A stretch of DNA of 64,000 nucleotides from NCBI GenBank assembly GCA_028865095.1, contig JAGWLA010000004.1, forward strand, positions 8,428 through 72,427. The letters are read 5' to 3'. Below are positions 1 through 64,000 of the stretch, one piece after another (position 1 is the stretch's first letter; every line of letters begins with the position of its first letter). Source of the DNA: Patescibacteria group bacterium. GTDB taxonomy: Bacteria > Patescibacteriota > Minisyncoccia > Phycocordibacterales > PALSA-1337. The notes below the pieces were generated by a model. The model was not told where the DNA came from and made no database searches. It saw only the letters and a list, made by a program, of their open reading frames with translations. Position numbers and translations under genes: made by a program.

Positions 1-1756
1 CGCCGCAGAACTCCTTCGAATAGGCGGACTCGAGGCTGTCGCCGATATAGTAGACCGACACTTCGTCGCCGTATCTCTCGCCGAAGAAATGCCGGGCGCC
101 GGTCTTCTCGGCTTCGGCTCTCGGCAGGACGACGCGGCCGACCGGCAAAGCCTCGGCGATCTTCTCGTTGACGATGCCCTCGACGCGCTTCTTCTGATCG
201 TCGGTCAACTTCTGCCCCGTGAAGTCGAAGCGCAATCGCTCGGCGGTGATGTTCGATCCTTTCTGGTCGCCGGTCCCTTCGCCCAAGACGTCATGCAGGG
301 CTTGGTGCAGGAGATGGGTGGCGGTGTGATACCTCACGACCATCGGGTCGTCCGCGTCGGCCAGGCCCCCCTTGAACTTCTGCTCCGCGCCGGCGCGGGA
401 GAGGGATTGGTGATTTTTTACTAAGCCGTGAAAATTGGCCTCAAAATCCTTCTCATACTCCAGAGGCTTAGTGAACCGAGATATCTCTTTTATAAATTCA
501 AGAGGCAGTCCATAGGAGCTATAAAGCTTGAAAGCGATCTCTCCGGTCAGAACATGATTATTATGAAGGACTAGTTTGTTATACTCGTGAGTCCCTTCAG
601 CAAGCGCGATCTCGAATCTCGCGCACTCCTCGTTCAGGACTTTCTTGATCTCCTCAGACTTCTCGGCGAGATAGGGATACGATCCCTTATACGCATCCAC
701 GACGGCATCGACGAGCTTCCCGACCCTGGCCTCGTCGAGCTTCTTGTCCGTCGTATTCATGACCGCGCGGCGGATGAGGCGGCGGAGGACGTAGCCGCGG
801 TCGGTGTTCGACGGGACGACGCCGTCGGCGACGAGGAAGACGCTCGCGCGCAAGTGGTCGGCGACGATGCGCTTGTTCCGGACATCGTTGGGGGCCGCGG
901 CCATGAGGCTCATCAACGGCTTGAAGAGGTCGGTGTCGTATATGTTGTCGACGCCCTGCAAAGTCATGGTCAAACGCTCGAGGCCCGCGCCGGTATCGAC
1001 GGACGGCTTCGGTAATGGGCCGACGATCTTCCCGTCCTTCTTCTCATACTGCATGAAGACGTCGTTCCAGATCTCGATGACGTCGCGCTTGTCGTCGGCA
1101 TCGACGTATTCGGCATGCGAGACGATCGCGCCTTTGAAGCGGTCCGCGACGTCGTAGAACATCTCGGAATCGGGGCCGCACGGGCCGTTCTCGCCCGCTT
1201 CCCACCAGTTGTTCTCGGCGGGCAAGTAGAAGATGCGCCCGGCCTCGCCGTTCGACGTATCGCCGCCGGCGTCGATGCCGTGCCGCGCGAAGACGGCTTT
1301 CCAGATATTCGCGGCCTCGTCGTCGCGAGGCGCGTTCTCGTCTCCCTCGAAGACGGTGACGTACAGCCTCTTGGGGTCGAGGCCGAGGCCTTCTTCCTTC
1401 GATGTCAGGAATTCGAAGCTCCACTCGATCGCCTCTTTTTTGAAGTAGTCGCCCAGCGACCAGTTGCCGAGCATCTGGAAGAAGGTGTTATGCGTCTTGT
1501 CGCCCACGTCGTCGATGTCGACGGTGCGCAGGCATTTCTGCGAATCGACGAGGCGCGTCAGGGCTTTGCCATCCGCGCCGATATACGGCTGGCCGAGGAG
1601 ATACGGGATGAGCGGCTGCATGCCCGCCGTGTTGAAGAGCGTGGGATTGGTCACTCCCTTCTCGTCGGACGTGACGAGCGACGCCGACGGGATGATGGCG
1701 TGGCCGCGCTTCTCGAAGAACGCCAGGAAGCGCGAACGGATCTCTGCTGAGGTCAT
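1..1756 (-). CDS. alaS: Alanyl-tRNA synthetase, N-terminal ~585 aa; 3' end of gene lies beyond the left window edge, so it is absent from the ORF track (no in-window stop)
   Basis: Manual minus-strand translation from ATG at 1756: MTSAEIRSRFLAFFEKRGHAIIPSASLVTSDEK... and, at the window edge, ...GDSLESAYSKEFCGG (EFCGG(THV) is the class II AlaRS catalytic motif). Continuous frame with no stop down to position 1. Confidence 0.85.
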   Translation of the reverse strand, partial: MTSAEIRSRFLAFFEKRGHAIIPSASLVTSDEKGVTNPTLFNTAGMQPLIPYLLGQPYIGADGKALTRLVDSQKCLRTVDIDDVGDKTHNTFFQMLGNWSLGDYFKKEAIEWSFEFLTSKEEGLGLDPKRLYVTVFEGDENAPRDDEAANIWKAVFARHGIDAGGDTSNGEAGRIFYLPAENNWWEAGENGPCGPDSEMFYDVADRFKGAIVSHAEYVDADDKRDVIEIWNDVFMQYEKKDGKIVGPLPKPSVDTGAGLERLTMTLQGVDNIYDTDLFKPLMSLMAAAPNDVRNKRIVADHLRASVFLVADGVVPSNTDRGYVLRRLIRRAVMNTTDKKLDEARVGKLVDAVVDAYKGSYPYLAEKSEEIKKVLNEECARFEIALAEGTHEYNKLVLHNNHVLTGEIAFKLYSSYGLPLEFIKEISRFTKPLEYEKDFEANFHGLVKNHQSLSRAGAEQKFKGGLADADDPMVVRYHTATHLLHQALHDVLGEGTGDQKGSNITAERLRFDFTGQKLTDDQKKRVEGIVNEKIAEALPVGRVVLPRAEAEKTGARHFFGERYGDEVSVYYIGDSLESAYSKEFCG

Positions 1757-1779
1757 GCGGGAAATATAGCAGGTTCCGG

Positions 1780-3621
1780 CTATTTTTTCACGGCCTTCAG
1801 CCACTTCCGGTACCTCGTGTCCATGTCCTCGAACGACTTCGAGCTGTCGCATATCCGCTTCTTCCCGTCCATCATGACGATATGGCCGTCGAGGTCCACG
1901 GGCTTCTTGGAGAGCGGGACTCTCTTGAGGCGGGCGATCCGGGCTTTGGCGCGCGCCACGACCACCTCGCGGGAGGCGGTGACGCCCTTGATGTAGGCTT
2001 CGGGGCCGAGCTTCGCGCCGGTGGCCATCCGGACGAGCTTCTTGGCAGGATACAAGGACGCATACGACCAGATCCGGGCCAGCTCTTTCCCGACGCGCGG
2101 ATTATCGACGATATAGCCGTATCTCTTGAAGAAATGATCGCGCCACTGGGCGACGCCGAGCTCAGCCAGGCCGTAGCCGTGATAGTACGCGGAGCTCTCC
2201 CAGGAATAGATGTGCGGCAGGTTCAAGAGGGATATCGAATCTTCCGAGCGGTCCGCGTACCTCTTCGACAGCCGCGTGGCGATCTCGATCAGCTTCGCCC
2301 GGGTCAGCTTCCGGCATCCATAGACCTCTTTTTCGAAGAAGACGACCGAGATGATGCCCATCATGCCGAGCGGCCGCATGACGTGGGTGGCGGCGAGCTT
2401 GCGCTCGAAGAGGCTGAACGGGTACGGCTCGCCCTTCTCGTTGCGGGCGTAGCGGGAGCGCCACTCGATGCTGGAATACATGGTGTCCATGAACATGCTG
2501 TGGGTCTCGGCCCAGGAGACGGTCGAAGGCGGATATTCGGTGTTGATGCAGGCGTCCGGCTGCATGGAGTTCAGGCGGTCCGCGGCATGGCCGGCCTCAT
2601 GGAAGAGGACCTCGCCTTCGCGCATGCCGGCTCCGACCTGGCCGAGCACGGCGTTCGACGCCACGCCGCACGAAGCGGGGAGGCGCTTCCCGTCCTTGTA
2701 TCTGACGAGCACCGGGTAGTGGCAGAAGCCGTTATGGTGCTTCCCTTTCCGGTCGAGGAGGTCGAAGAGGACGGTGCCGCCCTTGAAGCCGACGCCGAGC
2801 GCGGCGAAGGACCTGCCCCAGCGGCCGAGCGCGTCCTCGAAGCGGAAGTACGGGTCCTCTTCTTTCGCGAAGTCGCCGGTCAAGTAGTAGCCGGTGTTCC
2901 AAGGCTTGCGCAAGCCCGGCTTCCCTTCCCGGGCCAGCTTCTTCTCCAGGGCGCGCACACCCTTGAAAGCGTAGCGGGTGCGGTCATATATCTTCTGGAA
3001 TATCGAGAAGAGCTCCTTCTTGGACATGTTCTCGTCGATGCGGGCCTTGTATTCGTAGAAATCGGCATAGCCGAGGGCGCGGGCATATTCGTTGCGCAGG
3101 CCTACGGCCTCGATGTAATCGTCGATGACGTCGTACGGCAGCTTCTCGAGGGCGTCGAAGCAGGCTTTGCGCACCCGCTCGTCGGGGTCGGTGCGCATGA
3201 TGAAGCGCATCCGGTTCTGGGAGGCGGGCACGAAGCGCTTCGTCGCCGGGTCGCGGTAGCCTTCTTTGCGCGACGTCTGGATGCGCATGATCTTGGCGTC
3301 GAGGGCGACGGCTTTTGCCTTGATGGCGGCGGCATGGGCGGGCGCCTGATAGAGGCTGAAGAAATGCGACCAGAGCTCGAGCCGCCTGCGGATCGGGCCC
3401 GCCGCCGCAGCGATGAGCGCATCGGTCTCCGCTTTGAGCTTCGGGTCCGACCGGAAAGCGTCGCGCGCCGCCTGCGCCTCATTCATGCGCTCGTCGACGC
3501 CGTGGTCGCCCATGTATGACGTCCAGAAATAGCTCTCGTATGCCTTGTGGAGCTTGGCATACTCGGCGTTGAGGCGGTCGAGATGCGCCTCTGCCTGTCT
3601 GTGAGATGCCCCCTTCTTCAT
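1780..3621 (-). CDS. pepF: M3 family oligoendopeptidase (PepF-like)
   Basis: 613-aa ORF with zinc-metallopeptidase HEXXH (HEAGHA) and overall M3B-like length/organisation. Confidence 0.8.
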
Positions 3622-3630
3622 CGCACCATC

Positions 3631-4245
3631 CTACACGAACTTCTTCAATATCTCAAAATCCTGCTTATGCGTCCCGCGCATGCCGCCGTTGTAGAGGGCG
3701 CTCGCCGGGTGGTAGAGGGCGACGACCGTCAGCGGCTGCGGCTCGTTGTTCTCGTCGATGAAGGTGGTCTCGAAAGACTTGCCGTGGATGCGGCTGATGG
3801 GCTCGAGCTCCAGGTCGAGGTCGTAGCGCCGCATGACGTAGCCCATGCTGTGGCGGCCAAGGGTGGCGATGACGCGGGGCTTGATGATCTTGACCTGCCG
3901 GTCGAGGAACGGCGAATAGAGGGCGATCTCTTCCGGCGTAGGGTCGCGGTTCTCCGGCGGGCGGTCTTTGACGATGTTGGTGATATAGACCTGCTCGCGC
4001 TTCAAGCCGATGCCCTCGATGAGCTCGGTCAGGAATGTCCCGGCGGCGCCGCAGAACGGGCGGCCGGTCTTGGCTTCGTTCTGGCCGGGCGCCTCGCCGA
4101 CGAACATGATCGTGGCGTCGTGGCTGCCCTCGCCGACCACCGGAAGGTAGCCGTTGGCTGTCCGGTACTCGTAAAGCGGCGAGTGGCTGAAAGCCAGCAG
4201 CTCGTCGCGTATCCGCTTCAGGGCGTCGTATTTGGAGGGGTTCAT
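3631..4245 (-). CDS. Uracil-DNA glycosylase, family 4
   Basis: 204 aa; motifs GEAPGQNE and GRPFCGAAG typical of family-4 (thermostable-type) UDG. Confidence 0.8.
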   Translation of the reverse strand: MNPSKYDALKRIRDELLAFSHSPLYEYRTANGYLPVVGEGSHDATIMFVGEAPGQNEAKTGRPFCGAAGTFLTELIEGIGLKREQVYITNIVKDRPPENRDPTPEEIALYSPFLDRQVKIIKPRVIATLGRHSMGYVMRRYDLDLELEPISRIHGKSFETTFIDENNEPQPLTVVALYHPASALYNGGMRGTHKQDFEILKKFV

Positions 4246-4305
4246 GCGGCTATTCTAGCCAATCTCGCCTTCTCGTGCTAGCGTATGCGCCAGGAGTTAA
4301 AAACT

Positions 4306-4914
4306 ATGAAAGCTGTGATATATGACTTCGACGGGACGCTCTGCGACAGCATCCCATGCTCATTCCAAGCGACGCAAAGCGTCTTTAAGGCGTTCGGGAT
4401 CGACCCGCCTCCTTTCGAGACGTACGTCAGGGCGTTCGGACCGCCGTATGCTCAGTACTATTGGGAGAACGGCCTTCCGACGAGCGTATCTGAAAGCGAG
4501 ATCTGGGAGGCATATCTTCCCAGAGCGCGGCTCGACCAAGCCCGGCTCTTCCCCGATGCCATCAGGTCGGTCGGCCTTCAGAAGAGGGCGGGATATCGTC
4601 TCGGCCTCGTCACCGGCAGGGCCGCCATGAAATTGCGGCGGGCGATGAACAGGCACGATTGCTGGCATCTCTTCGATTGCATCGTGTCGGAAACCACGCC
4701 GGACAAGACGCGAGCATTCGGTTGCGCATGCGCTGCCCTCGGCATATCGCCCTCCGATGCATACTCTGTCGGCGACCTTGCGAGCGACATGCGCGACAGC
4801 GCCAAGTCGGGCCTCGTGCCGATAGGCATCGTCAGGCACGGGCATGACGTGTCCGATATCCTGTTCGAAGCGGGCGCATCCAGGGTCATCCAGAAGCTTT
4901 CCGAGCTATTGTGA
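4306..4914 (+). CDS. HAD-superfamily hydrolase (phosphatase-like)
   Basis: MKAVIYDFDGTLCDS (HAD motif I DxDGT). AGGAG 8 nt upstream of this ATG; the track start at 4285 would include the RBS. Confidence 0.75.
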   Translation: MKAVIYDFDGTLCDSIPCSFQATQSVFKAFGIDPPPFETYVRAFGPPYAQYYWENGLPTSVSESEIWEAYLPRARLDQARLFPDAIRSVGLQKRAGYRLGLVTGRAAMKLRRAMNRHDCWHLFDCIVSETTPDKTRAFGCACAALGISPSDAYSVGDLASDMRDSAKSGLVPIGIVRHGHDVSDILFEAGASRVIQKLSELL

Positions 4915-4975
4915 CTTCCCAGAGGAGCTTATCGCAGCCCCAGACATCTCCGCCGCCGGATACCCGCGCGGCTTT

Positions 4976-5596
4976 TTACTTGTCTGACGGCTTGGTCTTC
5001 TTCTTTCCCCCGTTCCTGTTGACCCACCAGTCGTCGTTCTTGTTGTTGAACCACCAATCGTCGGATTCGGTGTCCAGTATCACCTCTGCGAGCTTTTGGG
5101 CGATGCCTGTCTTGAGCCTTTTGACCGCCGAATCGAACCATGTGCGGGCTCTGGTGTTGCCGAGGTCGTATTGCTCCTTGAGCGATATCAGCCATTCGAG
5201 CTGGTCGGCGTCCTTGGCGAGCTTCGCTTCATCCGAGGCCCGCTCTTCATACTCGTCGAGGGTCGTCTCGATGTCTTTCCCGAAAGGGACCTTGCTGGCG
5301 AGATCGTGGACCGCCTGGTCTTCGGCGACGGTCACGTATTTCTGGTGGACGTAGTTGAGATCAGAGGTCCTGCCCTCGGCGAGGTCGTGAAGCATGCACA
5401 TCTTCATGACTTTGAGGACGTCGACGCCGTCTTCCATCGAGGCGAGGATATAGCCGATGATGACCACCCTATTGGTATGCTCGGCGACGGTCTGGTCGCC
5501 GGTCCCGAGAAAATGGAAGCCGCTGCGGGGCGTCTTGGCGAGGATCCCCGCTTCGTAGATGAGATTGGCGATGCCCTTGAAATCCTTGTCTTTCAT
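4976..5596 (-). CDS. HD-domain phosphohydrolase (YfbR-like 5'-deoxynucleotidase family)
   Basis: 206 aa; H...HD...D signature (EHTNRV...MLHDLAEGRTSD). Directly downstream of the ATP-cone nuclease gene on the same strand. Confidence 0.7.
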   Translation of the reverse strand: MKDKDFKGIANLIYEAGILAKTPRSGFHFLGTGDQTVAEHTNRVVIIGYILASMEDGVDVLKVMKMCMLHDLAEGRTSDLNYVHQKYVTVAEDQAVHDLASKVPFGKDIETTLDEYEERASDEAKLAKDADQLEWLISLKEQYDLGNTRARTWFDSAVKRLKTGIAQKLAEVILDTESDDWWFNNKNDDWWVNRNGGKKKTKPSDK

Positions 5597-5617
5597 GCTA
5601 GCGATGCGGCCACTATA

Positions 5618-6463
5618 TCACTTCCCCTGCTCGATGACCATCTGGGTCTCGGCCAGGACCCGCTCCTTGGCGTCGCCGGCGACGCCGATCTGGTCGAGGA
5701 TGGCGGGGTCGCCGATGACGTCGATGCAGACGAGGACGCCGCGGCCGACGAGGTCGCGCTTCTGGGCGCGGGTGAGCGACGTCAGGGCGGTCACCGGATG
5801 GAGGCCGTTCCGCTCGATGATCTCGTGGAGGTTGCCATGGGCCGGGTAGTTCCAGCCGACCATCTTCAAGCCTTTGCATTCGCCGTAGCGGATGGCCATC
5901 TCGCTGAATTTGGTGTTGGTGACCAGCCAGAACTCGTCGAAGCGCCTTTTGACGCCCCCGTAATCGAGCAGCGCGCCCGACAGGTCTTCGCGCCGGGCTT
6001 GGATGTACAAGGCCACTTTCGCGTCCGATTTCAAGTCGAATTCGTTGTGGTATTTGGCTTCGACCAGGACGAGCTTGTCCGCCTTCCAGGCGACCACGTC
6101 CACTTCGTGCGATATGCACGAGCCCATGAGGGTCTGGTCGGTCAAGGCCTCATAGCCCCAGAGCTTGAATATCCGGGCCACGAAGCGCTCGAACGGGAAT
6201 CCGTCGGGGCCGAGCTCCATCATGGCCCGGCGGATGGAATATTTGACCGCCGCGCCGCGGTGATGCTTGGAGAGGAGGGCGAAAGCGCGGCCGTATATGT
6301 CCGCGGTGGTCATGCCGTCCTTCATGCCGCGCTCGACGTCGCCGACGATCTCTGCCACGGCGCTGTCGGCGGCGCCGACTTTGCGCAGCGACGCCGCCAG
6401 CTTCTCTTCCTGGAAGGGCTGCCGGGTGCCGTCGGACTTGGTGATGGTGAGCGGCGCGCTCAT
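5618..6463 (-). CDS. ATP-cone domain fused to Mrr-like (PD-(D/E)xK) restriction-endonuclease domain
   Basis: N-terminus LTITKSDGTRQPFQEEKLAASLRKVGA matches the ATP-cone (NrdR/RNR allosteric domain) consensus; C-terminal half has HEVDVVAW...LVLVEAKYH (D...EAK PD-(D/E)xK core). Start placed at the internal ATG (6463), 8 nt after the mnmA stop; the track start at 6529 overlaps mnmA. Confidence 0.7.
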   Translation of the reverse strand: MSAPLTITKSDGTRQPFQEEKLAASLRKVGAADSAVAEIVGDVERGMKDGMTTADIYGRAFALLSKHHRGAAVKYSIRRAMMELGPDGFPFERFVARIFKLWGYEALTDQTLMGSCISHEVDVVAWKADKLVLVEAKYHNEFDLKSDAKVALYIQARREDLSGALLDYGGVKRRFDEFWLVTNTKFSEMAIRYGECKGLKMVGWNYPAHGNLHEIIERNGLHPVTALTSLTRAQKRDLVGRGVLVCIDVIGDPAILDQIGVAGDAKERVLAETQMVIEQGK

Positions 6464-6470
6464 GCAAGGA

Positions 6471-7586
6471 TTATAGCACGCCCCCTTCGATGATCCCTCC
6501 GCCGAGGCATTCCCGCCCCGTCTCGTCATATATGACGAGCGATTGGCCCGGCGTCAGCGAATCTTGCGGCGCTTCGAACTCGAACGAGGCGGTCCCTGCC
6601 CCGATCGAGGCCGCCGTCGCCGGCGCGAGCGGGGCTCGATAGCGGGCGCGCGCCCTGAGCTTCCGGCCGGCCTCCGGCGCCCCCGAGATCCAGTTCGTGC
6701 CGGAGACGCGCACGGACAAGGCCCCTCCGGGAAGCGCCCCTCCGGCGTCCTTGGCTGCGACGGTCAGGGTGTTCGCGGCGATGTCCTTGGCGACGACATA
6801 GAGCGGCGCGCCGTCCGGCGTCTTATGCGCCCGGTCGATGTCGAAGCCGTGGCGCTCTCCCATGGTGAAGAAAAGGGCTCCGGGGTGGGTGCCGATCCGC
6901 TGCCCCTTCATGTCGAGGACTGCCCCGGGCCTGGTAGAGGGATCGTCTCCGGCCGCCCGCGCCAGGAACTCCTTCAGGTCCACTTTGCCGATGAAGCAGA
7001 GGCCCTGGCTGTCCTTCTTGGCGGCGTTGGGCAGGCCGAGCTTCCGGGCCAGGGCCCGCACCTCTGGCTTGGGCATGCCGCCGACCGGGAAGAGCGCGTG
7101 GGCGAGGCTGTCGCCTGTCAGCGTCCAGAGGAAGTAGGTCTGGTCCTTGTCCGCGTCCGCGGAGACGAGCAGCCGGCCGCCCTCGGACCGGGCATAATGC
7201 CCGGTGGCGATGAGGCTCGCGCCCTGGGCCGCGGCCCATTCCCGGAAAGCGCCGAACTTCACTTCGCGGTTGCACATGACGTCGGGGTTCGGGGTGCGCC
7301 CGGCGCGATACTCGGCGATCATGCGGTCGATGACGCCCTGCTTGTATTCGGCGGCGAGGTCGGCGGTGAGGAACGGGATGCCGAGATGGGCGGCCGCGCG
7401 CATGGCGTCGAGCCGCTCGTCGCGCCAGGAGCATTCCAGCCACTCGGGCTGCCAGACCTTGATGAAAGCGCCGACGACGTCGTAGCCGGCGCGCTTCAAG
7501 AGGGCCGCGGAGACGGAGCTGTCGACGCCGCCGGACATGCCGACGACGACCCGCGCCCCTTTAGAGATATTTCGACTTGTTGGCAT
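6471..7586 (-). CDS. mnmA: tRNA-specific 2-thiouridylase MnmA
   Basis: VVVGMSGGVDSSV PP-loop, conserved Cys residues, typical length 371 aa. Confidence 0.9.
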   Translation of the reverse strand: MPTSRNISKGARVVVGMSGGVDSSVSAALLKRAGYDVVGAFIKVWQPEWLECSWRDERLDAMRAAAHLGIPFLTADLAAEYKQGVIDRMIAEYRAGRTPNPDVMCNREVKFGAFREWAAAQGASLIATGHYARSEGGRLLVSADADKDQTYFLWTLTGDSLAHALFPVGGMPKPEVRALARKLGLPNAAKKDSQGLCFIGKVDLKEFLARAAGDDPSTRPGAVLDMKGQRIGTHPGALFFTMGERHGFDIDRAHKTPDGAPLYVVAKDIAANTLTVAAKDAGGALPGGALSVRVSGTNWISGAPEAGRKLRARARYRAPLAPATAASIGAGTASFEFEAPQDSLTPGQSLVIYDETGRECLGGGIIEGGVL

Positions 7587-8514
7587 TGTGCTGGTCGAGC
7601 GTCTGGGCGTAATGCATGGCGCCGTCCTTTCCGGAAAGATAATAGAGATAGGAAGTCTTGGTCGGCGTCACCGTGTCGACGATGGCGTCCAGCCCGGGAT
7701 TGTCGATAGGAGTGGGCGGCAAGCCTGCGTGGGCATAGAGATTGTACGGAGAGCTGGTGGCGAGGTCGGCGGCGGTGAGCTGGGAGGAGGATTTCCCTTC
7801 GAGGTAGAAGAACGGCGGGTCGACCTGCAGTGGCATGCCGATGGAGAGGCGGTTCCAGAGGATGCCCGCGATGATGCGCCGGTCGGTGCTGGACGCCGCT
7901 TCCCGCTCGACGATGGAGGCCATGGCGATGACGTCGCTCCGGCTCTTGCCGAAAGCTGCGATCCGGGAGGCGACGCCGGCGATCTTGTCCTCGAATTCGG
8001 CCCGCATATCGGCGATGACCTGGCTGGGCTGGACATTCACGGGCCAGAAATAGGTGTCCGGAAAGAGCGTCCCTTCGTACTTCTCGGCTTGGGCGTCGAA
8101 GCCGGCAGCGTCGAAGCCGGGGATGCTGCGCGACAGGATGGCGCCGATCTGGGCGACATTCGACCCTTCGGGGATGGTCGTCTTGACCAGCGGGAAGCCT
8201 TCGATGCCGTGGACCATGCGGTATGCGATCCAGAGCGACGATTGCGGGCCGTCGAAGGCGTACTGCCCGCTCTTCAGGCCGGTGGTGCCGTCGAGCAAAG
8301 TGGCGTATATCCTGAAGAGCAGGCGCGACTTGATGAGCCTTTTGGACGACAAGAGGTCCGCCGCCTGGCTCAAAGTGGCGCCTTTCTCGATGGTGACGGC
8401 CGTTCCCGCCGGGAAGCCGGCCGGCGGCGTCGAATAGGCGGCGACGGCGCATATGCCGGCGATGCCCAGGATGGCGGCCGCCGATATCGCTATCATTGAT
8501 GCGCGTCTGGTCAT
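7561..8514 (-). CDS. mltG: Endolytic murein transglycosylase MltG (YceG family)
   Basis: N-terminal TM anchor plus YceG-like domain; 317 aa; 26-nt overlap with the mnmA start. Confidence 0.8.
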   Translation of the reverse strand: MTRRASMIAISAAAILGIAGICAVAAYSTPPAGFPAGTAVTIEKGATLSQAADLLSSKRLIKSRLLFRIYATLLDGTTGLKSGQYAFDGPQSSLWIAYRMVHGIEGFPLVKTTIPEGSNVAQIGAILSRSIPGFDAAGFDAQAEKYEGTLFPDTYFWPVNVQPSQVIADMRAEFEDKIAGVASRIAAFGKSRSDVIAMASIVEREAASSTDRRIIAGILWNRLSIGMPLQVDPPFFYLEGKSSSQLTAADLATSSPYNLYAHAGLPPTPIDNPGLDAIVDTVTPTKTSYLYYLSGKDGAMHYAQTLDQHNANKSKYL

Positions 8515-8526
8515 ATCGGGAAAAGG

Positions 8527-9801
8527 CTATACGGGCAGGTTCGTAGGAGCTTCCGCTTTCTTCGACGGCACGCGCTGCAGGCCGGGCGTGGCGGCGACGG
8601 AGCCGGGCAGATGGTATATGGTGGCGAGGGCCTCGGTGTTCAGCACGAAGGTCTTGCCTTTATAGGGAGGATAGAAGACCGAGCGCCTGCGGTAGGCCTT
8701 GAGGAACTTCTTGATCAAGTAATTGCGGCGCGTGTTCTTGTAGTCCTGCCACGGATAGTCGAACTGCTGGGTCCACTTGTCGCCGTTCGGCCGGAAGCCG
8801 TTCAGGTGCTCGGTATTGAATTGCTTCAGGCTCGAGATGAGGCCTCCGATGCCGAACGGGGTGTCGAACGATTTGCGCGGCGCCGCATACAGCGCCCTCA
8901 CGGCCACGTCGAACGGCAGCTTCATCAGGCTGCGCTCGATGGCGGCCACGGTCTCGGTCTCGCCTTTGGTGAAAGTCGGCACCAGGGCGAAAGTGCTTCC
9001 TTTGGGGGTGGCTCCCGCCACCTTGGTCTTGGCGTCGCGCAGAAGGGTCTCGTTGACGATCTTGGTCGCTTTGTCCTTCCAGAGGTCGGTCTTCTTCCAT
9101 AGGTGGCCGGGCTTCTTCTGCTCGCCTTTATGGGCCCTGACCACGAATTGGAACCAGGCCTGCTCGTTAGGGCGGAGGCTGCCGAGCCACTCGATCATGT
9201 GCACCAGCGGGTCGACCTTGTATTCCTCCTTGGGGTCTTTGTCGAGACCGTAGTCGACATAGGTCTTGATGGGGTAAGCGTCCTCCTTGTTGAGCTTGAA
9301 TTCCATGCAATGGACCTTCATGGTCGCAGGGTCGTATTGGTAGTCCGTAGCGTAATCGGGCCGCTCGGAGATCTCGATGCCCGGATACTGGGAATAGAGC
9401 GCCGACATGAGGTTGTTCTTGCGGCGGTCTTCGGTCCATATCATGAACTTGACGTTGCCCTCGATGGATATGATCTCGAGCGAGTACCACGGCCGGGTCT
9501 CGCCTTTCCAGTATTGGGAGTAATTGCTGCCGTCCGACGTGTTATGGATGGAGACGAGGACGGTCTCCATGGCCAGCGGGGATTTGAAGGTGTCCTTGGG
9601 CAGCTTGAGCTCGAGTATCGTGTATTTCAGCCCGAGGAACTGCTTGAGGCGCACGTAGCGCATCCAGACATCCCAGAAGAGGACGCCGAGGGCCGCGCAC
9701 AGGCCGATGGGAGAGAGGAGCACCACGTAATGGGCGGCCAGCGGCCACAGCGACGAGTGGAACTGCTCCGTGAGCGTAGCGACGATCGTATCGTACGTCA
9801 T
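8527..9801 (-). CDS. Hypothetical membrane-anchored protein (N-terminal TM segments, lineage-specific)
   Basis: 424-aa ORF with coding-like composition and hydrophobic N-terminus; no family recognised. Confidence 0.55.
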   Translation of the reverse strand: MTYDTIVATLTEQFHSSLWPLAAHYVVLLSPIGLCAALGVLFWDVWMRYVRLKQFLGLKYTILELKLPKDTFKSPLAMETVLVSIHNTSDGSNYSQYWKGETRPWYSLEIISIEGNVKFMIWTEDRRKNNLMSALYSQYPGIEISERPDYATDYQYDPATMKVHCMEFKLNKEDAYPIKTYVDYGLDKDPKEEYKVDPLVHMIEWLGSLRPNEQAWFQFVVRAHKGEQKKPGHLWKKTDLWKDKATKIVNETLLRDAKTKVAGATPKGSTFALVPTFTKGETETVAAIERSLMKLPFDVAVRALYAAPRKSFDTPFGIGGLISSLKQFNTEHLNGFRPNGDKWTQQFDYPWQDYKNTRRNYLIKKFLKAYRRRSVFYPPYKGKTFVLNTEALATIYHLPGSVAATPGLQRVPSKKAEAPTNLPV

Positions 9802-9846
9802 ATGCGCTCTAGTATAGCAAAACGGCGGCTATCGTGCCGCCGTCTC

Positions 9847-10893
9847 TCATGCCGCCGCCGCGACGGAGTATCTCCCTTCCTTGTCCCGCTTGAAGTACCG
9901 GGGATTCTGGAGATTGACCGCGATGGTGTTCTCTTTGACGTAGCGCTCCTTCATGACCTTGCCGACGATCTCTTCCTTGGTCAGAGGGCCGCTCTTCTCG
10001 ATGATGCTCTTGATGACGTCGCGGACGATGCCGGGAGCGTAGCCCCATTCGGCGAGGGCGTAGAGGCCGCGGCCGACCAGGACGAAGCGCTTGTCCTTGA
10101 TGAGCTCGTTGTGGGTCGTCGCCACGTGGGCTTTCTTGTCGAACAGCTTCTCGATCTGCTTGGCGACGTCGCGGAAATGGATCGGAGAGCCGTGCTTCCT
10201 GATGACCAGGAAGGCATAGTCCCTGACGCCTTTGGTATGGATATTGGACGATTCGGTCTTGCCCCAGTCGCCCATGGCGTTCTTGCCGACTTTCTTGGAC
10301 AGGGAGAGCCAGCGCTTGACGATCTCCTGGTTCTTATAGCGCTCGGAGACGTCTTCGAGGTGGTGGAGGAGGCGGTTGACCATCTCCGATTCCGGGAGGA
10401 GGTCGTCGGTCGAGAGGCTCCCGTAGAGCTTGTGCAGGGCGTCCTCGACCTTGCGGGCGAGGTCCTCGTTCACGTGCCAGCGGTGCTTGAAGTCGTCGTC
10501 CTCCTTGCGCTTCTCGAACGGCTCGCCGATGACGAGCAGGAAGTGGACGTGGTTCTTCAGGCCCTGGTCCTTGGAGACGTGGCCGAGGAAGTCGTCTTCG
10601 ACGACCACGCCGCCGAGCGAATGCAGGAGCGCCTCGATCTCGGCGAACGCGGCTTTCTCCTGGGAATAGGCATCCGACTTGCGGATGGTCCCGAGGGCGT
10701 ACGCCTCGATCTGGCGGACGCGCTCGCGGGTGATGTCATACTTCTTGCCGATGGCGTCGAGGGTCATGCGCTCGACCGACTTCCCCAGGCCGTAGCGGTA
10801 TATGACCACGTCCTTGGCCCTGTCCGGGAGGCACGAAAGGAGCCTCTTGACGACGGCTTTGGGCTTGAAAGACAGGGCGTGCGATGTGGCCAT
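9847..10893 (-). CDS. Sigma-70 region-4 (HTH) domain-containing protein
   Basis: N-terminal DAIGKKYDITRERVRQIEAYAL resembles sigma-70 region 4.2; no region 2 recognised; 348 aa. Confidence 0.6.
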   Translation of the reverse strand: MATSHALSFKPKAVVKRLLSCLPDRAKDVVIYRYGLGKSVERMTLDAIGKKYDITRERVRQIEAYALGTIRKSDAYSQEKAAFAEIEALLHSLGGVVVEDDFLGHVSKDQGLKNHVHFLLVIGEPFEKRKEDDDFKHRWHVNEDLARKVEDALHKLYGSLSTDDLLPESEMVNRLLHHLEDVSERYKNQEIVKRWLSLSKKVGKNAMGDWGKTESSNIHTKGVRDYAFLVIRKHGSPIHFRDVAKQIEKLFDKKAHVATTHNELIKDKRFVLVGRGLYALAEWGYAPGIVRDVIKSIIEKSGPLTKEEIVGKVMKERYVKENTIAVNLQNPRYFKRDKEGRYSVAAAA

Positions 10894-11027
10894 GGGGATG
10901 GATTATTTGTTGTTATGCTGTATACGTGGCGTATGTTATATCAGTTGCTTGTGCGAAAGTCAATTGTGTGGGTTCCTGCTCGCGGCTCTCTATCCGAAAA
11001 GCCTCAAAACAATACCATTATGGTGAG

Positions 11028-15026
<3,999 letters not shown>

Positions 15027-15061
15027 GTCAGTGAATGATAGCTCAAAACGGCCGGGATGAC

Positions 15062-15114
15062 AAAAAAACGCCGCCGGGCCTTTCCTATGGCAAGGATAAG
15101 GAGGCCCGACGGCG
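15062..15114 (-). terminator. Intrinsic terminator hairpin + U7 inside the leuS 5' leader (candidate attenuator), ~35-90 nt upstream of the leuS ATG
   Basis: Minus-strand RNA: CGCCGUCGGGCC-[22-nt loop]-GGCCCGGCGGCG followed by UUUUUUU; 12-bp stem with one G-U pair. Confidence 0.5.
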
Positions 15115-15262
15115 GAGGCGGGTGAGGACGAGCACCGGTGCCCGGCTCACCGAAATACGCTATCAGCGGATCAATATGGCTTCGGCCATGCATTTGCCTA
15201 CGGCCGCTGCTGCGACAAGGAACAAAGCGATCATGAACGGGTTCGGGCGCATAACGGCCTAC

Positions 15263-15291
15263 TTTTTAGCATTTCGGCTGAGGTTTGTCAA
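15263..15291 (-). promoter_or_regulatory. Candidate sigma-70-type promoter for the leuS leader (TTGACA-N17-TAAAAA)
   Basis: Minus-strand TTGACA at 15291-15286, 17-nt spacer, TAAAAA at 15268-15263, just after the ychF stop. Confidence 0.3.
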
Positions 15292-15304
15292 TAACGCCCC
15301 GGCT

Positions 15305-16402
15305 TCAGACCTTGAACTCGATGACGTCGCCGTCCTTGACGACGTACTCTTTCCCTTCCGTGCGGACGAGGCCTTTCTCGCGGGCGGCGGCGTAGGAGCC
15401 GGCGTCGAGCAGGTCTTTCCAGAAGACGACCTCGGCCCGGATGAACTTGTCCTTGAAATCGGTGTGGATGGCCGTGCCGGCGAGCGGCGCCGTCCAGCCG
15501 CGACGGATGGTCCAGGCGCGGGTCTCGTCCTCTCCGGTGGTGAAATAGGTGATGAGGTCGAGGAGCTCGTAGCCCGTCTTGATCAGATGGTCGATGCCGT
15601 CGTCGGAGCCGCCCAGGCCGGAGCGCATCTCCGCCTTGTCGGCGCCGTCGAGGTCCTTGAGCTCGTGCTCGAGGCCGGCGTCGACGACGGCCCATCTCGA
15701 TCCGGACGCATCGAGGAACGAGGTCAAGGCGCTCCAGCGATCGTCCTTGAGCTCGTCGAGGTTGCGGCCTCCGCTCTTCTTGTTGAGGACGTACATGATC
15801 GGCTTAGCGGTCAGGAGGTGGAGCTGCTTGAGGAACGGCGCCTCATATTCGTCGGCGGCGACCGTCGAGGCCAGCGTGCCCGCTTCGAGAGCGGCTTTGA
15901 GTCGCTCGGCGAGGCCTGCTTCGATGACTGCCTCCTTTTTGCCCGCTTTCAATTCTTTGCCGAGATTGGCCAGCCGCTTCCCGACCGTCGCGAGGTCGGC
16001 CAGGATGAGCTCGAGATTGATGACTTCGATGTCCTTCAGCGGGTCTATCCGGCCGTCGACGTGGATGATGTCGGGATCCTCGAATATGCGGACCACTTCG
16101 GCGATGGCGTCGGTCTCGCGGATGTTCGACAGGAATTGGTTGCCGAGGCCCTGCCCTTCCGAAGCTCCCTTGACCAAGCCGGCGATGTCCGTGAATTCGA
16201 TGGCGGCCGGCACCGTCTTGGCGGACTTCGAGAACGCCGAGAGGGCGCCGAGGCGCTCGTCGGGCACGGCCACCACGCCGACCGACGGGTCGATGGTGGC
16301 GAACGGATAGTTGGCGATCAGCACGCCCTTCTTGGTGAGGGCGTCGAAGAGGGTGGACTTCCCGACGTTCGGGAGGCCGACGATGCCGATGGATAATGAC
16401 AT
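15305..16402 (-). CDS. ychF: Ribosome-binding ATPase YchF (Obg-like GTPase family)
   Basis: IGIVGLPNVGKSTLFDALT P-loop, TGS-like C-terminus. Start taken at the internal M (MSLSIGIVGLPN); the track start at 16441 adds 13 residues. Confidence 0.9.
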   Translation of the reverse strand: MSLSIGIVGLPNVGKSTLFDALTKKGVLIANYPFATIDPSVGVVAVPDERLGALSAFSKSAKTVPAAIEFTDIAGLVKGASEGQGLGNQFLSNIRETDAIAEVVRIFEDPDIIHVDGRIDPLKDIEVINLELILADLATVGKRLANLGKELKAGKKEAVIEAGLAERLKAALEAGTLASTVAADEYEAPFLKQLHLLTAKPIMYVLNKKSGGRNLDELKDDRWSALTSFLDASGSRWAVVDAGLEHELKDLDGADKAEMRSGLGGSDDGIDHLIKTGYELLDLITYFTTGEDETRAWTIRRGWTAPLAGTAIHTDFKDKFIRAEVVFWKDLLDAGSYAAAREKGLVRTEGKEYVVKDGDVIEFKV

Positions 16403-16448
16403 TGGCGCTATTGTATGGCAATTTGGCGCAAACGCAAGCATTCCCCGG

Positions 16449-17867
16449 CTATTCCACCTGGGCGACCCCCTTCTGGTATTCCACGAGCGGCAGGGCGCTC
16501 CAGCTCTTGAGGACGGCGGTGATGAACTTCCAGGACGCCATGATCTCCTCGGTCGAGGCGAACAAGGTCTGGTCGCCGACGAAAGCGTCGTTGATCAGGC
16601 GCTCGTAGTCGTTCGGCAGGTTCTGCCAATGGTCGGCCGGCACGTCGGTGTAGCGGAACTTCAAGGTCTTCGGCTCGACGGCGAAGGCGCCGCCGGGCGT
16701 CTTGACGAAGAACTTGATGCGGATGCCCTCGTTGGGCTGGATCTTGAAGGTGACGATGTTCTGGCCGGACGCGCCCCGCGGGCAGCGGAAATAGACGTCG
16801 ATCTCGGTGCGCGACTCGGCCATGGCCTTGCCGCTCTCGAGGTAGAACGGCACGCCTTTCCATCGGGAAGAATTGACCAGGGCCTTGAGCCGGAAATAGG
16901 TCTCGGTCTGGGAATCGGCCGGCACGCCCTGCTCCGAGCGGTATCCGGCGTATTGGCCGCGCAGGTCGCAGCTCTTGGCTGCCCGCCCGCCCGCTTGGCG
17001 CAGCTTGGCGATGACCCTGCCGCGCTCGCGGCGGATGTCGGCCGCGGAGAACGACTTCGGGCGGTCCATGGCCACGGCGGCGAGCATCATGAGCACGTGG
17101 TTCTGGCCGACGTCCTTAAGGGCGCCCACGGGGTCGTAGGTGTCTCCCCTGTCGAGGACGCCGTTCTGCTCGAAGAGCTTGATGTGGACCTTCTCGATCG
17201 ACTTGCGGTCCCAGATGGGCTCGAAGAGGCAGTTGTGGAAGCGGAACGCCAGGATGTTCTGGAGGGTCTCCTTGGCCAGATAGTGGTCGATGCGGAAGAT
17301 CTGCTCCTCCTCGAAGAGCTTGCCGAGGAGCTTGTCGAGGGAGCGGGCGTGGCCGATGTCGTTGCCGAACGGCTTCTCGATGAGGACCCGCGTCCAGCCG
17401 GTGTCGTCGGCGCAGGGCTCCGTCAGCTTGGAGGCGGCGAGGTTGGTCAGGACCCCTTCGTAGAGCGAAGGCGGCACGGAGAGGTGGAAGAGCTTGTTCG
17501 AGCACTGCCCCCAGCGGTCGTCGATCGCCTTGATCCTCTCTGCCAGGCGCCCATACGCGGCAGGGTCGTCGAACTGGCCCTGCTCGTAGGAGATATGGTC
17601 GAGGAAATGCTTCACGTCCTCTTCCTTGAACTGCCCCGGCTTGATGTTGAGGCGCCCGCGGATGAGGTCGCGGAACTCTTCCCGCGAGAAGGAGCGGCGC
17701 GAGAAGCCGATGATGCACCAGCGCGCCGGCAGGAGCTTCTTGGAATAGAGGCCGAGGAGGGCCGGCAGGAGCTTCCGGGCGGCGAGGTCGCCGGTGATGC
17801 CGAATATGGCGAATATGGTCGGGTGGAGAGGCGGGCGCGCGGCGGCAGTGGTCGAGGAGTCGTCCAT
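16449..17867 (-). CDS. zwf: Glucose-6-phosphate 1-dehydrogenase
   Basis: IFGITGDLAARKL dinucleotide-binding motif and active-site RIDHYLAKE; 472 aa. Confidence 0.9.
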   Translation of the reverse strand: MDDSSTTAAARPPLHPTIFAIFGITGDLAARKLLPALLGLYSKKLLPARWCIIGFSRRSFSREEFRDLIRGRLNIKPGQFKEEDVKHFLDHISYEQGQFDDPAAYGRLAERIKAIDDRWGQCSNKLFHLSVPPSLYEGVLTNLAASKLTEPCADDTGWTRVLIEKPFGNDIGHARSLDKLLGKLFEEEQIFRIDHYLAKETLQNILAFRFHNCLFEPIWDRKSIEKVHIKLFEQNGVLDRGDTYDPVGALKDVGQNHVLMMLAAVAMDRPKSFSAADIRRERGRVIAKLRQAGGRAAKSCDLRGQYAGYRSEQGVPADSQTETYFRLKALVNSSRWKGVPFYLESGKAMAESRTEIDVYFRCPRGASGQNIVTFKIQPNEGIRIKFFVKTPGGAFAVEPKTLKFRYTDVPADHWQNLPNDYERLINDAFVGDQTLFASTEEIMASWKFITAVLKSWSALPLVEYQKGVAQVE

Positions 17868-17884
17868 AGGGTCAGTGTATCACA

Positions 17885-18076
17885 TCAGAACTGCTCGCCC
17901 CATTTCTCCCATGCCGGGAAGACCGTCCCCGCCACGAAGACGCACGGCAGGATGAGCAGCGCGAGGAGGAGCCAGATCACCAGCTTGATGAATTTCGGGA
18001 AGACGGAAAGGATGGCGAAGAACATGTCCACCCATATGCCGACCAGGCCCTTCAATAGATCGCCGACGGTTTCCAT
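17885..18076 (-). CDS. Small membrane protein (63 aa, two predicted TM segments), 17 nt upstream of zwf
   Basis: METVGDLLKGLVGIWVDMFFAILSVF...LLALLILPCVFVAG; the longer track ORF (to 18202) would run into tRNA-Val. Confidence 0.45.
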   Translation of the reverse strand: METVGDLLKGLVGIWVDMFFAILSVFPKFIKLVIWLLLALLILPCVFVAGTVFPAWEKWGEQF

Positions 18077-18140
18077 ATGAGCTGATATACTATCGCACTC
18101 CTCTCGGCTGGTGCAAGGAGATCGGCGGACAAGCGGAGGC

Positions 18141-18217
18141 TGGTGCACCCTGCAGGGCTCGAACCTGCGGCCTCGCCCGTGTGAAGGGCGCGCTCTAGCC
18201 AACTGAGCTAAGGGTGC
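18141..18217 (-). tRNA. tRNA-Val (anticodon CAC), CCA encoded
   Basis: Minus-strand sequence GCACCCUUAGCUCAGUUGGCUAGAGCGCGCCCUUCACACGGGCG...AGGGUGCACCA folds as a cloverleaf; anticodon loop UUCACAC. Confidence 0.85.
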
Positions 18218-18240
18218 CTGTGATCTCTGATGCTTTCCTG

Positions 18241-18311
18241 TCGGGCTGCCGGGAATCGAACCCGGACCGCATCCACCCCATGGATGTATACTACCACTAT
18301 ACTACAGCCCG
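18241..18311 (-). tRNA. tRNA-Pro (anticodon GGG)
   Basis: CGGGCUG acceptor, anticodon arm CAUCC-AUGGGGU-GGAUG, T-arm CCGGG-UUCGAUU-CCCGG, 3' acceptor CAGCCCG + A. Confidence 0.8.
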
Positions 18312-18356
18312 GTTCCCGCGCCCGGCTCGGCGCGACAGGAGAAGCTTACGGCATTT

Positions 18357-18385
18357 TTGAGATTTTCACAAATACATGCTAGATT
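18357..18385 (+). promoter_or_regulatory. Candidate promoter for the plus-strand tRNA operon (TTGAGA-N17-TAGATT)
   Basis: -35-like TTGAGA at 18357-18362, 17-nt spacer, -10-like TAGATT at 18380-18385, 15 nt before tRNA-Ala(GGC). Confidence 0.4.
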
Positions 18386-18400
18386 ATGTCAGCCAGCAGC

Positions 18401-18473
18401 GGGCCATTAGCTCATCTGGTAGAGCGCACCCATGGCATGGGTGAGGTGACCGGTTCGAGTCCGGTATGGTCCA
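18401..18473 (+). tRNA. tRNA-Ala (anticodon GGC)
   Basis: GGGCCAU acceptor with G3:U70 Ala identity pair; anticodon arm CACCC-AUGGCAU-GGGUG; T-loop UUCGAGU. Confidence 0.85.
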
Positions 18474-18475
18474 CA

Positions 18476-18546
18476 CGGGGCGTAGTATAGTGGTAGTATA
18501 CACGCTTCGGGTGCGTGAGGTCCGAGTTCGATTCTCGGCGCCCCGA
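18476..18546 (+). tRNA. tRNA-Pro (anticodon CGG)
   Basis: CGGGGCG acceptor; anticodon loop UUCGGGU; T-arm CCGAG-UUCGAUU-CUCGG; starts 3 nt after tRNA-Ala(GGC). Confidence 0.8.
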
Positions 18547-18580
18547 CACGCGATAGAGGCCGCTTACCCGAAGCGGCGAC

Positions 18581-18651
18581 GGGCCTATAGTAAAGTGGTA
18601 TTACGCGGCATTCGCATTGCCGAAGCCGGGGTTCGACTCCCCGTAGGTCCA
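18581..18651 (+). tRNA. tRNA-Ala (anticodon CGC)
   Basis: GGGCCUA acceptor with G3:U70; anticodon arm CGGCA-UUCGCAU-UGCCG; T-arm CGGGG-UUCGACU-CCCCG. Confidence 0.8.
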
Positions 18652-18663
18652 CAGGCTCGATAA

Positions 18664-18696
18664 GCGAAAGCCGCTCTTCTGGGGAGCGGCTTTCGC
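18664..18696. terminator. Perfect 13-bp hairpin (GCGAAAGCCGCUC-loop-GAGCGGCUUUCGC) between the convergent tRNA operon and the small Cys-rich ORF; no flanking U-run
   Basis: Inverted repeat read directly from the sequence. It could act as a bidirectional transcription stop or RNA-processing element, but it is not a canonical intrinsic terminator. Confidence 0.4.
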
Positions 18697-18714
18697 GTCG
18701 CGACGGCCTTGGCG

Positions 18715-18792
18715 TTACTTGACGCACTCGCACTGGCTGCACTTGCCGGTGTGAGCGGCGTGGCCGCACTCGCACTTGTTCTCATCTGCCAT
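18715..18792 (-). CDS. Candidate 25-aa Cys/His-rich micro-protein MADENKCECGHAAHTGKCSQCECVK
   Basis: Short ATG-initiated ORF ending immediately before the 13-bp hairpin; 5 Cys + 2 His in 25 residues (CxC...H..H...C..CxC). The 62-aa track ORF (18715..18903) has an implausible N-terminus. Confidence 0.35.
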   Translation of the reverse strand: MADENKCECGHAAHTGKCSQCECVK

Positions 18793-18922
18793 AGTAGTAA
18801 GGACGATCAGTCGATTAGGCGGATAATCTCGACCTGAATCCCCATTATACCACCGCCGTCGAAAGAGAAAGCAAGCGCCGGTTGAACCCGCCGGCCTTTG
18901 CATGTAGTATTACCTGGCGCCC

Positions 18923-18951
18923 GAATGGGCCCGTAGCTTAGTTGGTAGAGC
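18923..18951 (+). repeat. 29-nt direct repeat AATGGGCCCGTAGCTTAGTTGGTAGAGCG (second copy at 19248-19276) flanking the GIY-YIG ORF
   Basis: Exact match seen by eye between the two loci, including 4 nt (AATG) upstream of tRNA position 1. Confidence 0.7.
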
Positions 18952-18983
18952 GTCCCGATGTGCATCGGGAAGGTCACCGGTCC
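18927..18983 (+). pseudogene. Truncated tRNA-like copy (5' 25 nt identical to tRNA-Ala(UGC), aberrant palindromic anticodon arm, no T-arm or 3' acceptor)
   Basis: GGGCCCGTAGCTTAGTTGGTAGAGCG is identical to 19252-19277; GGTCACCGGT is also shared; the anticodon arm is replaced by TCCCGATGTGCATCGGGA, which cannot give a 7-nt loop. Confidence 0.5.
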
Positions 18984-18997
18984 TTTGATAAAATGTC

Positions 18998-19261
18998 ATG
19001 CATTATGTATATATCTTGCAGAGTCTGAAGACTGGCCGCTATTACATCGGCAGCACGAACGATGTGCGACGCCGCTTAGGCGAGCATAATTCGGGAAGCA
19101 CCCCATCCTTGAAGCATCAGAGACCGCTCGCTCTAGTGTTCCGCAAGGGATATTCCGTCGCTTCGGAAGCGAAGGCGGTCGAACGAAAGCTCAAGCGCTA
19201 TAAGAGCCGCTCTATCCTAGAGAGGATCATCTCCGAGAAAGATATACTAATGGGCCCGTAG
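18998..19261 (+). CDS. GIY-YIG nuclease-family protein (YhbQ/UPF0213-like, 87 aa)
   Basis: MHYVYILQSLKTGRYYIGSTNDVRRRLGEHN carries the GIY...YIG and R...E...N motifs. The stop codon TAG (19259-19261) lies inside the 5' acceptor stem of tRNA-Ala(UGC). Confidence 0.75.
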   Translation: MHYVYILQSLKTGRYYIGSTNDVRRRLGEHNSGSTPSLKHQRPLALVFRKGYSVASEAKAVERKLKRYKSRSILERIISEKDILMGP

Positions 19262-19327
19262 CTTAGTTGGTAGAGCGCCTCATTTGCAATGAGGAGGTCA
19301 CCGGTTCGAATCCGGTCGGGTCCACCA
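19252..19327 (+). tRNA. tRNA-Ala (anticodon UGC), CCA encoded
   Basis: GGGCCCG acceptor with G3:U70; anticodon arm CCUCA-UUUGCAA-UGAGG; T-arm CCGGU-UCGAAUC-CGG; ends ...GGGTCCACCA. Confidence 0.9.
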
Positions 19328-19633
19328 TAGATGATTTTTTAGCTGGCAATGTCTGATTGAGCTCGAAGATTAGCCCTAACTTCACGGTTCCAATTCCCCA
19401 CTGCGTTTATATAGATTTCATTGTATCATCAAGAGACAATCGAATATCGTTAGAAGTAGCCTAAACCGGCCCTGCCGGCATGGTCACAAGTCCGATGGAG
19501 CACAGAGAACCCGTTATGGGGTTGCTTCATCGGCCTTGGTGGGAAACTGCCATGAGAAGGTTCGCCTTCTACCCATAGCGGGCTTTCTGTTTCTCGCTGG
19601 TGGGATTACCAGGCTCTTAAACTACAATTCAAT

Positions 19634-20821
19634 ATGGAAAATCTATTCGGGGTTCTGATACTTTTGTCTCTCTTGGCTCTGTGTGTCGGACTCATAAAAC
19701 CATCCTGGATCAAACTCAAGTCTCGTAAGCAAGTCTCGTGGATTCTTGGTGGATGCACGGTAGTATTTTTCATACTGTTTGGCGTAGTTGCGCCATCGGA
19801 TCAGTCATCTGTGTCGACGCCGGCGGCGGCTGTTCCGGTAAGTAGATCTGTGGTCGATGCTACTGCCACAACGTCAGCGACATCATCTGTTACGCCTACT
19901 GTTCACGCAGACACTAAGGCATCCATGACGCCAGGCCAGATCTCATCCCTCGAGAAGGCCATAAAGACGGCCGCGACTACCCAGCTCACGACCGATTCAA
20001 TCTATGAAGGAGCGGCCATTAGTAGTGATGGAGTTGTAAAGGTGAATATCGGCGGGCCTGTATCTGAGCTATCCTTCGATAAAGACTCATTTATCGGCGT
20101 GACTGCCAGTCTTACACAGACCATGTTGCCGGTGATATTCGGGCACGGTTACCCAGTATCGTCGGCTGTTATCACGTATCTGGCCACGACCACAGGTTCC
20201 GATAATAAGCCGCAGAATACTGTCCTTGCCACCTATACTGTCGACCAGAAGACCTACGATTCTATAGACTGGTCCGTTACACAGGCCAGCACCTTGTGCG
20301 ATACGCTTAACAATCAAGTGGATGCGAATACCTCATGCGTGATCAGCCAACTCCTTAAACCGAGTCAGCCATCAGCCGAGGAACAGGAGATCATGAATCT
20401 GGTGGCCAAGGATTTGAATGCCTACCGGCCTGATATTCAGGGTACTTCGTATAAGAGCATTGACCTCAATGCCTCGTTGCCCCCAGGTCGTCCAGATGGT
20501 TCGCAGGCTATAATAATCAGCTTCAACGCGCCGGCGTATGTGACTTCACCGGCCAATTATGTCCAAGACATAAATCCATTTTCCACCAAAGTGTTCAAAG
20601 ATGTCTATGGACTGGACGCGAATATAACCGACATCCTTCTATGGTATTACACCCCTGATAACTCGAATGTGGTGAGTTACAACTACTACATCGATCGGAA
20701 TCTGTTCAGCCAGATAGATTGGAATACCTTTGATCCAAGACTATTATGTGGCTACTTGCAGGTGGAAAATAAACTGGGAGGAGATAATCCGGAAGCGTGG
20801 TGCAACGTGCCGTCTCAGTAA
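19634..20821 (+). CDS. Hypothetical membrane-anchored surface protein (two N-terminal TM segments, Ser/Thr-rich linker, extracellular domain)
   Basis: 395-aa ORF, lower GC than genome background, hydrophobic N-terminus, T/S-rich stretch. Confidence 0.55.
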   Translation: MENLFGVLILLSLLALCVGLIKPSWIKLKSRKQVSWILGGCTVVFFILFGVVAPSDQSSVSTPAAAVPVSRSVVDATATTSATSSVTPTVHADTKASMTPGQISSLEKAIKTAATTQLTTDSIYEGAAISSDGVVKVNIGGPVSELSFDKDSFIGVTASLTQTMLPVIFGHGYPVSSAVITYLATTTGSDNKPQNTVLATYTVDQKTYDSIDWSVTQASTLCDTLNNQVDANTSCVISQLLKPSQPSAEEQEIMNLVAKDLNAYRPDIQGTSYKSIDLNASLPPGRPDGSQAIIISFNAPAYVTSPANYVQDINPFSTKVFKDVYGLDANITDILLWYYTPDNSNVVSYNYYIDRNLFSQIDWNTFDPRLLCGYLQVENKLGGDNPEAWCNVPSQ

Positions 20822-21094
20822 TCTTGAATCTTGCTACTATTTTGAAGTAGGAGCGACCGAAGACTGACAGCTTTGAAAACTATCTACACGGCCAGGTTTG
20901 CAAAGGCTCAATGACGCTGGCTGAGGCACAGCACGAAATCTCGTCCAATTGGATGACCTATGACAATATCCGCAAGGGCTTCAAGAGCGCTACAACTACA
21001 TCGATTACTACCACCACATTTAATAGCTCTGCTCCGTCCCCAAGCCTCAACATGGCTGATCCTGCTGTCAAAAAGAGTACCACCGGCCTATGTC

Positions 21095-21745
21095 ATGCGC
21101 TTGGCTCTCGCTGCTGAGACTGGAAAAAGCAGGGAGGATATACTGGAAGCAGCCGTGGATGTATTGTTCGGCATACACGATGAGGGCTCTGATTATCTAG
21201 CATGGACTCCTCTCAATCAAAGAAGCGATCTCAATCCGCAAAATTTCAAGTCACAGAGCTTTTCCGATCCCGTCGATGGATATTCCATATTATATCCTGA
21301 AAAATGGGATATGGATGTCGGTTCTTCCCCGACCATCTTCCTTCTGGCTCCTTATGCCACTGATGGTATAAGGCCCGATATAGCGATTACGCCTAACAAG
21401 GCTCCGATCAGCTTTGATCTTGATATCTATGCCAGCAGCTTTCTATCGAAGCTCAAATCGGTCAAAACCGATATAACTGGAGACGTTGTCTCGAAACAGA
21501 CGACTTTCCAAAACCAGCCTGCGTACGAGATCGCTTATGATAGGCTAAGGACTTTCGATGGGGGCAGAACATACATTAAGCAGACTGACCGCTCTATATT
21601 GTTCTTCAGGAATAACATCGCTTACTTGGTCGAATATAGGAATGGAGTCGGAGATTTTCAAAACACCGAAGCTCTTGCCGACACAATAATCAACAGCTTA
21701 GAATTCAGCGTTCCCTGCACAGGCATTTGTACTAGCAGACACTAA
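21095..21745 (+). CDS. Hypothetical protein (possibly a frameshifted remnant of a longer gene; upstream partner ORF 20911..21117 is in another frame)
   Basis: The 20960-start track ORF has a non-protein-like N-terminus; a plausible start is MRLALAAETGKSRED; the frame-1 ORF 20911..21117 ends where this one becomes protein-like. Confidence 0.35.
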   Translation: MRLALAAETGKSREDILEAAVDVLFGIHDEGSDYLAWTPLNQRSDLNPQNFKSQSFSDPVDGYSILYPEKWDMDVGSSPTIFLLAPYATDGIRPDIAITPNKAPISFDLDIYASSFLSKLKSVKTDITGDVVSKQTTFQNQPAYEIAYDRLRTFDGGRTYIKQTDRSILFFRNNIAYLVEYRNGVGDFQNTEALADTIINSLEFSVPCTGICTSRH

Positions 21746-21760
21746 AATAGTCCCGCTGCG

Positions 21761-21949
21761 TCACCGATACTTCATGACCTTCGGCGTCTTGTCGGCGAAG
21801 GACTGCTTGAGGCCGCACCACGGGCAGATCCATTCCGCGCGCTTCGGGGCGTCGCCGATGCCCCACCAGCCTTTGCATGAGCCGCATTGGAAATGGACGA
21901 AGCGCTCCACGGAGGTCGACCCGCGCGCTTTCTTCGGCGCCCGCTTCAT
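21761..21949 (-). CDS. Small zinc-ribbon protein (62 aa, two CxxC pairs), 4-nt overlap with the ddl stop
   Basis: FQCGSCKGWW...ICPWCGLKQ; translational coupling geometry with ddl. Confidence 0.5.
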   Translation of the reverse strand: MKRAPKKARGSTSVERFVHFQCGSCKGWWGIGDAPKRAEWICPWCGLKQSFADKTPKVMKYR

Positions 21950-22929
21950 CGGCCGTCTAGAGCGAGCCGGACGAGGTGGTCGACCAGCTCGTGGGTGCCG
22001 CTGCCGACGGCGCGCAGGGCTTTGGGGACCAGAGATTCCCCTGTCAGGCCCGGCAATGCGTTGGTCTCGAGGAAGTAGACGCCCCGGCGCGGGTGGATGA
22101 TGAAGTCGCTCCGCGAATAGTGCCGCAAGCCGAGGGCTTCGTGGGCCGCCGCCGCCAAGCGCTCGATCTCGCGCTTCAGGCCTTCGGAGAAGGAGGCGGG
22201 GACGATCTCCTCCGACTTCCCTGCATATTTCGCCTCATAGTCGAAGAAGCCCGCTTTCGGCCGGATCTCGATCGGCGGCAGGGCGTACAAAGGCTGGCCG
22301 CGGAACCCTTCCACGACGCCGCAGGTGGCTTCGATGCCGGGGATGAATTCTTCGATGACGACGGCGTCGCCGTGGGCCGCGGCGGCTTCGAGGGCGGGCC
22401 GCAGGCGGGAATGGTCCTTGACGACCGAGACGCCGATGGACGACCCGGCTCCGGCGGGCTTGACGACCGCGGGCATGAGGAACGTCCGGAAGAGGCCGGC
22501 GGCGGCGGCTTCAGGGTCGTCGAGGATCTCTTTCGACGAAAGTTCTTTCCAATAAGGGGTCTTGATGCCACGCCGGGCCGCGACGCCTTTGGCGAGGGAT
22601 TTATTCATGCTGACGGCGGAAGCGAGCGCGGAGGAGCCGGTGAACGGCACCCCGTGGGCCTCGAGGATCCGCTGGACGCCGCCGTCCTCTCCGTAGGCGC
22701 CGTGAAGGGCGTTGAAGACGGCGTCGACGCGGCCGAAGGCTTCGTGCGGCCTGACGGGCGCTCCGTCGATATGCCAGACGCCGCTCGTGTCTATGAAGAT
22801 GTCGACGGGGACGTACTTGTCGGCGAGGCGCTCCCGGAGCGCCGACAAGACGGCGGCGCCGCTTTGGAGCGACACGTCATATTCGGCGCTGGGGCCGCCG
22901 CGGAGCACGCCGATGCGGGTGATGGCCAT
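21946..22929 (-). CDS. ddl: D-alanine--D-alanine ligase
   Basis: ATP-grasp fold; N-terminal IGVLRGGPSAEYDVSLQSG and C-terminal motifs typical of Ddl; 327 aa. Confidence 0.9.
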   Translation of the reverse strand: MAITRIGVLRGGPSAEYDVSLQSGAAVLSALRERLADKYVPVDIFIDTSGVWHIDGAPVRPHEAFGRVDAVFNALHGAYGEDGGVQRILEAHGVPFTGSSALASAVSMNKSLAKGVAARRGIKTPYWKELSSKEILDDPEAAAAGLFRTFLMPAVVKPAGAGSSIGVSVVKDHSRLRPALEAAAAHGDAVVIEEFIPGIEATCGVVEGFRGQPLYALPPIEIRPKAGFFDYEAKYAGKSEEIVPASFSEGLKREIERLAAAAHEALGLRHYSRSDFIIHPRRGVYFLETNALPGLTGESLVPKALRAVGSGTHELVDHLVRLALDGR

Positions 22930-22936
22930 GGGGCCA

Positions 22937-24169
22937 TTATATCAGACTCTTCCTCCTCCGGGCGCGATGGAAAGCGAGGGCGAAGCGGTGCGCTTCGGCA
23001 TTGGCCAGGACGATGGCCGCTTTGTGGCGGCGGGCCAGAGCGGGGTCGCCGAGAAGATGGGAAGCCCGATGCCGCTCGTCTTTGGTCACGGCCACGACGG
23101 GGATGGATATGCGCCGCGCCTTGAGGACCGCTTCTGCCGCCCTCTTCTGGATGTCGTTGCCGTCCACGGCGATGAGGTCGGGGAACGGCCATTCGGGATG
23201 GTCGAGCCGGCGCGAAAGGATCTCGGCCAGGCTGGCGGCATCGTCGTTGGCCTGGCGCCGCACGATGAACTTCCGGTACTGGCCGGGCTCCGCTTCCCCG
23301 CCGGCGACGACGGTCATGGCCCCGGTCACGTTCGTGCCCGAGATATGGGCGATGTCATAGGCTTCGATGCGGAACGCCCCGCCTTCCTTCCCCGCCCCGC
23401 GGGCGCTCTCCTGCTTAATGAGAGAGACGTCGTCGATGTGGTCGATGGCATAGAGCAGGCGCTTGTAGCGCGAGGCGTCTTCGAAGCGCATGTCCGCCGC
23501 CGCCGCGGCCATGTCGGCGGCCAGCCCTTTCCGGATCAGGCGCTTCCTGCCCTCGAAGAAGAGGGTCAGATAGCGGATGGTCTTCAGATAGCGGGCGTGG
23601 GCGTCCGGCCCGTCGGCTCGCGGCGACCGGCCGAGGGCGCGATAGAAGGCCTCGTGCCGGGGGTCGGCCGCTTTCTTGTCCCTGAACGGGAAGAGCTTGC
23701 GCAAGATGCGCAAGGCTTCCTTGACCAGGCCCGCCTGGACGAAAGGGCCGAAAGCCGCGCTGACGGAGTACGGCAGCTCGCCGCGCAGCTTCAAAGAGTC
23801 GAAATCGCGGGCCCGGGCCAGGAAGACCCGCGGCCAGGGCTCGTCGGTGACGATGACGTACTGGTCGCTCTTGTCGTCGCGCTCGTCGACGTTGTAGCGG
23901 GGCTGGTAGCGCTTGATGAGCGCGGCCTCGAGGAGGATGGCTTCGAGGACCGAATCGGTCTCCTGCCAGGTCACCGCCGCCGCTTTGACGACCATGTCCA
24001 CGATGCGGGGGCCGCGCGTCTCGATGAGGTCGGCGGCGAAATAGCTGCGGAGCCGGTCGCGGAGCGAAGTGGCCCTGCCGATGTAGAGGGGGCGCGTGCG
24101 CGCGTCCCTCCATACGTAGACGCCCGGCGCGTCGGGAGCCTTGAGCTTGGCCAGCTTTTGACTAGTCAT
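22937..24169 (-). CDS. uvrC: Excinuclease ABC subunit C (short form lacking the C-terminal HhH domain)
   Basis: GIY-YIG N-domain (GVYVWRD...YIGRATSLRDRLRSYF) and C-terminal RNase-H-like nuclease region (IAVDGNDIQKRAAEAV...IPVVAVTKDE). Start at MTSQKLAKLK; the 534-aa track ORF adds a low-complexity extension. Confidence 0.8.
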   Translation of the reverse strand: MTSQKLAKLKAPDAPGVYVWRDARTRPLYIGRATSLRDRLRSYFAADLIETRGPRIVDMVVKAAAVTWQETDSVLEAILLEAALIKRYQPRYNVDERDDKSDQYVIVTDEPWPRVFLARARDFDSLKLRGELPYSVSAAFGPFVQAGLVKEALRILRKLFPFRDKKAADPRHEAFYRALGRSPRADGPDAHARYLKTIRYLTLFFEGRKRLIRKGLAADMAAAAADMRFEDASRYKRLLYAIDHIDDVSLIKQESARGAGKEGGAFRIEAYDIAHISGTNVTGAMTVVAGGEAEPGQYRKFIVRRQANDDAASLAEILSRRLDHPEWPFPDLIAVDGNDIQKRAAEAVLKARRISIPVVAVTKDERHRASHLLGDPALARRHKAAIVLANAEAHRFALAFHRARRRKSLI

Positions 24170-24196
24170 GGAATGTAGAGTATTGTAATGGCGGGC

Positions 24197-24210
24197 GGAA
24201 CGCAAGTTCC
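24197..24210. promoter_or_regulatory. Predicted LexA (SOS) box GGAACGCAAGTTCC (GAAC-N4-GTTC type) directly upstream of a TACAAT -10-like element and the uvrC start
   Basis: Perfect palindrome seen in sequence; the same half-sites recur upstream of the lexA operon at 55421-55436. Confidence 0.5.
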
Positions 24211-24224
24211 ATCGAGGGAAAACC

Positions 24225-24614
24225 TTGAAAATCGAGAGGTGCACGATGAATGATAACGATACGAATGATGCCTCCCCGATGCGGGAAGGCGGTCTCGACC
24301 ATGGACGGAGCTGGCCCGCGTGCGACGGGGGCGAACATGACGACGGGCTCGCTGAAGAGCTCAGCCCATGGCCTCCCCGGGTCAAGCCGTGCCGAGACAT
24401 CCTCGTCGGCGGGGCCATCTGGCTCGCCCTTATTGCCTTGTGTGGCGCAGCGGCCGTCTGCTGCGTCGAATTCAGAGCCGCCAGGATAGCGCTCTTCGTG
24501 CTTCTGGGGATCGGCATCGCCGTGCTGATATCCATCGGCATCTGCTATCGCGTAGCGCGCTTCATCGACAGCTACGACCAAGACAAGGAAAGCTCCTCCG
24601 GAGGCGAGCCATGA
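24225..24614 (+). CDS. Hypothetical small membrane protein (two TM segments); TTG start in track, alternative ATG at ~24246
   Basis: Divergent from uvrC; hydrophobic C-terminal half (ILVGGAIWLALIALCGAAAV...). Confidence 0.35.
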   Translation: MKIERCTMNDNDTNDASPMREGGLDHGRSWPACDGGEHDDGLAEELSPWPPRVKPCRDILVGGAIWLALIALCGAAAVCCVEFRAARIALFVLLGIGIAVLISIGICYRVARFIDSYDQDKESSSGGEP

Positions 24615-24705
24615 ACCTCGGGTCCCGCATCGGAGGCGAGCTTTCGAAGCTCGTCCCGCGGCGCATGCGCTTCCTGGTCGGGGGTCGCTCGCGATCATCG
24701 GCATC

Positions 24706-24891
24706 ATGAGCCTGCCGGTCATGGTCATCGCCCATCCGAAAGCTTTCGCTGCGGCGATCCTCCATAAAGACCTCAAAGCCGTCATCGGCGTTTGGAGATG
24801 GGGCATGCCCGTCGGCGCTCTGGCCGTCGGCGTCGTCGCGTCCCTTCTGGCTCTTCTCATCGTCGAAGCCGTCCTGTCGGCTTTCGGATGA
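24706..24891 (+). CDS. Hypothetical small membrane protein (61 aa)
   Basis: MSLPVMVIAHPKAF...VGVVASLLALLIVEAVL; followed by an intrinsic terminator. Confidence 0.4.
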   Translation: MSLPVMVIAHPKAFAAAILHKDLKAVIGVWRWGMPVGALAVGVVASLLALLIVEAVLSAFG

Positions 24892-24915
24892 GCGCTCATC
24901 CGCGGCCGCTCTCCT

Positions 24916-24943
24916 GCCGCTTGCATCGCAAGCGGCTTTTTTG
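24916..24943 (+). terminator. Rho-independent terminator (GCCGCTTGC-atc-GCAAGCGGC + TTTTTTG)
   Basis: 9-bp GC-rich stem followed by T6; sits between the small plus-strand ORFs and the convergent uvrA stop. Confidence 0.6.
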
Positions 24944-24959
24944 TGCGCGCTGCCGGCGC

Positions 24960-27590
<2,631 letters not shown>

Positions 27591-27645
27591 AGCGAAGCGA
27601 TGATATCACGGATGAGGCCCCGTGGGAAGCGGCGGCCGCTCCCCG

Positions 27646-28521
27646 CTACTTCGCCTGGTGGAGGCTCCTGATCTCCGAGACGATCTCGTCGAGGGAGGCG
27701 GCGGCTTTGACCAGGAATTTCTGGGCTCCGAGGATCTGGGCTTTCTCGATGTCGCTCTGCTTGCTCAAATTGGACAGGATCATGACCGGGACCTTGGAGA
27801 GCTGGGCGTCCTTCTTGATCTCCTGGAGGATGTCGAAGCCGCTCATCCCCGGAAGGACGACGTCGAGGACGATGATGTCGGGCACGGTCTGCTTCAGGGC
27901 GGAAAGGGCTTCGGTGCCGTTGCTGGCATGGAAGAGGTCGAAGCCGGAGGAGATGAGCTTCTTGGAGAGCATGGTGCTGATGAGCTTGTCGTCCTCGACC
28001 CAGAGGACTTTGAGCTTGTCGGCGGCGGGGCCGGCGGCCGACCGCTCGGCGAGCGGAGAGTGGCCGAAGCGCCGGTCGACTTTCTGCACTACGTCGGCAG
28101 GGTCGAGGTGGAGGGCCATCAGGAACTCCTCCACGCTGCCTTCGGGCACCTTGTGCATGTTGATCGGCACGCCCTGGACGGACATGAGATAGAGGGGCAC
28201 CCGGGCGATGGCCGGGTCGGCCTGCTTCTTGGCGAGGACGTCGTAGCTGTCGGCGCCGGTCAGGGTGACGTCGAGGATGACGAGCTGCGGCTTCTGGTCA
28301 TATATGCTCTGCAAAGCCTGGGTGCCTTCCTTGACGAGGGCCACCGGATAGCCGTCGGCCCGCAAAGCGTCCGCCAGCTGCTCGCCCATGGCGCCGTCGC
28401 CGACGATGAGAAGGACTTTCTCCTGCCGGGGGATGGCTTCGAGCGGGGCGGAAGAGCTGGGGGTCATGGCGCCATTATATACTACCTGCGGCGCTTCGCC
28501 CCTGTTGATAGCGTTTGACAC
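27646..28521 (-). CDS. Orphan tandem receiver-domain (REC-REC) response-regulator protein without output domain; first REC looks degenerate
   Basis: Second domain canonical (KVLWVEDD...IIVLDVVLPGMSG...KVPVMILS...KAQILGAQKFLVK); first domain has DG instead of the DD acidic pair. 55 nt upstream of uvrA on the same strand. Confidence 0.65.
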   Translation of the reverse strand: MSNAINRGEAPQVVYNGAMTPSSSAPLEAIPRQEKVLLIVGDGAMGEQLADALRADGYPVALVKEGTQALQSIYDQKPQLVILDVTLTGADSYDVLAKKQADPAIARVPLYLMSVQGVPINMHKVPEGSVEEFLMALHLDPADVVQKVDRRFGHSPLAERSAAGPAADKLKVLWVEDDKLISTMLSKKLISSGFDLFHASNGTEALSALKQTVPDIIVLDVVLPGMSGFDILQEIKKDAQLSKVPVMILSNLSKQSDIEKAQILGAQKFLVKAAASLDEIVSEIRSLHQAK

Positions 28522-28575
28522 CCTTCGCAGGCGGGGCTATATTCAGGCCAGTTACGACAACGACAAGGAGCAAAT

Positions 28576-28968
28576 ATGAAAGATAAAGAAGCGACGGTAG
28601 GCCAAACGCCTTTTACCCGAGGGTTGAGCCGCCTTGCGGCGGCCCTGCTGAACCGGAACGACCTCGCTGGCGTCGTCCCGAAAGAGGCGGCAGTCAAGCT
28701 CGACCGGCTGGCGAGATACATGAGGGGGGAGCTCAAGGACGAGGGGATCGCATCGTGCGACCCCTACGCCATATGCGAGGACGTCATCATCGACATCGAT
28801 TATGACAAGATCGATAAGCGGTCCGGCACGCAAGCCCTCGGCGAGATCTTCGCCGACCTGAAGTCGTCCCTCATCGATGTCCCGGATGAGACGGCGATCG
28901 GGCTCGATTTCGTGCTCGGCTGCCAGATCAAGCAGCATTGTCCTGCGCTGCCGGCCAAGCAGATCTAG
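28576..28968 (+). CDS. Hypothetical protein (130 aa)
   Basis: Strong RBS AAGGAG 7 nt upstream of the ATG; coding-like composition; no family recognised. Confidence 0.5.
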   Translation: MKDKEATVGQTPFTRGLSRLAAALLNRNDLAGVVPKEAAVKLDRLARYMRGELKDEGIASCDPYAICEDVIIDIDYDKIDKRSGTQALGEIFADLKSSLIDVPDETAIGLDFVLGCQIKQHCPALPAKQI

Positions 28969-29014
28969 AGACCTGCCCCGAAGGACCCTCGCAGAGCCTA
29001 TCCCAGGCTCTTTT

Positions 29015-29770
29015 TTATTTCCTGCTGTCCCCTTTTATGGTGGCGATGGCTTCTTGGACGGTGGTCATGAACTGGGCCGGGAATATGATGGTGGAGTTCT
29101 TCTCCGTGGCGATCTCGGACATGGTCTGCAACGTGCGCAGCTGGAGAGCGACCGGATGCGATGCGATGAGGTCGGCGGCCTGGCCGAGCTTCTCCGCGGC
29201 CTGGAATTCGCCCTGGGCGGCGACGATCTTGGCGCGGCGCTCGCGCTCGGCTTCGGCTTCCTTGGCCATGGCGCGCTGCATGTTGTCGGGCAGGACGATG
29301 TCCTTGATCTCGACGGCGGTCACCTGGGCGCCCCACGGCTCGGTGTGGGTGTCGATGACGTCCTTGATCTGGACGTTGATGTCGCCGGTCTGCGACAGGA
29401 GCTGGTCGAGCATGAAGCGCCCGACGACGTTCCTGACGGTCGTCTGGCTGATCTGGTTGACGGCGTCATGGACGTTCTCGATGGCTACGACCGACTTCAT
29501 GGAGTCGACGATGTGGTAATAAGCAACGGCGGCGATGTCGATGGAGACGTTGTCCTTGGTGATGATCTTCTGCGACGGGATGTTCATGGTGATGGTACGC
29601 AGGGTCACCTTGGTCATGCGCTCGAATATCGGGATGAGGATGATCAGGCCGGGCCCGCGCACGCCCGTGGCTTTGCCGAGGAAGAAGATGACGCCGCGGT
29701 CGTATTCCTTGACGACGCGAAGGGACGCGAACACGAGCAGGACGACGATGATAAGGATGGTGGTGAGCAT
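29015..29770 (-). CDS. SPFH/band-7 (stomatin/HflK-C-like) membrane protein
   Basis: N-terminal TM anchor, SPFH core, C-terminal coiled-coil ([22 protein letters not shown]...). Confidence 0.85.
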
Positions 29771-29851
29771 GGTGATAGTATAGCACTTAATTATTTGGTA
29801 AGATTAACGTCACCAAGGTCGTCTTTATCAGTGGTAGCTTCGTAAGATATC

Positions 29852-30100
29852 ATGCCGAAATTGCCAAGGCTTCGTTTGACTACTCACGCCCAGATGAGGA
29901 TGGTTGAAAGGACCATCGATATAGATAATGCCAAGCGAGCTATCGCCGAGCCGGATGAAAGGAAAGCTGATCCTTATGGAAAGATACGGGTAATCAAGAA
30001 GATCGGTGGCAGGACAGTCGTTGTGGTATACTCTGATGAGAAATTCAAGGATAGAAAAAACGAGTATCTGGTCATCACTTTTTACTATCTAGACAAATAA
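29852..30100 (+). CDS. DUF4258-family protein (putative toxin of a type II toxin-antitoxin pair)
   Basis: 82 aa; low GC; immediately followed (9-nt gap) by a DUF2283-like gene, the usual partner. Confidence 0.55.
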   Translation: MPKLPRLRLTTHAQMRMVERTIDIDNAKRAIAEPDERKADPYGKIRVIKKIGGRTVVVVYSDEKFKDRKNEYLVITFYYLDK

Positions 30101-30109
30101 TACAAAACT

Positions 30110-30349
30110 ATGAAATTCAATTATGATCGGGTGGCGGATGCGGTCTACCTCAACCTCAATGAAGGAAAGGTGAAGAAGACCTTAGAGATGAAAGATGACG
30201 TCATCGTCGATGTCGGCGAGAAAGGAAAGATAATCGGCATCGAGATTCTGAACTTTTCGTATCAACAGAAAGACAAGGATTCTATCGCCGATCTGGTCAA
30301 GTCAGGTGTCCCCATGCAGATAATCGAAGCGACTCCGACAGTGGCTTAG
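30110..30349 (+). CDS. DUF2283-family protein (putative antitoxin)
   Basis: MKFNYDRVADAVYLNLNEGKV...GKIIGIEILNFS matches the DUF2283 pattern (MKxxYDxEADAxYIxL...GIEIL). Confidence 0.6.
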   Translation: MKFNYDRVADAVYLNLNEGKVKKTLEMKDDVIVDVGEKGKIIGIEILNFSYQQKDKDSIADLVKSGVPMQIIEATPTVA

Positions 30350-30352
30350 CGA

Positions 30353-30590
30353 TTAGAACAACTTACCACCGACAATCGCACCATCTTTATCTGGCCGTAT
30401 CAGAATGACGTTGCCGTCCTTGTCCGGCACGCCCAAGGTCAGGACTTCGGACATGAACGGGCCGATCTTCCTGGGCGGGAGATTGAATTATTTCTTGTAC
30501 GCCGGCTTCCTGGCCTCCGGAAAATCGGACGCCTCGAGCACCCTGCCCACGCGTATGTCCAGCTTATTGAAGTCGTCGATGGTGGGCATG
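30353..30590 (-). pseudogene. Decayed CsaA/Trbp111-type tRNA-binding-domain gene (in-frame TAA after codon 33 plus internal deletion of ~30 codons)
   Basis: Manual translation: MPTIDDFNKLDIRVGRVLEASDFPEARKPAYKK* then the same frame continues FNLPPRKIGPFMSEVLTLGVPDKDGNVILIRPDKDGAIVGGKLF, matching CsaA blocks on both sides of the missing WIDFG...segment; genome-like GC, unlike its AT-rich neighbours. Confidence 0.55.
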
Positions 30591-30593
30591 AAT

Positions 30594-31130
30594 TTATGCA
30601 GTTATTTGATGCTTGAAATGGCTAAGCTTTATCGCAGGAATGCTACTTTGTTGAGCGTAGACGCTTAAGCCGAGGTCGTCGGTCAGAATAGCCAGCTTCT
30701 TGTCTTTTAGTCTTGCTATCTCGAATATGCCCAGATCAGTGAATCCGTAGTTGTATATTATTTCCACGCCCATACCCATGAATGATCTCATATCGCAGCT
30801 TTCTTCTTTAGCTGTCTCTAAGAAACAGATTATTGACTGGAAATAGTCTAATGACTTCTCGCCTCTGACCTTGAAAGCTTGTTTGGATAGATTAGATAAC
30901 TCGGCTAGGATATGCGGGGTGATCACCAGCTTTCTACCGTTGAATAGTCCTAATATGTTCTTGAGTTTAGCGTAGTCTTCCTGGTCGAATCCAGAGATAA
31001 TATTGCAATTGCCGATTAAGCTCTGGTCATAATCACCTATGAGCAACAGAAGCAACACCTGGGTATCAATGATGATGCCTTCAGGCTGGAATTTGAAGAT
31101 GTAAGCCTTTATCTCTTCGAAATCGAACAT
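30594..31130 (-). CDS. PIN-domain-like protein (putative nuclease/toxin), AT-rich
   Basis: IIIDTQVLLLL (first PIN Asp), ...ILAELSNL, ...LAILTDD acidic residues in PIN-like spacing; weak assignment. Confidence 0.45.
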   Translation of the reverse strand: MFDFEEIKAYIFKFQPEGIIIDTQVLLLLLIGDYDQSLIGNCNIISGFDQEDYAKLKNILGLFNGRKLVITPHILAELSNLSKQAFKVRGEKSLDYFQSIICFLETAKEESCDMRSFMGMGVEIIYNYGFTDLGIFEIARLKDKKLAILTDDLGLSVYAQQSSIPAIKLSHFKHQITA

Positions 31131-31135
31131 GAGAT

Positions 31136-31444
31136 CTACACCTTCCTTATTCTCATTGCTAGCACGCTCTTGCCATCAGCTGTGACATCAAAATCCTTGT
31201 ACTCTCTCTTCTTATCGAATTGCAAATCTCCGCTAACGTCGTAACTCAACGTTATCTTGAAATTCTTAGTAGTCTGGTCTGTCACAACTTCCTCTACTCT
31301 GAAATTAGAAAGTTTATCAAGTGATGTCCCACCAGCCACGAGCGCATTGACGAGGTATTTATAGGCCGTATTTACGGCTGTTGTTGTGGTTTCTGTAGAC
31401 ATATGAAAATGGTTAGCTATTGATTGATAATGCGTAAACGCCAC
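31136..31444 (-). CDS. Hypothetical protein (102 aa) immediately upstream of the PIN-like gene (possible cognate partner)
   Basis: 5-nt gap to the PIN gene on the same strand; AT-rich. Confidence 0.35.
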   Translation of the reverse strand: MAFTHYQSIANHFHMSTETTTTAVNTAYKYLVNALVAGGTSLDKLSNFRVEEVVTDQTTKNFKITLSYDVSGDLQFDKKREYKDFDVTADGKSVLAMRIRKV

Positions 31445-31664
31445 CTTATCATATCATGCTGTCTCCTCCAAACTTGGCTTGCACCTGTATAGATGCATGT
31501 ATAAGCTGTTAATTACAGGTGACAAGCGTCTGGACGTACGTAGTCTCTTGAGAATTACCGTTGCCGATCTCCAGTCTTGATCTGCTTGACAAAATTTTTG
31601 CCTTGAATCTTATCTTGTTCCCAAGATCCAACCCATTGAAACATCGATGAGAGAACCCATGAGA

Positions 31665-31943
31665 CTAGTCTCCTATATCCTCAATTGATTTGAATCCGGC
31701 CATGTTCATAAATTTTCTTCCTTTACCGCGTTTCTCATTTTCAAGCATATCAATTATTTTGATTAGAAACTTCTTCCTATCGATATTGTGACTGGAAGTT
31801 CTAGTTGAAGACATGATTTCTTCTTCAATTAGGGGACTTATCTCGAAACCGGCTAGAAAACCACGAACCTCGTGTGGCTTCAGCTCCTTATCCTTAAAGA
31901 AGTCTGATACCATTTTGTCTGCTTGTCGCTTAAGGAAAAACAT
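31665..31943 (-). CDS. Hypothetical small protein (92 aa), AT-rich island
   Basis: Abuts the upstream 67-aa ORF (stop/start adjacent); Lys-rich. Confidence 0.3.
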   Translation of the reverse strand: MFFLKRQADKMVSDFFKDKELKPHEVRGFLAGFEISPLIEEEIMSSTRTSSHNIDRKKFLIKIIDMLENEKRGKGRKFMNMAGFKSIEDIGD

Positions 31944-32147
31944 TTAGTTATGATTCTTGCTAATAATCTCAGTAAGTAAATGCTCGGCAATCATTTCTGG
32001 TTTTGAGCCACCAATCTGTGTAGCTTTTTCTCCGTATGAGGAGGAGACTTTAATTGTTTGCCCCTTAACTATGTAACGTCCGACAAACTCCTTTCCATCA
32101 ATCACAACTTTGATGTTCCTAGCATTGTCATAGTCCCTCTGATTCAT
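31944..32147 (-). CDS. Hypothetical small protein (67 aa), AT-rich island
   Basis: Adjacent to and co-oriented with 31665..31943; possible two-gene module. Confidence 0.3.
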   Translation of the reverse strand: MNQRDYDNARNIKVVIDGKEFVGRYIVKGQTIKVSSSYGEKATQIGGSKPEMIAEHLLTEIISKNHN

Positions 32148-32165
32148 AATAATTGGATTATACTC

Positions 32166-34325
32166 TTACCTATTTTTTCTGCCAGGCATCCTTCTTACCT
32201 TCACCCCCACCTTCTCCTGCAGCTTGAACAGCTCATCGCGTATCAGCGCCGCGGTCTCGAAATCGAGCGCTTTGACAGCCTCGGCCATCTGCTCCTCCTT
32301 CATGCGCATGAGCTTCTTGGGGTCGGTGCGCATCAGCTCTTCGTCGATGCGGACCATGTCGCCGACGGCTTTCTCGTGCTCGGTGCGGAGCTGGTCGGTG
32401 ATGTCGTGGATCTTCTTGTGTATCGTCTGCGGGGTGATGCCGTGCTCCTTGTTGTAGGCGACCTGGATGGCGCGGCGGCGGTCGGTCTCCTTGATGGCGT
32501 TGTCCATGGAGCCGGTCAGGACGTCGGCGTAGAGGATGACCCGGCCGGCGGCGTTGCGGGCGGCGCGGCCGATGGTCTGGATGAGGGCGGTCTCGGAGCG
32601 CAGGAAGCCTTCCTTGTCGGCGTCCAGTATGCCGATAAGCGACACTTCAGGAAGGTCCAGGCCTTCGCGCAGGAGGTTGACGCCGACCAGGATGTCGTAC
32701 TTCCCTTTCCGGAAGTCAGTCAGGATGGTGATGCGCTCGATGGTCTTGACGTCGCTATGAAGGTACGCGGCCTTGATGTCCTTCTCCTTGAGGAATTCGG
32801 AGAGGTCTTCGGCCATCTTCTTGGTGAGGGTGGTGGCAAGGACGCGGTCGCCTTTCTTGATGGTCTTCTCGGCTTCCTCGATGAAGTCGAATATCTGGCC
32901 TTTATAGGGAGTCCGGGCACGTTCTCCCTCAGCGAACGGATGTCGCGCCTGCTGGCGCGCATCCTCGTTCTCGGACGCCTTCGCGTCCTCCGAAAGTCGC
33001 TTCGGGAGAAGTGCCCCAGACTCCCTGATCGGCCTGATCTCCACTTCAGGATCGACGAGGCCCGTCGGACGGATCACCTGCTCGACGGTCTGCCGGGCGG
33101 TCTCCTTCTCGTACGGCCCCGGGGTGGCGGAGGTGTAGATCATGGGGCCGACGCGCTCGAGGAACTCCGGGAATTTGAGCGGGCGGTTGTCCTTGGCGGA
33201 CGGCAGGCGGAAGCCGTGCTCGATGAGGGTCTCCTTGCGCGACGCGTCGCCGGCATACATGCCGTTCAGCTGGGGGATGGTGACGTGCGACTCGTCGATG
33301 ATGGTCAGGAAGCCAGGCTTGCCGTCCTTGTCGCGGGGGAAATACGAGAGCAGGGTGTCCGGCGGCTCCCCGGGCATCTTGCCGGAGAAATGGCGGGAGT
33401 AGTTCTCGATGCCGTTGGCGTAGCCGATCTCCTTGATCATGGAGAGGTCGTACTTCACCCGGCGCTTGAGGCGCTCGGCTTCGAGCGGCTTCCCCGCCTT
33501 CTCGAGGGCTTTGAGCCGGTCGGCGAGCTCGGCCTGGATGGTCTTGTAGGCCCGCTCGCTCTGCTCGTCCGACGAGATGAAATGCTTGGCCGGGAACACG
33601 AAGACGGCGTCATGCGTCCCTCTGACGGCGCGGGAGACAGGGTCGAGCTCGACGATCGGGCGGAGGACGGGGCCGTCGTATTCGACGCGGTATATGGTCT
33701 TGTCGCTGACCGGCATGATCTCGACGGTGTTGCCGAGGGCGCGGAACTCGCCCGACTTCAGGTCGGCCGTGGTGCGGACGAAATGGATGTCGATGAGCTT
33801 GCGGATGAGCTCGGCCCGCGACAGCCCCATGCCCGCTTTCAGCTTCAGATTCACCTTCTCGTACTCTTCGGGCGAGCCCAAGCCGTATATGCACGAGACC
33901 GACGCCACGATGATCACGTCTTTGCGGGTCAGCAGCGCCTGGGTGGAGGCGTGGCGCAGCCGCTCGATCTCCTCGTTGATCATGGCCTCCTTCTCGATGT
34001 AGGTGTCCGACGAGGGAATATATGCCTCTGGCTGGTAGTAGTCGTAATAGGAGACGAAATAGTGGACGGCGTTGTCCGGGAAGAACTCGCGGTACTCTTG
34101 GGCGAGCTGGGCGGCGAGGGTTTTGTTATGGGCGATGACGAGAGTGGGCTTACCGTACGCGGCGATGACGTTGGCGGCCGTGAAGGTCTTGCCCGAGCCG
34201 GTCACGCCGAGCAGGGTCTGGCGGTCATAGCCTTTCGCCAGGCCTTCGGTCAGGGCGGCGATGGCTTTGGGCTGGTCGCCGGCGGGCGACAGAGCGGTGG
34301 CGAGGGTGAAAGGGGTCTTCGGCAT
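32166..34325 (-). CDS. uvrB: Excinuclease ABC subunit B
   Basis: Start at MPKTPFTLATALSPAGDQPKAI (matches the UvrB N-terminus); helicase motifs GVTGSGKT, beta-hairpin region, C-terminal UvrB/UvrC interaction domain. The track start at 34376 adds 17 aa. Confidence 0.9.
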   Translation of the reverse strand: MPKTPFTLATALSPAGDQPKAIAALTEGLAKGYDRQTLLGVTGSGKTFTAANVIAAYGKPTLVIAHNKTLAAQLAQEYREFFPDNAVHYFVSYYDYYQPEAYIPSSDTYIEKEAMINEEIERLRHASTQALLTRKDVIIVASVSCIYGLGSPEEYEKVNLKLKAGMGLSRAELIRKLIDIHFVRTTADLKSGEFRALGNTVEIMPVSDKTIYRVEYDGPVLRPIVELDPVSRAVRGTHDAVFVFPAKHFISSDEQSERAYKTIQAELADRLKALEKAGKPLEAERLKRRVKYDLSMIKEIGYANGIENYSRHFSGKMPGEPPDTLLSYFPRDKDGKPGFLTIIDESHVTIPQLNGMYAGDASRKETLIEHGFRLPSAKDNRPLKFPEFLERVGPMIYTSATPGPYEKETARQTVEQVIRPTGLVDPEVEIRPIRESGALLPKRLSEDAKASENEDARQQARHPFAEGERARTPYKGQIFDFIEEAEKTIKKGDRVLATTLTKKMAEDLSEFLKEKDIKAAYLHSDVKTIERITILTDFRKGKYDILVGVNLLREGLDLPEVSLIGILDADKEGFLRSETALIQTIGRAARNAAGRVILYADVLTGSMDNAIKETDRRRAIQVAYNKEHGITPQTIHKKIHDITDQLRTEHEKAVGDMVRIDEELMRTDPKKLMRMKEEQMAEAVKALDFETAALIRDELFKLQEKVGVKVRRMPGRKNR

Positions 34326-34716
34326 GCGACCACTATAGCGCATCGGCCGCATTCGGCAAACAAAAAACCGGCGCACAGGGCACCGGCTGGGGCGGGCTCG
34401 GAGAGCGCGATGGCATCCTCAAGGGACGCATCGATCGCTGCTCTCCGGCCCGCCGGACATCAGTCTCCTCCGCCATTCAGGCCGGGGAATCGCTCTTCGT
34501 CGGACGGGTCCGTCGGACCGATCCCTGAAGGCGCTTCAGCGGTGCGGATGGGGTGCGGATCTTCCGGCTCGCATACAGGAGCCGGGTCGGCAGATCCGTT
34601 GTTCGCAAAAGCCAAGCCTTGGCCTTGCGAATGTCGTGGATTAGTTGGCATGATAATGTGCTCTGCTCATTTCGTCCTCGCTCCCATAGGCTTATGCCGA
34701 CGAGACGGACGAAAAG

Positions 34717-34745
34717 GGGTTCCGGAGGTCCGGAACCCGTTTTTG
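34717..34745 (+). terminator. Rho-independent terminator (GGGTTCCGGA-gg-TCCGGAACCC + GTTTTTG) ending a plus-strand transcript divergent from uvrB
   Basis: 10-bp perfect stem plus T5; no convincing plus-strand CDS upstream (see findings). Confidence 0.55.
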
Positions 34746-34899
34746 TAACTAAGAGAGTCTGGTTACAAAGACCGGCTCCTGACCTTCCCGTCGTACCCGA
34801 CGGAGAGGTTGAGGAGCTTAAAAGACGAGATCTTTGCGGCCATTCGTGCCATGCCGAGAATGGTACTCCTCGCGATTGCGGCGCGCAAGGGCGATTGTG

Positions 34900-34945
34900 G
34901 ATAATAAAAACACCCCCCGAACTTTCGGAAGGGTGTGGATGGACG
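34900..34945 (-). terminator. Rho-independent terminator after the 34961..35536 gene (CACCCUUCC-gaaag-UUCGGGGGGUG + UGUUUUUAUUAU)
   Basis: Stem-loop followed by a U-rich tract on the minus strand, 15 nt past the stop codon. Confidence 0.5.
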
Positions 34946-34960
34946 CGCCGCAGAGGCGCG

Positions 34961-35536
34961 TCACGAGGCTTCTTTCATGTTCCTGATGAGCTGCTGGATG
35001 TCCCGGGCGCTGAAGGTCACCTTGTTTTCAAGGTAATACCGCGCCTGCGAGACCATCTTTTCGAGCTTCGAGAGCGAGCGCGGGCCCTCGATCTCCATGA
35101 GCGTCATGAACCAGAGGACCTGGCCCGTGTCGACGCCCGGAATGCTCGCGATGCTCTCAAGGGCCTCGATCTGCCGGAACGGCGGGATCGACCTGAAAGC
35201 CTGGATGATCGGCCCGTTCGCCGGCGTGTCTTCGACGGGTATGCCGAACAGCTCGTCATGGACGCGCGGCATCTGGAGCCGTGCCAGCAGCACGTAGAGC
35301 TGATAAAGCCGCTCGAAGCGCATGCCGACTATCGGCTTCTGGAACAGGATGCACGCCAAGCGGCGCTTCGCGGCTGCCGAAGGCGGCGCCCACGCGGCGT
35401 CGCACAGCGCATCGACGATGGCTGTCTGGTCGCGGTTGGAGCTGAGCTCCAGCTTCTTTAAGATCTCCGGCCGATGAGCGTCATCAGCCTGAGCGTATTT
35501 GCCGAGCATCCCGGCGAAGGTCTGATCTTCACTCAT
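34961..35536 (-). CDS. Hypothetical protein (~191 aa)
   Basis: Coding-like; start taken at MSEDQTFAGML; no family recognised. Confidence 0.45.
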   Translation of the reverse strand: MSEDQTFAGMLGKYAQADDAHRPEILKKLELSSNRDQTAIVDALCDAAWAPPSAAAKRRLACILFQKPIVGMRFERLYQLYVLLARLQMPRVHDELFGIPVEDTPANGPIIQAFRSIPPFRQIEALESIASIPGVDTGQVLWFMTLMEIEGPRSLSKLEKMVSQARYYLENKVTFSARDIQQLIRNMKEAS

Positions 35537-35635
35537 ATAGCCTTTTTTAGTTGTGGTGAACCCCTGGCCGTTGCGGCCTCCCGGCATCAGTCAAGCACGG
35601 AATGTAGAAAAAGGCAAGACCGCCGAGCGGAAGGG

Positions 35636-36664
35636 CTACGGCTTCCGGAGGATGGCTTTGCGGGCGGCGTCGCGGATATGCTTCTCGCCCATGCCGTAGT
35701 GCTCGATGAGCTCGGCGGGAGCGCCCGACTGGCCGAATTGGTCGCGGACGCCGATGAACTCGATCGGCACCGGGCGATGGGCGGCCAGGAGCTCGGCTAC
35801 GGCCGAGCCCATGCCTCCGGCGACCTGGTGCTCTTCGACGGCGACGATCGCCCCCGCGTCGTGCGCCAGGCGGACGATCGCGTCGCCATCGAGCGGCTTG
35901 ATGGTGGAAAGGTTCATGACCGCCGCGCGGATGCCCTTCCCGTCGAGCTCGCGCGCAGCCATCAAGGCTTTATGGAGCAGGGCTCCGGTGGCGATGATGC
36001 CTACGTCAAAGCCATGCTTCGCGCCGCTCGGCCTCTTCCCTTCCCGGACCGCGCTCCTGAACGCGATCCACGCCTTGCCGATGGCGAACGGCGTCTCGTC
36101 GGTCGTGATGAGGGGCGTCTTCTCGCGGGCGAGGCGGATATAGGTCGGGTCGGGAGTCTTGGCGGCGGCGAGGGTGGCTTTGCGCGCCTCGATGGCGTCG
36201 CACGGCGATATGACGACCATGCGCGGGATGACCCTGGTGAGGGCGATGTCTTCGATGGCTTGGTGCGTGCCGCCGTCGGGCCCGACGGAGACGCCCGCAT
36301 GGGACCCGGCGATCTTCACGGGCACGTTGTTATAGGCGATGGTCGTGCGGATCTGCTCCCAATTCCTGCCCGGCGAGAACATGGCGTACGACGTGATGAA
36401 GGGGATCTTGCCCATATGGGCCATGCCCGACGCCGTCGCCGCCAGGTTCTGCTCGGCCACGCCGATCTCGATGAAGCGCTCCGGGAACGCGGCCGCGAAC
36501 ATGTTCATGTGAGTGGAGTCGGTCAAGTCCGCGCAGAGGCCCACCACCCGCTTGTCAGCCTTCCCTGCCAGCAGGAGGCCTTCGCCGAAGCCTTTGCGGA
36601 TCGGCTGCATATCGACGTCGGGGTCGAAGAGCTTGGGGTTGAGATTGAGGCCGGGGTCGATCAT
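35636..36664 (-). CDS. tktB: Transketolase, C-terminal subunit (pyrimidine-binding + C-terminal domains)
   Basis: Start at MIDPGLNLNPKLFD, a few nt after the N-subunit stop; IGVAEQNLAATASGMA... transketolase Pyr domain. Confidence 0.85.
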   Translation of the reverse strand: MIDPGLNLNPKLFDPDVDMQPIRKGFGEGLLLAGKADKRVVGLCADLTDSTHMNMFAAAFPERFIEIGVAEQNLAATASGMAHMGKIPFITSYAMFSPGRNWEQIRTTIAYNNVPVKIAGSHAGVSVGPDGGTHQAIEDIALTRVIPRMVVISPCDAIEARKATLAAAKTPDPTYIRLAREKTPLITTDETPFAIGKAWIAFRSAVREGKRPSGAKHGFDVGIIATGALLHKALMAARELDGKGIRAAVMNLSTIKPLDGDAIVRLAHDAGAIVAVEEHQVAGGMGSAVAELLAAHRPVPIEFIGVRDQFGQSGAPAELIEHYGMGEKHIRDAARKAILRKP

Positions 36665-36669
36665 ATGGT

Positions 36670-37521
36670 TCAGCGGGGACCGATGCCGAGCGCTTGGCGC
36701 GCGGTGCGGATCTCTTCCGGCGTCGTCGGAGGCTTGCCATGCCACTCGAACTTGCGCTCGAAAGCGGGGACGCCCTTCGAAGCGATGGTATGGGCGATGA
36801 CGACCGTCGGCTTCTCGAAGACGGCCTGGGCTTCGCCCACCGCCCGGTCGATGTCGCGGAAGTCATGCCCGTCGCACTCGACCACGTGCCAGTTGAACGA
36901 GCGCCACTTGTCGGCGATCGGCTCGAGCGGCATGACGTCTTCGGTGAAGCCGTCGATCTGGATGTTGTTGCGGTCGACGATGGCGGTCAGGCTCCGGAGC
37001 TTCTCTTTGCCCGCGAGCATGACGGCCTCCCAGTTGTTCCCCTCGTCGAGCTCGCCGTCGCCGGTCAGGCAGTAGAAGCGCCTTCCCGACGAGCGGCCGT
37101 TGTCGATCCGGTCGGCGAGGGCCATGCCCACGGCCTGGGAGAGCCCGCACCCCAGCGGGCCGGACGACGTCTCCAGCATCGGCAAAAAGTCGCGATGCGG
37201 ATGGCCTTGGAGCCTGCTCCCGAATTTACGCAGGGTCATGAGCTCGGAGACCGGGAAATAGCCGGCATGGGCCATCGTCGCATAGAGGACCGGGCAGATG
37301 TGGCCGTTCGAGAGCACGAGCCGGTCGCGGTATTCCCAGCCTGGCTTCTTCGGGTCGTGCTTCAAGGCGTGGAAATAGAGGTACGCGAATATGTCGGCCA
37401 TGTCGAGCGGCCCGGCCGTGTGGCCGGACTTCGCTTCGATGAGCATCTCGACGATGGAGCGCCGGATGTCGAGCGCCTTTTCCGCGAGGAGAGCGATCTT
37501 CTGGTCGGTTAAAGGGGTCAT
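36670..37521 (-). CDS. tktA: Transketolase, N-terminal subunit (TPP-binding)
   Basis: GHTAGPLDMADIF..., GDGELDEGNNWEA TPP-binding motif; 283 aa; split-type transketolase. Confidence 0.85.
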   Translation of the reverse strand: MTPLTDQKIALLAEKALDIRRSIVEMLIEAKSGHTAGPLDMADIFAYLYFHALKHDPKKPGWEYRDRLVLSNGHICPVLYATMAHAGYFPVSELMTLRKFGSRLQGHPHRDFLPMLETSSGPLGCGLSQAVGMALADRIDNGRSSGRRFYCLTGDGELDEGNNWEAVMLAGKEKLRSLTAIVDRNNIQIDGFTEDVMPLEPIADKWRSFNWHVVECDGHDFRDIDRAVGEAQAVFEKPTVVIAHTIASKGVPAFERKFEWHGKPPTTPEEIRTARQALGIGPR

Positions 37522-37536
37522 TTCCCTCCGATTATA

Positions 37537-38229
37537 TCACGAAGAGGCGATGGCTTTCAGCTTGGCAAATGCGTTGAGGGGGTCGCTCGTCCCGAATATG
37601 GCCGACCCGACGACCAGCCGGTCGGCGCCCGCGGCGATCAGGGCCGGGATGGTCTCGGACGACGCTCCGCCGTCGACGGATATCGGCAAGCCGGGATAGG
37701 CGAGGCGGACCTGCTTGACGCGGCCGATGACCCGCTCGTCGAAAGCCTGGCCCTGGAAGCCGATCCTGTCGATGCCCATGAGCTGCACGAAGGAGAGCGC
37801 GCCGGATGCGCCGCCGAGGGCTTCGATCGCGGAAAGGTCGGTGCTCTCGTTCAAAGCCAGGCCGACTTCGACGCGGCCTTGCAGCATGGCGATGGCCTTG
37901 GCGAGGTCGCCTTTCGATTCGGCGTGGATGACCAGGCGCGCCGCTCCCGCCGCCACCCAGTCGTCGACGACCTCTTCCGGGCGGTTGACCATCAGGTCGA
38001 ACTCATAGTCCATGTCTTCCCATCCGGGCAGCCCTTCCTCCTCATGGGACATCCGCTCGAACGCGTCGTCATGCTTCTTGTAGGGCCACGTGGCGTTCGG
38101 CACGAATTGGCCGTCGCAGACGTCCACTTGGATGGCCGCGGCGGACCCTCTCATGAGTTCGGCCTTCTCCGAGAGCTCGGCGAAGTCCTTCGGCAATATG
38201 GCGGGCACTATCTGGGCGCGGCGGCTCAT
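37537..38229 (-). CDS. rpe: Ribulose-phosphate 3-epimerase
   Basis: TIM-barrel RPE motifs (VDVCDGQFVPN..., ...VDGG...); 230 aa. Confidence 0.85.
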   Translation of the reverse strand: MSRRAQIVPAILPKDFAELSEKAELMRGSAAAIQVDVCDGQFVPNATWPYKKHDDAFERMSHEEEGLPGWEDMDYEFDLMVNRPEEVVDDWVAAGAARLVIHAESKGDLAKAIAMLQGRVEVGLALNESTDLSAIEALGGASGALSFVQLMGIDRIGFQGQAFDERVIGRVKQVRLAYPGLPISVDGGASSETIPALIAAGADRLVVGSAIFGTSDPLNAFAKLKAIASS

Positions 38230-38230
38230 C

Positions 38231-38710
38231 TCATTCGATGCTGTCGATCTCCTTGATCCTGCGCGCGTGACGCTCCTCGCCGGAGAAAGGGGTGTCGAGC
38301 CATAGCCCGACCGCCCTCACGGCCTCCTTCTCGTCCATGAAGCGGGCGCCGAGCGAGAGGACGTTGGCGTCGTTATGCTGGCGCGATAGGGCGATGATGT
38401 CGTCGGCGCTATGGCCGCTGACGGTCGTACCGCCGTAGTAGACGACGGCCCGCACGCCGGGAAAACGGTTGGCGACGATGGCTTCGCCTTCCCCGGAGCC
38501 GCCGAGGATGACCGCTTTGGTCTGGCCGCTCATGTCCGACGCCACTTTCATGGCCGCGGCCGCCATGAATTCCGGATAGTCGTCTGCCTCGTCGTATCCA
38601 TGCGCCCCGACGTCGAGCGTCTGATAGCCTTTGGACTCCAAGAATGCCTTGACGGCCCCTTTGAGCTTGAAGCCGGCGTGGTCGGAAGCCAAGATGATGG
38701 TGGTCTTCAT
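38231..38710 (-). CDS. rpiB: Ribose-5-phosphate isomerase B
   Basis: MKTTIILASDHAGFKLK...; RpiB/LacAB fold; 159 aa. Confidence 0.9.
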   Translation of the reverse strand: MKTTIILASDHAGFKLKGAVKAFLESKGYQTLDVGAHGYDEADDYPEFMAAAAMKVASDMSGQTKAVILGGSGEGEAIVANRFPGVRAVVYYGGTTVSGHSADDIIALSRQHNDANVLSLGARFMDEKEAVRAVGLWLDTPFSGEERHARRIKEIDSIE

Positions 38711-38724
38711 GTCGAGGGATTATA

Positions 38725-39375
38725 TCATCTTTTTCCGTTCCATTCGGCGTCGAACTCCTCGAGGTATCTTTCTATGAATCTGTGCCGCCTGGCGGCGAGT
38801 CTTTTTCCGGTGCTTGTGTTCATGAGGTCCTTCACGTGCAGCAGCTTCTCGTAGAAGTGGTGGATGGTTGAGTCGGAGCCTTTTTTGTAATCCTCGAAGC
38901 TCCCGTCCTTCGTCCTGCCTGCCGGATCGAATAGCGGCCTGCCCTTGTAGCCTCCGTATGCGAACGCGCGCGCGACGCCGATCGCCCCGATGGCATCCAG
39001 CCTATCCGCGTCCTGCACGATCTTCCCTTCCAAGGAAGCCATCCCGTTCTTCTCGCCAAGGCCTTTGAATGAGACGTTGTCGACGATATGGCATACCGCA
39101 TCGGTCGTCGCGGGGTCGGCGCCGATCCCTTCGAGCCATTCCCGCGCCGCTTTGCCTCCGGCGGCGGCATCGCCGCCGTTGAATTTGAAATCGGCTATGT
39201 CGTGCAGCAAAGCTCCCAGCTCGACGATGAACGGATCGGCCCTCTCTTTTTTGTTGATGGCCAGAGCGCTATTGAGGACGCGCTCGATGTGCCACCAGTC
39301 ATGGCCGGTGCCTTCAGTCTCGAATTTCGAGCGGACATATCCTCTCGTTCTCTCGATGATCGCGCTCTTGTGCAT
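38725..39375 (-). CDS. HD-domain phosphohydrolase (YpgQ-like)
   Basis: HDWWHIERV...LLHDIAD HD motif; 216 aa. Confidence 0.7.
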   Translation of the reverse strand: MHKSAIIERTRGYVRSKFETEGTGHDWWHIERVLNSALAINKKERADPFIVELGALLHDIADFKFNGGDAAAGGKAAREWLEGIGADPATTDAVCHIVDNVSFKGLGEKNGMASLEGKIVQDADRLDAIGAIGVARAFAYGGYKGRPLFDPAGRTKDGSFEDYKKGSDSTIHHFYEKLLHVKDLMNTSTGKRLAARRHRFIERYLEEFDAEWNGKR

Positions 39376-39381
39376 AGGGGT

Positions 39382-40413
39382 TCACACCAGCCTCCCTGCT
39401 TTGATCACGTGATCCACGAGCGTGTAGGTATACCCCATCTCGTTGTCGTACCACCCGAGGACTTTGACCAGGTTGCCGTCGACGACGCGGGTCATCTCCA
39501 GGTCGGCGATCGACGCGTGGCGGTTGCCGATGATGTCGTGAGAGACGATGGGGTCTTCGGTGACGGCGAATATGCCGCTCCAGCGCGGCTCTGCCGCGGC
39601 TTTCTTCAGGATTGAATTGACCTCGTCGGCCGTGGTCGGGCGCTTGGAGATGAAGGTCACGTCCACGATCGAGCCGGTGACGACCGGCACGCGGATGGAT
39701 ATGCCGTCGAACTTCCCTTCGAGCTGGGTGGCCACTTTGGTCACGGCGATGGCGGCGCCGGTCGAGGACGGGACGACGTTCATGGCGGCGGCGCGGCCTT
39801 CGCGGAGGTCCTTCTTGGAAGGGCCGTCCACCAGGGCCTGGGAAGCGGTATAGGCATGGACGGTGTTCAGTATGGCCTTCTCGATGCCGATGGTCTCGTC
39901 GAGGATGGCGATGAGGGGCGAGCTGGCATTCGTCGTGCAGGAAGCGTTCGAAGAGATCTGGCACGTCTCGAGGGCGCCTTCATTCATGGCCATGAGGATG
40001 GTGGCGCCTTTGACCGCGGCGTCAGGCGCGTCCTTGATCGGGGCGGATATGACCACCCGCTTGGCGCCGGCGGCGATGTGGGCCTGGGCTTTCTCGGCCG
40101 ACGTGAAGAGGCCGGTCGACTCGATGACCACGTCGATGTCCATGGCTTTCCACGGGAGCTTGGCAGGGTCTTTCTCGGAGACGAACTGGATGGTCTGCCC
40201 GTCCATGGTGAGCGTCTTCTTCTCCTCGTCATAGGATACGTCGAAGGGGCTGACGCCGTAAGCGGTGTCGTATTTGAGGAGATAGGCGAAGCTCTTGAGG
40301 CTGCCGAGGTCATTCACGGCGACCAGCTCGATCTCCGGGCGCTCCTTGGAGACTTTAGCGAACGCTCGGCCGATGCGGCCGAAGCCATTGATGGCGACGC
40401 GGATCTTTTTCAT
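39382..40413 (-). CDS. gap: Glyceraldehyde-3-phosphate dehydrogenase
   Basis: IRVAINGFGRIGR Rossmann motif and active-site SNASCTTN; start at MKKIRVAING. Confidence 0.9.
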   Translation of the reverse strand: MKKIRVAINGFGRIGRAFAKVSKERPEIELVAVNDLGSLKSFAYLLKYDTAYGVSPFDVSYDEEKKTLTMDGQTIQFVSEKDPAKLPWKAMDIDVVIESTGLFTSAEKAQAHIAAGAKRVVISAPIKDAPDAAVKGATILMAMNEGALETCQISSNASCTTNASSPLIAILDETIGIEKAILNTVHAYTASQALVDGPSKKDLREGRAAAMNVVPSSTGAAIAVTKVATQLEGKFDGISIRVPVVTGSIVDVTFISKRPTTADEVNSILKKAAAEPRWSGIFAVTEDPIVSHDIIGNRHASIADLEMTRVVDGNLVKVLGWYDNEMGYTYTLVDHVIKAGRLV

Positions 40414-40544
40414 GGATGATATGGATGAAAGCTGATATGGCGGATGATGCTGTGCATCCCAGTATAACATATGCTATAACACCCATGATCGGTATCGTGT
40501 CAGATATTGATCTTTCAAAACAACGAATAGCAGGAGAACCAACG

Positions 40545-41069
40545 ATGAAAAGAAATAGCCGGAACAAGCGGCGGAAAGTGACGGTCGAAAGGGTCGTCAC
40601 CACGATCGACCACCCGACCAAGTACCTGTATATATTGGAGGCGGCTGACGACCTCGAGGGGATGGCTATGCGGGGAGAGATCTTCACATGCGACGACAGC
40701 CACGTCGAAGCGCATGCGATGCTCGGCTTCCCGATGATGAAGATGGCTGCTGAAGCGGCGGTCAGCGAGCTCACCGGATTGCTCGGCGTCGCCTTCGAAG
40801 TGACGGGCCCCGGAAAGCTTCAGGAACTGATCCGGGGAGCGCGGGCGTTCGCGCTGTCCATGAAGGAGCGTTACGACAGAGTGATCGAGAAGACCAAAAC
40901 AGACCCGGTCTTTTCCAAAGGGGCGCTCGGGTATGTCAGCCGGAGGCTACGTCACCACCAACAGATCGCGGTGGCCCATGCCGGCTTTATGAGGCGGCCA
41001 AGCAACGGAGCTCCGAATCTTCCGAGCCCAAGCCCCCAGGCTTATCTTCGCCGAGGCAAAGGCAGATGA
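40545..41069 (+). CDS. Hypothetical protein (~174 aa)
   Basis: Start at MKRNSRNKRRK with AGGAGA RBS upstream; the track start at 40416 is a likely over-extension. Confidence 0.45.
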   Translation: MKRNSRNKRRKVTVERVVTTIDHPTKYLYILEAADDLEGMAMRGEIFTCDDSHVEAHAMLGFPMMKMAAEAAVSELTGLLGVAFEVTGPGKLQELIRGARAFALSMKERYDRVIEKTKTDPVFSKGALGYVSRRLRHHQQIAVAHAGFMRRPSNGAPNLPSPSPQAYLRRGKGR

Positions 41070-41092
41070 TCGAAGAAAAGTCCTCTTCTTGA

Positions 41093-41126
41093 GCCAGAAC
41101 GGGCATCGTCCGTCCTGGCTTTTTTG
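41093..41126 (+). terminator. Rho-independent terminator (GCCAGAACGG-gcatcgt-CCGTCCTGGC + TTTTTTG)
   Basis: Imperfect 10-bp stem followed by T6, between convergent genes. Confidence 0.5.
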
Positions 41127-41141
41127 TTCCTTCCGGATGTC

Positions 41142-42197
41142 CTAATGACGCCTGACGGCATACGCCCGGCAGAGCTCCTTCATGAGCCCGGGGCCTTTGT
41201 ATATGAGACCGGTGATCAGCTGGACGAGGTCGGCGCCGGCGTCGAACTTAGCCATGGCCGTTTCGGGAGACATCACGCCTCCGACGCCGAATATGGTGAA
41301 TCGCCGTCCGAAAGCCTGGCGGGTCTTCCGGATGAGGTCGGTGGACGGCCGCTCGCACGGCGCGCCCGACAAGCCGCCACAGTAGCCGACGGGCGCTTCC
41401 GACCGGTCGGCGAGCGACGCATAATCCTTGTTCAGATTGCCGATGACCGCGCCCTGGACGCGCGCTTTGTCCATGACGCCGAGCAGCCCGCGGAAATCCT
41501 CCCACGGCAGGTTGAGGGGCATCTTCACGTAGACCGGCTTGGCGCATGGGATGCGCTCGAGGGCGGCGAGCAAGCGGCGGAGCAGAGCGGGCGACGTGAA
41601 TGCCTCCCCGCCGAAGGAATTCGGGCACGATATGTTGATGGTGTAATAGTCGCCGACCCCTTCTTCGTTGAGCCGCCGGAATGAATAGGCGTAGTCGTCG
41701 ATGCCCGCCTCGACGGAGGACGATCGGGCGTCGTTCGTCCGGGCGATGGATATGCCGACGACGAAGCCGTCCTCTCTCGAGCGGGCGCCCCGCGCCTTCA
41801 AGCGCCGGATGACGGCGTCGACGCCGTCGTTGCGCAGGCCTTTGTTCACGAGGATGCTCTCGGAATGCGGCAAGCGGGCCAGCCGCGGCTTGGGGTTGCC
41901 AAGGCACGGACGGGCGGTCACCGAGCCGGCCTCTTCGCCCCCGAGGCCGATATGCGGCAATATGCCGGAAAGCCGGGCGTTATAGTCGAAGCCGGCCGAA
42001 AGGAGGAACGGCGTCCGGTAGCGGATGCCGTCGACCGCCGTGGAGATGTCGGGGCCGCGATAGCCGTACGCCGAGCCGACGAGGGCCGCCGGCAGGCCGT
42101 TCTCACCGAGGAATTCGCCGGCGCCGATGAAGAAGTCGTGGACGTCTTCGGGGTCGAAACGGAAGAGCGCGGGCTTCAGGACCGACTCATAAAGCAT
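41142..42197 (-). CDS. pyrD: Dihydroorotate dehydrogenase (quinone-type, class 2-like)
   Basis: FMN-binding TIM-barrel motifs (...NLSCPN..., ...GGL...), N-terminal membrane-association helix; ~351 aa. Confidence 0.8.
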   Translation of the reverse strand: MLYESVLKPALFRFDPEDVHDFFIGAGEFLGENGLPAALVGSAYGYRGPDISTAVDGIRYRTPFLLSAGFDYNARLSGILPHIGLGGEEAGSVTARPCLGNPKPRLARLPHSESILVNKGLRNDGVDAVIRRLKARGARSREDGFVVGISIARTNDARSSSVEAGIDDYAYSFRRLNEEGVGDYYTINISCPNSFGGEAFTSPALLRRLLAALERIPCAKPVYVKMPLNLPWEDFRGLLGVMDKARVQGAVIGNLNKDYASLADRSEAPVGYCGGLSGAPCERPSTDLIRKTRQAFGRRFTIFGVGGVMSPETAMAKFDAGADLVQLITGLIYKGPGLMKELCRAYAVRRH

Positions 42198-42264
42198 GCG
42201 TTCACTATACCACACATGTGCGCTATACTATGAAGAAGGAGCGAGCCAGCCTCGCGGACCCACT

Positions 42265-42870
42265 ATGGACCTTCCCCAGACAATCGCAGCCATCGCCGTG
42301 AACCATGACGTCCTCATCTATGCCCTTGTGGTCCTCATCGCCATCGTCGAAGGGCCGATCGTCTCCATCGCCGGAGGCGTCCTCTTGCGCCTCGACCTTC
42401 TTCCCTCGTTCTGGCCGCTCTACGTCGCCTTGATGGCCGGCGACCTGACGGGAGACATCCTCTGGTACTATATCGGCGCCAAAGCAGGCCAGCCTTTCAT
42501 CGCCCGATACGGGAGATTCTTCAACATCACCGAGACGGGCGTGAAGAAGCTCGAGGCCATATTCCATAGCCATAAGAACCTCATCCTCGTCGGCTCGAAG
42601 CTGACCACCGGCTTCGGCTTCGCTCCAGCGGTGCTCTTCACTGCCGGGCTGGTGCGGCTTCCCTTCCGGCGCTATCTCGTCCTCAACGTCCTCGGCCAAT
42701 TCGTCTGGACGGGCGGGCTGATCTTCATCGGCTACTTCTTCACCCATCTGTATTCCGTCTTCAACAACCTCTTCGCCCGCCTTTCTATCACCGCTGCCGT
42801 CGCCCTCATCGCCTTCGCGGTCTTCCGGGCGGCGAAATACGCCCGGGACACGATCATACGCCACAACTGA
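42265..42870 (+). CDS. DedA/SNARE-associated (VTT-domain) membrane protein
   Basis: Multi-TM protein with the DedA-like LRL...GxxxGD pattern; start at MDLPQTIAA. Confidence 0.7.
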   Translation: MDLPQTIAAIAVNHDVLIYALVVLIAIVEGPIVSIAGGVLLRLDLLPSFWPLYVALMAGDLTGDILWYYIGAKAGQPFIARYGRFFNITETGVKKLEAIFHSHKNLILVGSKLTTGFGFAPAVLFTAGLVRLPFRRYLVLNVLGQFVWTGGLIFIGYFFTHLYSVFNNLFARLSITAAVALIAFAVFRAAKYARDTIIRHN

Positions 42871-43571
42871 TGAAGATCTCCGTCGTCATACCTGCATACA
42901 ACGAGGAGCGGGCCATCGCCGCGTCGCTCACGGCCCTGATGGCCCAGGACCATCCCGATTTCGAGGTCATCCTCGTGGACAATGCCAGCACTGACCGGAC
43001 CGCGTCAGTCGCCGCGTCGATCCCGGGAGTCACGGTCGTCAGCGAAAGCCGGAAAGGCACCATGTGGGCGTGCGAGCGCGGCCGGAGCGCGGCGACCGGC
43101 GAGCTCGTCGTGCGCATGGACGCCGACTGCCTTCCCGACCCAAGATGGCTGGCCCGGGGCGCCGCTCATTTCTCCGATCCTTCGGTGGTGGCGGCGACCG
43201 GGCCGTACGACTATTACGACGCGTCTCCCGTCTTCAGGGCCGCGACCCTCATTTTCCAAAAGATATTCTACCGATGGTCGAACTGGGCCGCCCAGCGGGC
43301 GCGCAAAGGGGCCGTCATGATCGGCGGCAACAGCTTCATGCGCGCTTCTGCCCTGGCGGCGGCCGGCGGCTTCAATACGGACTATGTCTTCTACGGCGAC
43401 GACACCGACACTGCCAAGCGCATGGCCGGCCAGGGCTGGGTCGTCTTCGACCCACGCCTGGTCATCCGCAGCTCGGCGCGGCGCTTCAAAGCCCAAGGCG
43501 TGCTCGACTTGAGCCGGAAATACCTCGTCCACTTCATGAAGGTCATCTTCTCGAAGAAGCCCCTCCGCTGA
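42870..43571 (+). CDS. Family-2 glycosyltransferase
   Basis: MKISVVIPAYNEE...ILVDNASTD...DAD (GT2 DxD region); 233 aa. Confidence 0.8.
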   Translation: MKISVVIPAYNEERAIAASLTALMAQDHPDFEVILVDNASTDRTASVAASIPGVTVVSESRKGTMWACERGRSAATGELVVRMDADCLPDPRWLARGAAHFSDPSVVAATGPYDYYDASPVFRAATLIFQKIFYRWSNWAAQRARKGAVMIGGNSFMRASALAAAGGFNTDYVFYGDDTDTAKRMAGQGWVVFDPRLVIRSSARRFKAQGVLDLSRKYLVHFMKVIFSKKPLR

Positions 43572-43592
43572 TCGGGCGCAGCGGGCCGGGCG

Positions 43593-44030
43593 TCAGCGCC
43601 ACACGAACCACCATATCGCTACGGCGATGGCGAGGTTCAGGACGTATCCCGCCGGGATGACCTTATGGCCGGCGATGCGCACCCAGGAATAATAATCGGA
43701 GAACGGCGACCAGAGCTCGCGGAGCTTCACGACCGGGTTCACTGCATACCAGAGGAAATCCTCGACGATGAGGCCGGAGAAGAAAGCGCTGCTGATGATG
43801 CCGAGCACGCGGATGTCCCAGCCGTATATGGCGAGCGGCAGGGTCAGGAGGATGGGATACATCACTGCGAAAAGCCAGAAGTGATAGCGGGTCAGGCTGA
43901 ACCAGCCGACAGATATCCTCCAGCCGTGCTTGCCGTGGTAGCCGGCGCTCCGCCCTTCTGCGGAGGACTCCCATACCGCGTGGGCCGCCATGGCGCAGTA
44001 TATCCAGGCGAATATTGCGATCGGGCTCAT
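43593..44030 (-). CDS. Hypothetical integral membrane protein (~146 aa, four TM segments)
   Basis: Only the C-terminal 146 codons of the 448-aa track ORF are protein-like (MSPIAIFAWIYCAMAAHAVW...). The rest is antisense to marR and HlyD. Confidence 0.5.
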   Translation of the reverse strand: MSPIAIFAWIYCAMAAHAVWESSAEGRSAGYHGKHGWRISVGWFSLTRYHFWLFAVMYPILLTLPLAIYGWDIRVLGIISSAFFSGLIVEDFLWYAVNPVVKLRELWSPFSDYYSWVRIAGHKVIPAGYVLNLAIAVAIWWFVWR

Positions 44031-44090
44031 GGGCCAGAGTATAGCTCTTTTGCGCGCCCGTGGCCAATGCCGCTGCCAGGCCCGCGGCGC

Positions 44091-44119
44091 TTGACGCGGA
44101 TGCCAGAGAAGAGTATCAT
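44091..44119 (+). promoter_or_regulatory. Candidate sigma-70-type promoter of the marR-efflux operon (TTGACG-N17-TATCAT)
   Basis: TTGACG 44091-44096, 17-nt spacer, TATCAT 44114-44119, 33 nt before the marR ATG. Confidence 0.45.
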
Positions 44120-44135
44120 CCTTAACATTATTAAC

Positions 44136-44152
44136 TATTAATGATATTAATA
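44136..44152. promoter_or_regulatory. Palindrome TATTAAT-gat-ATTAATA overlapping the marR start codon (candidate MarR autoregulatory operator)
   Basis: Perfect 7-bp inverted repeat in an otherwise GC-rich genome; location matches typical MarR operators between -10 and the start codon. Confidence 0.35.
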
Positions 44153-44568
44153 TGTCAGAACATCCCGCGCCCGCTGACGGCATGACCGGCCTGCTCCTCG
44201 GCTTCCTCGATGCCCTCCGCAAGGACATCCAAGAGGCTTTGCCGGGGTCGTGCTCGTTCATGCACATCAAGGTGCTGGCGATCGTCGACCGCATGAAAGA
44301 GCCTTCCATGAGCCAAGTGGCAGAAGAGCTCAAGATCACTTCCCCGGGCGCTACCATGATCGCCGATAAGCTCGTGGAGAGCGGAGAGCTCGAGCGCCTG
44401 AACGACCCGGCCGATCGGCGCGTCGTCAGGCTGAAGATCGCGGCGGCGGGCCGGCAGACGCTGCAGCGCGGGATCGGCCTCATCCGGACGAGCGTCGAAG
44501 CAAAGATGGCCCTCCTTACCAAAGCCGAGCAAGAGAAGCTCGCATCACTTCTGAAGAAACTCATATGA
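44152..44568 (+). CDS. marR: MarR-family transcriptional regulator
   Basis: Winged-helix MarR pattern (...SMSQVAEELKITSPGATMIADKLVESGELERLNDPADRRVV...); 138 aa; 4-nt overlap with the next gene. Confidence 0.85.
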   Translation: MSEHPAPADGMTGLLLGFLDALRKDIQEALPGSCSFMHIKVLAIVDRMKEPSMSQVAEELKITSPGATMIADKLVESGELERLNDPADRRVVRLKIAAAGRQTLQRGIGLIRTSVEAKMALLTKAEQEKLASLLKKLI

Positions 44569-46154
44569 ATACCAACATGAAAAGCGCCGCGCGCGCGAAG
44601 CGGTCGGGCACGATGCCGTCGATCTGGGTCAAAGCCGCCGCGGGGGCGGCGCTGTTCGGCGCCGTCGTCTGGGGGCTGATCGCTCTCTTGTCGCGGCATC
44701 CCCAGTCGTACGCCACTGCAGCCGCTTCGAAGCGCGACCTCGTGGAGACGGTGTCGGCGGACGGCATCGTCAAAGCCGACCAGAGCGTAGCCCTCGCGTT
44801 CAGCGAGCAAGGCTTGGTAGCAGCCGTGGACGTGCAGGTCGGCGACGCCGTCAAGAAAGGCGCCATCCTCGCTTCGCTCGATACGGGAGCGCTCCAGGCG
44901 GGCCTGGCGGGCGCCCAGGCGGACGTCCTGGCCGCTCAAGCGAGCCTCGCCCAGGCCCAGAAAGGCACCCGCGCCGAGGAGCTCGCCATCTATAGCCAGA
45001 AATACGCCGACGCCTCGTCCGCGTTCATCACCGCCATGAAGAACGCTTACCTGGTGACGGAAGACGCCATTTTGAACAAGTCGGATTCGGTCTTCAGCAA
45101 TGGGAGCACCGCTAATCCGACCATATCCATCAGGACCCAGAGCGCCATCCTGCAGCTCTCCATAAACAACCAGCGCGTGGCGGTCGGGGACGCGCTCGAT
45201 TCATGGAAAGCGGCCATCGATGCCATCAGCCCCGACTCGACCTCGACCCAGGCCATCGATGCGGCGCGGACGGCCGTCGACAGGAGCCTTTCGACGGTCA
45301 AATCGTTCATTGATTCGCTGGGCTCCATCGCTAACGACCTGTCGGTAGGCAATTCCGGCCTGACGCAGGCGGCGATCGATGCCGATGTGGCGGCGGTGAA
45401 CGGCGCCGCCCAAGCGATCACCGGGGCCGAGACCTCGGAGCAATCGGCTGAAGCCGCATGGGGCTCCGCCAGGGACACGTTGATCCTCGAGCAGGCCGGT
45501 TCTACGCCGGAAGCCATCCAGGCCGACCAGGCCGCGGTCGCGAAAGCCCAAGCCGCCGTCCAGAGCGCTCAAAGCCAGATCGCCCACGCATACATCACCG
45601 CCCCCTTCGACGGCGTCGTCACCGCGGCGGACCTCAAGGTCGGCGAAGTGTACGTTCCCGGCGTCTCGGCCGGGGAGGACATCGGCCTCATGACCGCCGG
45701 CGCGCTCAAAGCGGAAGCGTATGTCCCTGAGACCGACATCGGCAAGATAGCGGTCGGGGACGCGGTCTCGGTCACGTTCGACTCCTACGGCCCTAGCCAG
45801 GAATTCCCCGCGACGGTCTCCTTGATAGACCCTGCCGCGACCCAGGAGAACGGTGCGAACGCCTACAAAGTGACGGCCGTCTTCCAAGGGGCAGACCCGC
45901 GGATCCTTCCGGGCATGTCGGCTACCCTGTCTATCGAGGCGGCGTCGTCTTCGGGCGCCCTCGCGGTGCCCACCAGCGCCCTCATCGCCCGAGGCTCGTC
46001 GGTTTTCGTCCTGGTCAAGCAGCCGTCCGGCGCGTTCGTCCAGACGCAGGTGCGGACCGGCATATCGACCGCCGACGGCTATACCGAGATCCTTTCGGGC
46101 CTTAGCGAAGGCGACGTCGTCGCCAGCTTCGGCTCGTCCTATCAGCTCGATTAA
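44565..46154 (+). CDS. HlyD-family periplasmic adaptor (membrane fusion) protein, long form
   Basis: N-terminal TM anchor, biotinyl/lipoyl-like hairpin, long Ala/Gln-rich coiled-coil, beta-barrel C-terminus; 529 aa. Confidence 0.7.
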   Translation: MNTNMKSAARAKRSGTMPSIWVKAAAGAALFGAVVWGLIALLSRHPQSYATAAASKRDLVETVSADGIVKADQSVALAFSEQGLVAAVDVQVGDAVKKGAILASLDTGALQAGLAGAQADVLAAQASLAQAQKGTRAEELAIYSQKYADASSAFITAMKNAYLVTEDAILNKSDSVFSNGSTANPTISIRTQSAILQLSINNQRVAVGDALDSWKAAIDAISPDSTSTQAIDAARTAVDRSLSTVKSFIDSLGSIANDLSVGNSGLTQAAIDADVAAVNGAAQAITGAETSEQSAEAAWGSARDTLILEQAGSTPEAIQADQAAVAKAQAAVQSAQSQIAHAYITAPFDGVVTAADLKVGEVYVPGVSAGEDIGLMTAGALKAEAYVPETDIGKIAVGDAVSVTFDSYGPSQEFPATVSLIDPAATQENGANAYKVTAVFQGADPRILPGMSATLSIEAASSSGALAVPTSALIARGSSVFVLVKQPSGAFVQTQVRTGISTADGYTEILSGLSEGDVVASFGSSYQLD

Positions 46155-46164
46155 TCTACATCTT

Positions 46165-46851
46165 ATGGCACACAACGATACCCAAGCCGACGGCAACCAG
46201 CATGAAGCTCCGCAAGCGCCCGAAAGCGCCATGAAGCGGCTGACGCGCAACCCGGTCGTCACTTCCCTGCTCGTGGGCGTCCTGGTGTTCGGCGCCGGGG
46301 CAGGCATCGTCTATTGGGCCGTCTCGTCGCAGACGGTCTACACCGACAAGTCTGTCATCGAGGCGCCGATCGTCGAATTCGCCCCAGCCCAAGCCGGAAG
46401 GCTGAACCAGGTCTTCGTGAACGTCGGCGACGTCGTGCCGGCGGGCACAGTGGTCGCCCAGGTCGGCGACCAGCTCCTCAAGACCAAGACGCCGAGCCAG
46501 ATAGTCGATACCGACACGGCCATCGGCTCGCCCGTAGCCCCGGGCACGGCGGTCGTCAAAGCCGTCGACCCCGCCGAGCTCCGCGTCACGGCGAGCATCG
46601 ACGAGGACAAGGGCCTGGCGGACGTCAAAGTCGGCGACCAGGCCGTGTTCACGGTGGACGCGTTCGGCTCGAAGAAATTCCAGGGCATAGTCGACGAGAT
46701 CAGCCCGACCGCGCGCCAAGGGGACATCGTTTTCAACATCTCCGACAAGCGCCAGATCAACCAGTTCGACGTGAAGATCCGCTTCGACGTCTCGGCGTAT
46801 CCCGAGCTCAAGAACGGCATGTCCGCCCGGGTCTGGATATACAAGCAATAG
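46165..46851 (+). CDS. HlyD/EmrA-like membrane fusion protein, short form
   Basis: TM anchor plus lipoyl-like and beta-barrel segments (VKIRFDVSAYPELKNGMSARVWI); 228 aa; immediately precedes the MFS pump. Confidence 0.65.
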   Translation: MAHNDTQADGNQHEAPQAPESAMKRLTRNPVVTSLLVGVLVFGAGAGIVYWAVSSQTVYTDKSVIEAPIVEFAPAQAGRLNQVFVNVGDVVPAGTVVAQVGDQLLKTKTPSQIVDTDTAIGSPVAPGTAVVKAVDPAELRVTASIDEDKGLADVKVGDQAVFTVDAFGSKKFQGIVDEISPTARQGDIVFNISDKRQINQFDVKIRFDVSAYPELKNGMSARVWIYKQ

Positions 46852-48333
46852 ATGAAAGGATCTTCCCTGAAATGGTTCGTCCTGGCCACGGTCATCGTCG
46901 GCACGTTCCTCGGCAGGCTCGATCAGACGATCGTGGGCTTGGCCCTGCCGAAGATGATCGACGATTTCGGCATCAGCGTCTCTTCTGCGGGGTGGATCGC
47001 CACCGCGTATATCATCGCTAACGCCGTCTTCGTGCCGATCTGGGGCAAGCTCGGCGATACCATCGGCAGGAAGAAGGTCTATGTCTTCGGCTTCGCCATA
47101 TTCATCGTCGGGTCGATACTGGCCGCTCTCTCGTGGAACCTCTCCTCGATGCTCGTCTTCAGGGTGATCCAGGCGATCGCCAGCTCGGCCGACTACCCCA
47201 CCGCCATGGCCATCTTGGCGGTGACCTTCACGGATCTCAAGTCGCGCGCCCAGGCCCTCGGCATCTGGTCGTCGTCGTTCGCGGCGGCGTCTGTCTTCGG
47301 CCCGCTCATCGGCGGCCCGCTCATCGATAACCTCGGCTGGAGGTCGATCTTCTGGGTCAATCTGCCGATCGGCTTGATCGGCATCGCCATGGCGCTCGCG
47401 TTCATCAACGAGTCGGTCTCCGAGAAGAAGACCTTCAACTTCGACTGGTGGGGAGCGGCCGCGCTCGGCGGGGCGCTGGCGGCGCTGGTCATGGTGCTGG
47501 ACAAAGGCCTCGATTGGGGCTGGCTCTCCTCCGGCAGCATCGTCTCGTATGCGGCGATCATCGCCTGCTCCCTGGCGTTCTATTTCATCGAGACCAGGCA
47601 TCCGGAGCCCATCGTCGACTTCAAATTCTTCAAGAACAGCGTCTTCAACAACACGCTCGCCAATAATTTCGTCATATTCGTCGGCTTGATGGGCAGCATA
47701 TTCCTGATCCCGATATTCGCCCAGACCTTCCTGGGGCTCGACGCCACCGAGTCCGGCTATCTCTTCATCCCGATGGCGTTCTGCCTCGTCATCGCCGCCC
47801 CGATCGGCGCGCGCTTCGTGGGCCGCATCGAGCCGCGCTACGTCCTGATCGGCAGCACCCTTCTGGCGGGCTTGTCGCTGTTCTTCTTCACCTGGCTCGA
47901 CCCCCGCTCGACCGCGTGGGACATCATATGGCCGCTCGGCATCATGGCCTTCAGCATGGGGCTCGGCATGCCGCAACGGACCAGCATCATCGCCAACGTC
48001 GTCCCGCAGCAGGAGATCGGCGTCGCTTCGTCGATCCTGGCGCTAGTCAGGAACATAGCCGGAGCGTTCGGCATCGCCGTCTTCAGCACCATGCTGCAGG
48101 ATTCCACATACAGCAAGATCGTCGCCATATCCCAGAACAGCGCGATCAACAGCCTGGCGCCCGCCGACATGGCCAAGGCCGTCCAGCTGATGTCGCTCAA
48201 GGCGCAGATCTCGGCCTATGGCGACGTCTTCTTCGCGGCGGCGGTCGTCGTCGCGGTCGGGTCGATCGGCGCCTGGTGGATCAAGATCAGGCGGGACCAG
48301 GCGCACCAGACGGCGGAAGTGTTCGTCGAATGA
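46852..48333 (+). CDS. emrB: MFS transporter, DHA2/EmrB-like 14-TM drug efflux pump
   Basis: MFS signature G(R/K)LxDxxGR(K/R) as LGDTIGRKKV; 493 aa with ~14 hydrophobic segments. Confidence 0.85.
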   Translation: MKGSSLKWFVLATVIVGTFLGRLDQTIVGLALPKMIDDFGISVSSAGWIATAYIIANAVFVPIWGKLGDTIGRKKVYVFGFAIFIVGSILAALSWNLSSMLVFRVIQAIASSADYPTAMAILAVTFTDLKSRAQALGIWSSSFAAASVFGPLIGGPLIDNLGWRSIFWVNLPIGLIGIAMALAFINESVSEKKTFNFDWWGAAALGGALAALVMVLDKGLDWGWLSSGSIVSYAAIIACSLAFYFIETRHPEPIVDFKFFKNSVFNNTLANNFVIFVGLMGSIFLIPIFAQTFLGLDATESGYLFIPMAFCLVIAAPIGARFVGRIEPRYVLIGSTLLAGLSLFFFTWLDPRSTAWDIIWPLGIMAFSMGLGMPQRTSIIANVVPQQEIGVASSILALVRNIAGAFGIAVFSTMLQDSTYSKIVAISQNSAINSLAPADMAKAVQLMSLKAQISAYGDVFFAAAVVVAVGSIGAWWIKIRRDQAHQTAEVFVE

Positions 48334-48338
48334 ATGCC

Positions 48339-48375
48339 AGAAGCCCCCGGGCATCCCGGGGGCTTCTCTTTCCAA
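48339..48375. terminator. 13-bp GC-rich hairpin (AGAAGCCCCCGGG-cat-CCCGGGGGCTTCT) after the efflux operon; weak T-tract
   Basis: Perfect inverted repeat seen in sequence between convergent genes; downstream TCTCTTTCC. Confidence 0.45.
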
Positions 48376-48394
48376 AAGCGGGCAAGGCCGGCGC

Positions 48395-49264
48395 TTAGCG
48401 GGCGCTGGTCGAAGCGTTCGCGGCCGCCGATGCCGAGGCGCTCGGCGCCAAAGCCTTGACGATGGCTCGGGCGTCGGCGCGCGCGGCTTGCAGGTCTTTC
48501 GCCGCGGCCTGGATCTTGGCGCGGGCATCTTTGAGGGCGGCGGTATTGGAGCTCATGACCGCCTGGTCGCCGTTGTCCGGCTTGAGGCTGACGACTTCGG
48601 AGGTCGCCGCTTGAGCCTGGGCGTTCGCGTCAGCGATCTTGGAGTTCATGTCCGAGAGGCTGGCTTGGGCTGAAGCCGAGGCGCTCGCCGATGAAGCGAG
48701 GCGGGTTTGCAGCTTGCCCGATATCGTCTGCAGCATGCTGGCGATGGTCTCTACCCGATCTGCCGCGGCCAGGATCGATGCCTGCGGGTCGATGAGCATA
48801 TATATGCGGTAATCAGGGGCGATGGCCTTGAGGTCTGCTCTGAGGCTCGTCGTCGAGCTGTCTGCCTGGATCTGGGCTTGAAGGGTCGTCATTGCCGATA
48901 TCTGGCTCTGGATCGTCGCTGCGAGCGAGGCTTTGTCCGTAGCGGATATGTTCCTCATGGCCTGGATGCGGGCTTCAAGCCTGTTCAAGTTGGCGATGCG
49001 GGCCGTGACAGCCGCATCGCCGCGGTTCTGGCCGCGCTGGATCATGTTCTGCTGGCGCTCGGCGGGCGTCGTCGAAGACATCCGGGCGCGCATGGGCAGC
49101 GTGCCCGAAGCCTGTGCTTCGAGGCCTACGCGCGCGCCGCCGAAGCCGGGCCCGGCATTGACGGACGCTCCGACGCCGGCGCTCACCTGGGCGAACGCCG
49201 GCATGGCGACGAGCATCCCCGCCGTTGCGGCCATCGCTATCTTTGAGAGTGTGGATTTATTCAT
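48395..49264 (-). CDS. Secreted Ala/Ser/Gln-rich coiled-coil protein (hypothetical)
   Basis: Start at MNKSTLSKIAMAATAGMLVAMPAFAQV (signal-peptide-like); the track N-terminal extension is Arg/His-rich and implausible. Confidence 0.5.
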   Translation of the reverse strand: MNKSTLSKIAMAATAGMLVAMPAFAQVSAGVGASVNAGPGFGGARVGLEAQASGTLPMRARMSSTTPAERQQNMIQRGQNRGDAAVTARIANLNRLEARIQAMRNISATDKASLAATIQSQISAMTTLQAQIQADSSTTSLRADLKAIAPDYRIYMLIDPQASILAAADRVETIASMLQTISGKLQTRLASSASASASAQASLSDMNSKIADANAQAQAATSEVVSLKPDNGDQAVMSSNTAALKDARAKIQAAAKDLQAARADARAIVKALAPSASASAAANASTSAR

Positions 49265-49293
49265 GAGTTTGTTCCTTTCGGCTGATAAGCGGG

Positions 49294-49578
49294 TCATTGG
49301 GCCTGCGGCGAGCTCAAGGCCTGGTCGACGTTCGACGAGTCCGTAGTGAGCCCGTTCATCTGAGCGTCGACGGCGTTCAGGTCTTGATCGATGCCGGCGT
49401 TCGACGAATCGGTCGAGGCGCTCATCGAAGGCGCCGGTGCGGCGCTTCCGGAAGCCGTGCCGGTTCCCGGAGCGGGCGCCATGGGCGCGGCGGCTGATCC
49501 GGCATACCAGAGCCAGCCCACGATCGCGATGATGGCGACGATGATGATCGTCAGCCATGCTTTTGCTGTAGTGGTCAT
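49294..49578 (-). CDS. Small membrane-anchored protein (94 aa) upstream of the secreted coiled-coil gene
   Basis: MTTTAKAWLTIIIVAIIAIVGWLWY TM segment followed by a low-complexity tail. Confidence 0.4.
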   Translation of the reverse strand: MTTTAKAWLTIIIVAIIAIVGWLWYAGSAAAPMAPAPGTGTASGSAAPAPSMSASTDSSNAGIDQDLNAVDAQMNGLTTDSSNVDQALSSPQAQ

Positions 49579-49724
49579 GATGTTGGAATAGCTGCTATTC
49601 CTGGATATTACTATGATAAAAGGCTGTTCCGGCTTCCCTAGCGGGCTCGGCCGGCTAGGACAGTATACCGCGCCACGAGGCTCCGTGGTGCGCCTGCTCT
49701 CCGCCTCTGTGATAGAATGCCGCC

Positions 49725-50597
49725 ATGATCACATATTTCCAAGCCATCGCGCTCGGCGCCCTCCAAGGCGTCACGGAGCTCTTCCCTATATCCAGCCTCG
49801 GCCATAGCGTGCTCCTGCCGCCGCTTCTGGGGTGGCGCATCGATCAGGGGGCGGATTATTTCCTCGTATTCCTGGTGGCCACCCATATCGCCACGTCCCT
49901 CGTCCTGCTCGCCTTCTATTGGAGAGAGTGGGCCTCGATCGTGAAGGGCATATTCCGCTCGCTGGCGCGGAGGTACATCGACCCGGCAGACACGCATGCC
50001 AAGCTCGGCTGGCTGATCGTAGTCGCCACCGTCCCCGCCGGGGCGCTCGGCATCCTCTTCGAGAAGAGCTTCCAATCGCTCTTCGCGTCTCCCCGATATG
50101 TCGCCGTCTTCCTCTTGCTGAACGGCCTGGTGCTGTTCGGCGCCGAAGCCGCCCGCAAGCGCCGCGCTCTGCAGACGGATGCGCCGAGCCGCGCGGCCGC
50201 CGATGACGCCGCCATCGCCCGCCTCACCTGGAGCCAGGCGGTCAAAGTCGGCTTCGCCCAGTCGATGGCTCTGCTCCCCGGGTTCTCGAGGACAGGAACG
50301 ACCATGATGGGCGGCTTGCTCACCGGCCTCGACCATGCTGACGCGGCCCGATTCGCCTTCCTGCTGGCGACGCCCGTCATATTCGCGGCAGGCGTCCTGA
50401 AGCTGCCCGAGCTGCTCGTGCCCGGCCAGCATTATCCGATCGGCCCTATCGCCGCCGGAGCGGCCGCAGCCGCGATCGGCGCCTATGCGTCAGTGCGATT
50501 CCTGGTGAGGTATTTCAGGGCCCGCACTCTCGTCCCGTTCGCTGTCTATTGCGTGATCGTCGGAGCGCTGTCGTCGCTCGCCTTCTTCGGGCGCTGA
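49725..50597 (+). CDS. uppP: Undecaprenyl-diphosphatase UppP/BacA
   Basis: ALQGVTELFPISSLGHSVL and ...SRTGTTMMGGLLTGL UppP motifs; 290 aa. Confidence 0.9.
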   Translation: MITYFQAIALGALQGVTELFPISSLGHSVLLPPLLGWRIDQGADYFLVFLVATHIATSLVLLAFYWREWASIVKGIFRSLARRYIDPADTHAKLGWLIVVATVPAGALGILFEKSFQSLFASPRYVAVFLLLNGLVLFGAEAARKRRALQTDAPSRAAADDAAIARLTWSQAVKVGFAQSMALLPGFSRTGTTMMGGLLTGLDHADAARFAFLLATPVIFAAGVLKLPELLVPGQHYPIGPIAAGAAAAAIGAYASVRFLVRYFRARTLVPFAVYCVIVGALSSLAFFGR

Positions 50598-50824
50598 CCT
50601 CCCGATCTGAACCAGGCGTATGCGAGGACGCCGAGGCCGGCGATGAGGGCGGCGGCGCCGTGCTTGAGATGGACATGGCTCGACCCGCTCTCGAAGCCGG
50701 GCATGAATGAAGGGAGCGACCCTGCAGGGGTGACCCAATAATAGATCGCCAGAATGACGAAGATGACGCCGACGACGGCGACGATGACGGCGCTCGCGCG
50801 GGAGCTGTGTGTTTGTGTATTCAT
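50546..50824 (-). CDS. Hypothetical small membrane protein (92 aa); 3' end overlaps the convergent uppP by ~50 nt
   Basis: Two hydrophobic segments; the coding status is uncertain because of the overlap. Confidence 0.3.
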   Translation of the reverse strand: MNTQTHSSRASAVIVAVVGVIFVILAIYYWVTPAGSLPSFMPGFESGSSHVHLKHGAAALIAGLGVLAYAWFRSGGQRPKKASDDSAPTITQ

Positions 50825-50875
50825 ATGGGTGACATTATAAGCGACGGGAAGCTCGCTGGCTAGCCGCCGGGGCCT

Positions 50876-51559
50876 TCACGCCATATCGGTGAAGAGGTAG
50901 GCTTTTCGGGCCGTCTTGATAAGCTGGGCCGGCTGGTCGATGGGAGCGACCGCTTCCCTGCTGGTCAGCCGCGCGACCGCCGCCCGCTTGCCTTCGCCGA
51001 AGACGAAGGCGTATGCCGCGTCTATCTTCGGGAAGAAGGAGGGCGCGATGGTGACGCGCGTGTACGCGCCGGCGTCGTAGCCGGCGACGATGCCGCGCTC
51101 GCTCGCGGCCGGCGAATGCGGGAGGATCCCCGCGATGTGCCCGTCCGCTCCTATCCCGAAGAGGGCCACGACGCTGCCTTTGGCTGCGCGGACGCCCCGG
51201 CATTCCGCATCCAGCGTCTCCGCATATGCTGCCACGGTCTCCGAGAGGCTCTTCCCGGAGAGGACAGGCAGCCGTCGGACGCCTTCGAAGCCGAAGCCGG
51301 CGTCGGCGAGCTGCTTCCAGTTGGAGTCAGGGTGGCCGACCGGGCCATAGCGCTCGTCGGTCAAGCCGACGGCCAAGCGGCCGAGCGCTTCCGGCGGCGC
51401 GGCCCTCCTGACGGCGTCGAGAGCCTCGGCCGCCGCCTTGATATTCGATCCCCCGCAGACCAGCCAAAGGACAGGACGGCCGCCCGACAGCCGAGCCGCC
51501 AAGTCGCTTGCGAGGCGCCGGGCGCCTTCAGCTGGTCCGTTCGTGCGTATGGTCTCCAT
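50876..51559 (-). CDS. pgl: 6-phosphogluconolactonase (NagB/Pgl family)
   Basis: ...VLWLVCGGSNI..., ...ALFGIGADGHIAGILP...; start at METIRTNG. Confidence 0.75.
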   Translation of the reverse strand: METIRTNGPAEGARRLASDLAARLSGGRPVLWLVCGGSNIKAAAEALDAVRRAAPPEALGRLAVGLTDERYGPVGHPDSNWKQLADAGFGFEGVRRLPVLSGKSLSETVAAYAETLDAECRGVRAAKGSVVALFGIGADGHIAGILPHSPAASERGIVAGYDAGAYTRVTIAPSFFPKIDAAYAFVFGEGKRAAVARLTSREAVAPIDQPAQLIKTARKAYLFTDMA

Positions 51560-51566
51560 ATCGGCA

Positions 51567-52556
51567 TCAATCCCTCTTCGGGTGGACCGCATGGCCGCCG
51601 AAGTGCTTGCGCAGCAAGGCGACGATGCGGTTGGAATATTTGCCGGCGTTCTTCGGGTCTTTCGATTCGGCGCGCACTTTCACCGAATCCTCGATGACCC
51701 TCACGTCGACGCCGAGCTCCTTGCCGGCCTCTACGGTCCACGACCCTTCCCCGGTGGCGTCGATGACGGCGGAAGCGCCTTCGACGTCCTCGGAATCGAA
51801 GATGTCCTTGCAGAGGTCGATGAGCCAGCTCCGGATGACCGAGCCTTTCTGGTATATGCGCGTGACGGCGGAAAGGTCGAGGCCGAACGGCGACGCTCTC
51901 AAGACGGCATAGCCTTCGCCGATCGCCTCCATCATCCCGTATTCGATGCCGTTGTGGACCATCTTGGTGAAATGTCCCGCTCCGGCCGGCCCGACGAGCC
52001 CATAGTTGTCGCCCGACGACAGGGCTCTCATGAACGGCTCGACGTCCGGCCATGCTTCGCGCGGCCCGCCGGCCATCAGGGCGAAGCCTTCGCGCTCTCC
52101 CCAGACACCGCCCGACGTGCCGCAGTCGAAGAACCGCACGCCGCGCTCCGCGAGCGCCGCGGCGCGGCGCATGGAATCCTTATAGAACGAATTGCCGCCG
52201 TCGATGACGATGTCGCCGGGGCGCAGGAACGAGCCGATATGGGAGCTCCCGGATATGAAATCGTCGACGACGCCTTGCGGCAGCATGACCCAGAAGACCC
52301 GCGGGGCCGCAGAGGCCTCCGCGGCGGCGCTGACTGCCTGGACCGCTGCGGCAAGGTCGGCATGCGCCGAAAGCCCGGCCGCCGCCGCTTCCTCGACAGG
52401 GCCCGGCGACCGGTTCCAGGCCACGACCGGGAACCCGCTTGCATGGAGCCTGCGCGCGATCTGTCCGCCCATCTTCCCGAGGCCGAACACGCCGATCGGC
52501 GGCTTCTTGGAAGCTTTTTTCGACGCGCTCGCGGCGCGAGAAGAGGGCCGTCTCAT
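51567..52556 (-). CDS. gnd: 6-phosphogluconate dehydrogenase (decarboxylating), short ~330-aa form
   Basis: IGVFGLGKMGGQIARRL NAD(P)-binding motif; GxxHxxKMVHNGIEYG 6PGD signature; start at MRRPSSRAAS. Confidence 0.8.
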   Translation of the reverse strand: MRRPSSRAASASKKASKKPPIGVFGLGKMGGQIARRLHASGFPVVAWNRSPGPVEEAAAAGLSAHADLAAAVQAVSAAAEASAAPRVFWVMLPQGVVDDFISGSSHIGSFLRPGDIVIDGGNSFYKDSMRRAAALAERGVRFFDCGTSGGVWGEREGFALMAGGPREAWPDVEPFMRALSSGDNYGLVGPAGAGHFTKMVHNGIEYGMMEAIGEGYAVLRASPFGLDLSAVTRIYQKGSVIRSWLIDLCKDIFDSEDVEGASAVIDATGEGSWTVEAGKELGVDVRVIEDSVKVRAESKDPKNAGKYSNRIVALLRKHFGGHAVHPKRD

Positions 52557-52572
52557 ATGCGGTATGGTAGCA

Positions 52573-52944
52573 CTAGGCGGCCCGCATGCCCAGCTTGCCA
52601 TAGCGGACGCTCCTCACTGCCCCGCTCGCCAGCCACGCGCCCGAAAGGAGGGCAAGGACCACGCCGGCTTGCACGGCGAGCTTGGTATGCGTGAACGCGC
52701 CCCATATATAGGGCTCATACTGGGATACGCTCGGAAGGTGCGACATGTTGCTGATGACGGCGGGCACCGACGAGTCGACGGCGATGACGGCGCACGACGC
52801 GACGAGGACGCCGGCCCTCACGAACGGGGACTTGAAAGCCTGCCGGACGACATATATCGTCCTGACCCGGCGCATGACGAGCGGCGCCAAAGCTCCGGCC
52901 GCATGCGGCTCGGCGTCATTCATTGAAAAGCGATGTTCATTCAT
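52573..52944 (-). CDS. Putative anti-sigma factor (membrane protein downstream of the ECF sigma gene; 8-nt overlap with it)
   Basis: Position and coupling; a central hydrophobic segment; no strong family motif. Confidence 0.45.
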   Translation of the reverse strand: MNEHRFSMNDAEPHAAGALAPLVMRRVRTIYVVRQAFKSPFVRAGVLVASCAVIAVDSSVPAVISNMSHLPSVSQYEPYIWGAFTHTKLAVQAGVVLALLSGAWLASGAVRSVRYGKLGMRAA

Positions 52945-53605
52945 GTGTTTTTGCGATGGGGACGAGCAGAGGCGATCGGGAGCCGATGCCTTCGGGCGCC
53001 AGGCCGAGCTCCATGCGCGACGCCATGGCCCGCAGCCGCTTCTTGGCGCGATAGATGCGCGTCCTGATGACCCCGTGCGACACTCCTTCCCGGCGCGCGA
53101 CCTCCTTCTCCGACAGGCCTTCCAGGAAGTGGAGGGACACCGCCCGCCGCATGATCTCGGGCAGGCGCGACAGCATGCTCATCAGGTATTCGGCCGACAG
53201 GCGGCTTTCCGCCCGTTCGAGCTCCTCGCGATCGGGGATCACGTCGGCGAGCTCCCCGTCGCCGTCGAGCGAGACCGACAGCTCGGCGCGCTGCGCTTTG
53301 CGATAGGCGGTGCGGCACTGGTTGATGAGGATGGCATACGCCCATGAAGCGAACGAGGCTCCTTCTTTCGCGCGGAAGCGCTTGGCCGCCGAATAGATGC
53401 GGACGAACGTCTCCTGCACGGCATCGCGGGCGTCTTCCTCGTCGCCGAGGAAAGCGGCCGCTTTGCGCATGAAGGGCACCTGGTATCTCTCCACCAGCTG
53501 TGCGAACAGGGCGGGCCGCTCCAAAGATGCTTTCAGGATATCGCTATCCGTCAGCTTCTCCGGAGCGGCCTGTCCGTTGATGTCGATGGCGTGATGTGTG
53601 CGCAT
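52937..53605 (-). CDS. ECF-type RNA polymerase sigma factor (sigma-70 regions 2 and 4)
   Basis: Region 2 ...ARDAVQETFVRIYSA...; region 4 LSEKEVARREGVSHGVIRTRIYRAKKRLR; start at MRTHHAIDING. Confidence 0.8.
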   Translation of the reverse strand: MRTHHAIDINGQAAPEKLTDSDILKASLERPALFAQLVERYQVPFMRKAAAFLGDEEDARDAVQETFVRIYSAAKRFRAKEGASFASWAYAILINQCRTAYRKAQRAELSVSLDGDGELADVIPDREELERAESRLSAEYLMSMLSRLPEIMRRAVSLHFLEGLSEKEVARREGVSHGVIRTRIYRAKKRLRAMASRMELGLAPEGIGSRSPLLVPIAKTHE

Positions 53606-53694
53606 GTTATTGATAACTCGACCTACGATGTATATAACCCTGCCGGTGCAGAGAATGTCACCGGGATAAGGGCGCGAGCCCTGCGCGCCGCGCA

Positions 53695-54594
53695 TCAGAA
53701 GGGGTTGTCGCCCTGTATGAGCTGCGGCTTCGACGATGTGCTCGGCAGCGGCGGCGGGACGGCCTGGGTCGGAGCCGGCGAAGGGGCTGCGGGCAGCGGG
53801 CTCGGGCTTGACGACGCTACGGGCGAGGGCGATGAGGATGCTTGAGCGATCTGGCTTTGAAGGTCGGCGACGGTCTGTTGGAGGCTCGTCACGACCGCTT
53901 GCTGGCTGGCGATGTCGGAAGCGGTCACCGTCCCCCCTGTCGCGGCGGATGAGGGCGCAGGAGACGGCGACGAAGCGCTTTGTGCCGGCGCCGGGCCTGT
54001 GCCCGTCGTTGCCGTGGCCGGCGCCGATGCGGCTGATGCCCCTAAGGCGCCGGCTTGGCCGGCGATGGAAGCGGCGTGGCTCTGGTAGGAGGAGATCTCC
54101 GACGACGAGAGGCCGGAATCGGGCGTGAGCGCGGCGGCAGCCGAAACGAACGCGACGGCATCGGCGCCCAATGCGCGGCGAAGAGATGCGATCTCTGCCG
54201 GAGGAGCCAAGGGGTCGCCAAGCGCCGCCGCGAGAGCGGCTTCATCGCTCTCTGCCTTCCCTGCCAGCGCGTCGAGCTGGGCGGCCGTCGCCGACGGGTC
54301 GGGCAGCGAGAGCGCGGGGACAGGGAGCTGATCCTGCGCCGCATATGCCACCTGCATCGCCTGGAGCTTGGCCGTTTCCGCCGCGAGGTCGGCCTTGGCG
54401 GCGGCGAGCGAAGCCTGCATCCGATCGGCCGACGCTCGATCCTTCTGGAGGCTCTGCTGGACGGACGATATGAGCTGATCGGCGCTGCGGCCTGAATCGA
54501 GCGAACTGCGCACATACCCCGCGGCCTGTATCAGCCCGAAGGCGATGAGAGCCAGAACGGCGGCGACGAGCGCATCCTTCGCGATAGCGAACAT
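53695..54594 (-). CDS. Membrane-anchored coiled-coil protein with long Ala/Ser/Pro-rich C-terminus (hypothetical)
   Basis: Start at MFAIAKDALVAAVLALIAFGLI (TM anchor); the track N-terminal extension is low-complexity. Confidence 0.45.
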   Translation of the reverse strand: MFAIAKDALVAAVLALIAFGLIQAAGYVRSSLDSGRSADQLISSVQQSLQKDRASADRMQASLAAAKADLAAETAKLQAMQVAYAAQDQLPVPALSLPDPSATAAQLDALAGKAESDEAALAAALGDPLAPPAEIASLRRALGADAVAFVSAAAALTPDSGLSSSEISSYQSHAASIAGQAGALGASAASAPATATTGTGPAPAQSASSPSPAPSSAATGGTVTASDIASQQAVVTSLQQTVADLQSQIAQASSSPSPVASSSPSPLPAAPSPAPTQAVPPPLPSTSSKPQLIQGDNPF

Positions 54595-54632
54595 GCGCTG
54601 ATTATACCAGAATAGCCGCGGCCGGGCCCGTT

Positions 54633-55199
54633 TCAGTATTTCCTCACCACCCCTTTGACCACCGCCGCTATCGTCATCCCGTTCTCCGGGTATATCGGGC
54701 GATATTTGCGGTTCGCGGGCTCGAGCCATGCGCGGCCCCCTTTCGTCCGGAGATATTTCATCGTCCAGCCTCCGTCCACTTCGGCGATGACGATATCGCC
54801 GTCGCGCGCCTCTTTTCCCTTCTCGGCCAAGACCAGATCCCCTTCCCGTATGCCCGCCTCGATCATAGAGTCGCCTTTCACTTCAAGGAGATAGGTGCGG
54901 TCGGAGCCCTCCATCAGGTATTCGTCGATGCTCATGGTGTCGAGCGCCTGCTCTTCCGCAATCGTCGGGAATCCCGCTTCCACCACGCCGAGCAGTGGAA
55001 CTTCTCCGGCGAGCGCGTTCGGGATGAGGCGGCCGCGAGAATCCTTGCCGAGCACGCCTTCTTCGATGAGCCTGCCGACGAGCTTGAAGACCGCGTTCTT
55101 TGACTTGAAGCCGAGCATGCTCATGATCTCCGAATAGCTCGGCATCCTGCGGGTGCGCCGATAGAAAGCGATGATCTTGTCTTTGTAGCCGTCCGCCAT
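54633..55199 (-). CDS. lexA: LexA repressor (S24 peptidase)
   Basis: N-terminal wHTH; Ala-Gly cleavage-site region; catalytic Ser in VKGDSM and Lys in ...GWTMKYL; 188 aa. Confidence 0.9.
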   Translation of the reverse strand: MADGYKDKIIAFYRRTRRMPSYSEIMSMLGFKSKNAVFKLVGRLIEEGVLGKDSRGRLIPNALAGEVPLLGVVEAGFPTIAEEQALDTMSIDEYLMEGSDRTYLLEVKGDSMIEAGIREGDLVLAEKGKEARDGDIVIAEVDGGWTMKYLRTKGGRAWLEPANRKYRPIYPENGMTIAAVVKGVVRKY

Positions 55200-55200
55200 G

Positions 55201-55407
55201 CTAGTGGGAGAATGACGACATGAACGGGAAGGCTCCTCCCAGCCATCCGGCCCGGCGGGGCGCCAGGCGCTTGAGCTGGCGGGTCAGGAAGAGATGCCTC
55301 CTGGCTTCTTGCCGGTATGGCATCCCTCGAATGATCCGGAGGTCTATCTCCTGGTTCAGGCGGGCGATCTCGCTCTTGATGGCTCGTATTGTTTGGTGTC
55401 TGCTCAT
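55201..55407 (-). CDS. DUF465-like small coiled-coil protein (68 aa) immediately upstream of lexA
   Basis: MSRHQTIRAIKSEIARLNQEIDLRI... resembles the YdcH/DUF465 pattern; 1-nt gap to lexA. The track start at 55488 would cover the SOS box. Confidence 0.45.
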   Translation of the reverse strand: MSRHQTIRAIKSEIARLNQEIDLRIIRGMPYRQEARRHLFLTRQLKRLAPRRAGWLGGAFPFMSSFSH

Positions 55408-55420
55408 AGGCATAGTATAG

Positions 55421-55436
55421 GTGAACGATAGTTCAC
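55421..55436. promoter_or_regulatory. Predicted LexA (SOS) box GTGAACGATAGTTCAC (GAAC-N4-GTTC) in the divergent promoter region between the DUF465-lexA operon and the GH63-like gene
   Basis: Perfect palindrome; on the minus strand it directly precedes TATACT and the DUF465 ATG; a plus-strand TATAAT (55474-55479) lies 10 nt before the GH63-like gene start. Confidence 0.55.
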
Positions 55437-55488
55437 TAGCAAGGGCCGCCTGTGGATAACTCATTCCTGCGGGGTATAATGGCCTCAC

Positions 55489-56712
55489 ATGCCCTCCATC
55501 GACCCTTCTGCACGAAAGCGCTTGACCGACCTATCGGTCAAAGTGCTCGTCGACAACCGCCGCTCGAAAGACGGCTTCCAGTACACGGTGCCTTCCCCGT
55601 CCTCATATCCCTATCAATGGCTGTGGGACTCCTGCTTCCATGCGATCGTCCTGTCGCATGTCAGCCTCGAAGACGCCAAGAAGGAGCTCCTCTCGCTGGT
55701 GTCCAAGCAGTTCGAGAACGGGATGATCCCCCACATGATCTATTGGGAGCGCAAAGAGGTCATCAATTTCAAATGGGGCAAAGAGCATACCAGCTCCATC
55801 ACCCAGCCTCCCATGCTGGCGCTCGCCGCGTGGGAGATATACGTGAAAGACAAGGATGCCGGGTTCCTCAAGGCGCTGTATCCTCACCTCTATCATTTCT
55901 ATAACTATATCCTCACCGAGCGCGATCCGCGGCGGCATCATGTGGCGAGCATCATCAATCCTGACGAGTCGGGAGAGGACAATTCTCCGCGCTTCGACGT
56001 GCCGCTCGGCCTGCCCACCGTCCAGACGCTCAAAGAGAGCCTGGAAAGCCGCCTCGAGCTCGTCGAGAAGCTCAAGACGTGCGATTTCGACGCCCCGTTC
56101 TGTATGAAGCACTTCTTCTGGGCCAAAGACGTGCCTTTCAACGCCATCCTGGCCGAGAACCTCTCCGTCCTTTCCAAGATCGCCGATGTCTTAGGCTTCA
56201 AAGAGGATTCCCTCCGCTATGCCGAAGAAGGCCTTCTCGTCTCCCGCGCCATGCGCGAGCTCATGATGGAGGACGGCCTCTTCTGGCCGACGTATGGCGA
56301 AGATTACGTCAAGACGAAGGTCAAGACCTGGGCCCTCTTCGCGCCGCTCTTCGCCGGCATACCGACCGCGGAGGAGGCGCGGGCTCTCGTCAGCGGCTAC
56401 CTCGAGAGCCCGGCCGAATTCAAAGCAGCCTATCCCGTCCCTTCCGTCTCGAGGAGCGACCCGGCCTACGACCCGAAGGGCTTCTGGCGCGGGTCGGTCT
56501 GGATGGCGGTGAACTGGTTTGTCCGAAGGGGCCTGAAGAGATACAATATGGACGATCATGGGGACCGCATCCTTCAGAGCTCTGTCGAGCTTCTCGAGAG
56601 ATCGGGCTTCAGGGAGTATTTCCACCCCGACACCGGCGAAGGCATGGGAGCGGAGAGCTTCACCTGGGGCGCGCTCGTCGTGGATATGATGAACGACGGC
56701 CCTTCCGCATGA
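55489..56712 (+). CDS. (alpha/alpha)6-barrel glycoside hydrolase, GH63-like (mannosylglycerate/glucosylglycerate hydrolase family)
   Basis: YPYQWLWDSCFHAIVL and downstream acidic-residue blocks typical of GH63/MGH-type hydrolases; 407 aa. Confidence 0.65.
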   Translation: MPSIDPSARKRLTDLSVKVLVDNRRSKDGFQYTVPSPSSYPYQWLWDSCFHAIVLSHVSLEDAKKELLSLVSKQFENGMIPHMIYWERKEVINFKWGKEHTSSITQPPMLALAAWEIYVKDKDAGFLKALYPHLYHFYNYILTERDPRRHHVASIINPDESGEDNSPRFDVPLGLPTVQTLKESLESRLELVEKLKTCDFDAPFCMKHFFWAKDVPFNAILAENLSVLSKIADVLGFKEDSLRYAEEGLLVSRAMRELMMEDGLFWPTYGEDYVKTKVKTWALFAPLFAGIPTAEEARALVSGYLESPAEFKAAYPVPSVSRSDPAYDPKGFWRGSVWMAVNWFVRRGLKRYNMDDHGDRILQSSVELLERSGFREYFHPDTGEGMGAESFTWGALVVDMMNDGPSA

Positions 56713-56746
56713 GCCTCATCGATCCTTCCGCCACATACACCCACTT

Positions 56747-57724
56747 ATGGACCAAGCGCGCATGAAAGCAATACTCGACCGCCTTCCCGAGCAGCTCGCC
56801 TATCGGGCGGAGGTCGCGAATAAGGGCGCTTTGCCCGAAGCCCGCTCCATCGTGGTCGGCGGCATGGGGGGCTCTCACCTTTCGGCTTCGCTCATCAAGG
56901 ACATCGAGCGCATGCCCGGCATGGCCATCCGTTCCGACTACGGCCTTCCGGAGCTCGCTCCGGAGGCGGCAAAGGACGCGCTGTACATCGCCGTCTCTCA
57001 TTCCGGCAACACCGAAGAGACGCTCGATTTCGCGGACCAGGCCCTGAAGAGGAGGCTGCCGCTCGCCGTGGTCTCGACCGGCGGGGCCCTTCTGCGCCTC
57101 GCCCGCGACCGCGGCCTTCCGCACGTGGCCATACCCCTCGATGACGCCATCCCTCCCCGGCTGGCGACGGGATATATGGCAACGGCTCTTTATGCGCTCA
57201 TGGGCATGGAGAGCTCCCTCGCGCGGCTCGGCGCGATCGCCCGCTCTCTCGCAGAGGAGGGCGACGCCCTGGAAGCGGAAGCGGCGGCCCTCGTCGACGC
57301 CATTGGCGAAGCCGTGCCGCTTGTCTATTCGTCGGCATCCGATTATTCCCTGGCTTATTATCTCAAGATCGCCATGAACGAGACGGCGAAGCGCCCGGCG
57401 TTCTGCGGCGCTTTTCCCGAGATGGATCATAACGAGCTGGCCGGCTTCACTCTGGACGGGTCGAGCGCGCCGTATTGCATGGTGACCATCCGCGACCCCG
57501 AAGACCATCCCCGGATATCGCGCAGGATGGACCTGACCGAATCCATCGTGGCCGGCAAAGGAGCGCGCACGGCTCGGATAGCTCTGTCGGGAGCCGATCG
57601 GCCCGAGCGCTTCTGGCGCGCGGTCATGGTGATCGCCCGGGCGAGCTTCGGGTCCGCGCAGCGGAGGGGCGTCGACCCCGTGGAGACCGCGCTCATCGAG
57701 AGCTTCAAGAAAAGCCTCTCATGA
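56747..57724 (+). CDS. Bifunctional phosphoglucose/phosphomannose isomerase (SIS-domain, archaeal-type PGI/PMI)
   Basis: Two SIS-like halves (VVGGMGGSHLSA..., ...SHSGNTEETL...); ~325 aa, typical of the PGI/PMI family. Confidence 0.75.
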   Translation: MDQARMKAILDRLPEQLAYRAEVANKGALPEARSIVVGGMGGSHLSASLIKDIERMPGMAIRSDYGLPELAPEAAKDALYIAVSHSGNTEETLDFADQALKRRLPLAVVSTGGALLRLARDRGLPHVAIPLDDAIPPRLATGYMATALYALMGMESSLARLGAIARSLAEEGDALEAEAAALVDAIGEAVPLVYSSASDYSLAYYLKIAMNETAKRPAFCGAFPEMDHNELAGFTLDGSSAPYCMVTIRDPEDHPRISRRMDLTESIVAGKGARTARIALSGADRPERFWRAVMVIARASFGSAQRRGVDPVETALIESFKKSLS

Positions 57725-58542
57725 TCGGCCTTTTCGACATCGGCGGCACGCATACGAGGACGGCGGTGTCGGCCGACGGGTCCTCGCTGGGGCCGTCCCG
57801 GAGATTCGAGACGCCTGCGTCCATGGACGGCGCCATAGCCGCCGTGAAGGAGGCGCTGGAGGCCCAAGCGGCCGAGGCAGGCGGAAGCATGCCGTTCGCC
57901 GCGGTATCGGGCTGCATGCCCGGCGTGATCCAAGACGGGATCGTGATCCACTCGCCGCATCTTTCCGGCTGGGACGGCGGGGCGTTCGGGAGCTCTCTGG
58001 CGGCGGCTTTCCCCGGCGCCCGCATCGCGGTCGCCAATGACGCCGACGCGGCATGCCTCGGCGAAGCCGTCTATGGCGCGGGCCAAGGGGCTCGGACGGT
58101 CGCCTATATGACCGTGAGCACAGGGGTCGGAGGCGGACGGACCGTCGGCGGCGCCATCGATCGCGGACGATACGGCCTCGAGCCCGGCCACCAGATCATC
58201 GATGCCGCGACGGGCGCGACGCTCGAAAGCCTCGTCTCGGGAGCGGCCATCATCCGGCGGCATGGCAAGCGCCTGTCCGAGCTCGGGCCGGAAGCCATCG
58301 CCCGAGCCGGAGAGGCTCTCGCGGCCGGCGTCCACAATTCCATCGTCCACTGGTCGCCGGACGTCTTCGTCCTCGGCGGGTCCATCGTCCTTGAAGTGGA
58401 TGGCCTGTTCGGATCCGTATGCGCGGCTCTGGAGAGGCTCCCCTCGCCCTATCCGAAGCTCCCCGACATCAAAAAAGCCGCTCTCGGCGACGGCAGCGGC
58501 CTCTATGGGGCGCTGAAGCTCGCGTCAGCGCTCGTCCAGTAG
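57721..58542 (+). CDS. ROK-family sugar kinase (glucokinase-like)
   Basis: MIGLFDIGGTHTRTAV (ROK N-terminal ATPase motif); 4-nt ATGA overlap with the PGI/PMI stop. Confidence 0.8.
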   Translation: MIGLFDIGGTHTRTAVSADGSSLGPSRRFETPASMDGAIAAVKEALEAQAAEAGGSMPFAAVSGCMPGVIQDGIVIHSPHLSGWDGGAFGSSLAAAFPGARIAVANDADAACLGEAVYGAGQGARTVAYMTVSTGVGGGRTVGGAIDRGRYGLEPGHQIIDAATGATLESLVSGAAIIRRHGKRLSELGPEAIARAGEALAAGVHNSIVHWSPDVFVLGGSIVLEVDGLFGSVCAALERLPSPYPKLPDIKKAALGDGSGLYGALKLASALVQ

Positions 58543-58911
58543 GCTCGATTTGTAGCGCTCCGGGTGATGCGGCTCGAGCATGAAGCACGGCATGCCGGCT
58601 TTTTTCATCTCGGGCACCAAGGCCTGCTGGTCATATCCGAGGAATACCGCGTCAGGCTTGATCCGCCCGAAGATCGCCCAGCTGCCCTGCTCGGCGTCGC
58701 CTTCGACGACTTCGAGCGCCGGGTCGAAAGCGGCGATGTCGGAGCGGCGCTGCGCAGCCGGCCTCAGCGGCGGCCTTCCCTTCAAGGCGGCTACCGCCTG
58801 GTCGGGCGCGACGACCACGACGAGGCGGTCGCATCTCTCGCGGGCCTGCCGCAGCAGGTCTTTGTGGCCCTCATGCAGCCCGTCGAACGTCCCGAAGACC
58901 ATCCCCGTCAT
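58525..58911 (-). CDS. Cytidylyltransferase-like nucleotidyltransferase (HxGH motif)
   Basis: VFGTFDGLHEGHKDLL (T/HxGH nucleotidyltransferase signature); 128 aa. Confidence 0.6.
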   Translation of the reverse strand: MTGMVFGTFDGLHEGHKDLLRQARERCDRLVVVVAPDQAVAALKGRPPLRPAAQRRSDIAAFDPALEVVEGDAEQGSWAIFGRIKPDAVFLGYDQQALVPEMKKAGMPCFMLEPHHPERYKSSLLDER

Positions 58912-60083
58912 TGGTATTGGATGAAGCTCGGGCGCGGCCGGAGCGCCAGGACCTCTTGCGGCGTCATCATCCTGCCGCCTGCCCTGACATCGTTCTTGTA
59001 GAAGAGCTTGATGCCGGTGAACTGGACGGGTTCCGCCTTCACGACCTGGTCATAGACCTTTATCTTCTGCGCCGGGGTGCCGTAGCCGTCCATGTCCATG
59101 ACGATCTCCACTTCGGGAAGCGGGGCGATCGACCGGTATCCGGTGACCATGTCTTCGGTGAAGCGGTGGACGACGAGCACTTTCGGCGGGAGGGAGTATT
59201 CTTTGACGACCTGGGCGAGATACTGGGCCGCATAGTCGATGTCGGCCGCGTCGAATGTGCCGATCACCCGTCCGGGCACCCCGCCGCCCTTCATGGAGAA
59301 CTCCGGGTCGATGGCGAGCTCGACGTTCGGCAGCTTGAGATACGGCTCGAGAAGGGGTATCTCGTCTTGAAGGGTGCTTCTCCCTACTTGGACGTCCAAG
59401 ATGACGAGCCCGTTCACTCGGTCGGCCAAAGTTATGGCCTTTTCCACTTCGCTCGCCGGCATGCGGGCGCGGTATTTCCCGTCGGCGCCCGGATATCCTT
59501 GGGCGGTCACGGCTATGTAATCGATGGCAGGGACGGCCCTCACGCTCGGGTCGGCCGCTTGCCAGGAAGCGACCTCCTGCATGAGCCTGGTCAGCATCTC
59601 TTCCGGCGGATATTGGCCGAGCACTCCCATGCTGGCGGACAGGAAGTTGCCATAATACGCGACGATGCGGTCGAACGGCAGGACGGCGCCGGCTTCGGGA
59701 TAGGGCGCGGGTGCAGGCCACGGGCCCGGCAAGGCCGGGGAGGACGTCGCTGTCGAAGAAGCCGCTGTCGAAGAGGCCGCAGAAGAGACGAGGGCCGAGG
59801 AAGACGCTTCCGGCGACGAGGAGGCGGCCACCGGCCCGAATGCCAGCTCGCGCATCAGCGAATCATACAAAGCGCGATCCAGCTGGGGCGCGGGCGGCGT
59901 CGTGGAGGCCAGGGCATCTGGCGACCCTGCCGGCCCGTAGTCGATCTGCGATCGGAACAGCCCCGTCTGGAGGACGAGCGTCGTCACGGCAGCCAGCGCG
60001 GCGCACGCCAAAAAACCCGTGACGACGGGGTGGGGCTTGGGGCGGCTTTTTTTTCGTTTCGCGGCGATGCCCCAGTATATCAT
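58908..60083 (-). CDS. Membrane-anchored extracellular protein with Ser/Ala/Thr-rich linker (hypothetical, possibly polysaccharide-active)
   Basis: N-terminal TM helix, low-complexity linker, ~250-aa C-terminal globular domain; no family recognised. Confidence 0.5.
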   Translation of the reverse strand: MIYWGIAAKRKKSRPKPHPVVTGFLACAALAAVTTLVLQTGLFRSQIDYGPAGSPDALASTTPPAPQLDRALYDSLMRELAFGPVAASSSPEASSSALVSSAASSTAASSTATSSPALPGPWPAPAPYPEAGAVLPFDRIVAYYGNFLSASMGVLGQYPPEEMLTRLMQEVASWQAADPSVRAVPAIDYIAVTAQGYPGADGKYRARMPASEVEKAITLADRVNGLVILDVQVGRSTLQDEIPLLEPYLKLPNVELAIDPEFSMKGGGVPGRVIGTFDAADIDYAAQYLAQVVKEYSLPPKVLVVHRFTEDMVTGYRSIAPLPEVEIVMDMDGYGTPAQKIKVYDQVVKAEPVQFTGIKLFYKNDVRAGGRMMTPQEVLALRPRPSFIQYQ

Positions 60084-60119
60084 GGAGCGTTCCTGCGGAG
60101 CCTCGGGGATAACGCCCGC

Positions 60120-61358
<1,239 letters not shown>

Positions 61359-61477
61359 TCGTTATCCGCATAAGCTCAGGCCTTGTCCGATACGACTAAG
61401 CGCGAAGGAGGATGCAGGTAAGACCACTATAAACGATAACGACGAACTTGTCAATTCTTTTGGTGCCGTGACGGGCT

Positions 61478-62101
61478 TTATCGCCTCTTGATGAAGCCGA
61501 CGGCCCACCCGATGAGGGCGAACAGGCCTATGACCGCCAGCGCGCCTGTGATCGCCGCGAGGATCGTCTCATCCCACCCATAGGGCGCGCCGTAGCCGTT
61601 TCCCCAGCCGCTCATCATGCCGTATCCGTTCGCGTGCTCGCCTCCCATCATAGGCCCAAAGCCCGTCGAGCCGGCGAAGGCCGACGCGGATCCGCATCCC
61701 GAGAAGCGCTCGCCCATGGCGACATGCATGCTGTCGTCATATGCCTGGCCATAGCGGCTGACGATATAGCTGTCCATGGCGTCGTGGCCCGATCCCATCA
61801 TAAGGGTCATGGAATATTCTCCGAGCGACTGATAATCGGCCTGCGTCAGGGTCGGACAGCCGATCGTCCCGGCGCGGAGCTTCTGGGCGAGGGCCTGGCC
61901 CGCGGCTTCGGCCGCATCCATGGTCGTCGAGCCCGCGGCAGCGGGAGTGGACGACCCGTAGTAGCTATACATCATGCCGGGACCATAGCCGTTATAATAG
62001 CCGCCCATCATTTGAGCATCTGCGGGCCGTGCCCCCAAAGCTCCTGCGACGGCGATGAACGAAGCGAACAGGGCGAGCATTGCGATCTTTTTCATATGCA
62101 T
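61478..62101 (-). CDS. Secreted Met/Gly/Tyr-rich protein with C-terminal TM anchor (candidate copper-binding protein under CsoR control)
   Basis: Signal-peptide-like N-terminus; repeated MMGGYYNGYGPGMM / GYGMMSGWGNGYG motifs; two Cys; C-terminal hydrophobic anchor + KRR. 51 nt downstream of csoR on the same strand. Confidence 0.6.
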   Translation of the reverse strand: MHMKKIAMLALFASFIAVAGALGARPADAQMMGGYYNGYGPGMMYSYYGSSTPAAAGSTTMDAAEAAGQALAQKLRAGTIGCPTLTQADYQSLGEYSMTLMMGSGHDAMDSYIVSRYGQAYDDSMHVAMGERFSGCGSASAFAGSTGFGPMMGGEHANGYGMMSGWGNGYGAPYGWDETILAAITGALAVIGLFALIGWAVGFIKRR

Positions 62102-62152
62102 GTGCGTATCGATTACGGACCAATGATAATGCGCCTTCGACGGGCGCTGCGG

Positions 62153-62419
62153 TCATCGTTGAGCCAGCTTGTAGACCTTCAATATCTCTTCGGTGGCCTG
62201 CTTTTCGCGGCCATGCTTGATATCGTGGGCTACGTGCGTCTCCAGATGGTTCCGGAGGATGAGGCTGCCGACGCCCGACAAAGCTTCGCGCGCGGCCTCG
62301 ATCTGCGCGATGATGTCGACGCAGTACACCTCCCGTCCGACCATGTCCTGGACGCCTTTGATCTGGCCGGCGATGATGGACAGCCTCCGCGCGGCGCTCT
62401 TCTTGATGTCTGCTTTCAT
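62153..62419 (-). CDS. csoR: CsoR/RcnR-family metal-sensing transcriptional repressor
   Basis: DUF156 fold with the C-H-C metal-ligand pattern (...EVYCVDIIAQ...H...); start at MKADIKKSAARRL; the TTG start in the track would place the operator inside the ORF. Confidence 0.8.
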   Translation of the reverse strand: MKADIKKSAARRLSIIAGQIKGVQDMVGREVYCVDIIAQIEAAREALSGVGSLILRNHLETHVAHDIKHGREKQATEEILKVYKLAQR

Positions 62420-62428
62420 GGCGCTAGT

Positions 62429-62445
62429 ATACCCCCAGGGGGTAT
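62429..62445. promoter_or_regulatory. Predicted CsoR operator: perfect palindrome ATACCCCC-A-GGGGGTAT 10-26 nt upstream of the csoR ATG
   Basis: Matches the GC-rich ATACCC...GGGTAT-type inverted repeat bound by characterised CsoR proteins; read directly from the sequence. Confidence 0.55.
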
Positions 62446-62451
62446 TACAGG

Positions 62452-63033
62452 TCAATTGCTGAACAGCTTCCGCAGCTCAGCCTCTTTCTCCGGAGAGAGC
62501 CTTGCCTCAAGCAGCTTGGGGATCACTTCTTTCTCGGAAAATCGCCCGTCCATCGCCAAACCCAGAAATTCGTCGAATGTCACCGGCTTCAGCGTTATCT
62601 TCTCCCCACCATCCAGATCGAGGCCCCCCGCTTTCTTCAGGCCTTTGGCGATGAAGGTATAGACGACCCAGTCGATCTTGCTCGTCGGGTGCTGGACGTC
62701 CCAAAGCATGAATTCATCGGCCTCATACCCGCTTTCTTCTCGCAGCTCGCGGCGGGCGGCATCCAGGATATCCTCGCCTTCGTCCACTCTGCCGCCGGTA
62801 GCACCGATGAAAGGATCTTTTCCAGGCTGTTCCTGTTCAGTCAAGAGCACTCGGCCATCTGGCAACACCGGAAACACCACGACCGTGTCCGGTCGTTTCA
62901 GCTTCTCGAATGTGGCGATCGTGCCATCGAACATTTTCTGCTCCCACTGATAGACGTCAAAGATGACTCCCTTGAAGACCCGCTTGGCGTTCCCGGGGAT
63001 CGGCTGTTTCGATGGCGGCCGGGGGATGTTCAT
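62452..63033 (-). CDS. Nudix hydrolase (ADP-ribose pyrophosphatase-like)
   Basis: Nudix box GGRVDEGEDILDAARRELREESGY; start at MNIPRPP; the track start at 63120 overlaps the upstream Nudix gene. Confidence 0.75.
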   Translation of the reverse strand: MNIPRPPSKQPIPGNAKRVFKGVIFDVYQWEQKMFDGTIATFEKLKRPDTVVVFPVLPDGRVLLTEQEQPGKDPFIGATGGRVDEGEDILDAARRELREESGYEADEFMLWDVQHPTSKIDWVVYTFIAKGLKKAGGLDLDGGEKITLKPVTFDEFLGLAMDGRFSEKEVIPKLLEARLSPEKEAELRKLFSN

Positions 63034-63106
63034 CGCGGCGCCGCCCATTCGGCATAATGACCCTCTCTTATGAGAAAGAGGCAGGCTGCAGGTTTGGATA
63101 TGTTCC

Positions 63107-63538
63107 TCATATTTTTTCATAGACGCTCCTTTTCAGGTAGCACGCCACCCCCATGGCGCTCGCGTCGAAATGGGGCTGGGGAAGCGCTCGCGGGTCGGCC
63201 CATATCCAGCCCTCGCATTTCTCCGGCTCCATGATCCTCGCTTCGCCGGAATAGTTCCTGACGAGCAGGATCACGCTGACATAATGCTTCCCTTCCTCTT
63301 TGTACGTCTCCAGATTATTAGTCACGGCGATGACTTTCGGGTCGGATATGTCGATACCCGTCTCCTCCTTCATCTCTCTGACGGCACCCTGCTCGAACGT
63401 CTCTCCCATCTCGAGATGGCCGCCCGGTATGGAATATTTCCGGGCATGACTGCCCTTCCGTTTTCCGACGAGGATCTTCCCTTCGTCATTGACGACGATG
63501 ATCCCTAAGCCCACACGAGGATGTCCTTGTTCGTTCAT
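63107..63538 (-). CDS. Nudix hydrolase (MutT-like)
   Basis: Nudix box GGHLEMGETFEQGAVREMKEETG; 143 aa. Confidence 0.8.
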   Translation of the reverse strand: MNEQGHPRVGLGIIVVNDEGKILVGKRKGSHARKYSIPGGHLEMGETFEQGAVREMKEETGIDISDPKVIAVTNNLETYKEEGKHYVSVILLVRNYSGEARIMEPEKCEGWIWADPRALPQPHFDASAMGVACYLKRSVYEKI

Positions 63539-63539
63539 A

Positions 63540-63989
63540 TCAGGCGAATAGGCTGGCCGCGAAGGCGATGGCCAGTATCGTCACCAGGTTCGAAGCGCTG
63601 TCGGAGAAGAATCTCTTCCAGGCCAAGCCGCGATCGCAGCTGCTCCAAAGCATCCCGGTCCCGATCGCCGGCACCGTGAAGCACAGCCAGCTGAAGACGG
63701 CGAAGCCGACGGCCATGAAGAGCGGCAAGCCGTTATGCAGGCTCTCCAGGACGACGAATACGACCCAGAACGATGTGAGGAACGAGAGGCCCAGCTGGGC
63801 AGCGTACATCTTCGGCATCACGGCTTTTCCCGCCTCCATCTTCTGCTTGCGCTCCTCCTCGGTAAGCTTGTCCATGCCGAGGGAGCGCATGTGTATCTTC
63901 CCCATGGGGGTCTTGTCCGAATACCACAAAGTGCCGATGACCGCATATATGACGGCGCCGGCGATGGCTAAAATGATTATAGTGATCAT
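63540..63989 (-). CDS. DUF1761-family membrane protein
   Basis: 149 aa, 4 TM segments, typical DUF1761 size and topology; 1-nt gap to the Nudix gene. Confidence 0.6.
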   Translation of the reverse strand: MITIIILAIAGAVIYAVIGTLWYSDKTPMGKIHMRSLGMDKLTEEERKQKMEAGKAVMPKMYAAQLGLSFLTSFWVVFVVLESLHNGLPLFMAVGFAVFSWLCFTVPAIGTGMLWSSCDRGLAWKRFFSDSASNLVTILAIAFAASLFA

Positions 63990-64000
63990 ATCGAGCTATT

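Follow-up and report, generated by a model that had tools for sequence, protein, structure and literature searches.

The described proteins closest to the one reported here include two kinds. Studies of ATP-cone domains have so far dealt with ribonucleotide reductases (RNRs) and NrdR, where the cone is the master switch of dNTP synthesis, and the NrdR residues in contact with the phosphates and the base of the nucleotide are K50, R51, E56, F58, and K62 (PMC9110341). The other is AF1548 of Archaeoglobus fulgidus, for which D38, E51, and K53 are the predicted catalytic residues and which was predicted to be a restriction endonuclease in a 2007 GOS study (PMC1821046); this prediction was the only literature that we found on AF1548. 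A full-text literature search returned no paper on a fusion between an ATP-cone and a nuclease. Here we describe such a fusion, encoded in a 64-kb stretch of DNA from a Patescibacteria group bacterium, all of which was analysed and which is referred to below as the window.

The start of the nuclease gene was supported by a database protein (P0001) of 281 aa and 100% identity, and the AF2 model of its product had a pLDDT of 94.9 and a pTM of 0.89. According to Pfam and PDB matches, the protein is composed of three domains, namely an ATP-cone, a PD-(D/E)xK nuclease, and an AF1548-like helical domain (Table 1). An earlier reading of this DNA, made from the sequence alone, had placed the nuclease gene and a neighbouring HD-domain gene at the same positions, and both ORFs were confirmed there.

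Table 1. Features of the nuclease locus, in positions of the window.
Feature	Positions	Strand	Basis or remark
ATP-cone / PD-(D/E)xK nuclease / AF1548-like_C gene	5618..6463	-	281 aa; stop codon 5618-5620; ORF and Pfam
ATP-cone domain, residues 1-88	6200..6463	-	Pfam, Foldseek
Predicted nucleotide-contact residues K9, F17, K21	6437-6439, 6413-6415, 6401-6403	-	Alignment to NrdR
Hinge G85-P86-x-G88-x-P90-F91-E92, nearly invariant	6188..6211	-	Last cone helix to first nuclease helix
PD-(D/E)xK (Mrr_cat) nuclease domain, residues 89-204	5852..6199	-	Pfam, conservation
Predicted catalytic set E92, D122, E135, K137	6188-6190, 6098-6100, 6059-6061, 6053-6055	-	
AF1548-like C-terminal helical domain, residues 205-281	5621..5851	-	1Y88 alignment, Foldseek
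HD_3-family hydrolase gene (YfbR/HDDC2-like fold)	4976..5596	-	206 aa; Pfam HD_3, YfbR-like
mnmA	6471..7586	-	Upstream of nuclease gene; Pfam tRNA_Me_trans, 9.3e-68
Family-4 uracil-DNA glycosylase gene (UDG4)	3631..4245	-	NCBIfam UDG_fam4, 186.9 bits (cutoff 125.3)
HAD gene	4285-4914	+	Opposite strand; with the HD gene, separates UDG4 from the nuclease gene here

Over residues 6-65, the N-terminal region scored 31.4 bits with the ATP-cone profile PF03477 and thus passed its gathering score of 25.8; a Cyclobacterium homologue was also above the cutoff with 28.8 bits. In Foldseek, the cone of the AF2 model, with its beta-hairpin and four helices, superposed on the NrdR cones 9a6n, 7p37, and 9gex with an rmsd of 1.6-1.9 Å over 81-84 columns, and it also matched the cones of the human and E. 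coli RNRs. Thus, the N-terminal ATP-cone claimed from the sequence alone was borne out by both profile and fold. K9, F17, and K21 of the window protein are the counterparts of K50, F58, and K62 of NrdR, and conservation at these positions was 89-100% within each of three groups, which together held 380 homologues; in a profile alignment, K9 and K21 fall on K53 and K65 of E. coli NrdR. The position of NrdR R51 is occupied by Ser in the window protein, as in E. coli NrdR, and by Ser or Ala in its homologues, while the position of E56, the adenine-contacting Glu of NrdR, is Gln in the window protein, Gln or Glu in Patescibacteria, and Val or Ala in Bacteroidota. Given the matching fold of the cone and the conserved equivalents of K50, F58, and K62, the natural working model is a switch of oligomeric state driven by nucleotides, and by analogy with NrdR (PMC9110341) we infer that the cone may switch the oligomeric state of the protein.

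The central region, over residues 88-196, scored 22.7 bits with Mrr_cat (PF04471), above the gathering score of 21; homologues scored 27-35 bits with this profile. D122, E135, and K137 were invariant among 91 diverse sequences and 100% conserved across the three groups of 380 homologues, where E92 was conserved in 99-100%. Further conserved residues of the nuclease domain were H119, E120, R157, D160, and T182-N183-T184, of which the first four, together with the catalytic set, were 89-100% conserved in the 380 sequences. The sequence-only reading had called this domain an Mrr-like PD-(D/E)xK nuclease with a D...EAK core. The core is real, formed by D122 and E135-A-K137, and since its predicted catalytic residues proved to be conserved when checked among homologues, the assignment was upheld. 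The hinge between cone and nuclease was also nearly invariant. G85 was invariant in the 91 diverse sequences, P86, G88, P90, F91, and E92 were each at least 90% conserved, and conservation of the hinge within each of the three groups was 80-100%. The hinge ends on E92, a catalytic-type glutamate.

The conservation of these residues also bears on whether the protein cleaves at all. It could be an NrdR-like regulator, in which the nuclease-fold and helical domains would form a non-cleaving DNA-binding module in place of the zinc ribbon and would serve ATP/dATP-dependent control of transcription. The cone is indeed nearest to NrdR cones in sequence and structure, its segment ITKSDGTRQPFQEEKL aligning with VVKSNDVREPFNEEKL of E. 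coli NrdR, and no second ATP-cone ORF, whether of NrdR or of an RNR, was found in the 64-kb window, although the absence of NrdR from a window of that size says little about the genome. We regard this explanation as very improbable, since conservation of 89-100% at E92, D122, E135, and K137 and at H119, E120, R157, and D160 is unexpected for a module of pure binding, the zinc ribbon is absent, and the neighbour in other phyla is another nuclease and not an RNR operon.

Residues 93-277 matched AF1548 (PDB 1Y88) with E=5e-27 in phmmer and E=1.6e-51 with the family profile, and Foldseek aligned the model to 1Y88 with E=4.9e-15 and a TM of 0.79 normalised to the target. D122, E135, and K137 fall in the same columns as D38, E51, and K53 of AF1548. 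The threshold of the AF1548-like_C profile (PF22357) was reached in homologues, whereas the C-terminal domain of the window protein itself reached no Pfam threshold, that of PF22357 included. We consider the AF1548-like domain to be a probable nucleic-acid-binding module. This third domain (residues ~205-277) does not appear in the sequence-only reading.

The HD gene lies downstream of the nuclease gene at a spacing of 21 nt. It scored 90.7 bits (1.2e-25) with HD_3 and 33.9 bits with YfbR-like (cutoff 25.9) in Pfam, and the PDB relatives of its product were 1XX7, the archaeal AF1432, and human HDDC2. YfbR/HDDC2-type 5'-deoxynucleotidases thus share their fold family with it. With the NCBIfam 5'-deoxynucleotidase equivalog NF003009 it scored 21.5 bits, which is far below the cutoff of 122, and we therefore assigned the gene to the YfbR/HD_3 fold family and gave it no particular substrate. 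The earlier description of this gene as an HD-domain hydrolase of the YfbR type accordingly holds for the HD/YfbR-like family but not for the 5'-deoxynucleotidase equivalog. A promoter-like site was seen just upstream of the HD gene, running from 5640 to 5612.

The two genes had also been proposed as a linked pair, and the gene neighbourhoods of homologues did not bear this out. Of 22 related Patescibacteria loci, 2 had an HD gene as the next gene downstream of the nuclease gene and 4 had one no farther than 6 kb from it, and there was none in 43 non-redundant loci of the non-Patescibacteria (Bacteroidota/Chlamydiota-type) branch. The position of the HD gene varies between genomes, and the gene tends to adjoin UDG and not the nuclease. 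The HD hydrolase is a lineage-variable neighbour and no conserved partner of the nuclease, and the lack of conserved linkage tells against the pairing that the sequence-only reading had put forward. In the window, the HD hydrolase could plausibly act on released dNMPs.

In Patescibacteria, the nuclease gene occupies a fixed block made up of LeuRS, sigma70_r4/HARE-HTH, DUF8128, YceG, MnmA, and the nuclease, often with UDG after it, and mnmA was directly upstream of the nuclease gene in 18 of the 20 Patescibacteria loci for which upstream sequence was available. In the window, 7 nt separate the stop codon of mnmA from the start of the nuclease gene (TAA-tccttgc-ATG); the earlier reading was right in placing mnmA upstream, while the spacing of 8 nt that it gave needs correction. 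The two genes are probably co-transcribed. The remaining annotated genes of the window are also of the housekeeping type (YchF, G6PD, Ddl, and UvrABC). Across the Patescibacteria loci, the divergence of the nuclease correlated with that of its neighbours (r=0.94 for the sigma-like gene, 0.68 for MltG, and 0.60 for mnmA), and mean identity was 51% for the nuclease and 53% for mnmA. The nuclease copy in the window is an ordinary member of its family, residing in a housekeeping block and vertically inherited. Gene order that is kept within one bacterial class may be caused by descent and not by function.

Downstream of the nuclease gene, the neighbour met most often in Patescibacteria was UDG4. 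Among the 22 loci, 6 had it within 100 nt and 11 at a distance of up to 2.3 kb, and in one further locus (L106) it was directly upstream of the nuclease gene. This neighbour suggests a structure- or lesion-specific repair endonuclease that works with UDG4, in which the ATP-cone would license cutting when dATP and ATP allow repair synthesis. Consistent with such a role are weak Pfam similarities to Hjc (Holliday-junction resolvase), the label "Holliday junction resolvase" given by JGI to some members of the family, and the presence of UvrA, UvrB, and UvrC in the same window. The layout of a nuclease followed by a helical domain also recalls repair nucleases of the XPF/Mus81 type, although neither XPF nor Mus81 was among the top 50 Foldseek matches. 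The linkage to UDG is confined to one class, where order is kept by descent, and was seen in 0 of 43 non-redundant loci of the other branch, in which the nuclease is accompanied by an RNA-type beta-CASP enzyme and by enzymes of nucleotide metabolism. We therefore consider the repair explanation improbable.

The family is large and extends well outside Patescibacteria. With the window protein as query, 1028 matches were obtained at E<=0.001, and at E<1e-30 there were 421 clusters at 50% identity, nearly all of ~280 aa. Clusters at 90% identity numbered more than 6500 with a Criblamydia homologue as query and more than 7500 with a Pontibacter homologue. The three-domain layout is common to thousands of homologues, and the family spans Patescibacteria, Bacteroidota, and Chlamydiota; the metagenome scan used a Bacteroidota-type alignment as query and is thus biased to the Bacteroidota-type branch. 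Database names for the family include "restriction endonuclease", which many entries bear, and "ATPase", and the NCBI product name is "ATP cone domain-containing protein". The former two are probably misleading, "restriction endonuclease" being annotation carried over from the Mrr_cat domain.

The non-Patescibacteria branch is ~40% identical to the window protein, and its gene neighbourhoods are of a different kind. Among its 43 non-redundant loci, a beta-CASP+RMMBL gene was immediately downstream of the nuclease gene in 21 and anywhere in the locus in 27. Near the nuclease there was a thymidine/AMP-phosphorylase-family gene in 20 loci, Prs in 19, a P-type ATPase in 17, and PPK2 in 11. The nuclease/beta-CASP operon was also found on plasmids of Pontibacter and Criblamydia and in Cyclobacterium, and in a Chlamydiia MAG the two genes overlap by 10 nt. 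The surrounding islands are of a starvation/low-oxygen type and carry Usp, CstA, phosphoketolase, acetate kinase, and glycogen phosphorylase. In Bradyrhizobium, low oxygen induces an operon with a thymidine-phosphorylase-family gene, Prs, and MBL, and FixK2 targets this operon (PMC6515984, PMC9104804). As a possible direct tie between the nuclease and low-oxygen regulation, we considered an FNR/FixK-type box (TTGAT-N4-ATCAA) in front of the non-Patescibacteria nuclease genes; a 9/10 match was present in 5 of 81 loci against ~1.5 expected, which was too weak, and the candidate was rejected. Neither the window nor the 19 Patescibacteria loci of the genome collection (L001-L019) yielded a beta-CASP, phosphorylase, Prs, or PPK2 gene. 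Since the metabolic operon is known from a branch of ~40% identity and these partners are absent from these Patescibacteria loci, the role of the nuclease may differ in Patescibacteria.

The sequence-only reading had raised an anti-phage system formed by the nuclease and the HD hydrolase. A related explanation is an abortive-infection effector, formed by the ATP-cone nuclease with or without the HD hydrolase and triggered by infection-induced shifts in ATP and dATP, much as cyclic oligoadenylates trigger CARF-nuclease effectors. The combination of a sensor with a PD-(D/E)xK nuclease does parallel Can2, Card1, and Cdn1, whose nuclease domains were among the Foldseek matches; type IV restriction enzymes have Mrr_cat as their catalytic domain, and two homologues were found on plasmids. 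PADLOC, on the other hand, gave no significant match for the nuclease (best E=0.009, to Can1, then 0.041) and no match for the HD protein, and the HD linkage on which a two-gene system would depend is the rare one described above. No relative of the nuclease was detected by tblastn in 50,697 phage genomes, none was found in IMG/VR with one conserved-motif pattern (as a single pattern, a weak negative), and a BFVD fold search returned partial matches to single domains only. No methyltransferase, toxin, or mobile-element neighbours of the nuclease were seen, and both of the plasmid homologues lie inside metabolic operons and not in defence or mobility modules. The nuclease gene, which starts 7 nt after mnmA, belongs to a stable housekeeping block and has diverged in step with its neighbours, and the family is unusually uniform in length and sequence for a defence gene. 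An abortive-infection effector is thus highly unlikely in our view, and the locus does not represent a new defence system of nuclease and HD hydrolase. The role in nucleotide homeostasis or DNA repair, which the sequence-only reading had offered as a fallback, fits the evidence better than defence.

On balance, we lean towards a cytoplasmic, vertically inherited nuclease that is gated by adenine nucleotides and serves nucleic-acid turnover and nucleotide salvage. In such a protein, the NrdR-like ATP-cone would bind ATP, dATP, and ADP, and binding would shift its conformation or oligomeric state, as it does in RNRs and NrdR. The GPxGxPFE hinge, which ends in E92, may pass this shift on to the nuclease, whose sequence-nonspecific activity would be turned on or off. 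The breakdown of nucleic acid would thereby be coupled to energy or (d)NTP status and would feed turnover and salvage. In Bacteroidota and Chlamydiota, the nuclease gene is the first of an operon with the beta-CASP RNase-like gene, after which genes for AMP-phosphorylase-like, Prs, and PPK2 enzymes often come, while in Patescibacteria it rides in the housekeeping block after mnmA.

A more far-reaching version of this role can be put forward tentatively, and we regard it as possible though rather doubtful. The family may represent a third class of ATP-cone proteins after RNRs and NrdR, that is, endonucleases under the control of energy charge or dATP which start a programmed breakdown of nucleic acid, either imported or the cell's own. 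Its partner in Bacteroidota and Chlamydiota would be a dedicated beta-CASP RNase, and from the products of the two, the AMP-phosphorylase-like, Prs, and PPK2 enzymes would recover ribose, bases, and ATP when the cell starves or oxygen is low. Patescibacteria are commonly regarded as lacking de novo nucleotide synthesis, and they would have retained the nuclease as a core gate of salvage. If the model of a gated nuclease is right, the ATP-cone, which is a switch of dNTP synthesis in RNRs and NrdR, would also gate the degradation of nucleic acid, and one sensor would link the supply of nucleotides with their recovery. We believe that the family deserves testing, as it is very large, has a uniform architecture, and is a fusion for which our literature search found no paper.

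The window protein can be compared with several known systems. With the CARF-nuclease effectors (Can1, Can2/Card1, and Cdn1) and with VC1899 it shares the logic of a small-molecule sensor joined to a PD-(D/E)xK nuclease, and the nuclease domains of these effectors were among its Foldseek matches (E about 1e-3, TM about 0.2-0.3); weak similarities to Pfam Card1_endonuc and PADLOC Can1 occur in the family. In those effectors the sensor is a CARF domain and the ligand a cyclic oligoadenylate, whereas the window protein has an ATP-cone and presumably senses a housekeeping adenine nucleotide. The window gene has no CRISPR or cyclase context and lies in no defence island. The likeness is one of the nuclease fold alone. 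The Mrr_cat domain is shared with Mrr and with type IV restriction enzymes of the MspJI type, and MspJI and AspBHI were among the Foldseek matches. These enzymes carry an N-terminal reader of modified DNA (winged-helix or SRA-type); none was detected in the window protein, where an ATP-cone takes its place. The distribution of restriction genes is patchy and mobile, in contrast to the window gene with its fixed position after mnmA and its parallel divergence, and, unlike the type IV enzymes, the family is uniform in length, and its genes lie within operons of housekeeping or metabolic type.

AF1548 has in common with the window protein the layout of a nuclease and a C-terminal helical domain. 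It is without an ATP-cone, its chain being 199 aa and the alignment beginning at its residue 22. AF1548 is an archaeal structural-genomics protein; the match to it points to a fold and to a probable active site but says nothing of the biology. With NrdR and the RNRs, the window protein shares the ATP-cone, as supported by both HMM and fold. The RNR catalytic domain is absent from it. NrdR has a zinc ribbon and carries its cone at the C-terminus; in the window protein, which has no zinc ribbon, the cone is the first element, from residue ~5 onwards, and is followed by a nuclease domain as its output.

The 281-aa protein matched the Pfam ATP-cone model over residues 6-65 (31.4 bits, cutoff 25.8) and the Mrr_cat model over residues 88-196 (22.7 bits, cutoff 21), confirming the fusion of an ATP-cone to an Mrr-like nuclease domain that had been read from the sequence. 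A C-terminal helical domain, overlooked in that reading, was recognised because residues 93-277 matched PDB entry 1Y88 (E=5e-27, and 1.6e-51 with the family profile). 1Y88 is the Archaeoglobus protein AF1548, for which the 2007 Global Ocean Sampling study (PMC1821046) predicted a restriction endonuclease. Pfam names this domain AF1548-like_C, and it scored above threshold in homologues and below it in the window protein alone. The cone begins at residue ~5, so the protein lacks a signal peptide and any other extension at its N-terminus. An AlphaFold2 model built from 91 sequences (pLDDT 94.9, pTM 0.89) was compared with the PDB by Foldseek, and the top match was again 1Y88 (E=4.9e-15, TM 0.79 normalised to the target), followed by NrdR cones (rmsd 1.6-1.9 Å over 81-84 columns); cones of ribonucleotide reductases (RNRs) and the nuclease domains of Can2, Cdn1, VC1899 and MspJI were also matched.

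Conservation was assessed in 380 homologues from three groups, namely Patescibacteria, representatives at 50% identity and Bacteroidota-type sequences. Among the catalytic-type residues, E92 was kept in 99-100% and D122, E135 and K137 each in 100%, and H119, E120, R157, D160 and N183 were 96-100% conserved. D122, E135 and K137 share alignment columns with D38, E51 and K53 of AF1548, for which a catalytic role was predicted (PMC1821046). The cone residues K9, F17 and K21 (89-100% conserved) align with K53, F61 and K65 of E. coli NrdR, equivalent to K50, F58 and K62 of S. coelicolor NrdR, which touch the bound nucleotides (PMC9110341). Two positions are less well kept: the Arg beside the first cone Lys is Ser, as it is in E. 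coli NrdR, and the adenine-contacting Glu of NrdR is Gln in the window protein and variable across the family. These data show that the NrdR-like cone and the PD-(D/E)xK active site of the window protein are both intact and that it has a helical domain of the AF1548 type. A non-cleaving, NrdR-like regulator is another conceivable reading of such a protein, which we consider very improbable. The nuclease domain also carries a C-x2-H ... C-x2-H pattern (C116, H119, C136, H139), invariant in the Bacteroidota-type branch, with C136 changed to Ala in 98% of Patescibacteria members, including the window protein; the pattern is possibly that of a metal or redox site lost in the Patescibacteria lineage.

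The window protein gave 1028 matches at E<=0.001 in a database clustered at 90% identity. The best 120 of these were all 279-308 aa long, 59-100% identical and named after Patescibacteria lineages (Taylorbacteria, Paceibacterota, Minisyncoccia and similar). At E<1e-30 there were 421 clusters, whose 50%-identity representatives were all read; nearly all were ~280 aa with full-length matches, and most were nearer to non-Patescibacteria members than to the window protein. Homologues of ~40% identity occur in Bacteroidota (Pontibacter, Cyclobacterium, Sporocytophaga, Flavobacterium, Chitinophaga, Psychroserpens, Saprospiraceae) and Chlamydiota (Criblamydia, Chlamydiia MAGs), and at 90% identity the Criblamydia query retrieved more than 6500 clusters and the Pontibacter query more than 7500. 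In databases the family goes under generic names: "ATP cone domain-containing protein", "restriction endonuclease", "ATPase" or "Holliday junction resolvase".

Gene positions of the locus stood as first described, except that the spacing between the mnmA TAA and the nuclease ATG is 7 nt, not 8; the nuclease start agrees with that of a 100%-identical 281-aa database protein (P0001) from a Patescibacteria MAG, and 21 nt separate the nuclease TGA from the HD start. No terminator-like site was found in window 3500-7800. A match to a sigma-70-like promoter (TGGTCA-17-TATAGT, with an upstream TG) lies within the nuclease 3' end, shortly before the HD start, and this consensus match hints that HD could have its own promoter. 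YceG/MltG and mnmA overlap by 26 nt given the listed mnmA start, which may be an artefact of the choice of an upstream start.

Positions of the features discussed (window positions unless a locus, L, is named)
Feature	Position	Strand	Basis
LeuRS	11028-15026	-	ORF, Pfam/NCBIfam
sigma70_r4 + HARE-HTH protein	9847-10893	-	ORF, Pfam/NCBIfam
Conserved 424-aa protein	8527-9801	-	ORF
YceG/MltG	7561-8514	-	ORF, Pfam/NCBIfam
MnmA	6471-7586	-	ORF, Pfam/NCBIfam
YceG/MltG-mnmA overlap	7561-7586	-	
ATP-cone nuclease, 281 aa	5618-6463	-	ORF, Pfam
Promoter-like site	5612-5640	-	
HD_3 hydrolase (HD)	4976-5596	-	ORF, Pfam/NCBIfam
HAD hydrolase	4285-4914	+	ORF, Pfam/NCBIfam
Family-4 uracil-DNA glycosylase (UDG)	3631-4245	-	ORF, Pfam/NCBIfam
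M3 peptidase	1780-3621	-	ORF, Pfam/NCBIfam
uvrC	22937-24541	-	
uvrA	24960-27590	-	
uvrB	32166-34376	-	
Block from LeuRS to M3 peptidase	1780-15026; L001-L017, L106-L108		
HD + UDG	3631-5596; L002 6897-8069; L009 9890-11100; L015 6882-8063		
Recurrent operon, Bacteroidota/Chlamydiota	L023 8001-16186; L020; L021; L026-L105		
AAA_28-family ATPase	L025 4676-5230; L110 9622-10083; L111 7866-8489		

Among 22 related Patescibacteria loci, of which 20 had upstream sequence, mnmA lay directly upstream of the nuclease in 18 of the 20, and the order LeuRS, sigma-like gene, DUF8128, YceG, MnmA, nuclease was nearly invariant. When identity to the window protein was compared across loci, the nuclease varied in step with the genes beside it, with r=0.94 for the sigma-like gene, 0.68 for MltG and 0.60 for mnmA, and its mean identity of 51% was on a par with the 53% of mnmA. 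Fixed order together with divergence in step is the pattern of vertical inheritance under housekeeping-type constraint. Annotated window genes beyond the block are likewise housekeeping (YchF, G6PD, Ddl, UvrC, UvrA, UvrB), the three uvr genes lying on one strand within ~12 kb.

Across many Paceibacteria-type genomes the block extends through the nuclease to (HD), UDG and the M3 peptidase. Its most conserved member is the sigma70_r4/HARE-HTH protein (348 aa; 59-82% identity across loci where mnmA has 45-65%), possibly a lineage-specific transcription factor. The 424-aa protein had no Pfam match in the search run, and its orthologues, kept throughout the block, carry the label DUF8128 (PF26449) in precomputed annotations. 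LeuRS is 1332 aa long. Between its catalytic core and its editing domain, Pfam placed two NUDIX stretches and a serine-hydrolase/alpha-beta-hydrolase domain (residues ~273-545); the second NUDIX-like box, further downstream, was spotted only by eye in the translation. LeuRS of two related Patescibacteria genomes has 810 and 877 aa and lacks these domains. NUDIX and hydrolase inserts are unusual in a tRNA synthetase.

HD directly followed the nuclease in 2 of the 22 loci (L002, L015) and lay within 6 kb in 4, and UDG was found downstream within 100 nt in 6 and within 2.3 kb in 11. Because HD, when present, mostly lies immediately upstream of UDG (L002, L009, L015), it is associated with UDG rather than with the nuclease, which suggests a link between dUMP/dNMP handling and uracil excision. 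In the window an opposite-strand HAD hydrolase, with no match in related loci, separates the two. With UDG so often nearby, a dNTP-licensed repair nuclease acting with UDG is another reading, and one we regard as unlikely.

In Bacteroidota and Chlamydiota a recurrent operon begins with the homologue; it was found on a Pontibacter plasmid, on a Criblamydia plasmid and in Cyclobacterium. The downstream genes encode a beta-CASP + RMMBL metallo-hydrolase akin to both Cas14 and the archaeal RNase aCPSF1, an archaeal-type "thymidine phosphorylase" (PRK04350/TIGR02645, just below the AMP-phosphorylase equivalog cutoff) and a Prs-type ribose-phosphate diphosphokinase, often with a 229-aa protein (below-threshold DUF3108-like Pfam match only), a PPK2 polyphosphate kinase and a P-type ATPase. 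Metagenomes searched with a Bacteroidota-type alignment yielded another 80 loci, which with loci L020-L025 were reduced to 55 representatives at 90% identity; in 43 of them, 1.5 kb or more of sequence was available downstream. A beta-CASP gene was immediately downstream in 21 of the 43 and anywhere in the locus in 27, with the phosphorylase in 20, Prs in 19, the P-type ATPase in 17 and PPK2 in 11. HD, UDG or mnmA occurred in none of these non-redundant loci, and, HD adjoining in so few Patescibacteria loci, the nuclease and HD do not form the conserved pair proposed by the sequence-only reading. The nuclease and beta-CASP genes of a Chlamydiia MAG overlap by 10 nt without further operon genes, and this two-gene unit is probably the core. 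The window and 19 genome-collection Patescibacteria loci were searched for the beta-CASP, phosphorylase, Prs and PPK2 partners, with no match. In Flavobacterium, Psychroserpens and Chitinophaga there is no beta-CASP partner, and a small AAA_28-family ATPase of 153-207 aa lies beside or near the nuclease.

The islands around the nuclease genes contain a universal stress protein, CstA and a small AAA_28 ATPase as well as phosphoketolase, acetate kinase and glycogen phosphorylase, and the last three also flank the Criblamydia plasmid operon. In Bradyrhizobium, a thymidine-phosphorylase-family/Prs/MBL operon (bll3117-3115) is induced by low oxygen as a direct FixK2 target, and phosphoketolase and acetate kinase go along with it in this response (PMC6515984, PMC9104804).

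An anti-phage role had also been considered for the nuclease. PADLOC gave no significant match, no relative was present among 50,697 phage genomes or found in IMG/VR scanned with one motif pattern, the BFVD viral structure library returned single-domain partial matches only, and both plasmid copies lie within metabolic operons. Unlike restriction or abortive-infection genes, the nuclease has uniform length, high conservation and a fixed chromosomal position. For these reasons we hold defence to be highly doubtful, and a novel nucleotide-sensing defence pair with HD, lacking conserved linkage as well as PADLOC or phage support, found no backing.

We instead favour a role, inferred from gene context, in nucleic-acid turnover and nucleotide salvage coupled to energy or (d)NTP status. 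By analogy with NrdR and RNRs (PMC9110341), adenine nucleotides on the cone would alter its conformation or oligomeric state, and this change would switch a nonspecific nuclease through the hinge G85-P86-x-G88-x-P90-F91-E92, which is nearly invariant, connects the last cone helix straight to E92 and would be a natural route for allosteric coupling. The window HD, possibly a dNMP hydrolase, and UDG would fit such nucleotide-pool housekeeping as non-obligate partners.

Our literature search found no paper on the ATP-cone-nuclease fusion and no description of the nuclease/beta-CASP/phosphorylase/Prs/PPK2 operon as one unit, and the sole statement on AF1548 in the literature searched was the 2007 prediction. 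The architecture is already in Pfam and NCBI annotation, and the window copy is therefore a further member of a known, uncharacterised family. Set against characterised systems, it is a new variation on the sensor-plus-nuclease theme, in which the ATP-cone is given a new output.

Follow-up and report, generated by a model that had tools for sequence, protein, structure and literature searches.

The nearest precedent for the locus described here is SegB of phage T4, a free-standing GIY-YIG homing endonuclease encoded in the T4 tRNA gene cluster (PMC2330249). SegB recognises a TpsiC stem-loop motif, has a recognition site of 27 bp, implying sequence-specific DNA binding, and promotes the inheritance of itself and of neighbouring tRNA genes (PMC2330249). 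Group I introns with homing endonuclease genes have been described in the tRNA genes of Patescibacteria, in a report that does not mention GIY-YIG genes (PMC13011429). Stand-alone minimal GIY-YIG domains are known as the UPF0213, YhbQ or prokaryotic Slx1-like proteins, whose role is unknown (Dunin-Horkawicz et al. 2006, PMC1564403). In the literature searched, no tRNA-gene linkage, hairpin motif or mobility has been reported for the UPF0213 family, and no published description of the architecture presented below was found.

The tRNA-Ala(UGC) gene analysed here lies in a 64-kb stretch of Patescibacteria DNA (the window) and probably harbours a compact selfish element, similar in kind to free-standing homing endonuclease genes. 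As in the case of SegB, a GIY-YIG gene is found among tRNA genes in the absence of an intron, and the adjacent tRNA may have been co-converted; the tRNA fragment found here ends inside the T-loop. However, SegB is a phage protein, while the one described here is a cellular 87-aa catalytic domain with a fold nearer to Slx1/UPF0213 than to I-TevI, and SegB loci lack the hairpin-substituted partial tRNA copies, the ORF-tRNA overlap and the scar arrays present here or in the family. The UPF0213/YhbQ proteins (1ywl, 1zg2) share the fold, size and catalytic motif. Tyrosine-integrase islands, prophages and other integrative elements with tRNA genes as their targets also regenerate an intact tRNA and leave a partial copy at the other end, but here there is no recombinase, the insert is about 0.3 kb, the duplicated part can be 5′ or 3′, and the anticodon arm of the partial copy is a conserved hairpin. 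The group I introns occur in the same host phylum and likewise show tRNA genes housing endonuclease-bearing selfish DNA; they differ in that the tRNA described here is kept functional by duplication, not splicing, and there is no ribozyme.

Results

Organization of the tRNA-Ala(UGC) Locus

The features identified in the window are the following.

18882..18910, + strand: promoter-like site, TTGAAC, 17-nt spacer, TAGTAT (found by eye; 8 of 12 consensus positions)
18924..18952, + strand: direct repeat, upstream copy, AAT leader plus tRNA-Ala positions 1-26 (acceptor 5′ strand and D arm); 29/29 identical to 19249-19277
18953..18970, + strand: hairpin arm TCCCGATGTGCATCGGGA in place of the 17-nt anticodon arm
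18971..18981, + strand: copy of tRNA positions 44-54, AGGTCACCGGT (variable region, T-stem 5′ strand and first T-loop base); identical to 19295-19305
18982..18997, + strand: A/T-rich spacer of 16 nt, from the tRNA fragment to the start codon
18998..19261, + strand: GIY-YIG nuclease ORF, 87 aa, Slx1/UPF0213 type, catalytic domain alone
19249..19277, + strand: direct repeat, downstream copy (AAT plus tRNA positions 1-26), overlapping the ORF end and the 5′ part of the intact tRNA
19252..19327, + strand: intact tRNA-Ala(UGC) with encoded CCA and G3:U70 (ARAGORN; Rfam RF00005, 74.9 bits)
18953..19277, + strand: 325 bp extra with respect to an uninterrupted tRNA-Ala(UGC) (one of several equivalent insertion phasings)

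The direct repeat is perfect over 29 nt and its copies are spaced 325 nt from start to start. The first-pass annotation had detected it, but located both copies one nucleotide upstream (18923-18951 and 19248-19276) and read the repeated unit as AATG plus tRNA positions 1-25, when it is AAT plus positions 1-26. It correctly described the upstream copy as going on with a palindromic, non-tRNA arm and a segment shared with the intact tRNA before breaking off. This tRNA fragment (18927-18981) ends inside the T-loop, at position 54, and the same end point is found in related elements. The extent of the insert was defined by an alignment of the window, an empty site (L208) and another occupied site (L130), and the ORF takes up 264 of the 325 bp. 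The final 10 nt of the ORF, rather than the 12 first reported, are inside the tRNA, and its stop codon TAG (19259-19261), as had been noticed, is tRNA sequence, namely positions 8-10 (U8-A9-G10). The reading frame at this ORF-tRNA junction is conserved.

The downstream tRNA-Ala(UGC), which had been called intact, has a complete cloverleaf and anticodon loop, its Rfam match spans the full model, and the alanine identity pair G3:U70 could be read from its sequence. The upstream fragment, with 21.9 bits, falls under the Rfam tRNA gathering score of 29; it was not called as a tRNA by ARAGORN and has neither a complete cloverleaf nor a 3′ acceptor strand. Its arm folds as a 7-bp stem with a 4-nt loop, compared to the 7-nt anticodon loop of a functional tRNA. 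When the fragment (z = -1.46) and the whole unit were folded by minimum free energy, the result said nothing about function. Rfam in E-value mode over 17900-19700 returned solely tRNA matches and a LOOT RNA, and the fragment with its hairpin appeared only as a sub-threshold tRNA. A group I intron in the tRNA gene was rejected: no ribozyme was found in that interval, and most of the insert is ORF.

A promoter and terminator scan from the promoter-like site to the tRNA showed no other + strand promoter-like site and no terminator; the site at 18882..18910 itself scored just under the threshold of that scan. This site is probably the native tRNA-Ala promoter, which would now drive the fragment, the ORF and the tRNA. 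The GC content of the 325-bp insert is 51.7%, versus 61.6% for the window. A low-GC island of 2.5 kb is located just downstream of tRNA-Ala(UGC). A tRNA-derived direct repeat bounding this island, as expected of an integrase att site, was looked for and none was found.

The Nuclease

The ORF between the repeat copies, already recognised in the first-pass annotation as an 87-aa GIY-YIG nuclease, matches Pfam GIY-YIG (PF01541) over residues 1-69 with 57.3 bits (cutoff 22.6; E = 2e-15). It contains the residues Y5, Y16, G18, R26, H30, E62 and K66, conserved at 98-100% in 130 tRNA-linked relatives. The AF2 model of the protein has a pLDDT of 91.6 and an element order of E-E-H-H-E-H-H, in agreement with the alpha/beta fold of the superfamily, whose three-stranded sheet has helices at its flanks. 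A phmmer search of the PDB retrieved 1ywl (E = 1.8e-6) and 1zg2 (E = 3.2e-6). The top Foldseek matches were UPF0213 (1zg2), Slx1 structures and HIGLE (7wme), and then I-TevI (1ln0); in this ranking UPF0213 and Slx1 stand above I-TevI and UvrC. By profile match and modelled fold, the protein is a member of the GIY-YIG superfamily, within the UPF0213/Slx1-like minimal subfamily, and the conserved catalytic residues and matching fold predict a functional nuclease. The catalytic domain extends throughout the 87 aa, and neither Pfam nor the AF2 model revealed a DNA-binding or target-recognition domain. The relatives of this protein are mostly 80-120 aa long, and the tRNA-resident clade is ~33-37% identical to solved or cultured-organism UPF0213 members.

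After UPF0213, the best structural matches were the eukaryotic Slx1-Slx4 and At-HIGLE enzymes (4xlg, 6sei, 7wme), with query-normalised TM-scores of 0.62-0.70. These enzymes act on branched or stem-loop nucleic acids, a preference that would suit a cloverleaf or hairpin substrate. Unlike the protein described here, they depend on partner proteins and additional domains, and they work in repair or processing rather than being the products of mobile genes.

Empty Site and Origin of the Insert

A syntenic relative within the Patescibacteria (L208) carries the genes ddl, tRNA-Ala(UGC), a Cys-rich small ORF, Ala(CGC), Pro(CGG), Ala(GGC), Pro(GGG), Val(CAC) and G6PD in this order, and its G6PD is 82% identical to that of the window. 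In this genome the tRNA-Ala(UGC) gene is single and uninterrupted, it lacks the ORF and the hairpin, and it is also preceded by the AAT leader. Since the tRNA cluster is the same and tRNA-Ala(UGC) is uninterrupted in it, the 325 bp are an insertion polymorphism. The GC3 of the ORF is 0.65, while that of the neighbouring host G6PD gene is 0.93; by this measure the composition of the ORF is foreign. The tRNAs of this one genome pair match at 64/76 positions for tRNA-Ala(UGC), at 69/73 to 71/72 for four of the five neighbours, and at 68/77 for Val(CAC). These values are suggestive of co-conversion of the tRNA adjoining the ORF with the element, in a comparison limited to one pair of genomes and where Val(CAC) has diverged too.

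An all-against-all BLAST of the fetched loci for more empty and occupied pairs produced one clear case, L203 versus L200/L201. The order in L203 is tRNA-Thr, ORF and hairpin fragment. Its relative L200 has the same tRNA-Thr and flank, but the ORF is deleted save for its last ~10 nt, and a second ORF, 65% identical, is found across the tRNA from the deleted one. The comparison points to degeneration of the ORF followed by re-invasion at the same tRNA. The element is thus present or absent at otherwise conserved sites in both comparisons, L208 being empty and L200 having lost the ORF found in L203.

Architecture of Related Loci

Related loci were retrieved by a protein search with a 7-sequence alignment. 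Protein similarity alone gave 80 loci, and in 76 of them the ORF adjoins an intact tRNA on the same strand. These loci belong to at least seven phyla: Patescibacteria, Chloroflexota, Omnitrophota, Verrucomicrobiota, Desulfobacterota, Elusimicrobia and Acidobacteriota. The first-pass annotation had proposed that a small GIY-YIG element invaded the tRNA gene, and the empty site, the foreign GC3 and the tRNA linkage of the relatives all agree with this proposal. The same linkage speaks against the ORF being a gene of unrelated, tRNA-free loci, and shows that GIY-YIG genes in tRNA loci without an intron, thought at first to be unusual, are the rule for this protein clade. The closest homologues (L001-L007) have the order fragment-hairpin-ORF-tRNA or its mirror image, and most loci include copies of tRNA positions 1-26 and 44-57 upstream of the ORF, or of positions 13-27 and 45-76 downstream. 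In none of the tRNA-linked loci retrieved by protein do the copies include the anticodon arm. Arrays of hairpin fragments that lack the ORF were found at L047, L086, L099, L125, L163 and L190; these fragments are scars left after the loss of the ORF.

The nearest neighbour of an ORF is linked to a tRNA of the same amino-acid type in 63% of the cases (15% expected at random) and of the same anticodon in 49% (8% at random), which suggests that the ORF lineages are faithful to their tRNA with occasional switching. Nearest neighbours are mostly 60-85% identical. Recent intragenomic spread was looked for, and paralogues at one locus were merely 29-68% identical. Five Chloroflexota species carry the ORF at an orthologous, syntenic site with 72-81% amino acid identity. 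Searches of cultured phages and plasmids gave weak UPF0213-type matches, none by an annotated tRNA; RNA genes are absent from the PLSDB tables. Azospirillum also has a related minimal GIY-YIG ORF. The family comprises 4,556 protein clusters at 50% identity (E <= 1e-3). The locus is one example of a large class of tRNA-gene inserts in many uncultivated bacterial phyla, and this class spans thousands of protein clusters and at least seven phyla, mostly uncultivated.

The Hairpin

The hairpin has the sequence CCGATGNNCATCGG in Patescibacteria, and the conserved motif of the family is NYCCGATGNNCATCGGRN. This motif was found at the same tRNA position in L001-L007, at more than 100 metagenomic sites and in about 20 loci found by protein alone. 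The exact palindrome CCGATGNNCATCGG occurs a single time in the 64 kb, and over 100 independent assemblies share the arrangement; a chance origin is excluded. A DNA search with the hairpin only identified more than 120 metagenomic sites. By explicit D-stem and T-stem checks, about 100 of these are tRNA-like. The scan for the ORF covered 128 sequences (127 fetched loci and the window), of which 52 encode it. ARAGORN on constructs with synthetic 3′ halves let through 122 of 139 sites and was discarded as a test for 5′ fragments because of this permissiveness.

In 42 of 62 cases the replacement arm measures 17-18 nt. At the outer pairs (n = 103) there were 48 G-C, 21 T-A, 15 C-G, 6 A-T, 10 G.T wobble and 3 non-pairs. 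This substitution pattern indicates that the hairpin is under selection, with its outer pairs covarying. The first-pass annotation had offered a recombination relic as an alternative for the upstream fragment, a view at odds with a palindromic arm conserved and covarying across the element family. Wobble is almost all on the sense strand (10 G.T-type versus 1 C.A-type, in counts that are not phylogenetically independent). The inner 6 bp of the stem are conserved in sequence and the loop centre is free; no consistent relation was found between the two free central bases and the anticodon of the host tRNA. The hairpin variants include CCGAT, CCGAC, CCCGC and CCGAA stems, and those in other phyla are clade-specific. 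Among the 3′ fragments, 21 of 40 have a perfectly paired T-stem in spite of differing from the neighbouring tRNA, and full-length hairpin-tRNAs with compensatory T-stem changes were found at L016, L029 and L039.

Discussion

The reading that we consider probable is that of a homing-type selfish element made of two parts. One would be a partial tRNA copy, from leader to T-loop, with the anticodon arm swapped for a conserved, element-specific hairpin, and the other a minimal Slx1/UPF0213-type GIY-YIG nuclease gene, seemingly transcribed from the tRNA's own promoter and running into the regenerated intact tRNA. As the ORF runs into this tRNA and stops at U8-A9-G10, the host keeps a working tRNA, and the same overlap means that an imprecise deletion of the element would damage it. 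The nuclease would stimulate recombination at tRNA genes, the tRNA-derived arms (positions 1-26 and 44-54) and the intact tRNA would serve as repair homology, and the ORF with much of the adjacent tRNA would be copied into the empty allele, as with T4 SegB. The site of the break or insertion would lie where the fragment ends, within the T-loop. The hairpin is most likely the cis-acting recognition structure of the nuclease, and it may also, or instead, be a block of non-homology that prevents the loss of the ORF by recombination between the tRNA copies. Later the ORF would decay or be deleted, the hairpin-bearing fragments would remain as scars, and the site would be open to re-invasion. The first-pass annotation had suggested homing-style gene conversion; the footprint of an invasion is there, while we infer the conversion itself, and the protein is a bare Slx1/UPF0213-type domain.

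Transfer RNA genes have long been known to receive integrase-borne islands, and a few also house group I introns. The combination of an ~85-aa nuclease and a re-engineered tRNA fragment would be a third, apparently very common, way to inhabit them. If confirmed, it would provide a function for the bacterial UPF0213/Slx1-like proteins, which have long lacked an explanation, and serve as a marker of gene flow among Patescibacteria. Metagenome-assembled genomes contain odd 'tRNA pseudogenes' and contigs that break at tRNA genes, and many of these would be accounted for. For nuclease engineering, it would be an interesting natural case of a minimal nuclease that recognises tRNA genes or a defined palindrome of 14 bp.

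Several observations weigh against homing. A cleavage site internal to the tRNA would still be present in the intact copy, so that self-immunity is unexplained; the occupied allele retains a complete tRNA, and resistance by site disruption is not evident in silico. The protein lacks a DNA-binding domain and in its model resembles the structure-specific Slx1 more than the site-specific I-TevI, and the ORF lineages are old and diverged. Retention in five Chloroflexota species is as compatible with a long residence, perhaps of some benefit to the host, as it is with active homing. In addition, the sense-strand bias of the wobble pairs points to an RNA or single-strand role, which the DNA-homing model does not require. 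A rival explanation that we regard as unlikely is that the system acts at the RNA level. The nuclease would then have the hairpin-bearing tRNA fragment as its functional RNA partner, whether this serves as scaffold or guide, acts in the way of a type III antitoxin, or belongs to the mRNA of the ORF as a processing or stability element, and the protein would work on RNA or RNA-DNA structures, not as a DNA homing enzyme. The covarying outer pairs and their wobble bias, an arm kept at 17-18 nt, which is the size of a real anticodon arm, the perfect T-stems of many 3′ fragments, the compensatory T-stem changes of the full-length hairpin-tRNAs and the tandem fragment arrays beside the ORF, which resemble antitoxin RNA repeats, all agree with it. 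Being always co-oriented with and adjoining the tRNA, the ORF would form one transcript with it and the fragment. HIGLE (7wme), one of the top fold matches, reportedly cuts RNA. However, GIY-YIG enzymes are overwhelmingly DNases, and most fragments lack one acceptor strand and hence a full tRNA-like fold. The conserved inner stem with a free loop is the pattern of a palindromic DNA site, not of a protein-bound RNA loop, and the wobble counts lack phylogenetic independence. By itself, an RNA-level system explains neither the insertion polymorphism nor the scars nor the tRNA co-conversion. A related and rather unlikely proposal, in two versions considered jointly, is that the hairpin-substituted fragment works together with the minimal Slx1-like nuclease instead of being a scar. 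It could be an RNA or single-stranded DNA handle for an 87-aa enzyme devoid of a binding domain, tRNA genes being found by their cloverleaf or by base-pairing. Otherwise it could be the 'destroyed copy' half of a natural cleave-and-rescue drive, where the element disables the anticodon arm of the resident tRNA and supplies a linked rescue tRNA. In either version, it would represent a new target-choice or addiction mechanism for bacterial selfish DNA, acting on the most conserved genes there are.

An assembly artefact creating a false partial duplication is hardly credible. Short-read contigs of relatives often end within the repeat, but the arrangement recurs with different sequences in those independent assemblies, long contigs included, and the two copies differ in a structured way, one having the hairpin and the other the anticodon arm. 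It is also very improbable that the locus is the footprint of an integrase-mediated island or a recombination accident, with the partial tRNA as a duplicated att site and the ORF as passive cargo. A pair of tRNA copies, one intact and the other partial, is a common trace of integrative elements (PMC9897764), and the low-GC island is just downstream. This explanation is contradicted by the present data: the insert is merely 325 bp, no integrase-like domain was found by Pfam in the scanned ORFs of the insert and its flanks, the duplicated part is the tRNA 5′ and not the 3′ region, the anticodon arm is precisely exchanged for a conserved hairpin in more than 100 loci, the ORF-tRNA junction keeps its reading frame, and the downstream island is not bounded by a tRNA-derived repeat. 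A domesticated nuclease tied to tRNA genes and maintained by host-level selection, not by drive, is quite unlikely. It could protect tRNA genes against the integration of elements or, where these genes are highly transcribed, resolve structures at them, and the fragments would be decoys or by-products. The syntenic retention in Chloroflexota, the near-invariant catalytic residues, the old and diverged lineages, each bound to one tRNA type, and the Slx1-like, structure-specific fold fit this possibility. Nevertheless, a candidate host function was not found, the element occurs patchily and a close relative has an empty site, the codon composition is foreign, the ORF has been deleted to a remnant with re-invasion at the same tRNA, and many scars lack the ORF. 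The Azospirillum ORF, in turn, is wedged between sufB and sufC, a location typical of selfish free-standing endonuclease genes.

Structure of the tRNA-Ala(UGC) locus

The first-pass annotation had placed a GIY-YIG nuclease ORF and a truncated tRNA copy in front of tRNA-Ala(UGC). All its features were found as described, with the coordinates shifted by one base. The components are as follows.

Features of the tRNA-Ala(UGC) locus
18882-18910: promoter-like TTGAAC-17-TAGTAT, identified visually, matching the consensus at 8 of 12 positions
18924-18952: AAT leader and tRNA-Ala positions 1-26
18953-18970: perfect 18-nt hairpin TCCCGATGTGCATCGGGA, in place of the 17-nt anticodon arm
18971-18981: copy of tRNA positions 44-54; the fragment ends inside the T-loop
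18982-18997: 16-nt spacer
18998-19261: GIY-YIG ORF, 87 aa
19252-19327: intact tRNA-Ala(UGC)

An exact second copy of the 29 nt at 18924-18952 lies at 19249-19277, and the TAG stop codon of the ORF is U8-A9-G10 of the tRNA. With the Rfam tRNA model the hairpin-bearing fragment scored 21.9 bits and the intact tRNA 74.9 bits. The GC content of the 325-bp unit formed by fragment and ORF is 51.7%, compared with 61.6% for the contig, and the GC3 of the ORF is 0.65, compared with 0.93 for the adjacent G6PD gene.

Comparison with an empty site

The neighbouring G6PD protein was used as a search query, and a contig that encodes an 82%-identical homologue was fetched from a Patescibacteria MAG (L208). 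This contig and the window share the gene order ddl, tRNA-Ala(UGC), Cys-rich small ORF, Ala(CGC), Pro(CGG), Ala(GGC), Pro(GGG), Val(CAC), G6PD. Alignment of the window, L208 and an occupied locus, L130, showed that tRNA-Ala(UGC) of L208 is single and uninterrupted with the same AAT leader in front, and that fragment, hairpin and ORF are all absent from that locus. By this sequence comparison, the 325-bp unit of the window is an insertion. The tRNA-Ala(UGC) genes of the window and L208 are identical at 64 of 76 positions, while the remaining tRNAs of the cluster match at 71/72, 72/74, 70/72, 69/73 and 68/77. The divergent backbone is present in the fragment and the intact copy alike. Most simply read, much of the tRNA-Ala(UGC) in the window may have come in with the ORF.

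The tRNA-Ala(UGC) genes of L130 and L208 differ only in the anticodon stem, by two double substitutions that compensate each other in pairing: CCTCA/TGAGG in L130 (occupied) and CCGCT/AGCGG in L208 (empty). Change is thus concentrated in the very arm that is replaced in the fragment. L130 also has, at 1980-2004, a solitary copy of the last ~21 nt of tRNA-Ala(UGC), CGAAACCGCTCGGGTCCACCA, located ~130 nt downstream beyond a GC-rich stretch, which looks like the att-type footprint of yet another element.

Distribution of the element

The five ORFs most similar to that of the window (53-67% identity) lie in the same arrangement. A mirror-image layout was also found, in which an intact tRNA is followed after 1-2 nt by the start of the ORF and then by a 3′ tRNA fragment with the hairpin. 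Two handles, the hairpin alone and the protein alone, were used in searches. Metagenome contigs scanned with a DNA pattern of the hairpin in tRNA flanks, GCGNNCCGATGNNCATCGGNNAGGT, gave at least 120 stretches; among those listed, about 100 are tRNA-like fragments adjoining an intact tRNA and the others are chance matches in high-GC coding sequence. Among 128 sequences, the window and 127 fetched loci, 52 encode an ORF of the same GIY-YIG family.

When one genome per species was scanned with a protein pattern, 80 loci were obtained, distributed over Patescibacteria, Chloroflexota/Dehalococcoidia/SAR202, Omnitrophota, Verrucomicrobiota, Desulfobacterota, Elusimicrobia and Acidobacteriota. An intact same-strand tRNA, of at least 15 amino-acid specificities overall, adjoins the ORF in 76 of them, and most have partial copies of that tRNA. 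When the tRNA is 3′ of the ORF, positions 1-26 and 44-57 are copied upstream; when it is 5′, positions ~13-27 and 45-76 are copied downstream. The partial copies never matched the tRNA in the anticodon arm across these loci. Among 130 distinct ORFs, 88 end in TAG, which is usually U8-A9-G10 of a tRNA, or tRNA-like sequence, that the ORF enters. With 4,556 clusters in the protein family (50% identity, E <= 1e-3), the window element is, as judged from these searches, one of a very large class.

Short-read contigs with close homologues (L001-L005) stop 2-45 nt past the ORF, inside the repeated 5′ part of the tRNA; such elements probably break assemblies at tRNA genes systematically.

The replacement hairpin and the fragments

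The replacement arm is 17-18 nt long in 42 of 62 cases. Hairpins fall into clade-specific families (YCCGAT..ATCGGR, CTCCGAC..GTCGGAG, TCCCGC..GCGGGA, CCCCGAA..TTCGGGG). Among Patescibacteria, loci retrieved by protein alone included, the inner 6+6 bases are nearly invariant and the central two vary freely. Covariation is seen in both outer pairs: pair 27-43 (n = 103) is G-C in 48, T-A in 21, C-G in 15, A-T in 6, wobble in 10 and unpaired in 3, and pair 28-42 is formed in 101 of 103. Wobbles on the tRNA-sense strand are of the G.T type in 10 cases and C.A in 1, which hints at a sense-strand structure (RNA or ssDNA), the cases being phylogenetically non-independent. Many 3′ fragments have T-arm and Ala-like acceptor strands unlike the adjoining Val or Arg tRNA, yet pair perfectly; thus the fragment travels with the ORF and is not always a copy of the local tRNA.

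Full-length cloverleaf "tRNAs" with the hairpin replacing the anticodon loop occur just 5′ of tRNA-Val(GAC) and the ORF at five fetched loci (L016, e.g. 475-551, L029, L039, L055 and L143), and ARAGORN reports them as tRNA-??? with 4-base anticodons. Compensatory T-stem changes among such metagenomic genes (GGCGG/CCGTC, GGCAG/CTGCC, GACAG/CTGTC) suggest that the structure is maintained. Extra small GC-rich hairpins with similar ends (TCCCGAT…ATCGGGA, CCCCGAA…TTCGGGG, CTCCGAC…GTCGGAG) replace, or sit within, the T-arm or D-loop of pseudo-tRNA fragments at ten loci (L020, L023, L057, L091, L114, L121, L158, L174, L200 and L204). At times nested or enlarged to 30-55 nt, they behave as miniature palindromic insertions.

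The nuclease and its persistence

The 87-aa protein is a bare catalytic domain (PF01541) with the UPF0213 proteins EF2693 and BH0048 as nearest solved relatives. Its AF2 model is confident (pLDDT 91.6) and best matches UPF0213, Slx1 and HIGLE structures; I-TevI and UvrC rank lower. Tyr5, Tyr16, Gly18, Arg26, His30, Glu62 and Lys66 are 98-100% conserved in 130 tRNA-linked ORFs, indicating that the predicted nuclease activity is under selection. On Azospirillum lipoferum 4B plasmid AZO_p3 (255506-255799), a related minimal GIY-YIG ORF (~35% identity) separates sufB from sufC, a hint that in cultivable bacteria further conserved operons are home to different clades of the family.

Two Verrucomicrobia loci, L203 and L200, share tRNA-Thr(CGT) and its downstream flank. 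L203 has the order tRNA-Thr(CGT), ORF, hairpin fragment; in L200 the fragment is kept, only the last ~10 nt of that ORF are left, and another ORF, 65% identical and with its own 5′ fragment, lies upstream of the tRNA. Fragments lacking an ORF are common, also in tandem arrays. ORF phylogeny follows the amino-acid type of the tRNA (63%, compared with 15% by chance) with occasional switches, paralogues within one genome are old, and the ORF is kept at the orthologous tRNA-Ala(GGC) in five Chloroflexota species. Read from these comparisons, the element invades, resides for a long time, decays and invades anew, the course to be expected of homing-type selfish genes.

Proposed mechanism and alternatives

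The nearest characterised system is SegB, a GIY-YIG homing endonuclease of the phage T4 tRNA cluster, whose recognition site includes the conserved TpsiC stem-loop motif and which drags neighbouring tRNA genes along (PMC2330249). By analogy, the element would be a kind of free-standing homing-endonuclease-type selfish gene. The nuclease would provoke a break at tRNA genes, repair would copy an occupied allele whose tRNA-derived segments provide the homology, and the constant T-loop end of the fragment may mark the break or insertion site. The host would stay viable because the element regenerates a full tRNA. As the ORF overlaps the 5′ end of the tRNA, its stop codon would be cut off by RNase P, and one may speculate that this keeps nuclease levels very low. 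The hairpin could be a cis-acting recognition structure of the nuclease, a non-homology block against loss of the ORF by recombination between the tRNA copies, or both.

This homing proposal has weak points: the occupied allele retains a complete tRNA, so self-immunity is unaccounted for, the enzyme has no binding domain and looks structure-specific, and a route of donor DNA delivery would be needed. Two other, less probable explanations are kept alive. The fragment or hairpin may be an RNA partner (scaffold, guide, antitoxin or mRNA element), in favor of which are the wobble pairs on the sense strand, the conserved length of the arm and the arrays of fragments; or the nuclease may benefit the host, with which the long orthologous retention in Chloroflexota is consistent. 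Interpretations of the insert as an integrase island or an assembly artefact are contradicted by the data. Tentatively, we consider it rather unlikely that the fragment-nuclease partnership is mechanistically new. TRNA-resident minimal GIY-YIG genes or hairpin-substituted tRNA fragments were not found described in the full-text literature searched, the coverage of which was incomplete, so that an earlier description is possible; a GIY-YIG phylogenomic survey and a 2026 paper on Patescibacteria tRNA introns describe neither.

Neighbouring features

Other features of the window
18657-18703: bidirectional hairpin, after the Cys-rich ORF
18715-18903, minus strand: Cys-rich ORF, 62 aa (…MADENKCECGHAAHTGKCSQCECVK), between tRNAs, no Pfam match
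19328-21800: low-GC island between tRNA-Ala(UGC) and ddl, 2.5 kb, 47.9% GC (window, 61.6%)
19458-19570, plus strand: LOOT RNA (Rfam RF03000), 67.0 bits (gathering score 46.4), E = 5.9e-12
30001-32000: sharp GC trough, 42.7% GC in a ~62% contig

The low-GC island opens with the LOOT RNA, 130 nt 3′ of tRNA-Ala(UGC), and also contains ORFs of 395 aa (no Pfam match) and 261 aa (weak PsbP-like match). A tRNA-derived flanking repeat and an integrase were sought in the island and not found. In the syntenic L208 contig the interval between tRNA-Ala(UGC) and ddl is only 183 nt; the island of the window is thus another insertion at this tRNA, independent of the 325-bp unit. The GC trough may be a further island. 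The Cys-rich ORF is found at the same position in L208, and ORFs similar to it in size (62-64 aa) were called upstream of G6PD at three other loci (L209, L211 and L212).

Follow-up and report, generated by a model that had tools for sequence, protein, structure and literature searches.

In the classic csoR-copZ-copA operons of Mycobacterium, Bacillus, Streptomyces, and Geobacillus (2HH7, 4M1P, 4ADZ), an autoregulated repressor with the x-C-H-C ligand set controls the cytoplasmic chaperone CopZ and the CPC-type ATPase CopA. Thermus thermophilus CsoR (TTHA1719, 3AAI), a short, all-helical PF02583 protein with a GC-core palindromic operator, also controls copZ/copA and represents an x-C-H-H subgroup, whose members are regarded as probable Cu(I) sensors in the 2024 review that describes them (PMC11672702). 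In vitro, Cu(II), Zn, and Cd likewise elicit a response from the T. thermophilus protein (PMC5057107), and the wider family includes persulfide and formaldehyde sensors (PMC8643695, PMC10318464). Outside the membrane, the CopL system of S. aureus combines a CsoR box of the ATACC...GGGTAT type and a CPH/His-rich CopB-type pump with a surface-tethered protein, CopL, that is proposed to bind extracellular copper against re-uptake in cells that have no outer membrane. The "molecular sponges" SilE and PcoE are secreted, soluble, Met/His-rich proteins, partly disordered and wholly so without metal, which are induced together with efflux systems and carry helical HxxM/MxxH-type sites; SilE binds Ag(I) at HxxM and MxxH (PMC5008109, PMC11904771).

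The locus described here shares with the classic operons its repressor family (E 1e-10 to 1e-12), its operator type, and, as proposed below, its autoregulation, whereas its ligand set is x-C-H-H and the protein it carries, which we call X, is predicted to be extracytoplasmic and belongs to a new family, with a CPH-type CopB in addition in relatives. The repressor resembles T. thermophilus CsoR in its size and fold class, its C-H-H ligands, its second-shell Tyr and Glu, and its GC-core palindrome, but it has no counterpart of the N-terminal His5 region found in Thermus, its targets appear to be X and, in relatives, copB instead of copZ/copA, and its operator lies between the -35 and -10 hexamers of a promoter that is probably leaderless.

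Organization of the csoR-X locus

The window, that is, the whole 64-kb stretch of DNA that was analysed, contains on its minus strand a two-gene arrangement of a csoR-family gene and a downstream gene, for which X (61478-62095/62101) is our own label. The features of the locus, each with its support, are as follows.

62450..62455, minus strand: -35 hexamer TTGACC of the csoR promoter (promoter scan)
62429..62445, no strand assigned: CsoR-type operator, perfect 8-1-8 inverted repeat ATACCCCC-A-GGGGGTAT (sequence, conservation)
62426..62431, minus strand: -10 hexamer TATACT of the csoR promoter (promoter scan)
62153..62419, minus strand: csoR-family repressor, 88 aa (PF02583 match)
62096..62152, minus strand: csoR-X spacer, containing ATTATCATT
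61478..62101, minus strand: gene X, predicted membrane-anchored extracytoplasmic protein (family membership)
61426..61454, minus strand: downstream boundary, promoter TTGACA-17-TATAGT of a DEAD-box helicase gene (11/12 promoter matches)

The DEAD-box helicase gene has a separate promoter and lies outside the csoR-X operon, and at the opposite end the NUDIX gene upstream terminates in a TGA (62452-62454) that falls within the -35 of the csoR promoter. A sequence scan of the csoR-X spacer, which has an A/T-rich motif common to relatives, revealed no convincing terminator, second promoter, or Shine-Dalgarno sequence; its sole hairpin is 5 bp long with a poor T tail, and shuffled sequences give as much. 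An RNA element or terminator at this point was rejected, there being no Rfam match and a folding z-score of -0.23, and csoR and X appear to be co-transcribed. Recent horizontal acquisition was also rejected, with the GC content of the locus (0.58-0.61) intermediate between those of the two flanks, and a long plus-strand ORF (61634-62662) was dismissed as an artefact of high GC, given the family support for the genes on the minus strand. No P1B ATPase or other partner gene is found within the 64-kb window.

The repressor and its operator

The original prediction had placed the upstream gene in the CsoR family, and this is borne out by a match to PF02583 (CsoR/RcnR family, DUF156) over residues 6-83 (E 9.3e-22, 77.7 bits, cut-off 22.8). 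Its relatives in the PDB are 3AAI, 4M1P, 2HH7, 4ADZ, and 5FMN, with T. thermophilus CsoR (3AAI) the best (E 3.7e-12) and the CsoR proteins of G. thermodenitrificans (4M1P) and M. tuberculosis (2HH7) among the other top matches. Residue alignments place its ligands at C33, H58, and H62, with Y32 and E78 in the second shell: in a gap-free alignment to 2HH7, Y32-C33, H58, H62, and E78 stand opposite Y35-C36, H61, C65, and E81, and C33/H58/H62 also align with the C/H/H of 3AAI. The third ligand is a His, in departure from the classic x-C-H-C fingerprint (M. tuberculosis Cys36, His61, Cys65), and the repressor has the C-H-H set, the Tyr before the Cys, and the second-shell Glu that mark the T. thermophilus-type subgroup. 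The same substitution prevails in related loci, as 16 of the 21 csoR copies near X with readable ligand positions keep both metal-ligand His residues and the other 5 are C-H-C, making x-C-H-H commoner than x-C-H-C in this sample.

The hallmarks of other branches of the family are absent. RcnR has an H-C-H-H fingerprint with an N-terminal His3, while the repressor begins MKADIKK, has its first His at residue 58, and scores 37 on the NCBIfam RcnR model (cut-off 138); CstR has two reactive Cys and FrmR a Pro2 plus a Cys, while the repressor has the single Cys C33 and Lys at residue 2, and scores 27.5 on the NCBIfam FrmR model (cut-off 133). Overall, it falls far under every cut-off of the NCBIfam RicR, RcnR, and FrmR models. 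Judging from these residues, copper is the likely inducer of the csoR-X operon, likely rather than proven because the ligand set is x-C-H-H and not the classic Cu(I) set x-C-H-C.

The csoR promoter, TTGACC-18 nt-TATACT, is of the sigma-70 type (10/12 matches), and the palindrome ATACCCCCAGGGGGTAT lies 9 nt 5' of the csoR ATG. The palindrome had been likened to known CsoR operators, and it is indeed perfect, unique in the window, and conserved in relatives; it had also been said to precede csoR, which is true but can be refined, as it sits between the -35 and the -10, overlapping the -10, and not merely upstream. With up to 3 mismatches allowed, it occurs once in the 64-kb window, against 0.14 chance matches expected, and a GC-core inverted repeat overlapping the promoter is what characterises CsoR operators. 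RcnR operators are of the TACT-G6-N-AGTA type. The -10 ends 6 nt 5' of the csoR ATG (6-8 nt in relatives), so the csoR mRNA is probably leaderless.

This arrangement is conserved. All close relatives, and many distant ones, have the palindrome at the same promoter position 5' of csoR, a TTGAC element also precedes the box in related loci, and the complete order of -35, box, -10, and ATG recurs 5' of csoR in loci L001-L015, L039, L045, and L061. Across 738 kb of related loci, TACCC-N(1-9)-GGGTA occurs 23 times, and 22 of these occurrences precede csoR, X, or copB. Where X is unlinked from csoR, in L007/L008 (position 4955) and L026 (position 4795), it has a box of its own between the -35 and the -10, which, together with the linkage of csoR and X in many genomes, upholds the original proposal that csoR controls X.

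Architecture and conservation of protein X

X is 207 aa long from its first ATG; the NCBI start is the second (MKK at 62095), giving 205 aa (P0001). It is predicted to comprise five segments.

62015..62101, minus strand: signal peptide, residues 1-29, ending ...ARPADA before QMM (hydrophobic N-terminus, modelled helix)
61922..62014, minus strand: N-terminal Met/Gly/Tyr-rich arm, residues 30-60 (pLDDT <50, composition)
61676..61921, minus strand: four-helix core, residues 61-142 (AF2 model, conservation)
61565..61675, minus strand: C-terminal Met/Gly-rich arm, residues 143-179, with GPMMGG and GYGMMSG (pLDDT <50)
61481..61564, minus strand: C-terminal TM helix (~residues 180-204) and cytoplasmic KRR tail (model, hydrophobicity)

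The description of X as a protein of ~207 aa with a signal peptide, two Cys, and a C-terminal TM anchor proved accurate, with exactly two Cys present (C82 and C136) and a hydrophobic C-terminal helix followed by KRR; that it is built from Met/Gly/Tyr repeats applies to the arms but not to residues 61-142, which form a conserved four-helix domain. The N-terminal arm contains 13% Met, 23% Gly, and 20% Tyr, and both arms are predicted to be disordered (pLDDT <50 at residues 25-53 and 140-175). Such arms are Met/Gly-rich family-wide, the C-terminal linker having a median length of 37 aa with 17% Met and 24% Gly. The C-terminal helix (176-206) is modelled at pLDDT 85-91. An N-terminal hydrophobic segment is present in 158/170 family members and a C-terminal TM segment in 147/170, and the A-Q-M-M signal junction is kept across relatives. 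A SHOCT tail is added in 43/170 members and is absent from the window copy.

Modelled alone, the core consists of four helices at high confidence (AF2, pLDDT 92.5, pTM 0.83). Its characteristic residues are C82, Y96, M98, M101, H106-x2-M109, M125-H126-x2-M129, R132, S134, and C136, and the family signature is C-x13-Y-x-M-x2-M-x4-H-x2-M-x15-M-H-x2-M-x2-R-x-S-x-C. Among 171 domains, conservation reaches 99% for C82, 95% for M98, 97% for H106, 94% for M109, 100% for H126, and 98% for C136, and the window copy retains every invariant or near-invariant core position along with the full architecture of signal, linker, and TM segment. The core His and Met form HxxM, MxxM, and MHxxM patterns on the helices, while C82 and C136 may simply pair as a disulfide.

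X defines an unnamed family found mostly in Patescibacteria

X is not an orphan but a member of a large, unnamed family of the ultra-small CPR/Patescibacteria. At 50% identity, the family defined by its core comprises at least 1100 clusters, nearly all of them patescibacterial, and its mean identity to the window copy is ~35-45%; all members come from metagenomes or MAGs, and none is functionally named. A paralogue, P0004, is encoded in the same MAG.

Pfam should cover CopC/PcoC, CusF, CopL/DUF1541, CopM/DUF305, PCuAC, YcnI/DUF1775, CopK, and the cupredoxins. X has no Pfam match at E<=0.1, and no Pfam match is common to 49 family cores at E<=1; against NCBIfam there was one chance match only (E 0.022, 14 bits, cut-off 241), leaving X unmatched by the models of known extracytoplasmic copper proteins in these two collections. 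A sequence profile search of the PDB returned nothing at E<=10, and Foldseek searches with the X models gave no PDB fold match (best E 2.0, TM<=0.35). The statement that X does not resemble the folds of known copper proteins therefore stands. Cluster look-ups for 10 diverse members gave no informative names, and the family was not found described in the literature searched, which covered Patescibacteria in connection with CsoR or copper and copper proteins of the SHOCT or Met-rich kind; Haloferax has a membrane protein with SHOCT that is induced by silver (PMC10694973), which cannot be linked to the X family. A tblastn search of 72,556 plasmids with a typical X core yielded no match, which argues that cultured bacteria do not commonly carry this family as a mobile resistance gene.

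Genomic neighborhood of X and its link to copper export

The original prediction had X in place of the usual copZ/copA, which is correct for the window but not for relatives, in which a CopB-type ATPase follows the gene pair. csoR-X-copB operons are present in L001-L006, L009-L011, and L013-L015, and the copB product in close relatives is a P1B-3 copper ATPase of the CPH type. X and copB are immediate neighbours in many operons. Among 80 species-level X loci (mean 8.2 kb), csoR is present in 22 and a P1B ATPase, the commonest neighbour of X, in 31, against a chance expectation of ~1-2% for single-copy genes in ~1 Mb genomes. Of 26 X-adjacent ATPases with readable motifs, 20 have the CPH motif of CopB (P1B-3) and 6 are of the CPC type. 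Most of the CPH ATPases have His-rich or HMBD N-termini, and the X-linked pumps score highest on copper ATPase models.

Further neighbours of X are DsbD_2+cupredoxin, DUF2933, and DUF302, and DsrE-like, DUF302, and DoxX genes recur beside it. In 46/80 loci, neither csoR nor an ATPase lies within ~5 kb, and in 12 of these 46 a DsrE-like gene is adjacent, which suggests that the role of the family may be wider or different.

Discussion

We consider it fairly probable that the operon is derepressed by copper and that X serves to bind or buffer Cu(I) on the outer side of the membrane. The locus would then be an autoregulated operon of two genes with which a Patescibacteria (CPR) bacterium responds to metal stress, and in which a CsoR-family tetramer (Cys33, His58', His62') on the 8-1-8 palindrome blocks RNA polymerase at its own promoter until a rise in cytoplasmic Cu(I) leads to metal binding and the release of the repressor from the DNA. 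The resulting transcript, probably leaderless, would encode CsoR and X, and X would be exported via its Sec signal peptide and stay anchored by its C-terminal helix on the outside of the cytoplasmic membrane. There, the two flexible Met/Gly-rich arms may capture Cu(I), which would then be held by the four-helix core through His106, His126, Met98, Met109, and possibly Cys82 and Cys136, so that X either buffers copper expelled by CopB-type ATPases or prevents its re-entry into the cell. In relatives, the ATPase gene is 3' of X in what appears to be the same operon; in the window genome, the pump gene would have to lie at another site, probably next to the paralogue P0004. The data show the gene identities, the place and conservation of the operator, the family membership, the linkage to csoR and copB, the architecture, and the residue conservation; copper as the inducer, co-transcription, the leaderless mRNA, the topology, and metal binding by X are inferred.

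Membership in a copper regulon is by itself no proof of binding, and X could instead be a sacrificial or protective envelope protein with no specific metal site, its Met-rich arms scavenging copper-generated oxidants, or a structural or surface-layer part that limits permeation. The very high Met content of the disordered arms and the lack of a recognisable copper-binding domain fit this explanation, but we judge it unlikely, as conservation is strongest in the folded core and not in the arms, the His, Met, and Cys concerned are typical soft-metal ligands, and Met98 and Met109 are hardly ever replaced by Leu or Ile, unlike a purely structural or sacrificial Met. It is decidedly unlikely that the regulator senses another metal (Ni/Co, Zn/Cd, or Ag) and that X handles that metal rather than copper: the repressor has no RcnR-like N-terminal His and does share with Cu(I) CsoRs the second-shell residues Tyr32 and Glu78, its operator is of the CsoR and not the RcnR type, and the linked pumps are mostly CPH CopB-type enzymes with His-rich N-termini that rank top on copper ATPase models. 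Such a metal would nonetheless be compatible with a ligand set that is x-C-H-H and not x-C-H-C (that of RcnR being H-C-H-H), with scores far below the RicR, RcnR, and FrmR cut-offs, with the 6/26 readable adjacent ATPases of the CPC type, with the capacity of HxxM motifs to bind Ag(I) as well, and with the response of T. thermophilus CsoR to several metals in vitro (PMC5057107).

As a single-pass membrane protein that directly adjoins copB in many operons and ends in a cytoplasmic SHOCT tail in 43/170 relatives, X might also serve as a transmembrane sensor or regulator, reporting extracytoplasmic metal to the cytoplasm or the pump, and not as a buffer. This is very unlikely in our view, since the window copy has only KRR after its membrane helix and thus no cytoplasmic domain for signalling, CsoR already accounts for regulation, and SHOCT is not known to have signalling activity. 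The least probable reading, to which we give little credence, is that the module answers reactive sulfur species or another non-metal signal, in the manner of CstR or FrmR, and that X handles that stress. The recurrence of DsrE-like, DUF302, and DoxX genes next to X and the existence of persulfide and formaldehyde sensors in the CsoR family would agree with it, yet a repressor with C33 as its only Cys cannot form the Cys-Cys persulfide/tetrasulfide link of CstR within the usual pair, the Pro2 of FrmR is absent, the X-linked csoR genes with readable positions keep both metal-ligand His residues (16/21) or are C-H-C (5/21), and P1B ATPases are the commonest neighbours of X.

Returning to X as a Cu(I)-binding or buffering protein, the best reading by analogy is that it would be functionally like S. 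aureus CopL or SilE/PcoE and structurally unrelated to them. With the CopL system, the X loci have in common the logic of a CsoR box, a CPH/His-rich CopB-type pump (in relatives), and a surface-tethered accessory protein in a cell that has no outer membrane. CopL and X are unrelated in sequence and in domains, the X core lacking any Pfam match; X is helical with a C-terminal TM anchor, whereas the anchor in the CopL system is a lipid, and X has the gene order csoR-X-copB and is mainly confined to Patescibacteria. SilE and PcoE resemble X as secreted, Met/His-rich proteins with disordered parts and HxxM/MxxH-type motifs on helices. They show no detectable homology to X, which differs from them in its folded, Cys-containing four-helix core, its Gly/Tyr-rich arms, and its membrane anchor. 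A broader proposal, which we put forward tentatively and as somewhat less than an even prospect, is that the family is the main extracytoplasmic copper handler of Patescibacteria, with an undescribed four-helix Cys2-His2-Met fold and Met/Gly "fishing-line" arms, and that it partners CopB-type pumps on the outside, as an acceptor or a buffer. If true, the family would do in Patescibacteria what CopL, CusF, or PcoE/SilE do in other bacteria.

A large part of bacterial diversity belongs to the CPR/Patescibacteria, yet almost nothing is known about their metal handling. The X locus points to a widespread, unannotated family without a Pfam, NCBIfam, or PDB relative, and conserved operons and operators tie this family to CsoR and CopB, making it a testable candidate for a new copper-binding fold. 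Its linkage with copper export pumps likewise makes X a good candidate copper-handling protein of a new kind, and, if this is true, it would name the acceptor of Cu(I) outside P1B-3 pumps in cells that lack an outer membrane. The X-linked csoR genes also provide many natural sequences for the study of metal selectivity in the little-studied x-C-H-H subgroup, and the X family merits a domain model and a name, with which thousands of "hypothetical proteins" could be annotated.

The probable csoR-X operon and its promoter

ORF and Pfam analysis placed a run of minus-strand genes in the last 4 kb of the window, with X denoting both the gene downstream of csoR and its product.

63540-63989, minus strand: gene for a DUF1761 protein
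63107-63538, minus strand: NUDIX hydrolase gene 1
62452-63120, minus strand: NUDIX hydrolase gene 2
62153-62419, minus strand: CsoR-family gene (PF02583, E 9.3e-22)
61478-62101, minus strand: gene X, a 207-aa ORF
61454-61426, minus strand: strong, near-consensus helicase promoter, TTGACA-17-TATAGT (promoter scan)
60120-61358, minus strand: DEAD-box helicase gene, beyond a 120-nt gap after X

X is 100% identical to the 205-aa hypothetical protein KGI69_03030 of a Patescibacteria group bacterium MAG, for which NCBI chose the MKK start at 62095; this identity assigns the window to a CPR bacterium. The csoR-X spacer is 51-57 nt long. Within this spacer we found no second promoter, no match to Rfam, and an ordinary fold (z = -0.23). 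Its one hairpin, of 5 bp and with a poor T tail, is no better than those of shuffled sequences, so that co-transcription of csoR and X is the simplest reading. The spacers before X in the window (62096-62152, minus strand) and in related loci L003, L005, L009, L011, and L012 are without a Shine-Dalgarno sequence. Common to them is an ATTATCA(A/T)T-like motif rich in A and T, which reads ATTATCATT in the window and may be a signal for translation or processing. The helicase promoter begins directly past the X stop codon, and the helicase itself carries a ~90-aa N-terminal extension rich in Arg, Gly, and His. The tandem NUDIX genes (62452-63538, minus strand), which overlap by 14 nt, lie directly upstream of csoR and are preceded by the gene for the DUF1761 membrane protein, whose Pfam match to 'Metal_resist' is weak and not significant (E 0.052).

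The palindrome that the original prediction placed ahead of csoR, ATACCCCC-A-GGGGGTAT, is present at 62429-62445 and unique in the window even at up to 3 mismatches (0.14 chance matches expected), but it is not simply upstream of the gene. A promoter scan of the minus strand reads TTGACC-18 nt-TATACT-AGCGCC-ATG, in which the box fills the -35/-10 spacer and overlaps the -10, while the -35 runs into the TGA stop codon of the preceding NUDIX gene. The end of the -10 is separated from the downstream csoR ATG by 6 nt, which suggests that the csoR mRNA is leaderless. A distance of 6-8 nt is seen in the window (62420-62455, minus strand) and in many CPR relatives (L001, L003, L005, L009, L011-L015, L039, L045, and L061).

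The -35/box/-10/ATG arrangement is kept ahead of csoR in all close loci and several distant ones. Across 738 kb of related loci we counted 23 copies of a relaxed motif, TACCC-N(1-9)-GGGTA, which stand directly ahead of csoR, X, or copB save for one short instance. Two genomes are particularly informative. At L007/L008, X and a csoR-copB unit of divergent orientation are 1.8 kb apart, and the promoter of X (4940-5000) has its own box, ATACCCC-TCC-GGGGTAT, between the -35 and a TATGAT -10. At L026, the box of X (4780-4850) overlaps a TATAAT -10, and a second box (6860-6910) precedes a gene for a DUF2933-like, small membrane protein rich in His, with copB after it. The boxes at unlinked X genes make X a likely regulon member in its own right rather than a passenger.

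The repressor

Among solved structures, the repressor is closest to Thermus thermophilus CsoR (3AAI, E 3.7e-12); the CsoRs of Geobacillus, Mycobacterium, and Streptomyces come next. Its C33, H58, and H62 align without gaps to C36, H61, and C65 of M. tuberculosis CsoR, which gives a predicted ligand set of x-C-H-H, as in the Thermus protein, and not x-C-H-C. Both second-shell residues through which CsoRs link the binding of Cu(I) to release from DNA are present (Tyr32 and Glu78). RcnR, FrmR, and CstR identities were ruled out, as the protein is without His3, Pro2, and a second Cys, respectively. Where ligand positions could be read in csoR genes adjacent to X, 16 were C-H-H and 5 C-H-C, and both types are preceded by similar GC-core boxes. 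On its regulatory side, the module is of a known and ordinary kind, with a repressor of the less studied x-C-H-H type.

Architecture and conservation of X

An AlphaFold2 model of full-length X, built on a 27-sequence alignment, consists of an N-terminal helical signal peptide, a disordered arm (residues 25-53), a four-helix core (pLDDT 93-97 over residues 61-130), a second disordered arm (residues 140-175), and a C-terminal membrane helix; the core modelled alone reached pLDDT 92.5 and pTM 0.83. The Met/Gly/Tyr-rich motifs reported from the sequence alone, MMGGYYNGYGPGMM and GPMMGG...GYGMMSG, are indeed found in the disordered arms, the N-terminal one being 13% Met, 23% Gly, and 20% Tyr. The signal peptide ending in ADA (followed by Q) and the C-terminal helix followed by KRR predict an extracellular, membrane-tethered location for both the arms and the core.

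A word-indexed search returned 27 relatives of X, and a profile search run exhaustively with the 83-residue core gave at least 1100 cluster representatives at E<=1e-3, 666 of them at E<=1e-10. An N-terminal hydrophobic segment is present in 158 of 170 retrieved members and a C-terminal TM helix in 147/170, followed in 43/170 by a cytoplasmic SHOCT tail. The typical linker from the core to the TM helix has 37 residues, of which 17% are Met and 24% Gly. One relative (P0028) has two tandem cores, and in another (P0072, 533 aa) the core is fused to a large His-rich C-terminal domain without a Pfam match. Across 171 core domains, the conserved Cys, His, and Met positions are C82 (99% conserved), C136 (98%), H106 (97%), H126 (100%), M98 (95%), M109 (94%), M101 (85%), M125 (86%), and M129 (77%), with at least 90% conservation also at G68, L85, G94, Y96, G103, G118, G130, R132, and S134. 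The conserved Met residues are almost never replaced by Leu or Ile and fall into helical MxxM, HxxM, and MHxxM patterns, and so look like candidate ligands rather than packing residues, by analogy with the Ag(I) sites of SilE (PMC5008109, PMC11904771). C82 and C136 are candidates for either a disulfide or metal ligands.

No Pfam or NCBIfam model matched X of the window, ten full-length relatives, or 49 individually scanned cores; the X profile found nothing among PDB sequences at E<=10, and Foldseek found no shared fold in the PDB (best E 2.0, TM<=0.35). The expectation that X would be unlike known copper-protein folds is borne out by these searches.

Genomic neighbourhoods of X relatives

In close homologues, the operon order is csoR, X, (a small membrane ORF), an HMBD P-type ATPase, and a ~135-aa ORF. 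The ATPases score highest on copper and heavy-metal P1B models. Their N-termini are rich in His, TM4 has CPH, and the last helices have YN and MSxST, which identifies them as CopB/P1B-3 copper pumps. The small membrane ORFs between X and copB (L005 and L009) are 71-86 aa long. The conserved ORF after copB (L001 5136-5540, L003 7723-8133, L005 7902-8315) has no Pfam or NCBIfam match; in L003 and L005 it encodes a membrane protein that carries the motif GDCPFSAMG...CPQD.

Surveying a single genome for each GTDB species gave 112 relatives, of which the best 80 loci (mean length 8.2 kb) were analysed. Nearly all 80 belong to Patescibacteria (Parcubacteria groups, Microgenomates, Saccharibacteria, Peregrinibacteria, and WWE3), with a few in MAGs labelled Methylomirabilis, Brocadiaceae, or Gammaproteobacteria. 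csoR is present in 22, a P1B ATPase in 31, both in 19, and at least one in 34, where chance predicts ~1-2% for single-copy genes in ~1 Mb genomes. Among readable ATPases, 20/26 have CPH and 6/26 CPC.

Other genes recur near X. DUF302 is found at 11/80 loci, DsbD_2 plus cupredoxin (Cupredoxin_1) membrane proteins at 5/80, and DUF2933 and DoxX also return. A ~326-aa unannotated protein with a PCCGNSxHFPDCNHGMA motif and no Pfam match (9/80, including L017 3860-4840) could be a further metal or thiol protein of CPR bacteria that has yet to be characterised. At L009, DsbD_TM and Redoxin/AhpC-TSA genes (6530-8035) lie downstream of csoR-X-copB, separated from copB by one ICMT/PEMT-like gene; together with the five other loci with DsbD_2-cupredoxin proteins, they give a hint that thiols outside the cytoplasm, X's perhaps among them, stay in the reduced state. 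A DsrE-like protein (108 aa, PF02635, CGTC motif, same strand as X) is encoded next to X at 16/80 loci, 12 of them without csoR or a P1B ATPase nearby (L030, L038, L044, L046, L052, L057, L062, L064, L076, L085, L087, and L090), and this adjacency is a second, unexplained context of the family.

The original prediction also placed X where copZ/copA would usually be. Only X follows csoR, and neither a P-type ATPase nor any homologue of the other partner genes is encoded in the 64-kb window, but close relatives continue into copB. An X paralogue in the same MAG (P0004, 55% identical) sits on a different contig, and in REEB144, a related MAG, the csoR-X module is present twice, once continuing to copB (L011) and once at a contig end (L012). 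Most probably, csoR-X of the window is likewise a second module of the same regulon, one that lacks a pump gene. No sign of recent acquisition is seen in the GC content.

Proposed role and alternatives

In the mechanism we propose, apo-CsoR would block the promoter until Cu(I), bound at Cys33/His58'/His62', frees it from the operator, and a single transcript would then yield CsoR and X. Tethered outside the membrane, X would catch Cu(I) with its flexible Met-rich arms and hold it in the His/Met(/Cys) core, buffering copper expelled by CopB and limiting its re-entry. We regard the regulatory part as very probable and membership of X in a copper regulon as likely, while direct Cu(I) binding by X is somewhat favoured. 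The closest functional precedent is copBL/copXL of S. aureus, in which CsoR controls a P1B-3 pump and CopL, a surface lipoprotein suggested to bind extracellular copper (PMC10233261); X is alike in logic, but not in fold or ancestry.

Other roles could also be accommodated. Given the x-C-H-H ligand set, the metal could be one other than copper. A 2024 review treats CsoRs of this type as probable Cu(I) sensors whose specificity still falls short of rigorous proof (PMC11672702), and an earlier paper emphasises that the Thermus protein reacts to several metals in vitro (PMC5057107). X could instead modulate the pump or signal across the membrane, for which the SHOCT-tailed relatives speak, or could protect the envelope, perhaps as a sacrificial protein. 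The DsrE, DUF302, and DoxX neighbours hint at sulfur chemistry, although the single-Cys repressor argues against a CstR-like sensor.

The original observation is confirmed, and its interpretation stands. Of the loci analysed, 46/80 have neither csoR nor an ATPase nearby, 12 of them having only an adjacent DsrE-like gene, so the role of the family may be broader than copper. The cargo, X, belongs to a large, undescribed, CPR-centred family with strong comparative links to copper efflux.
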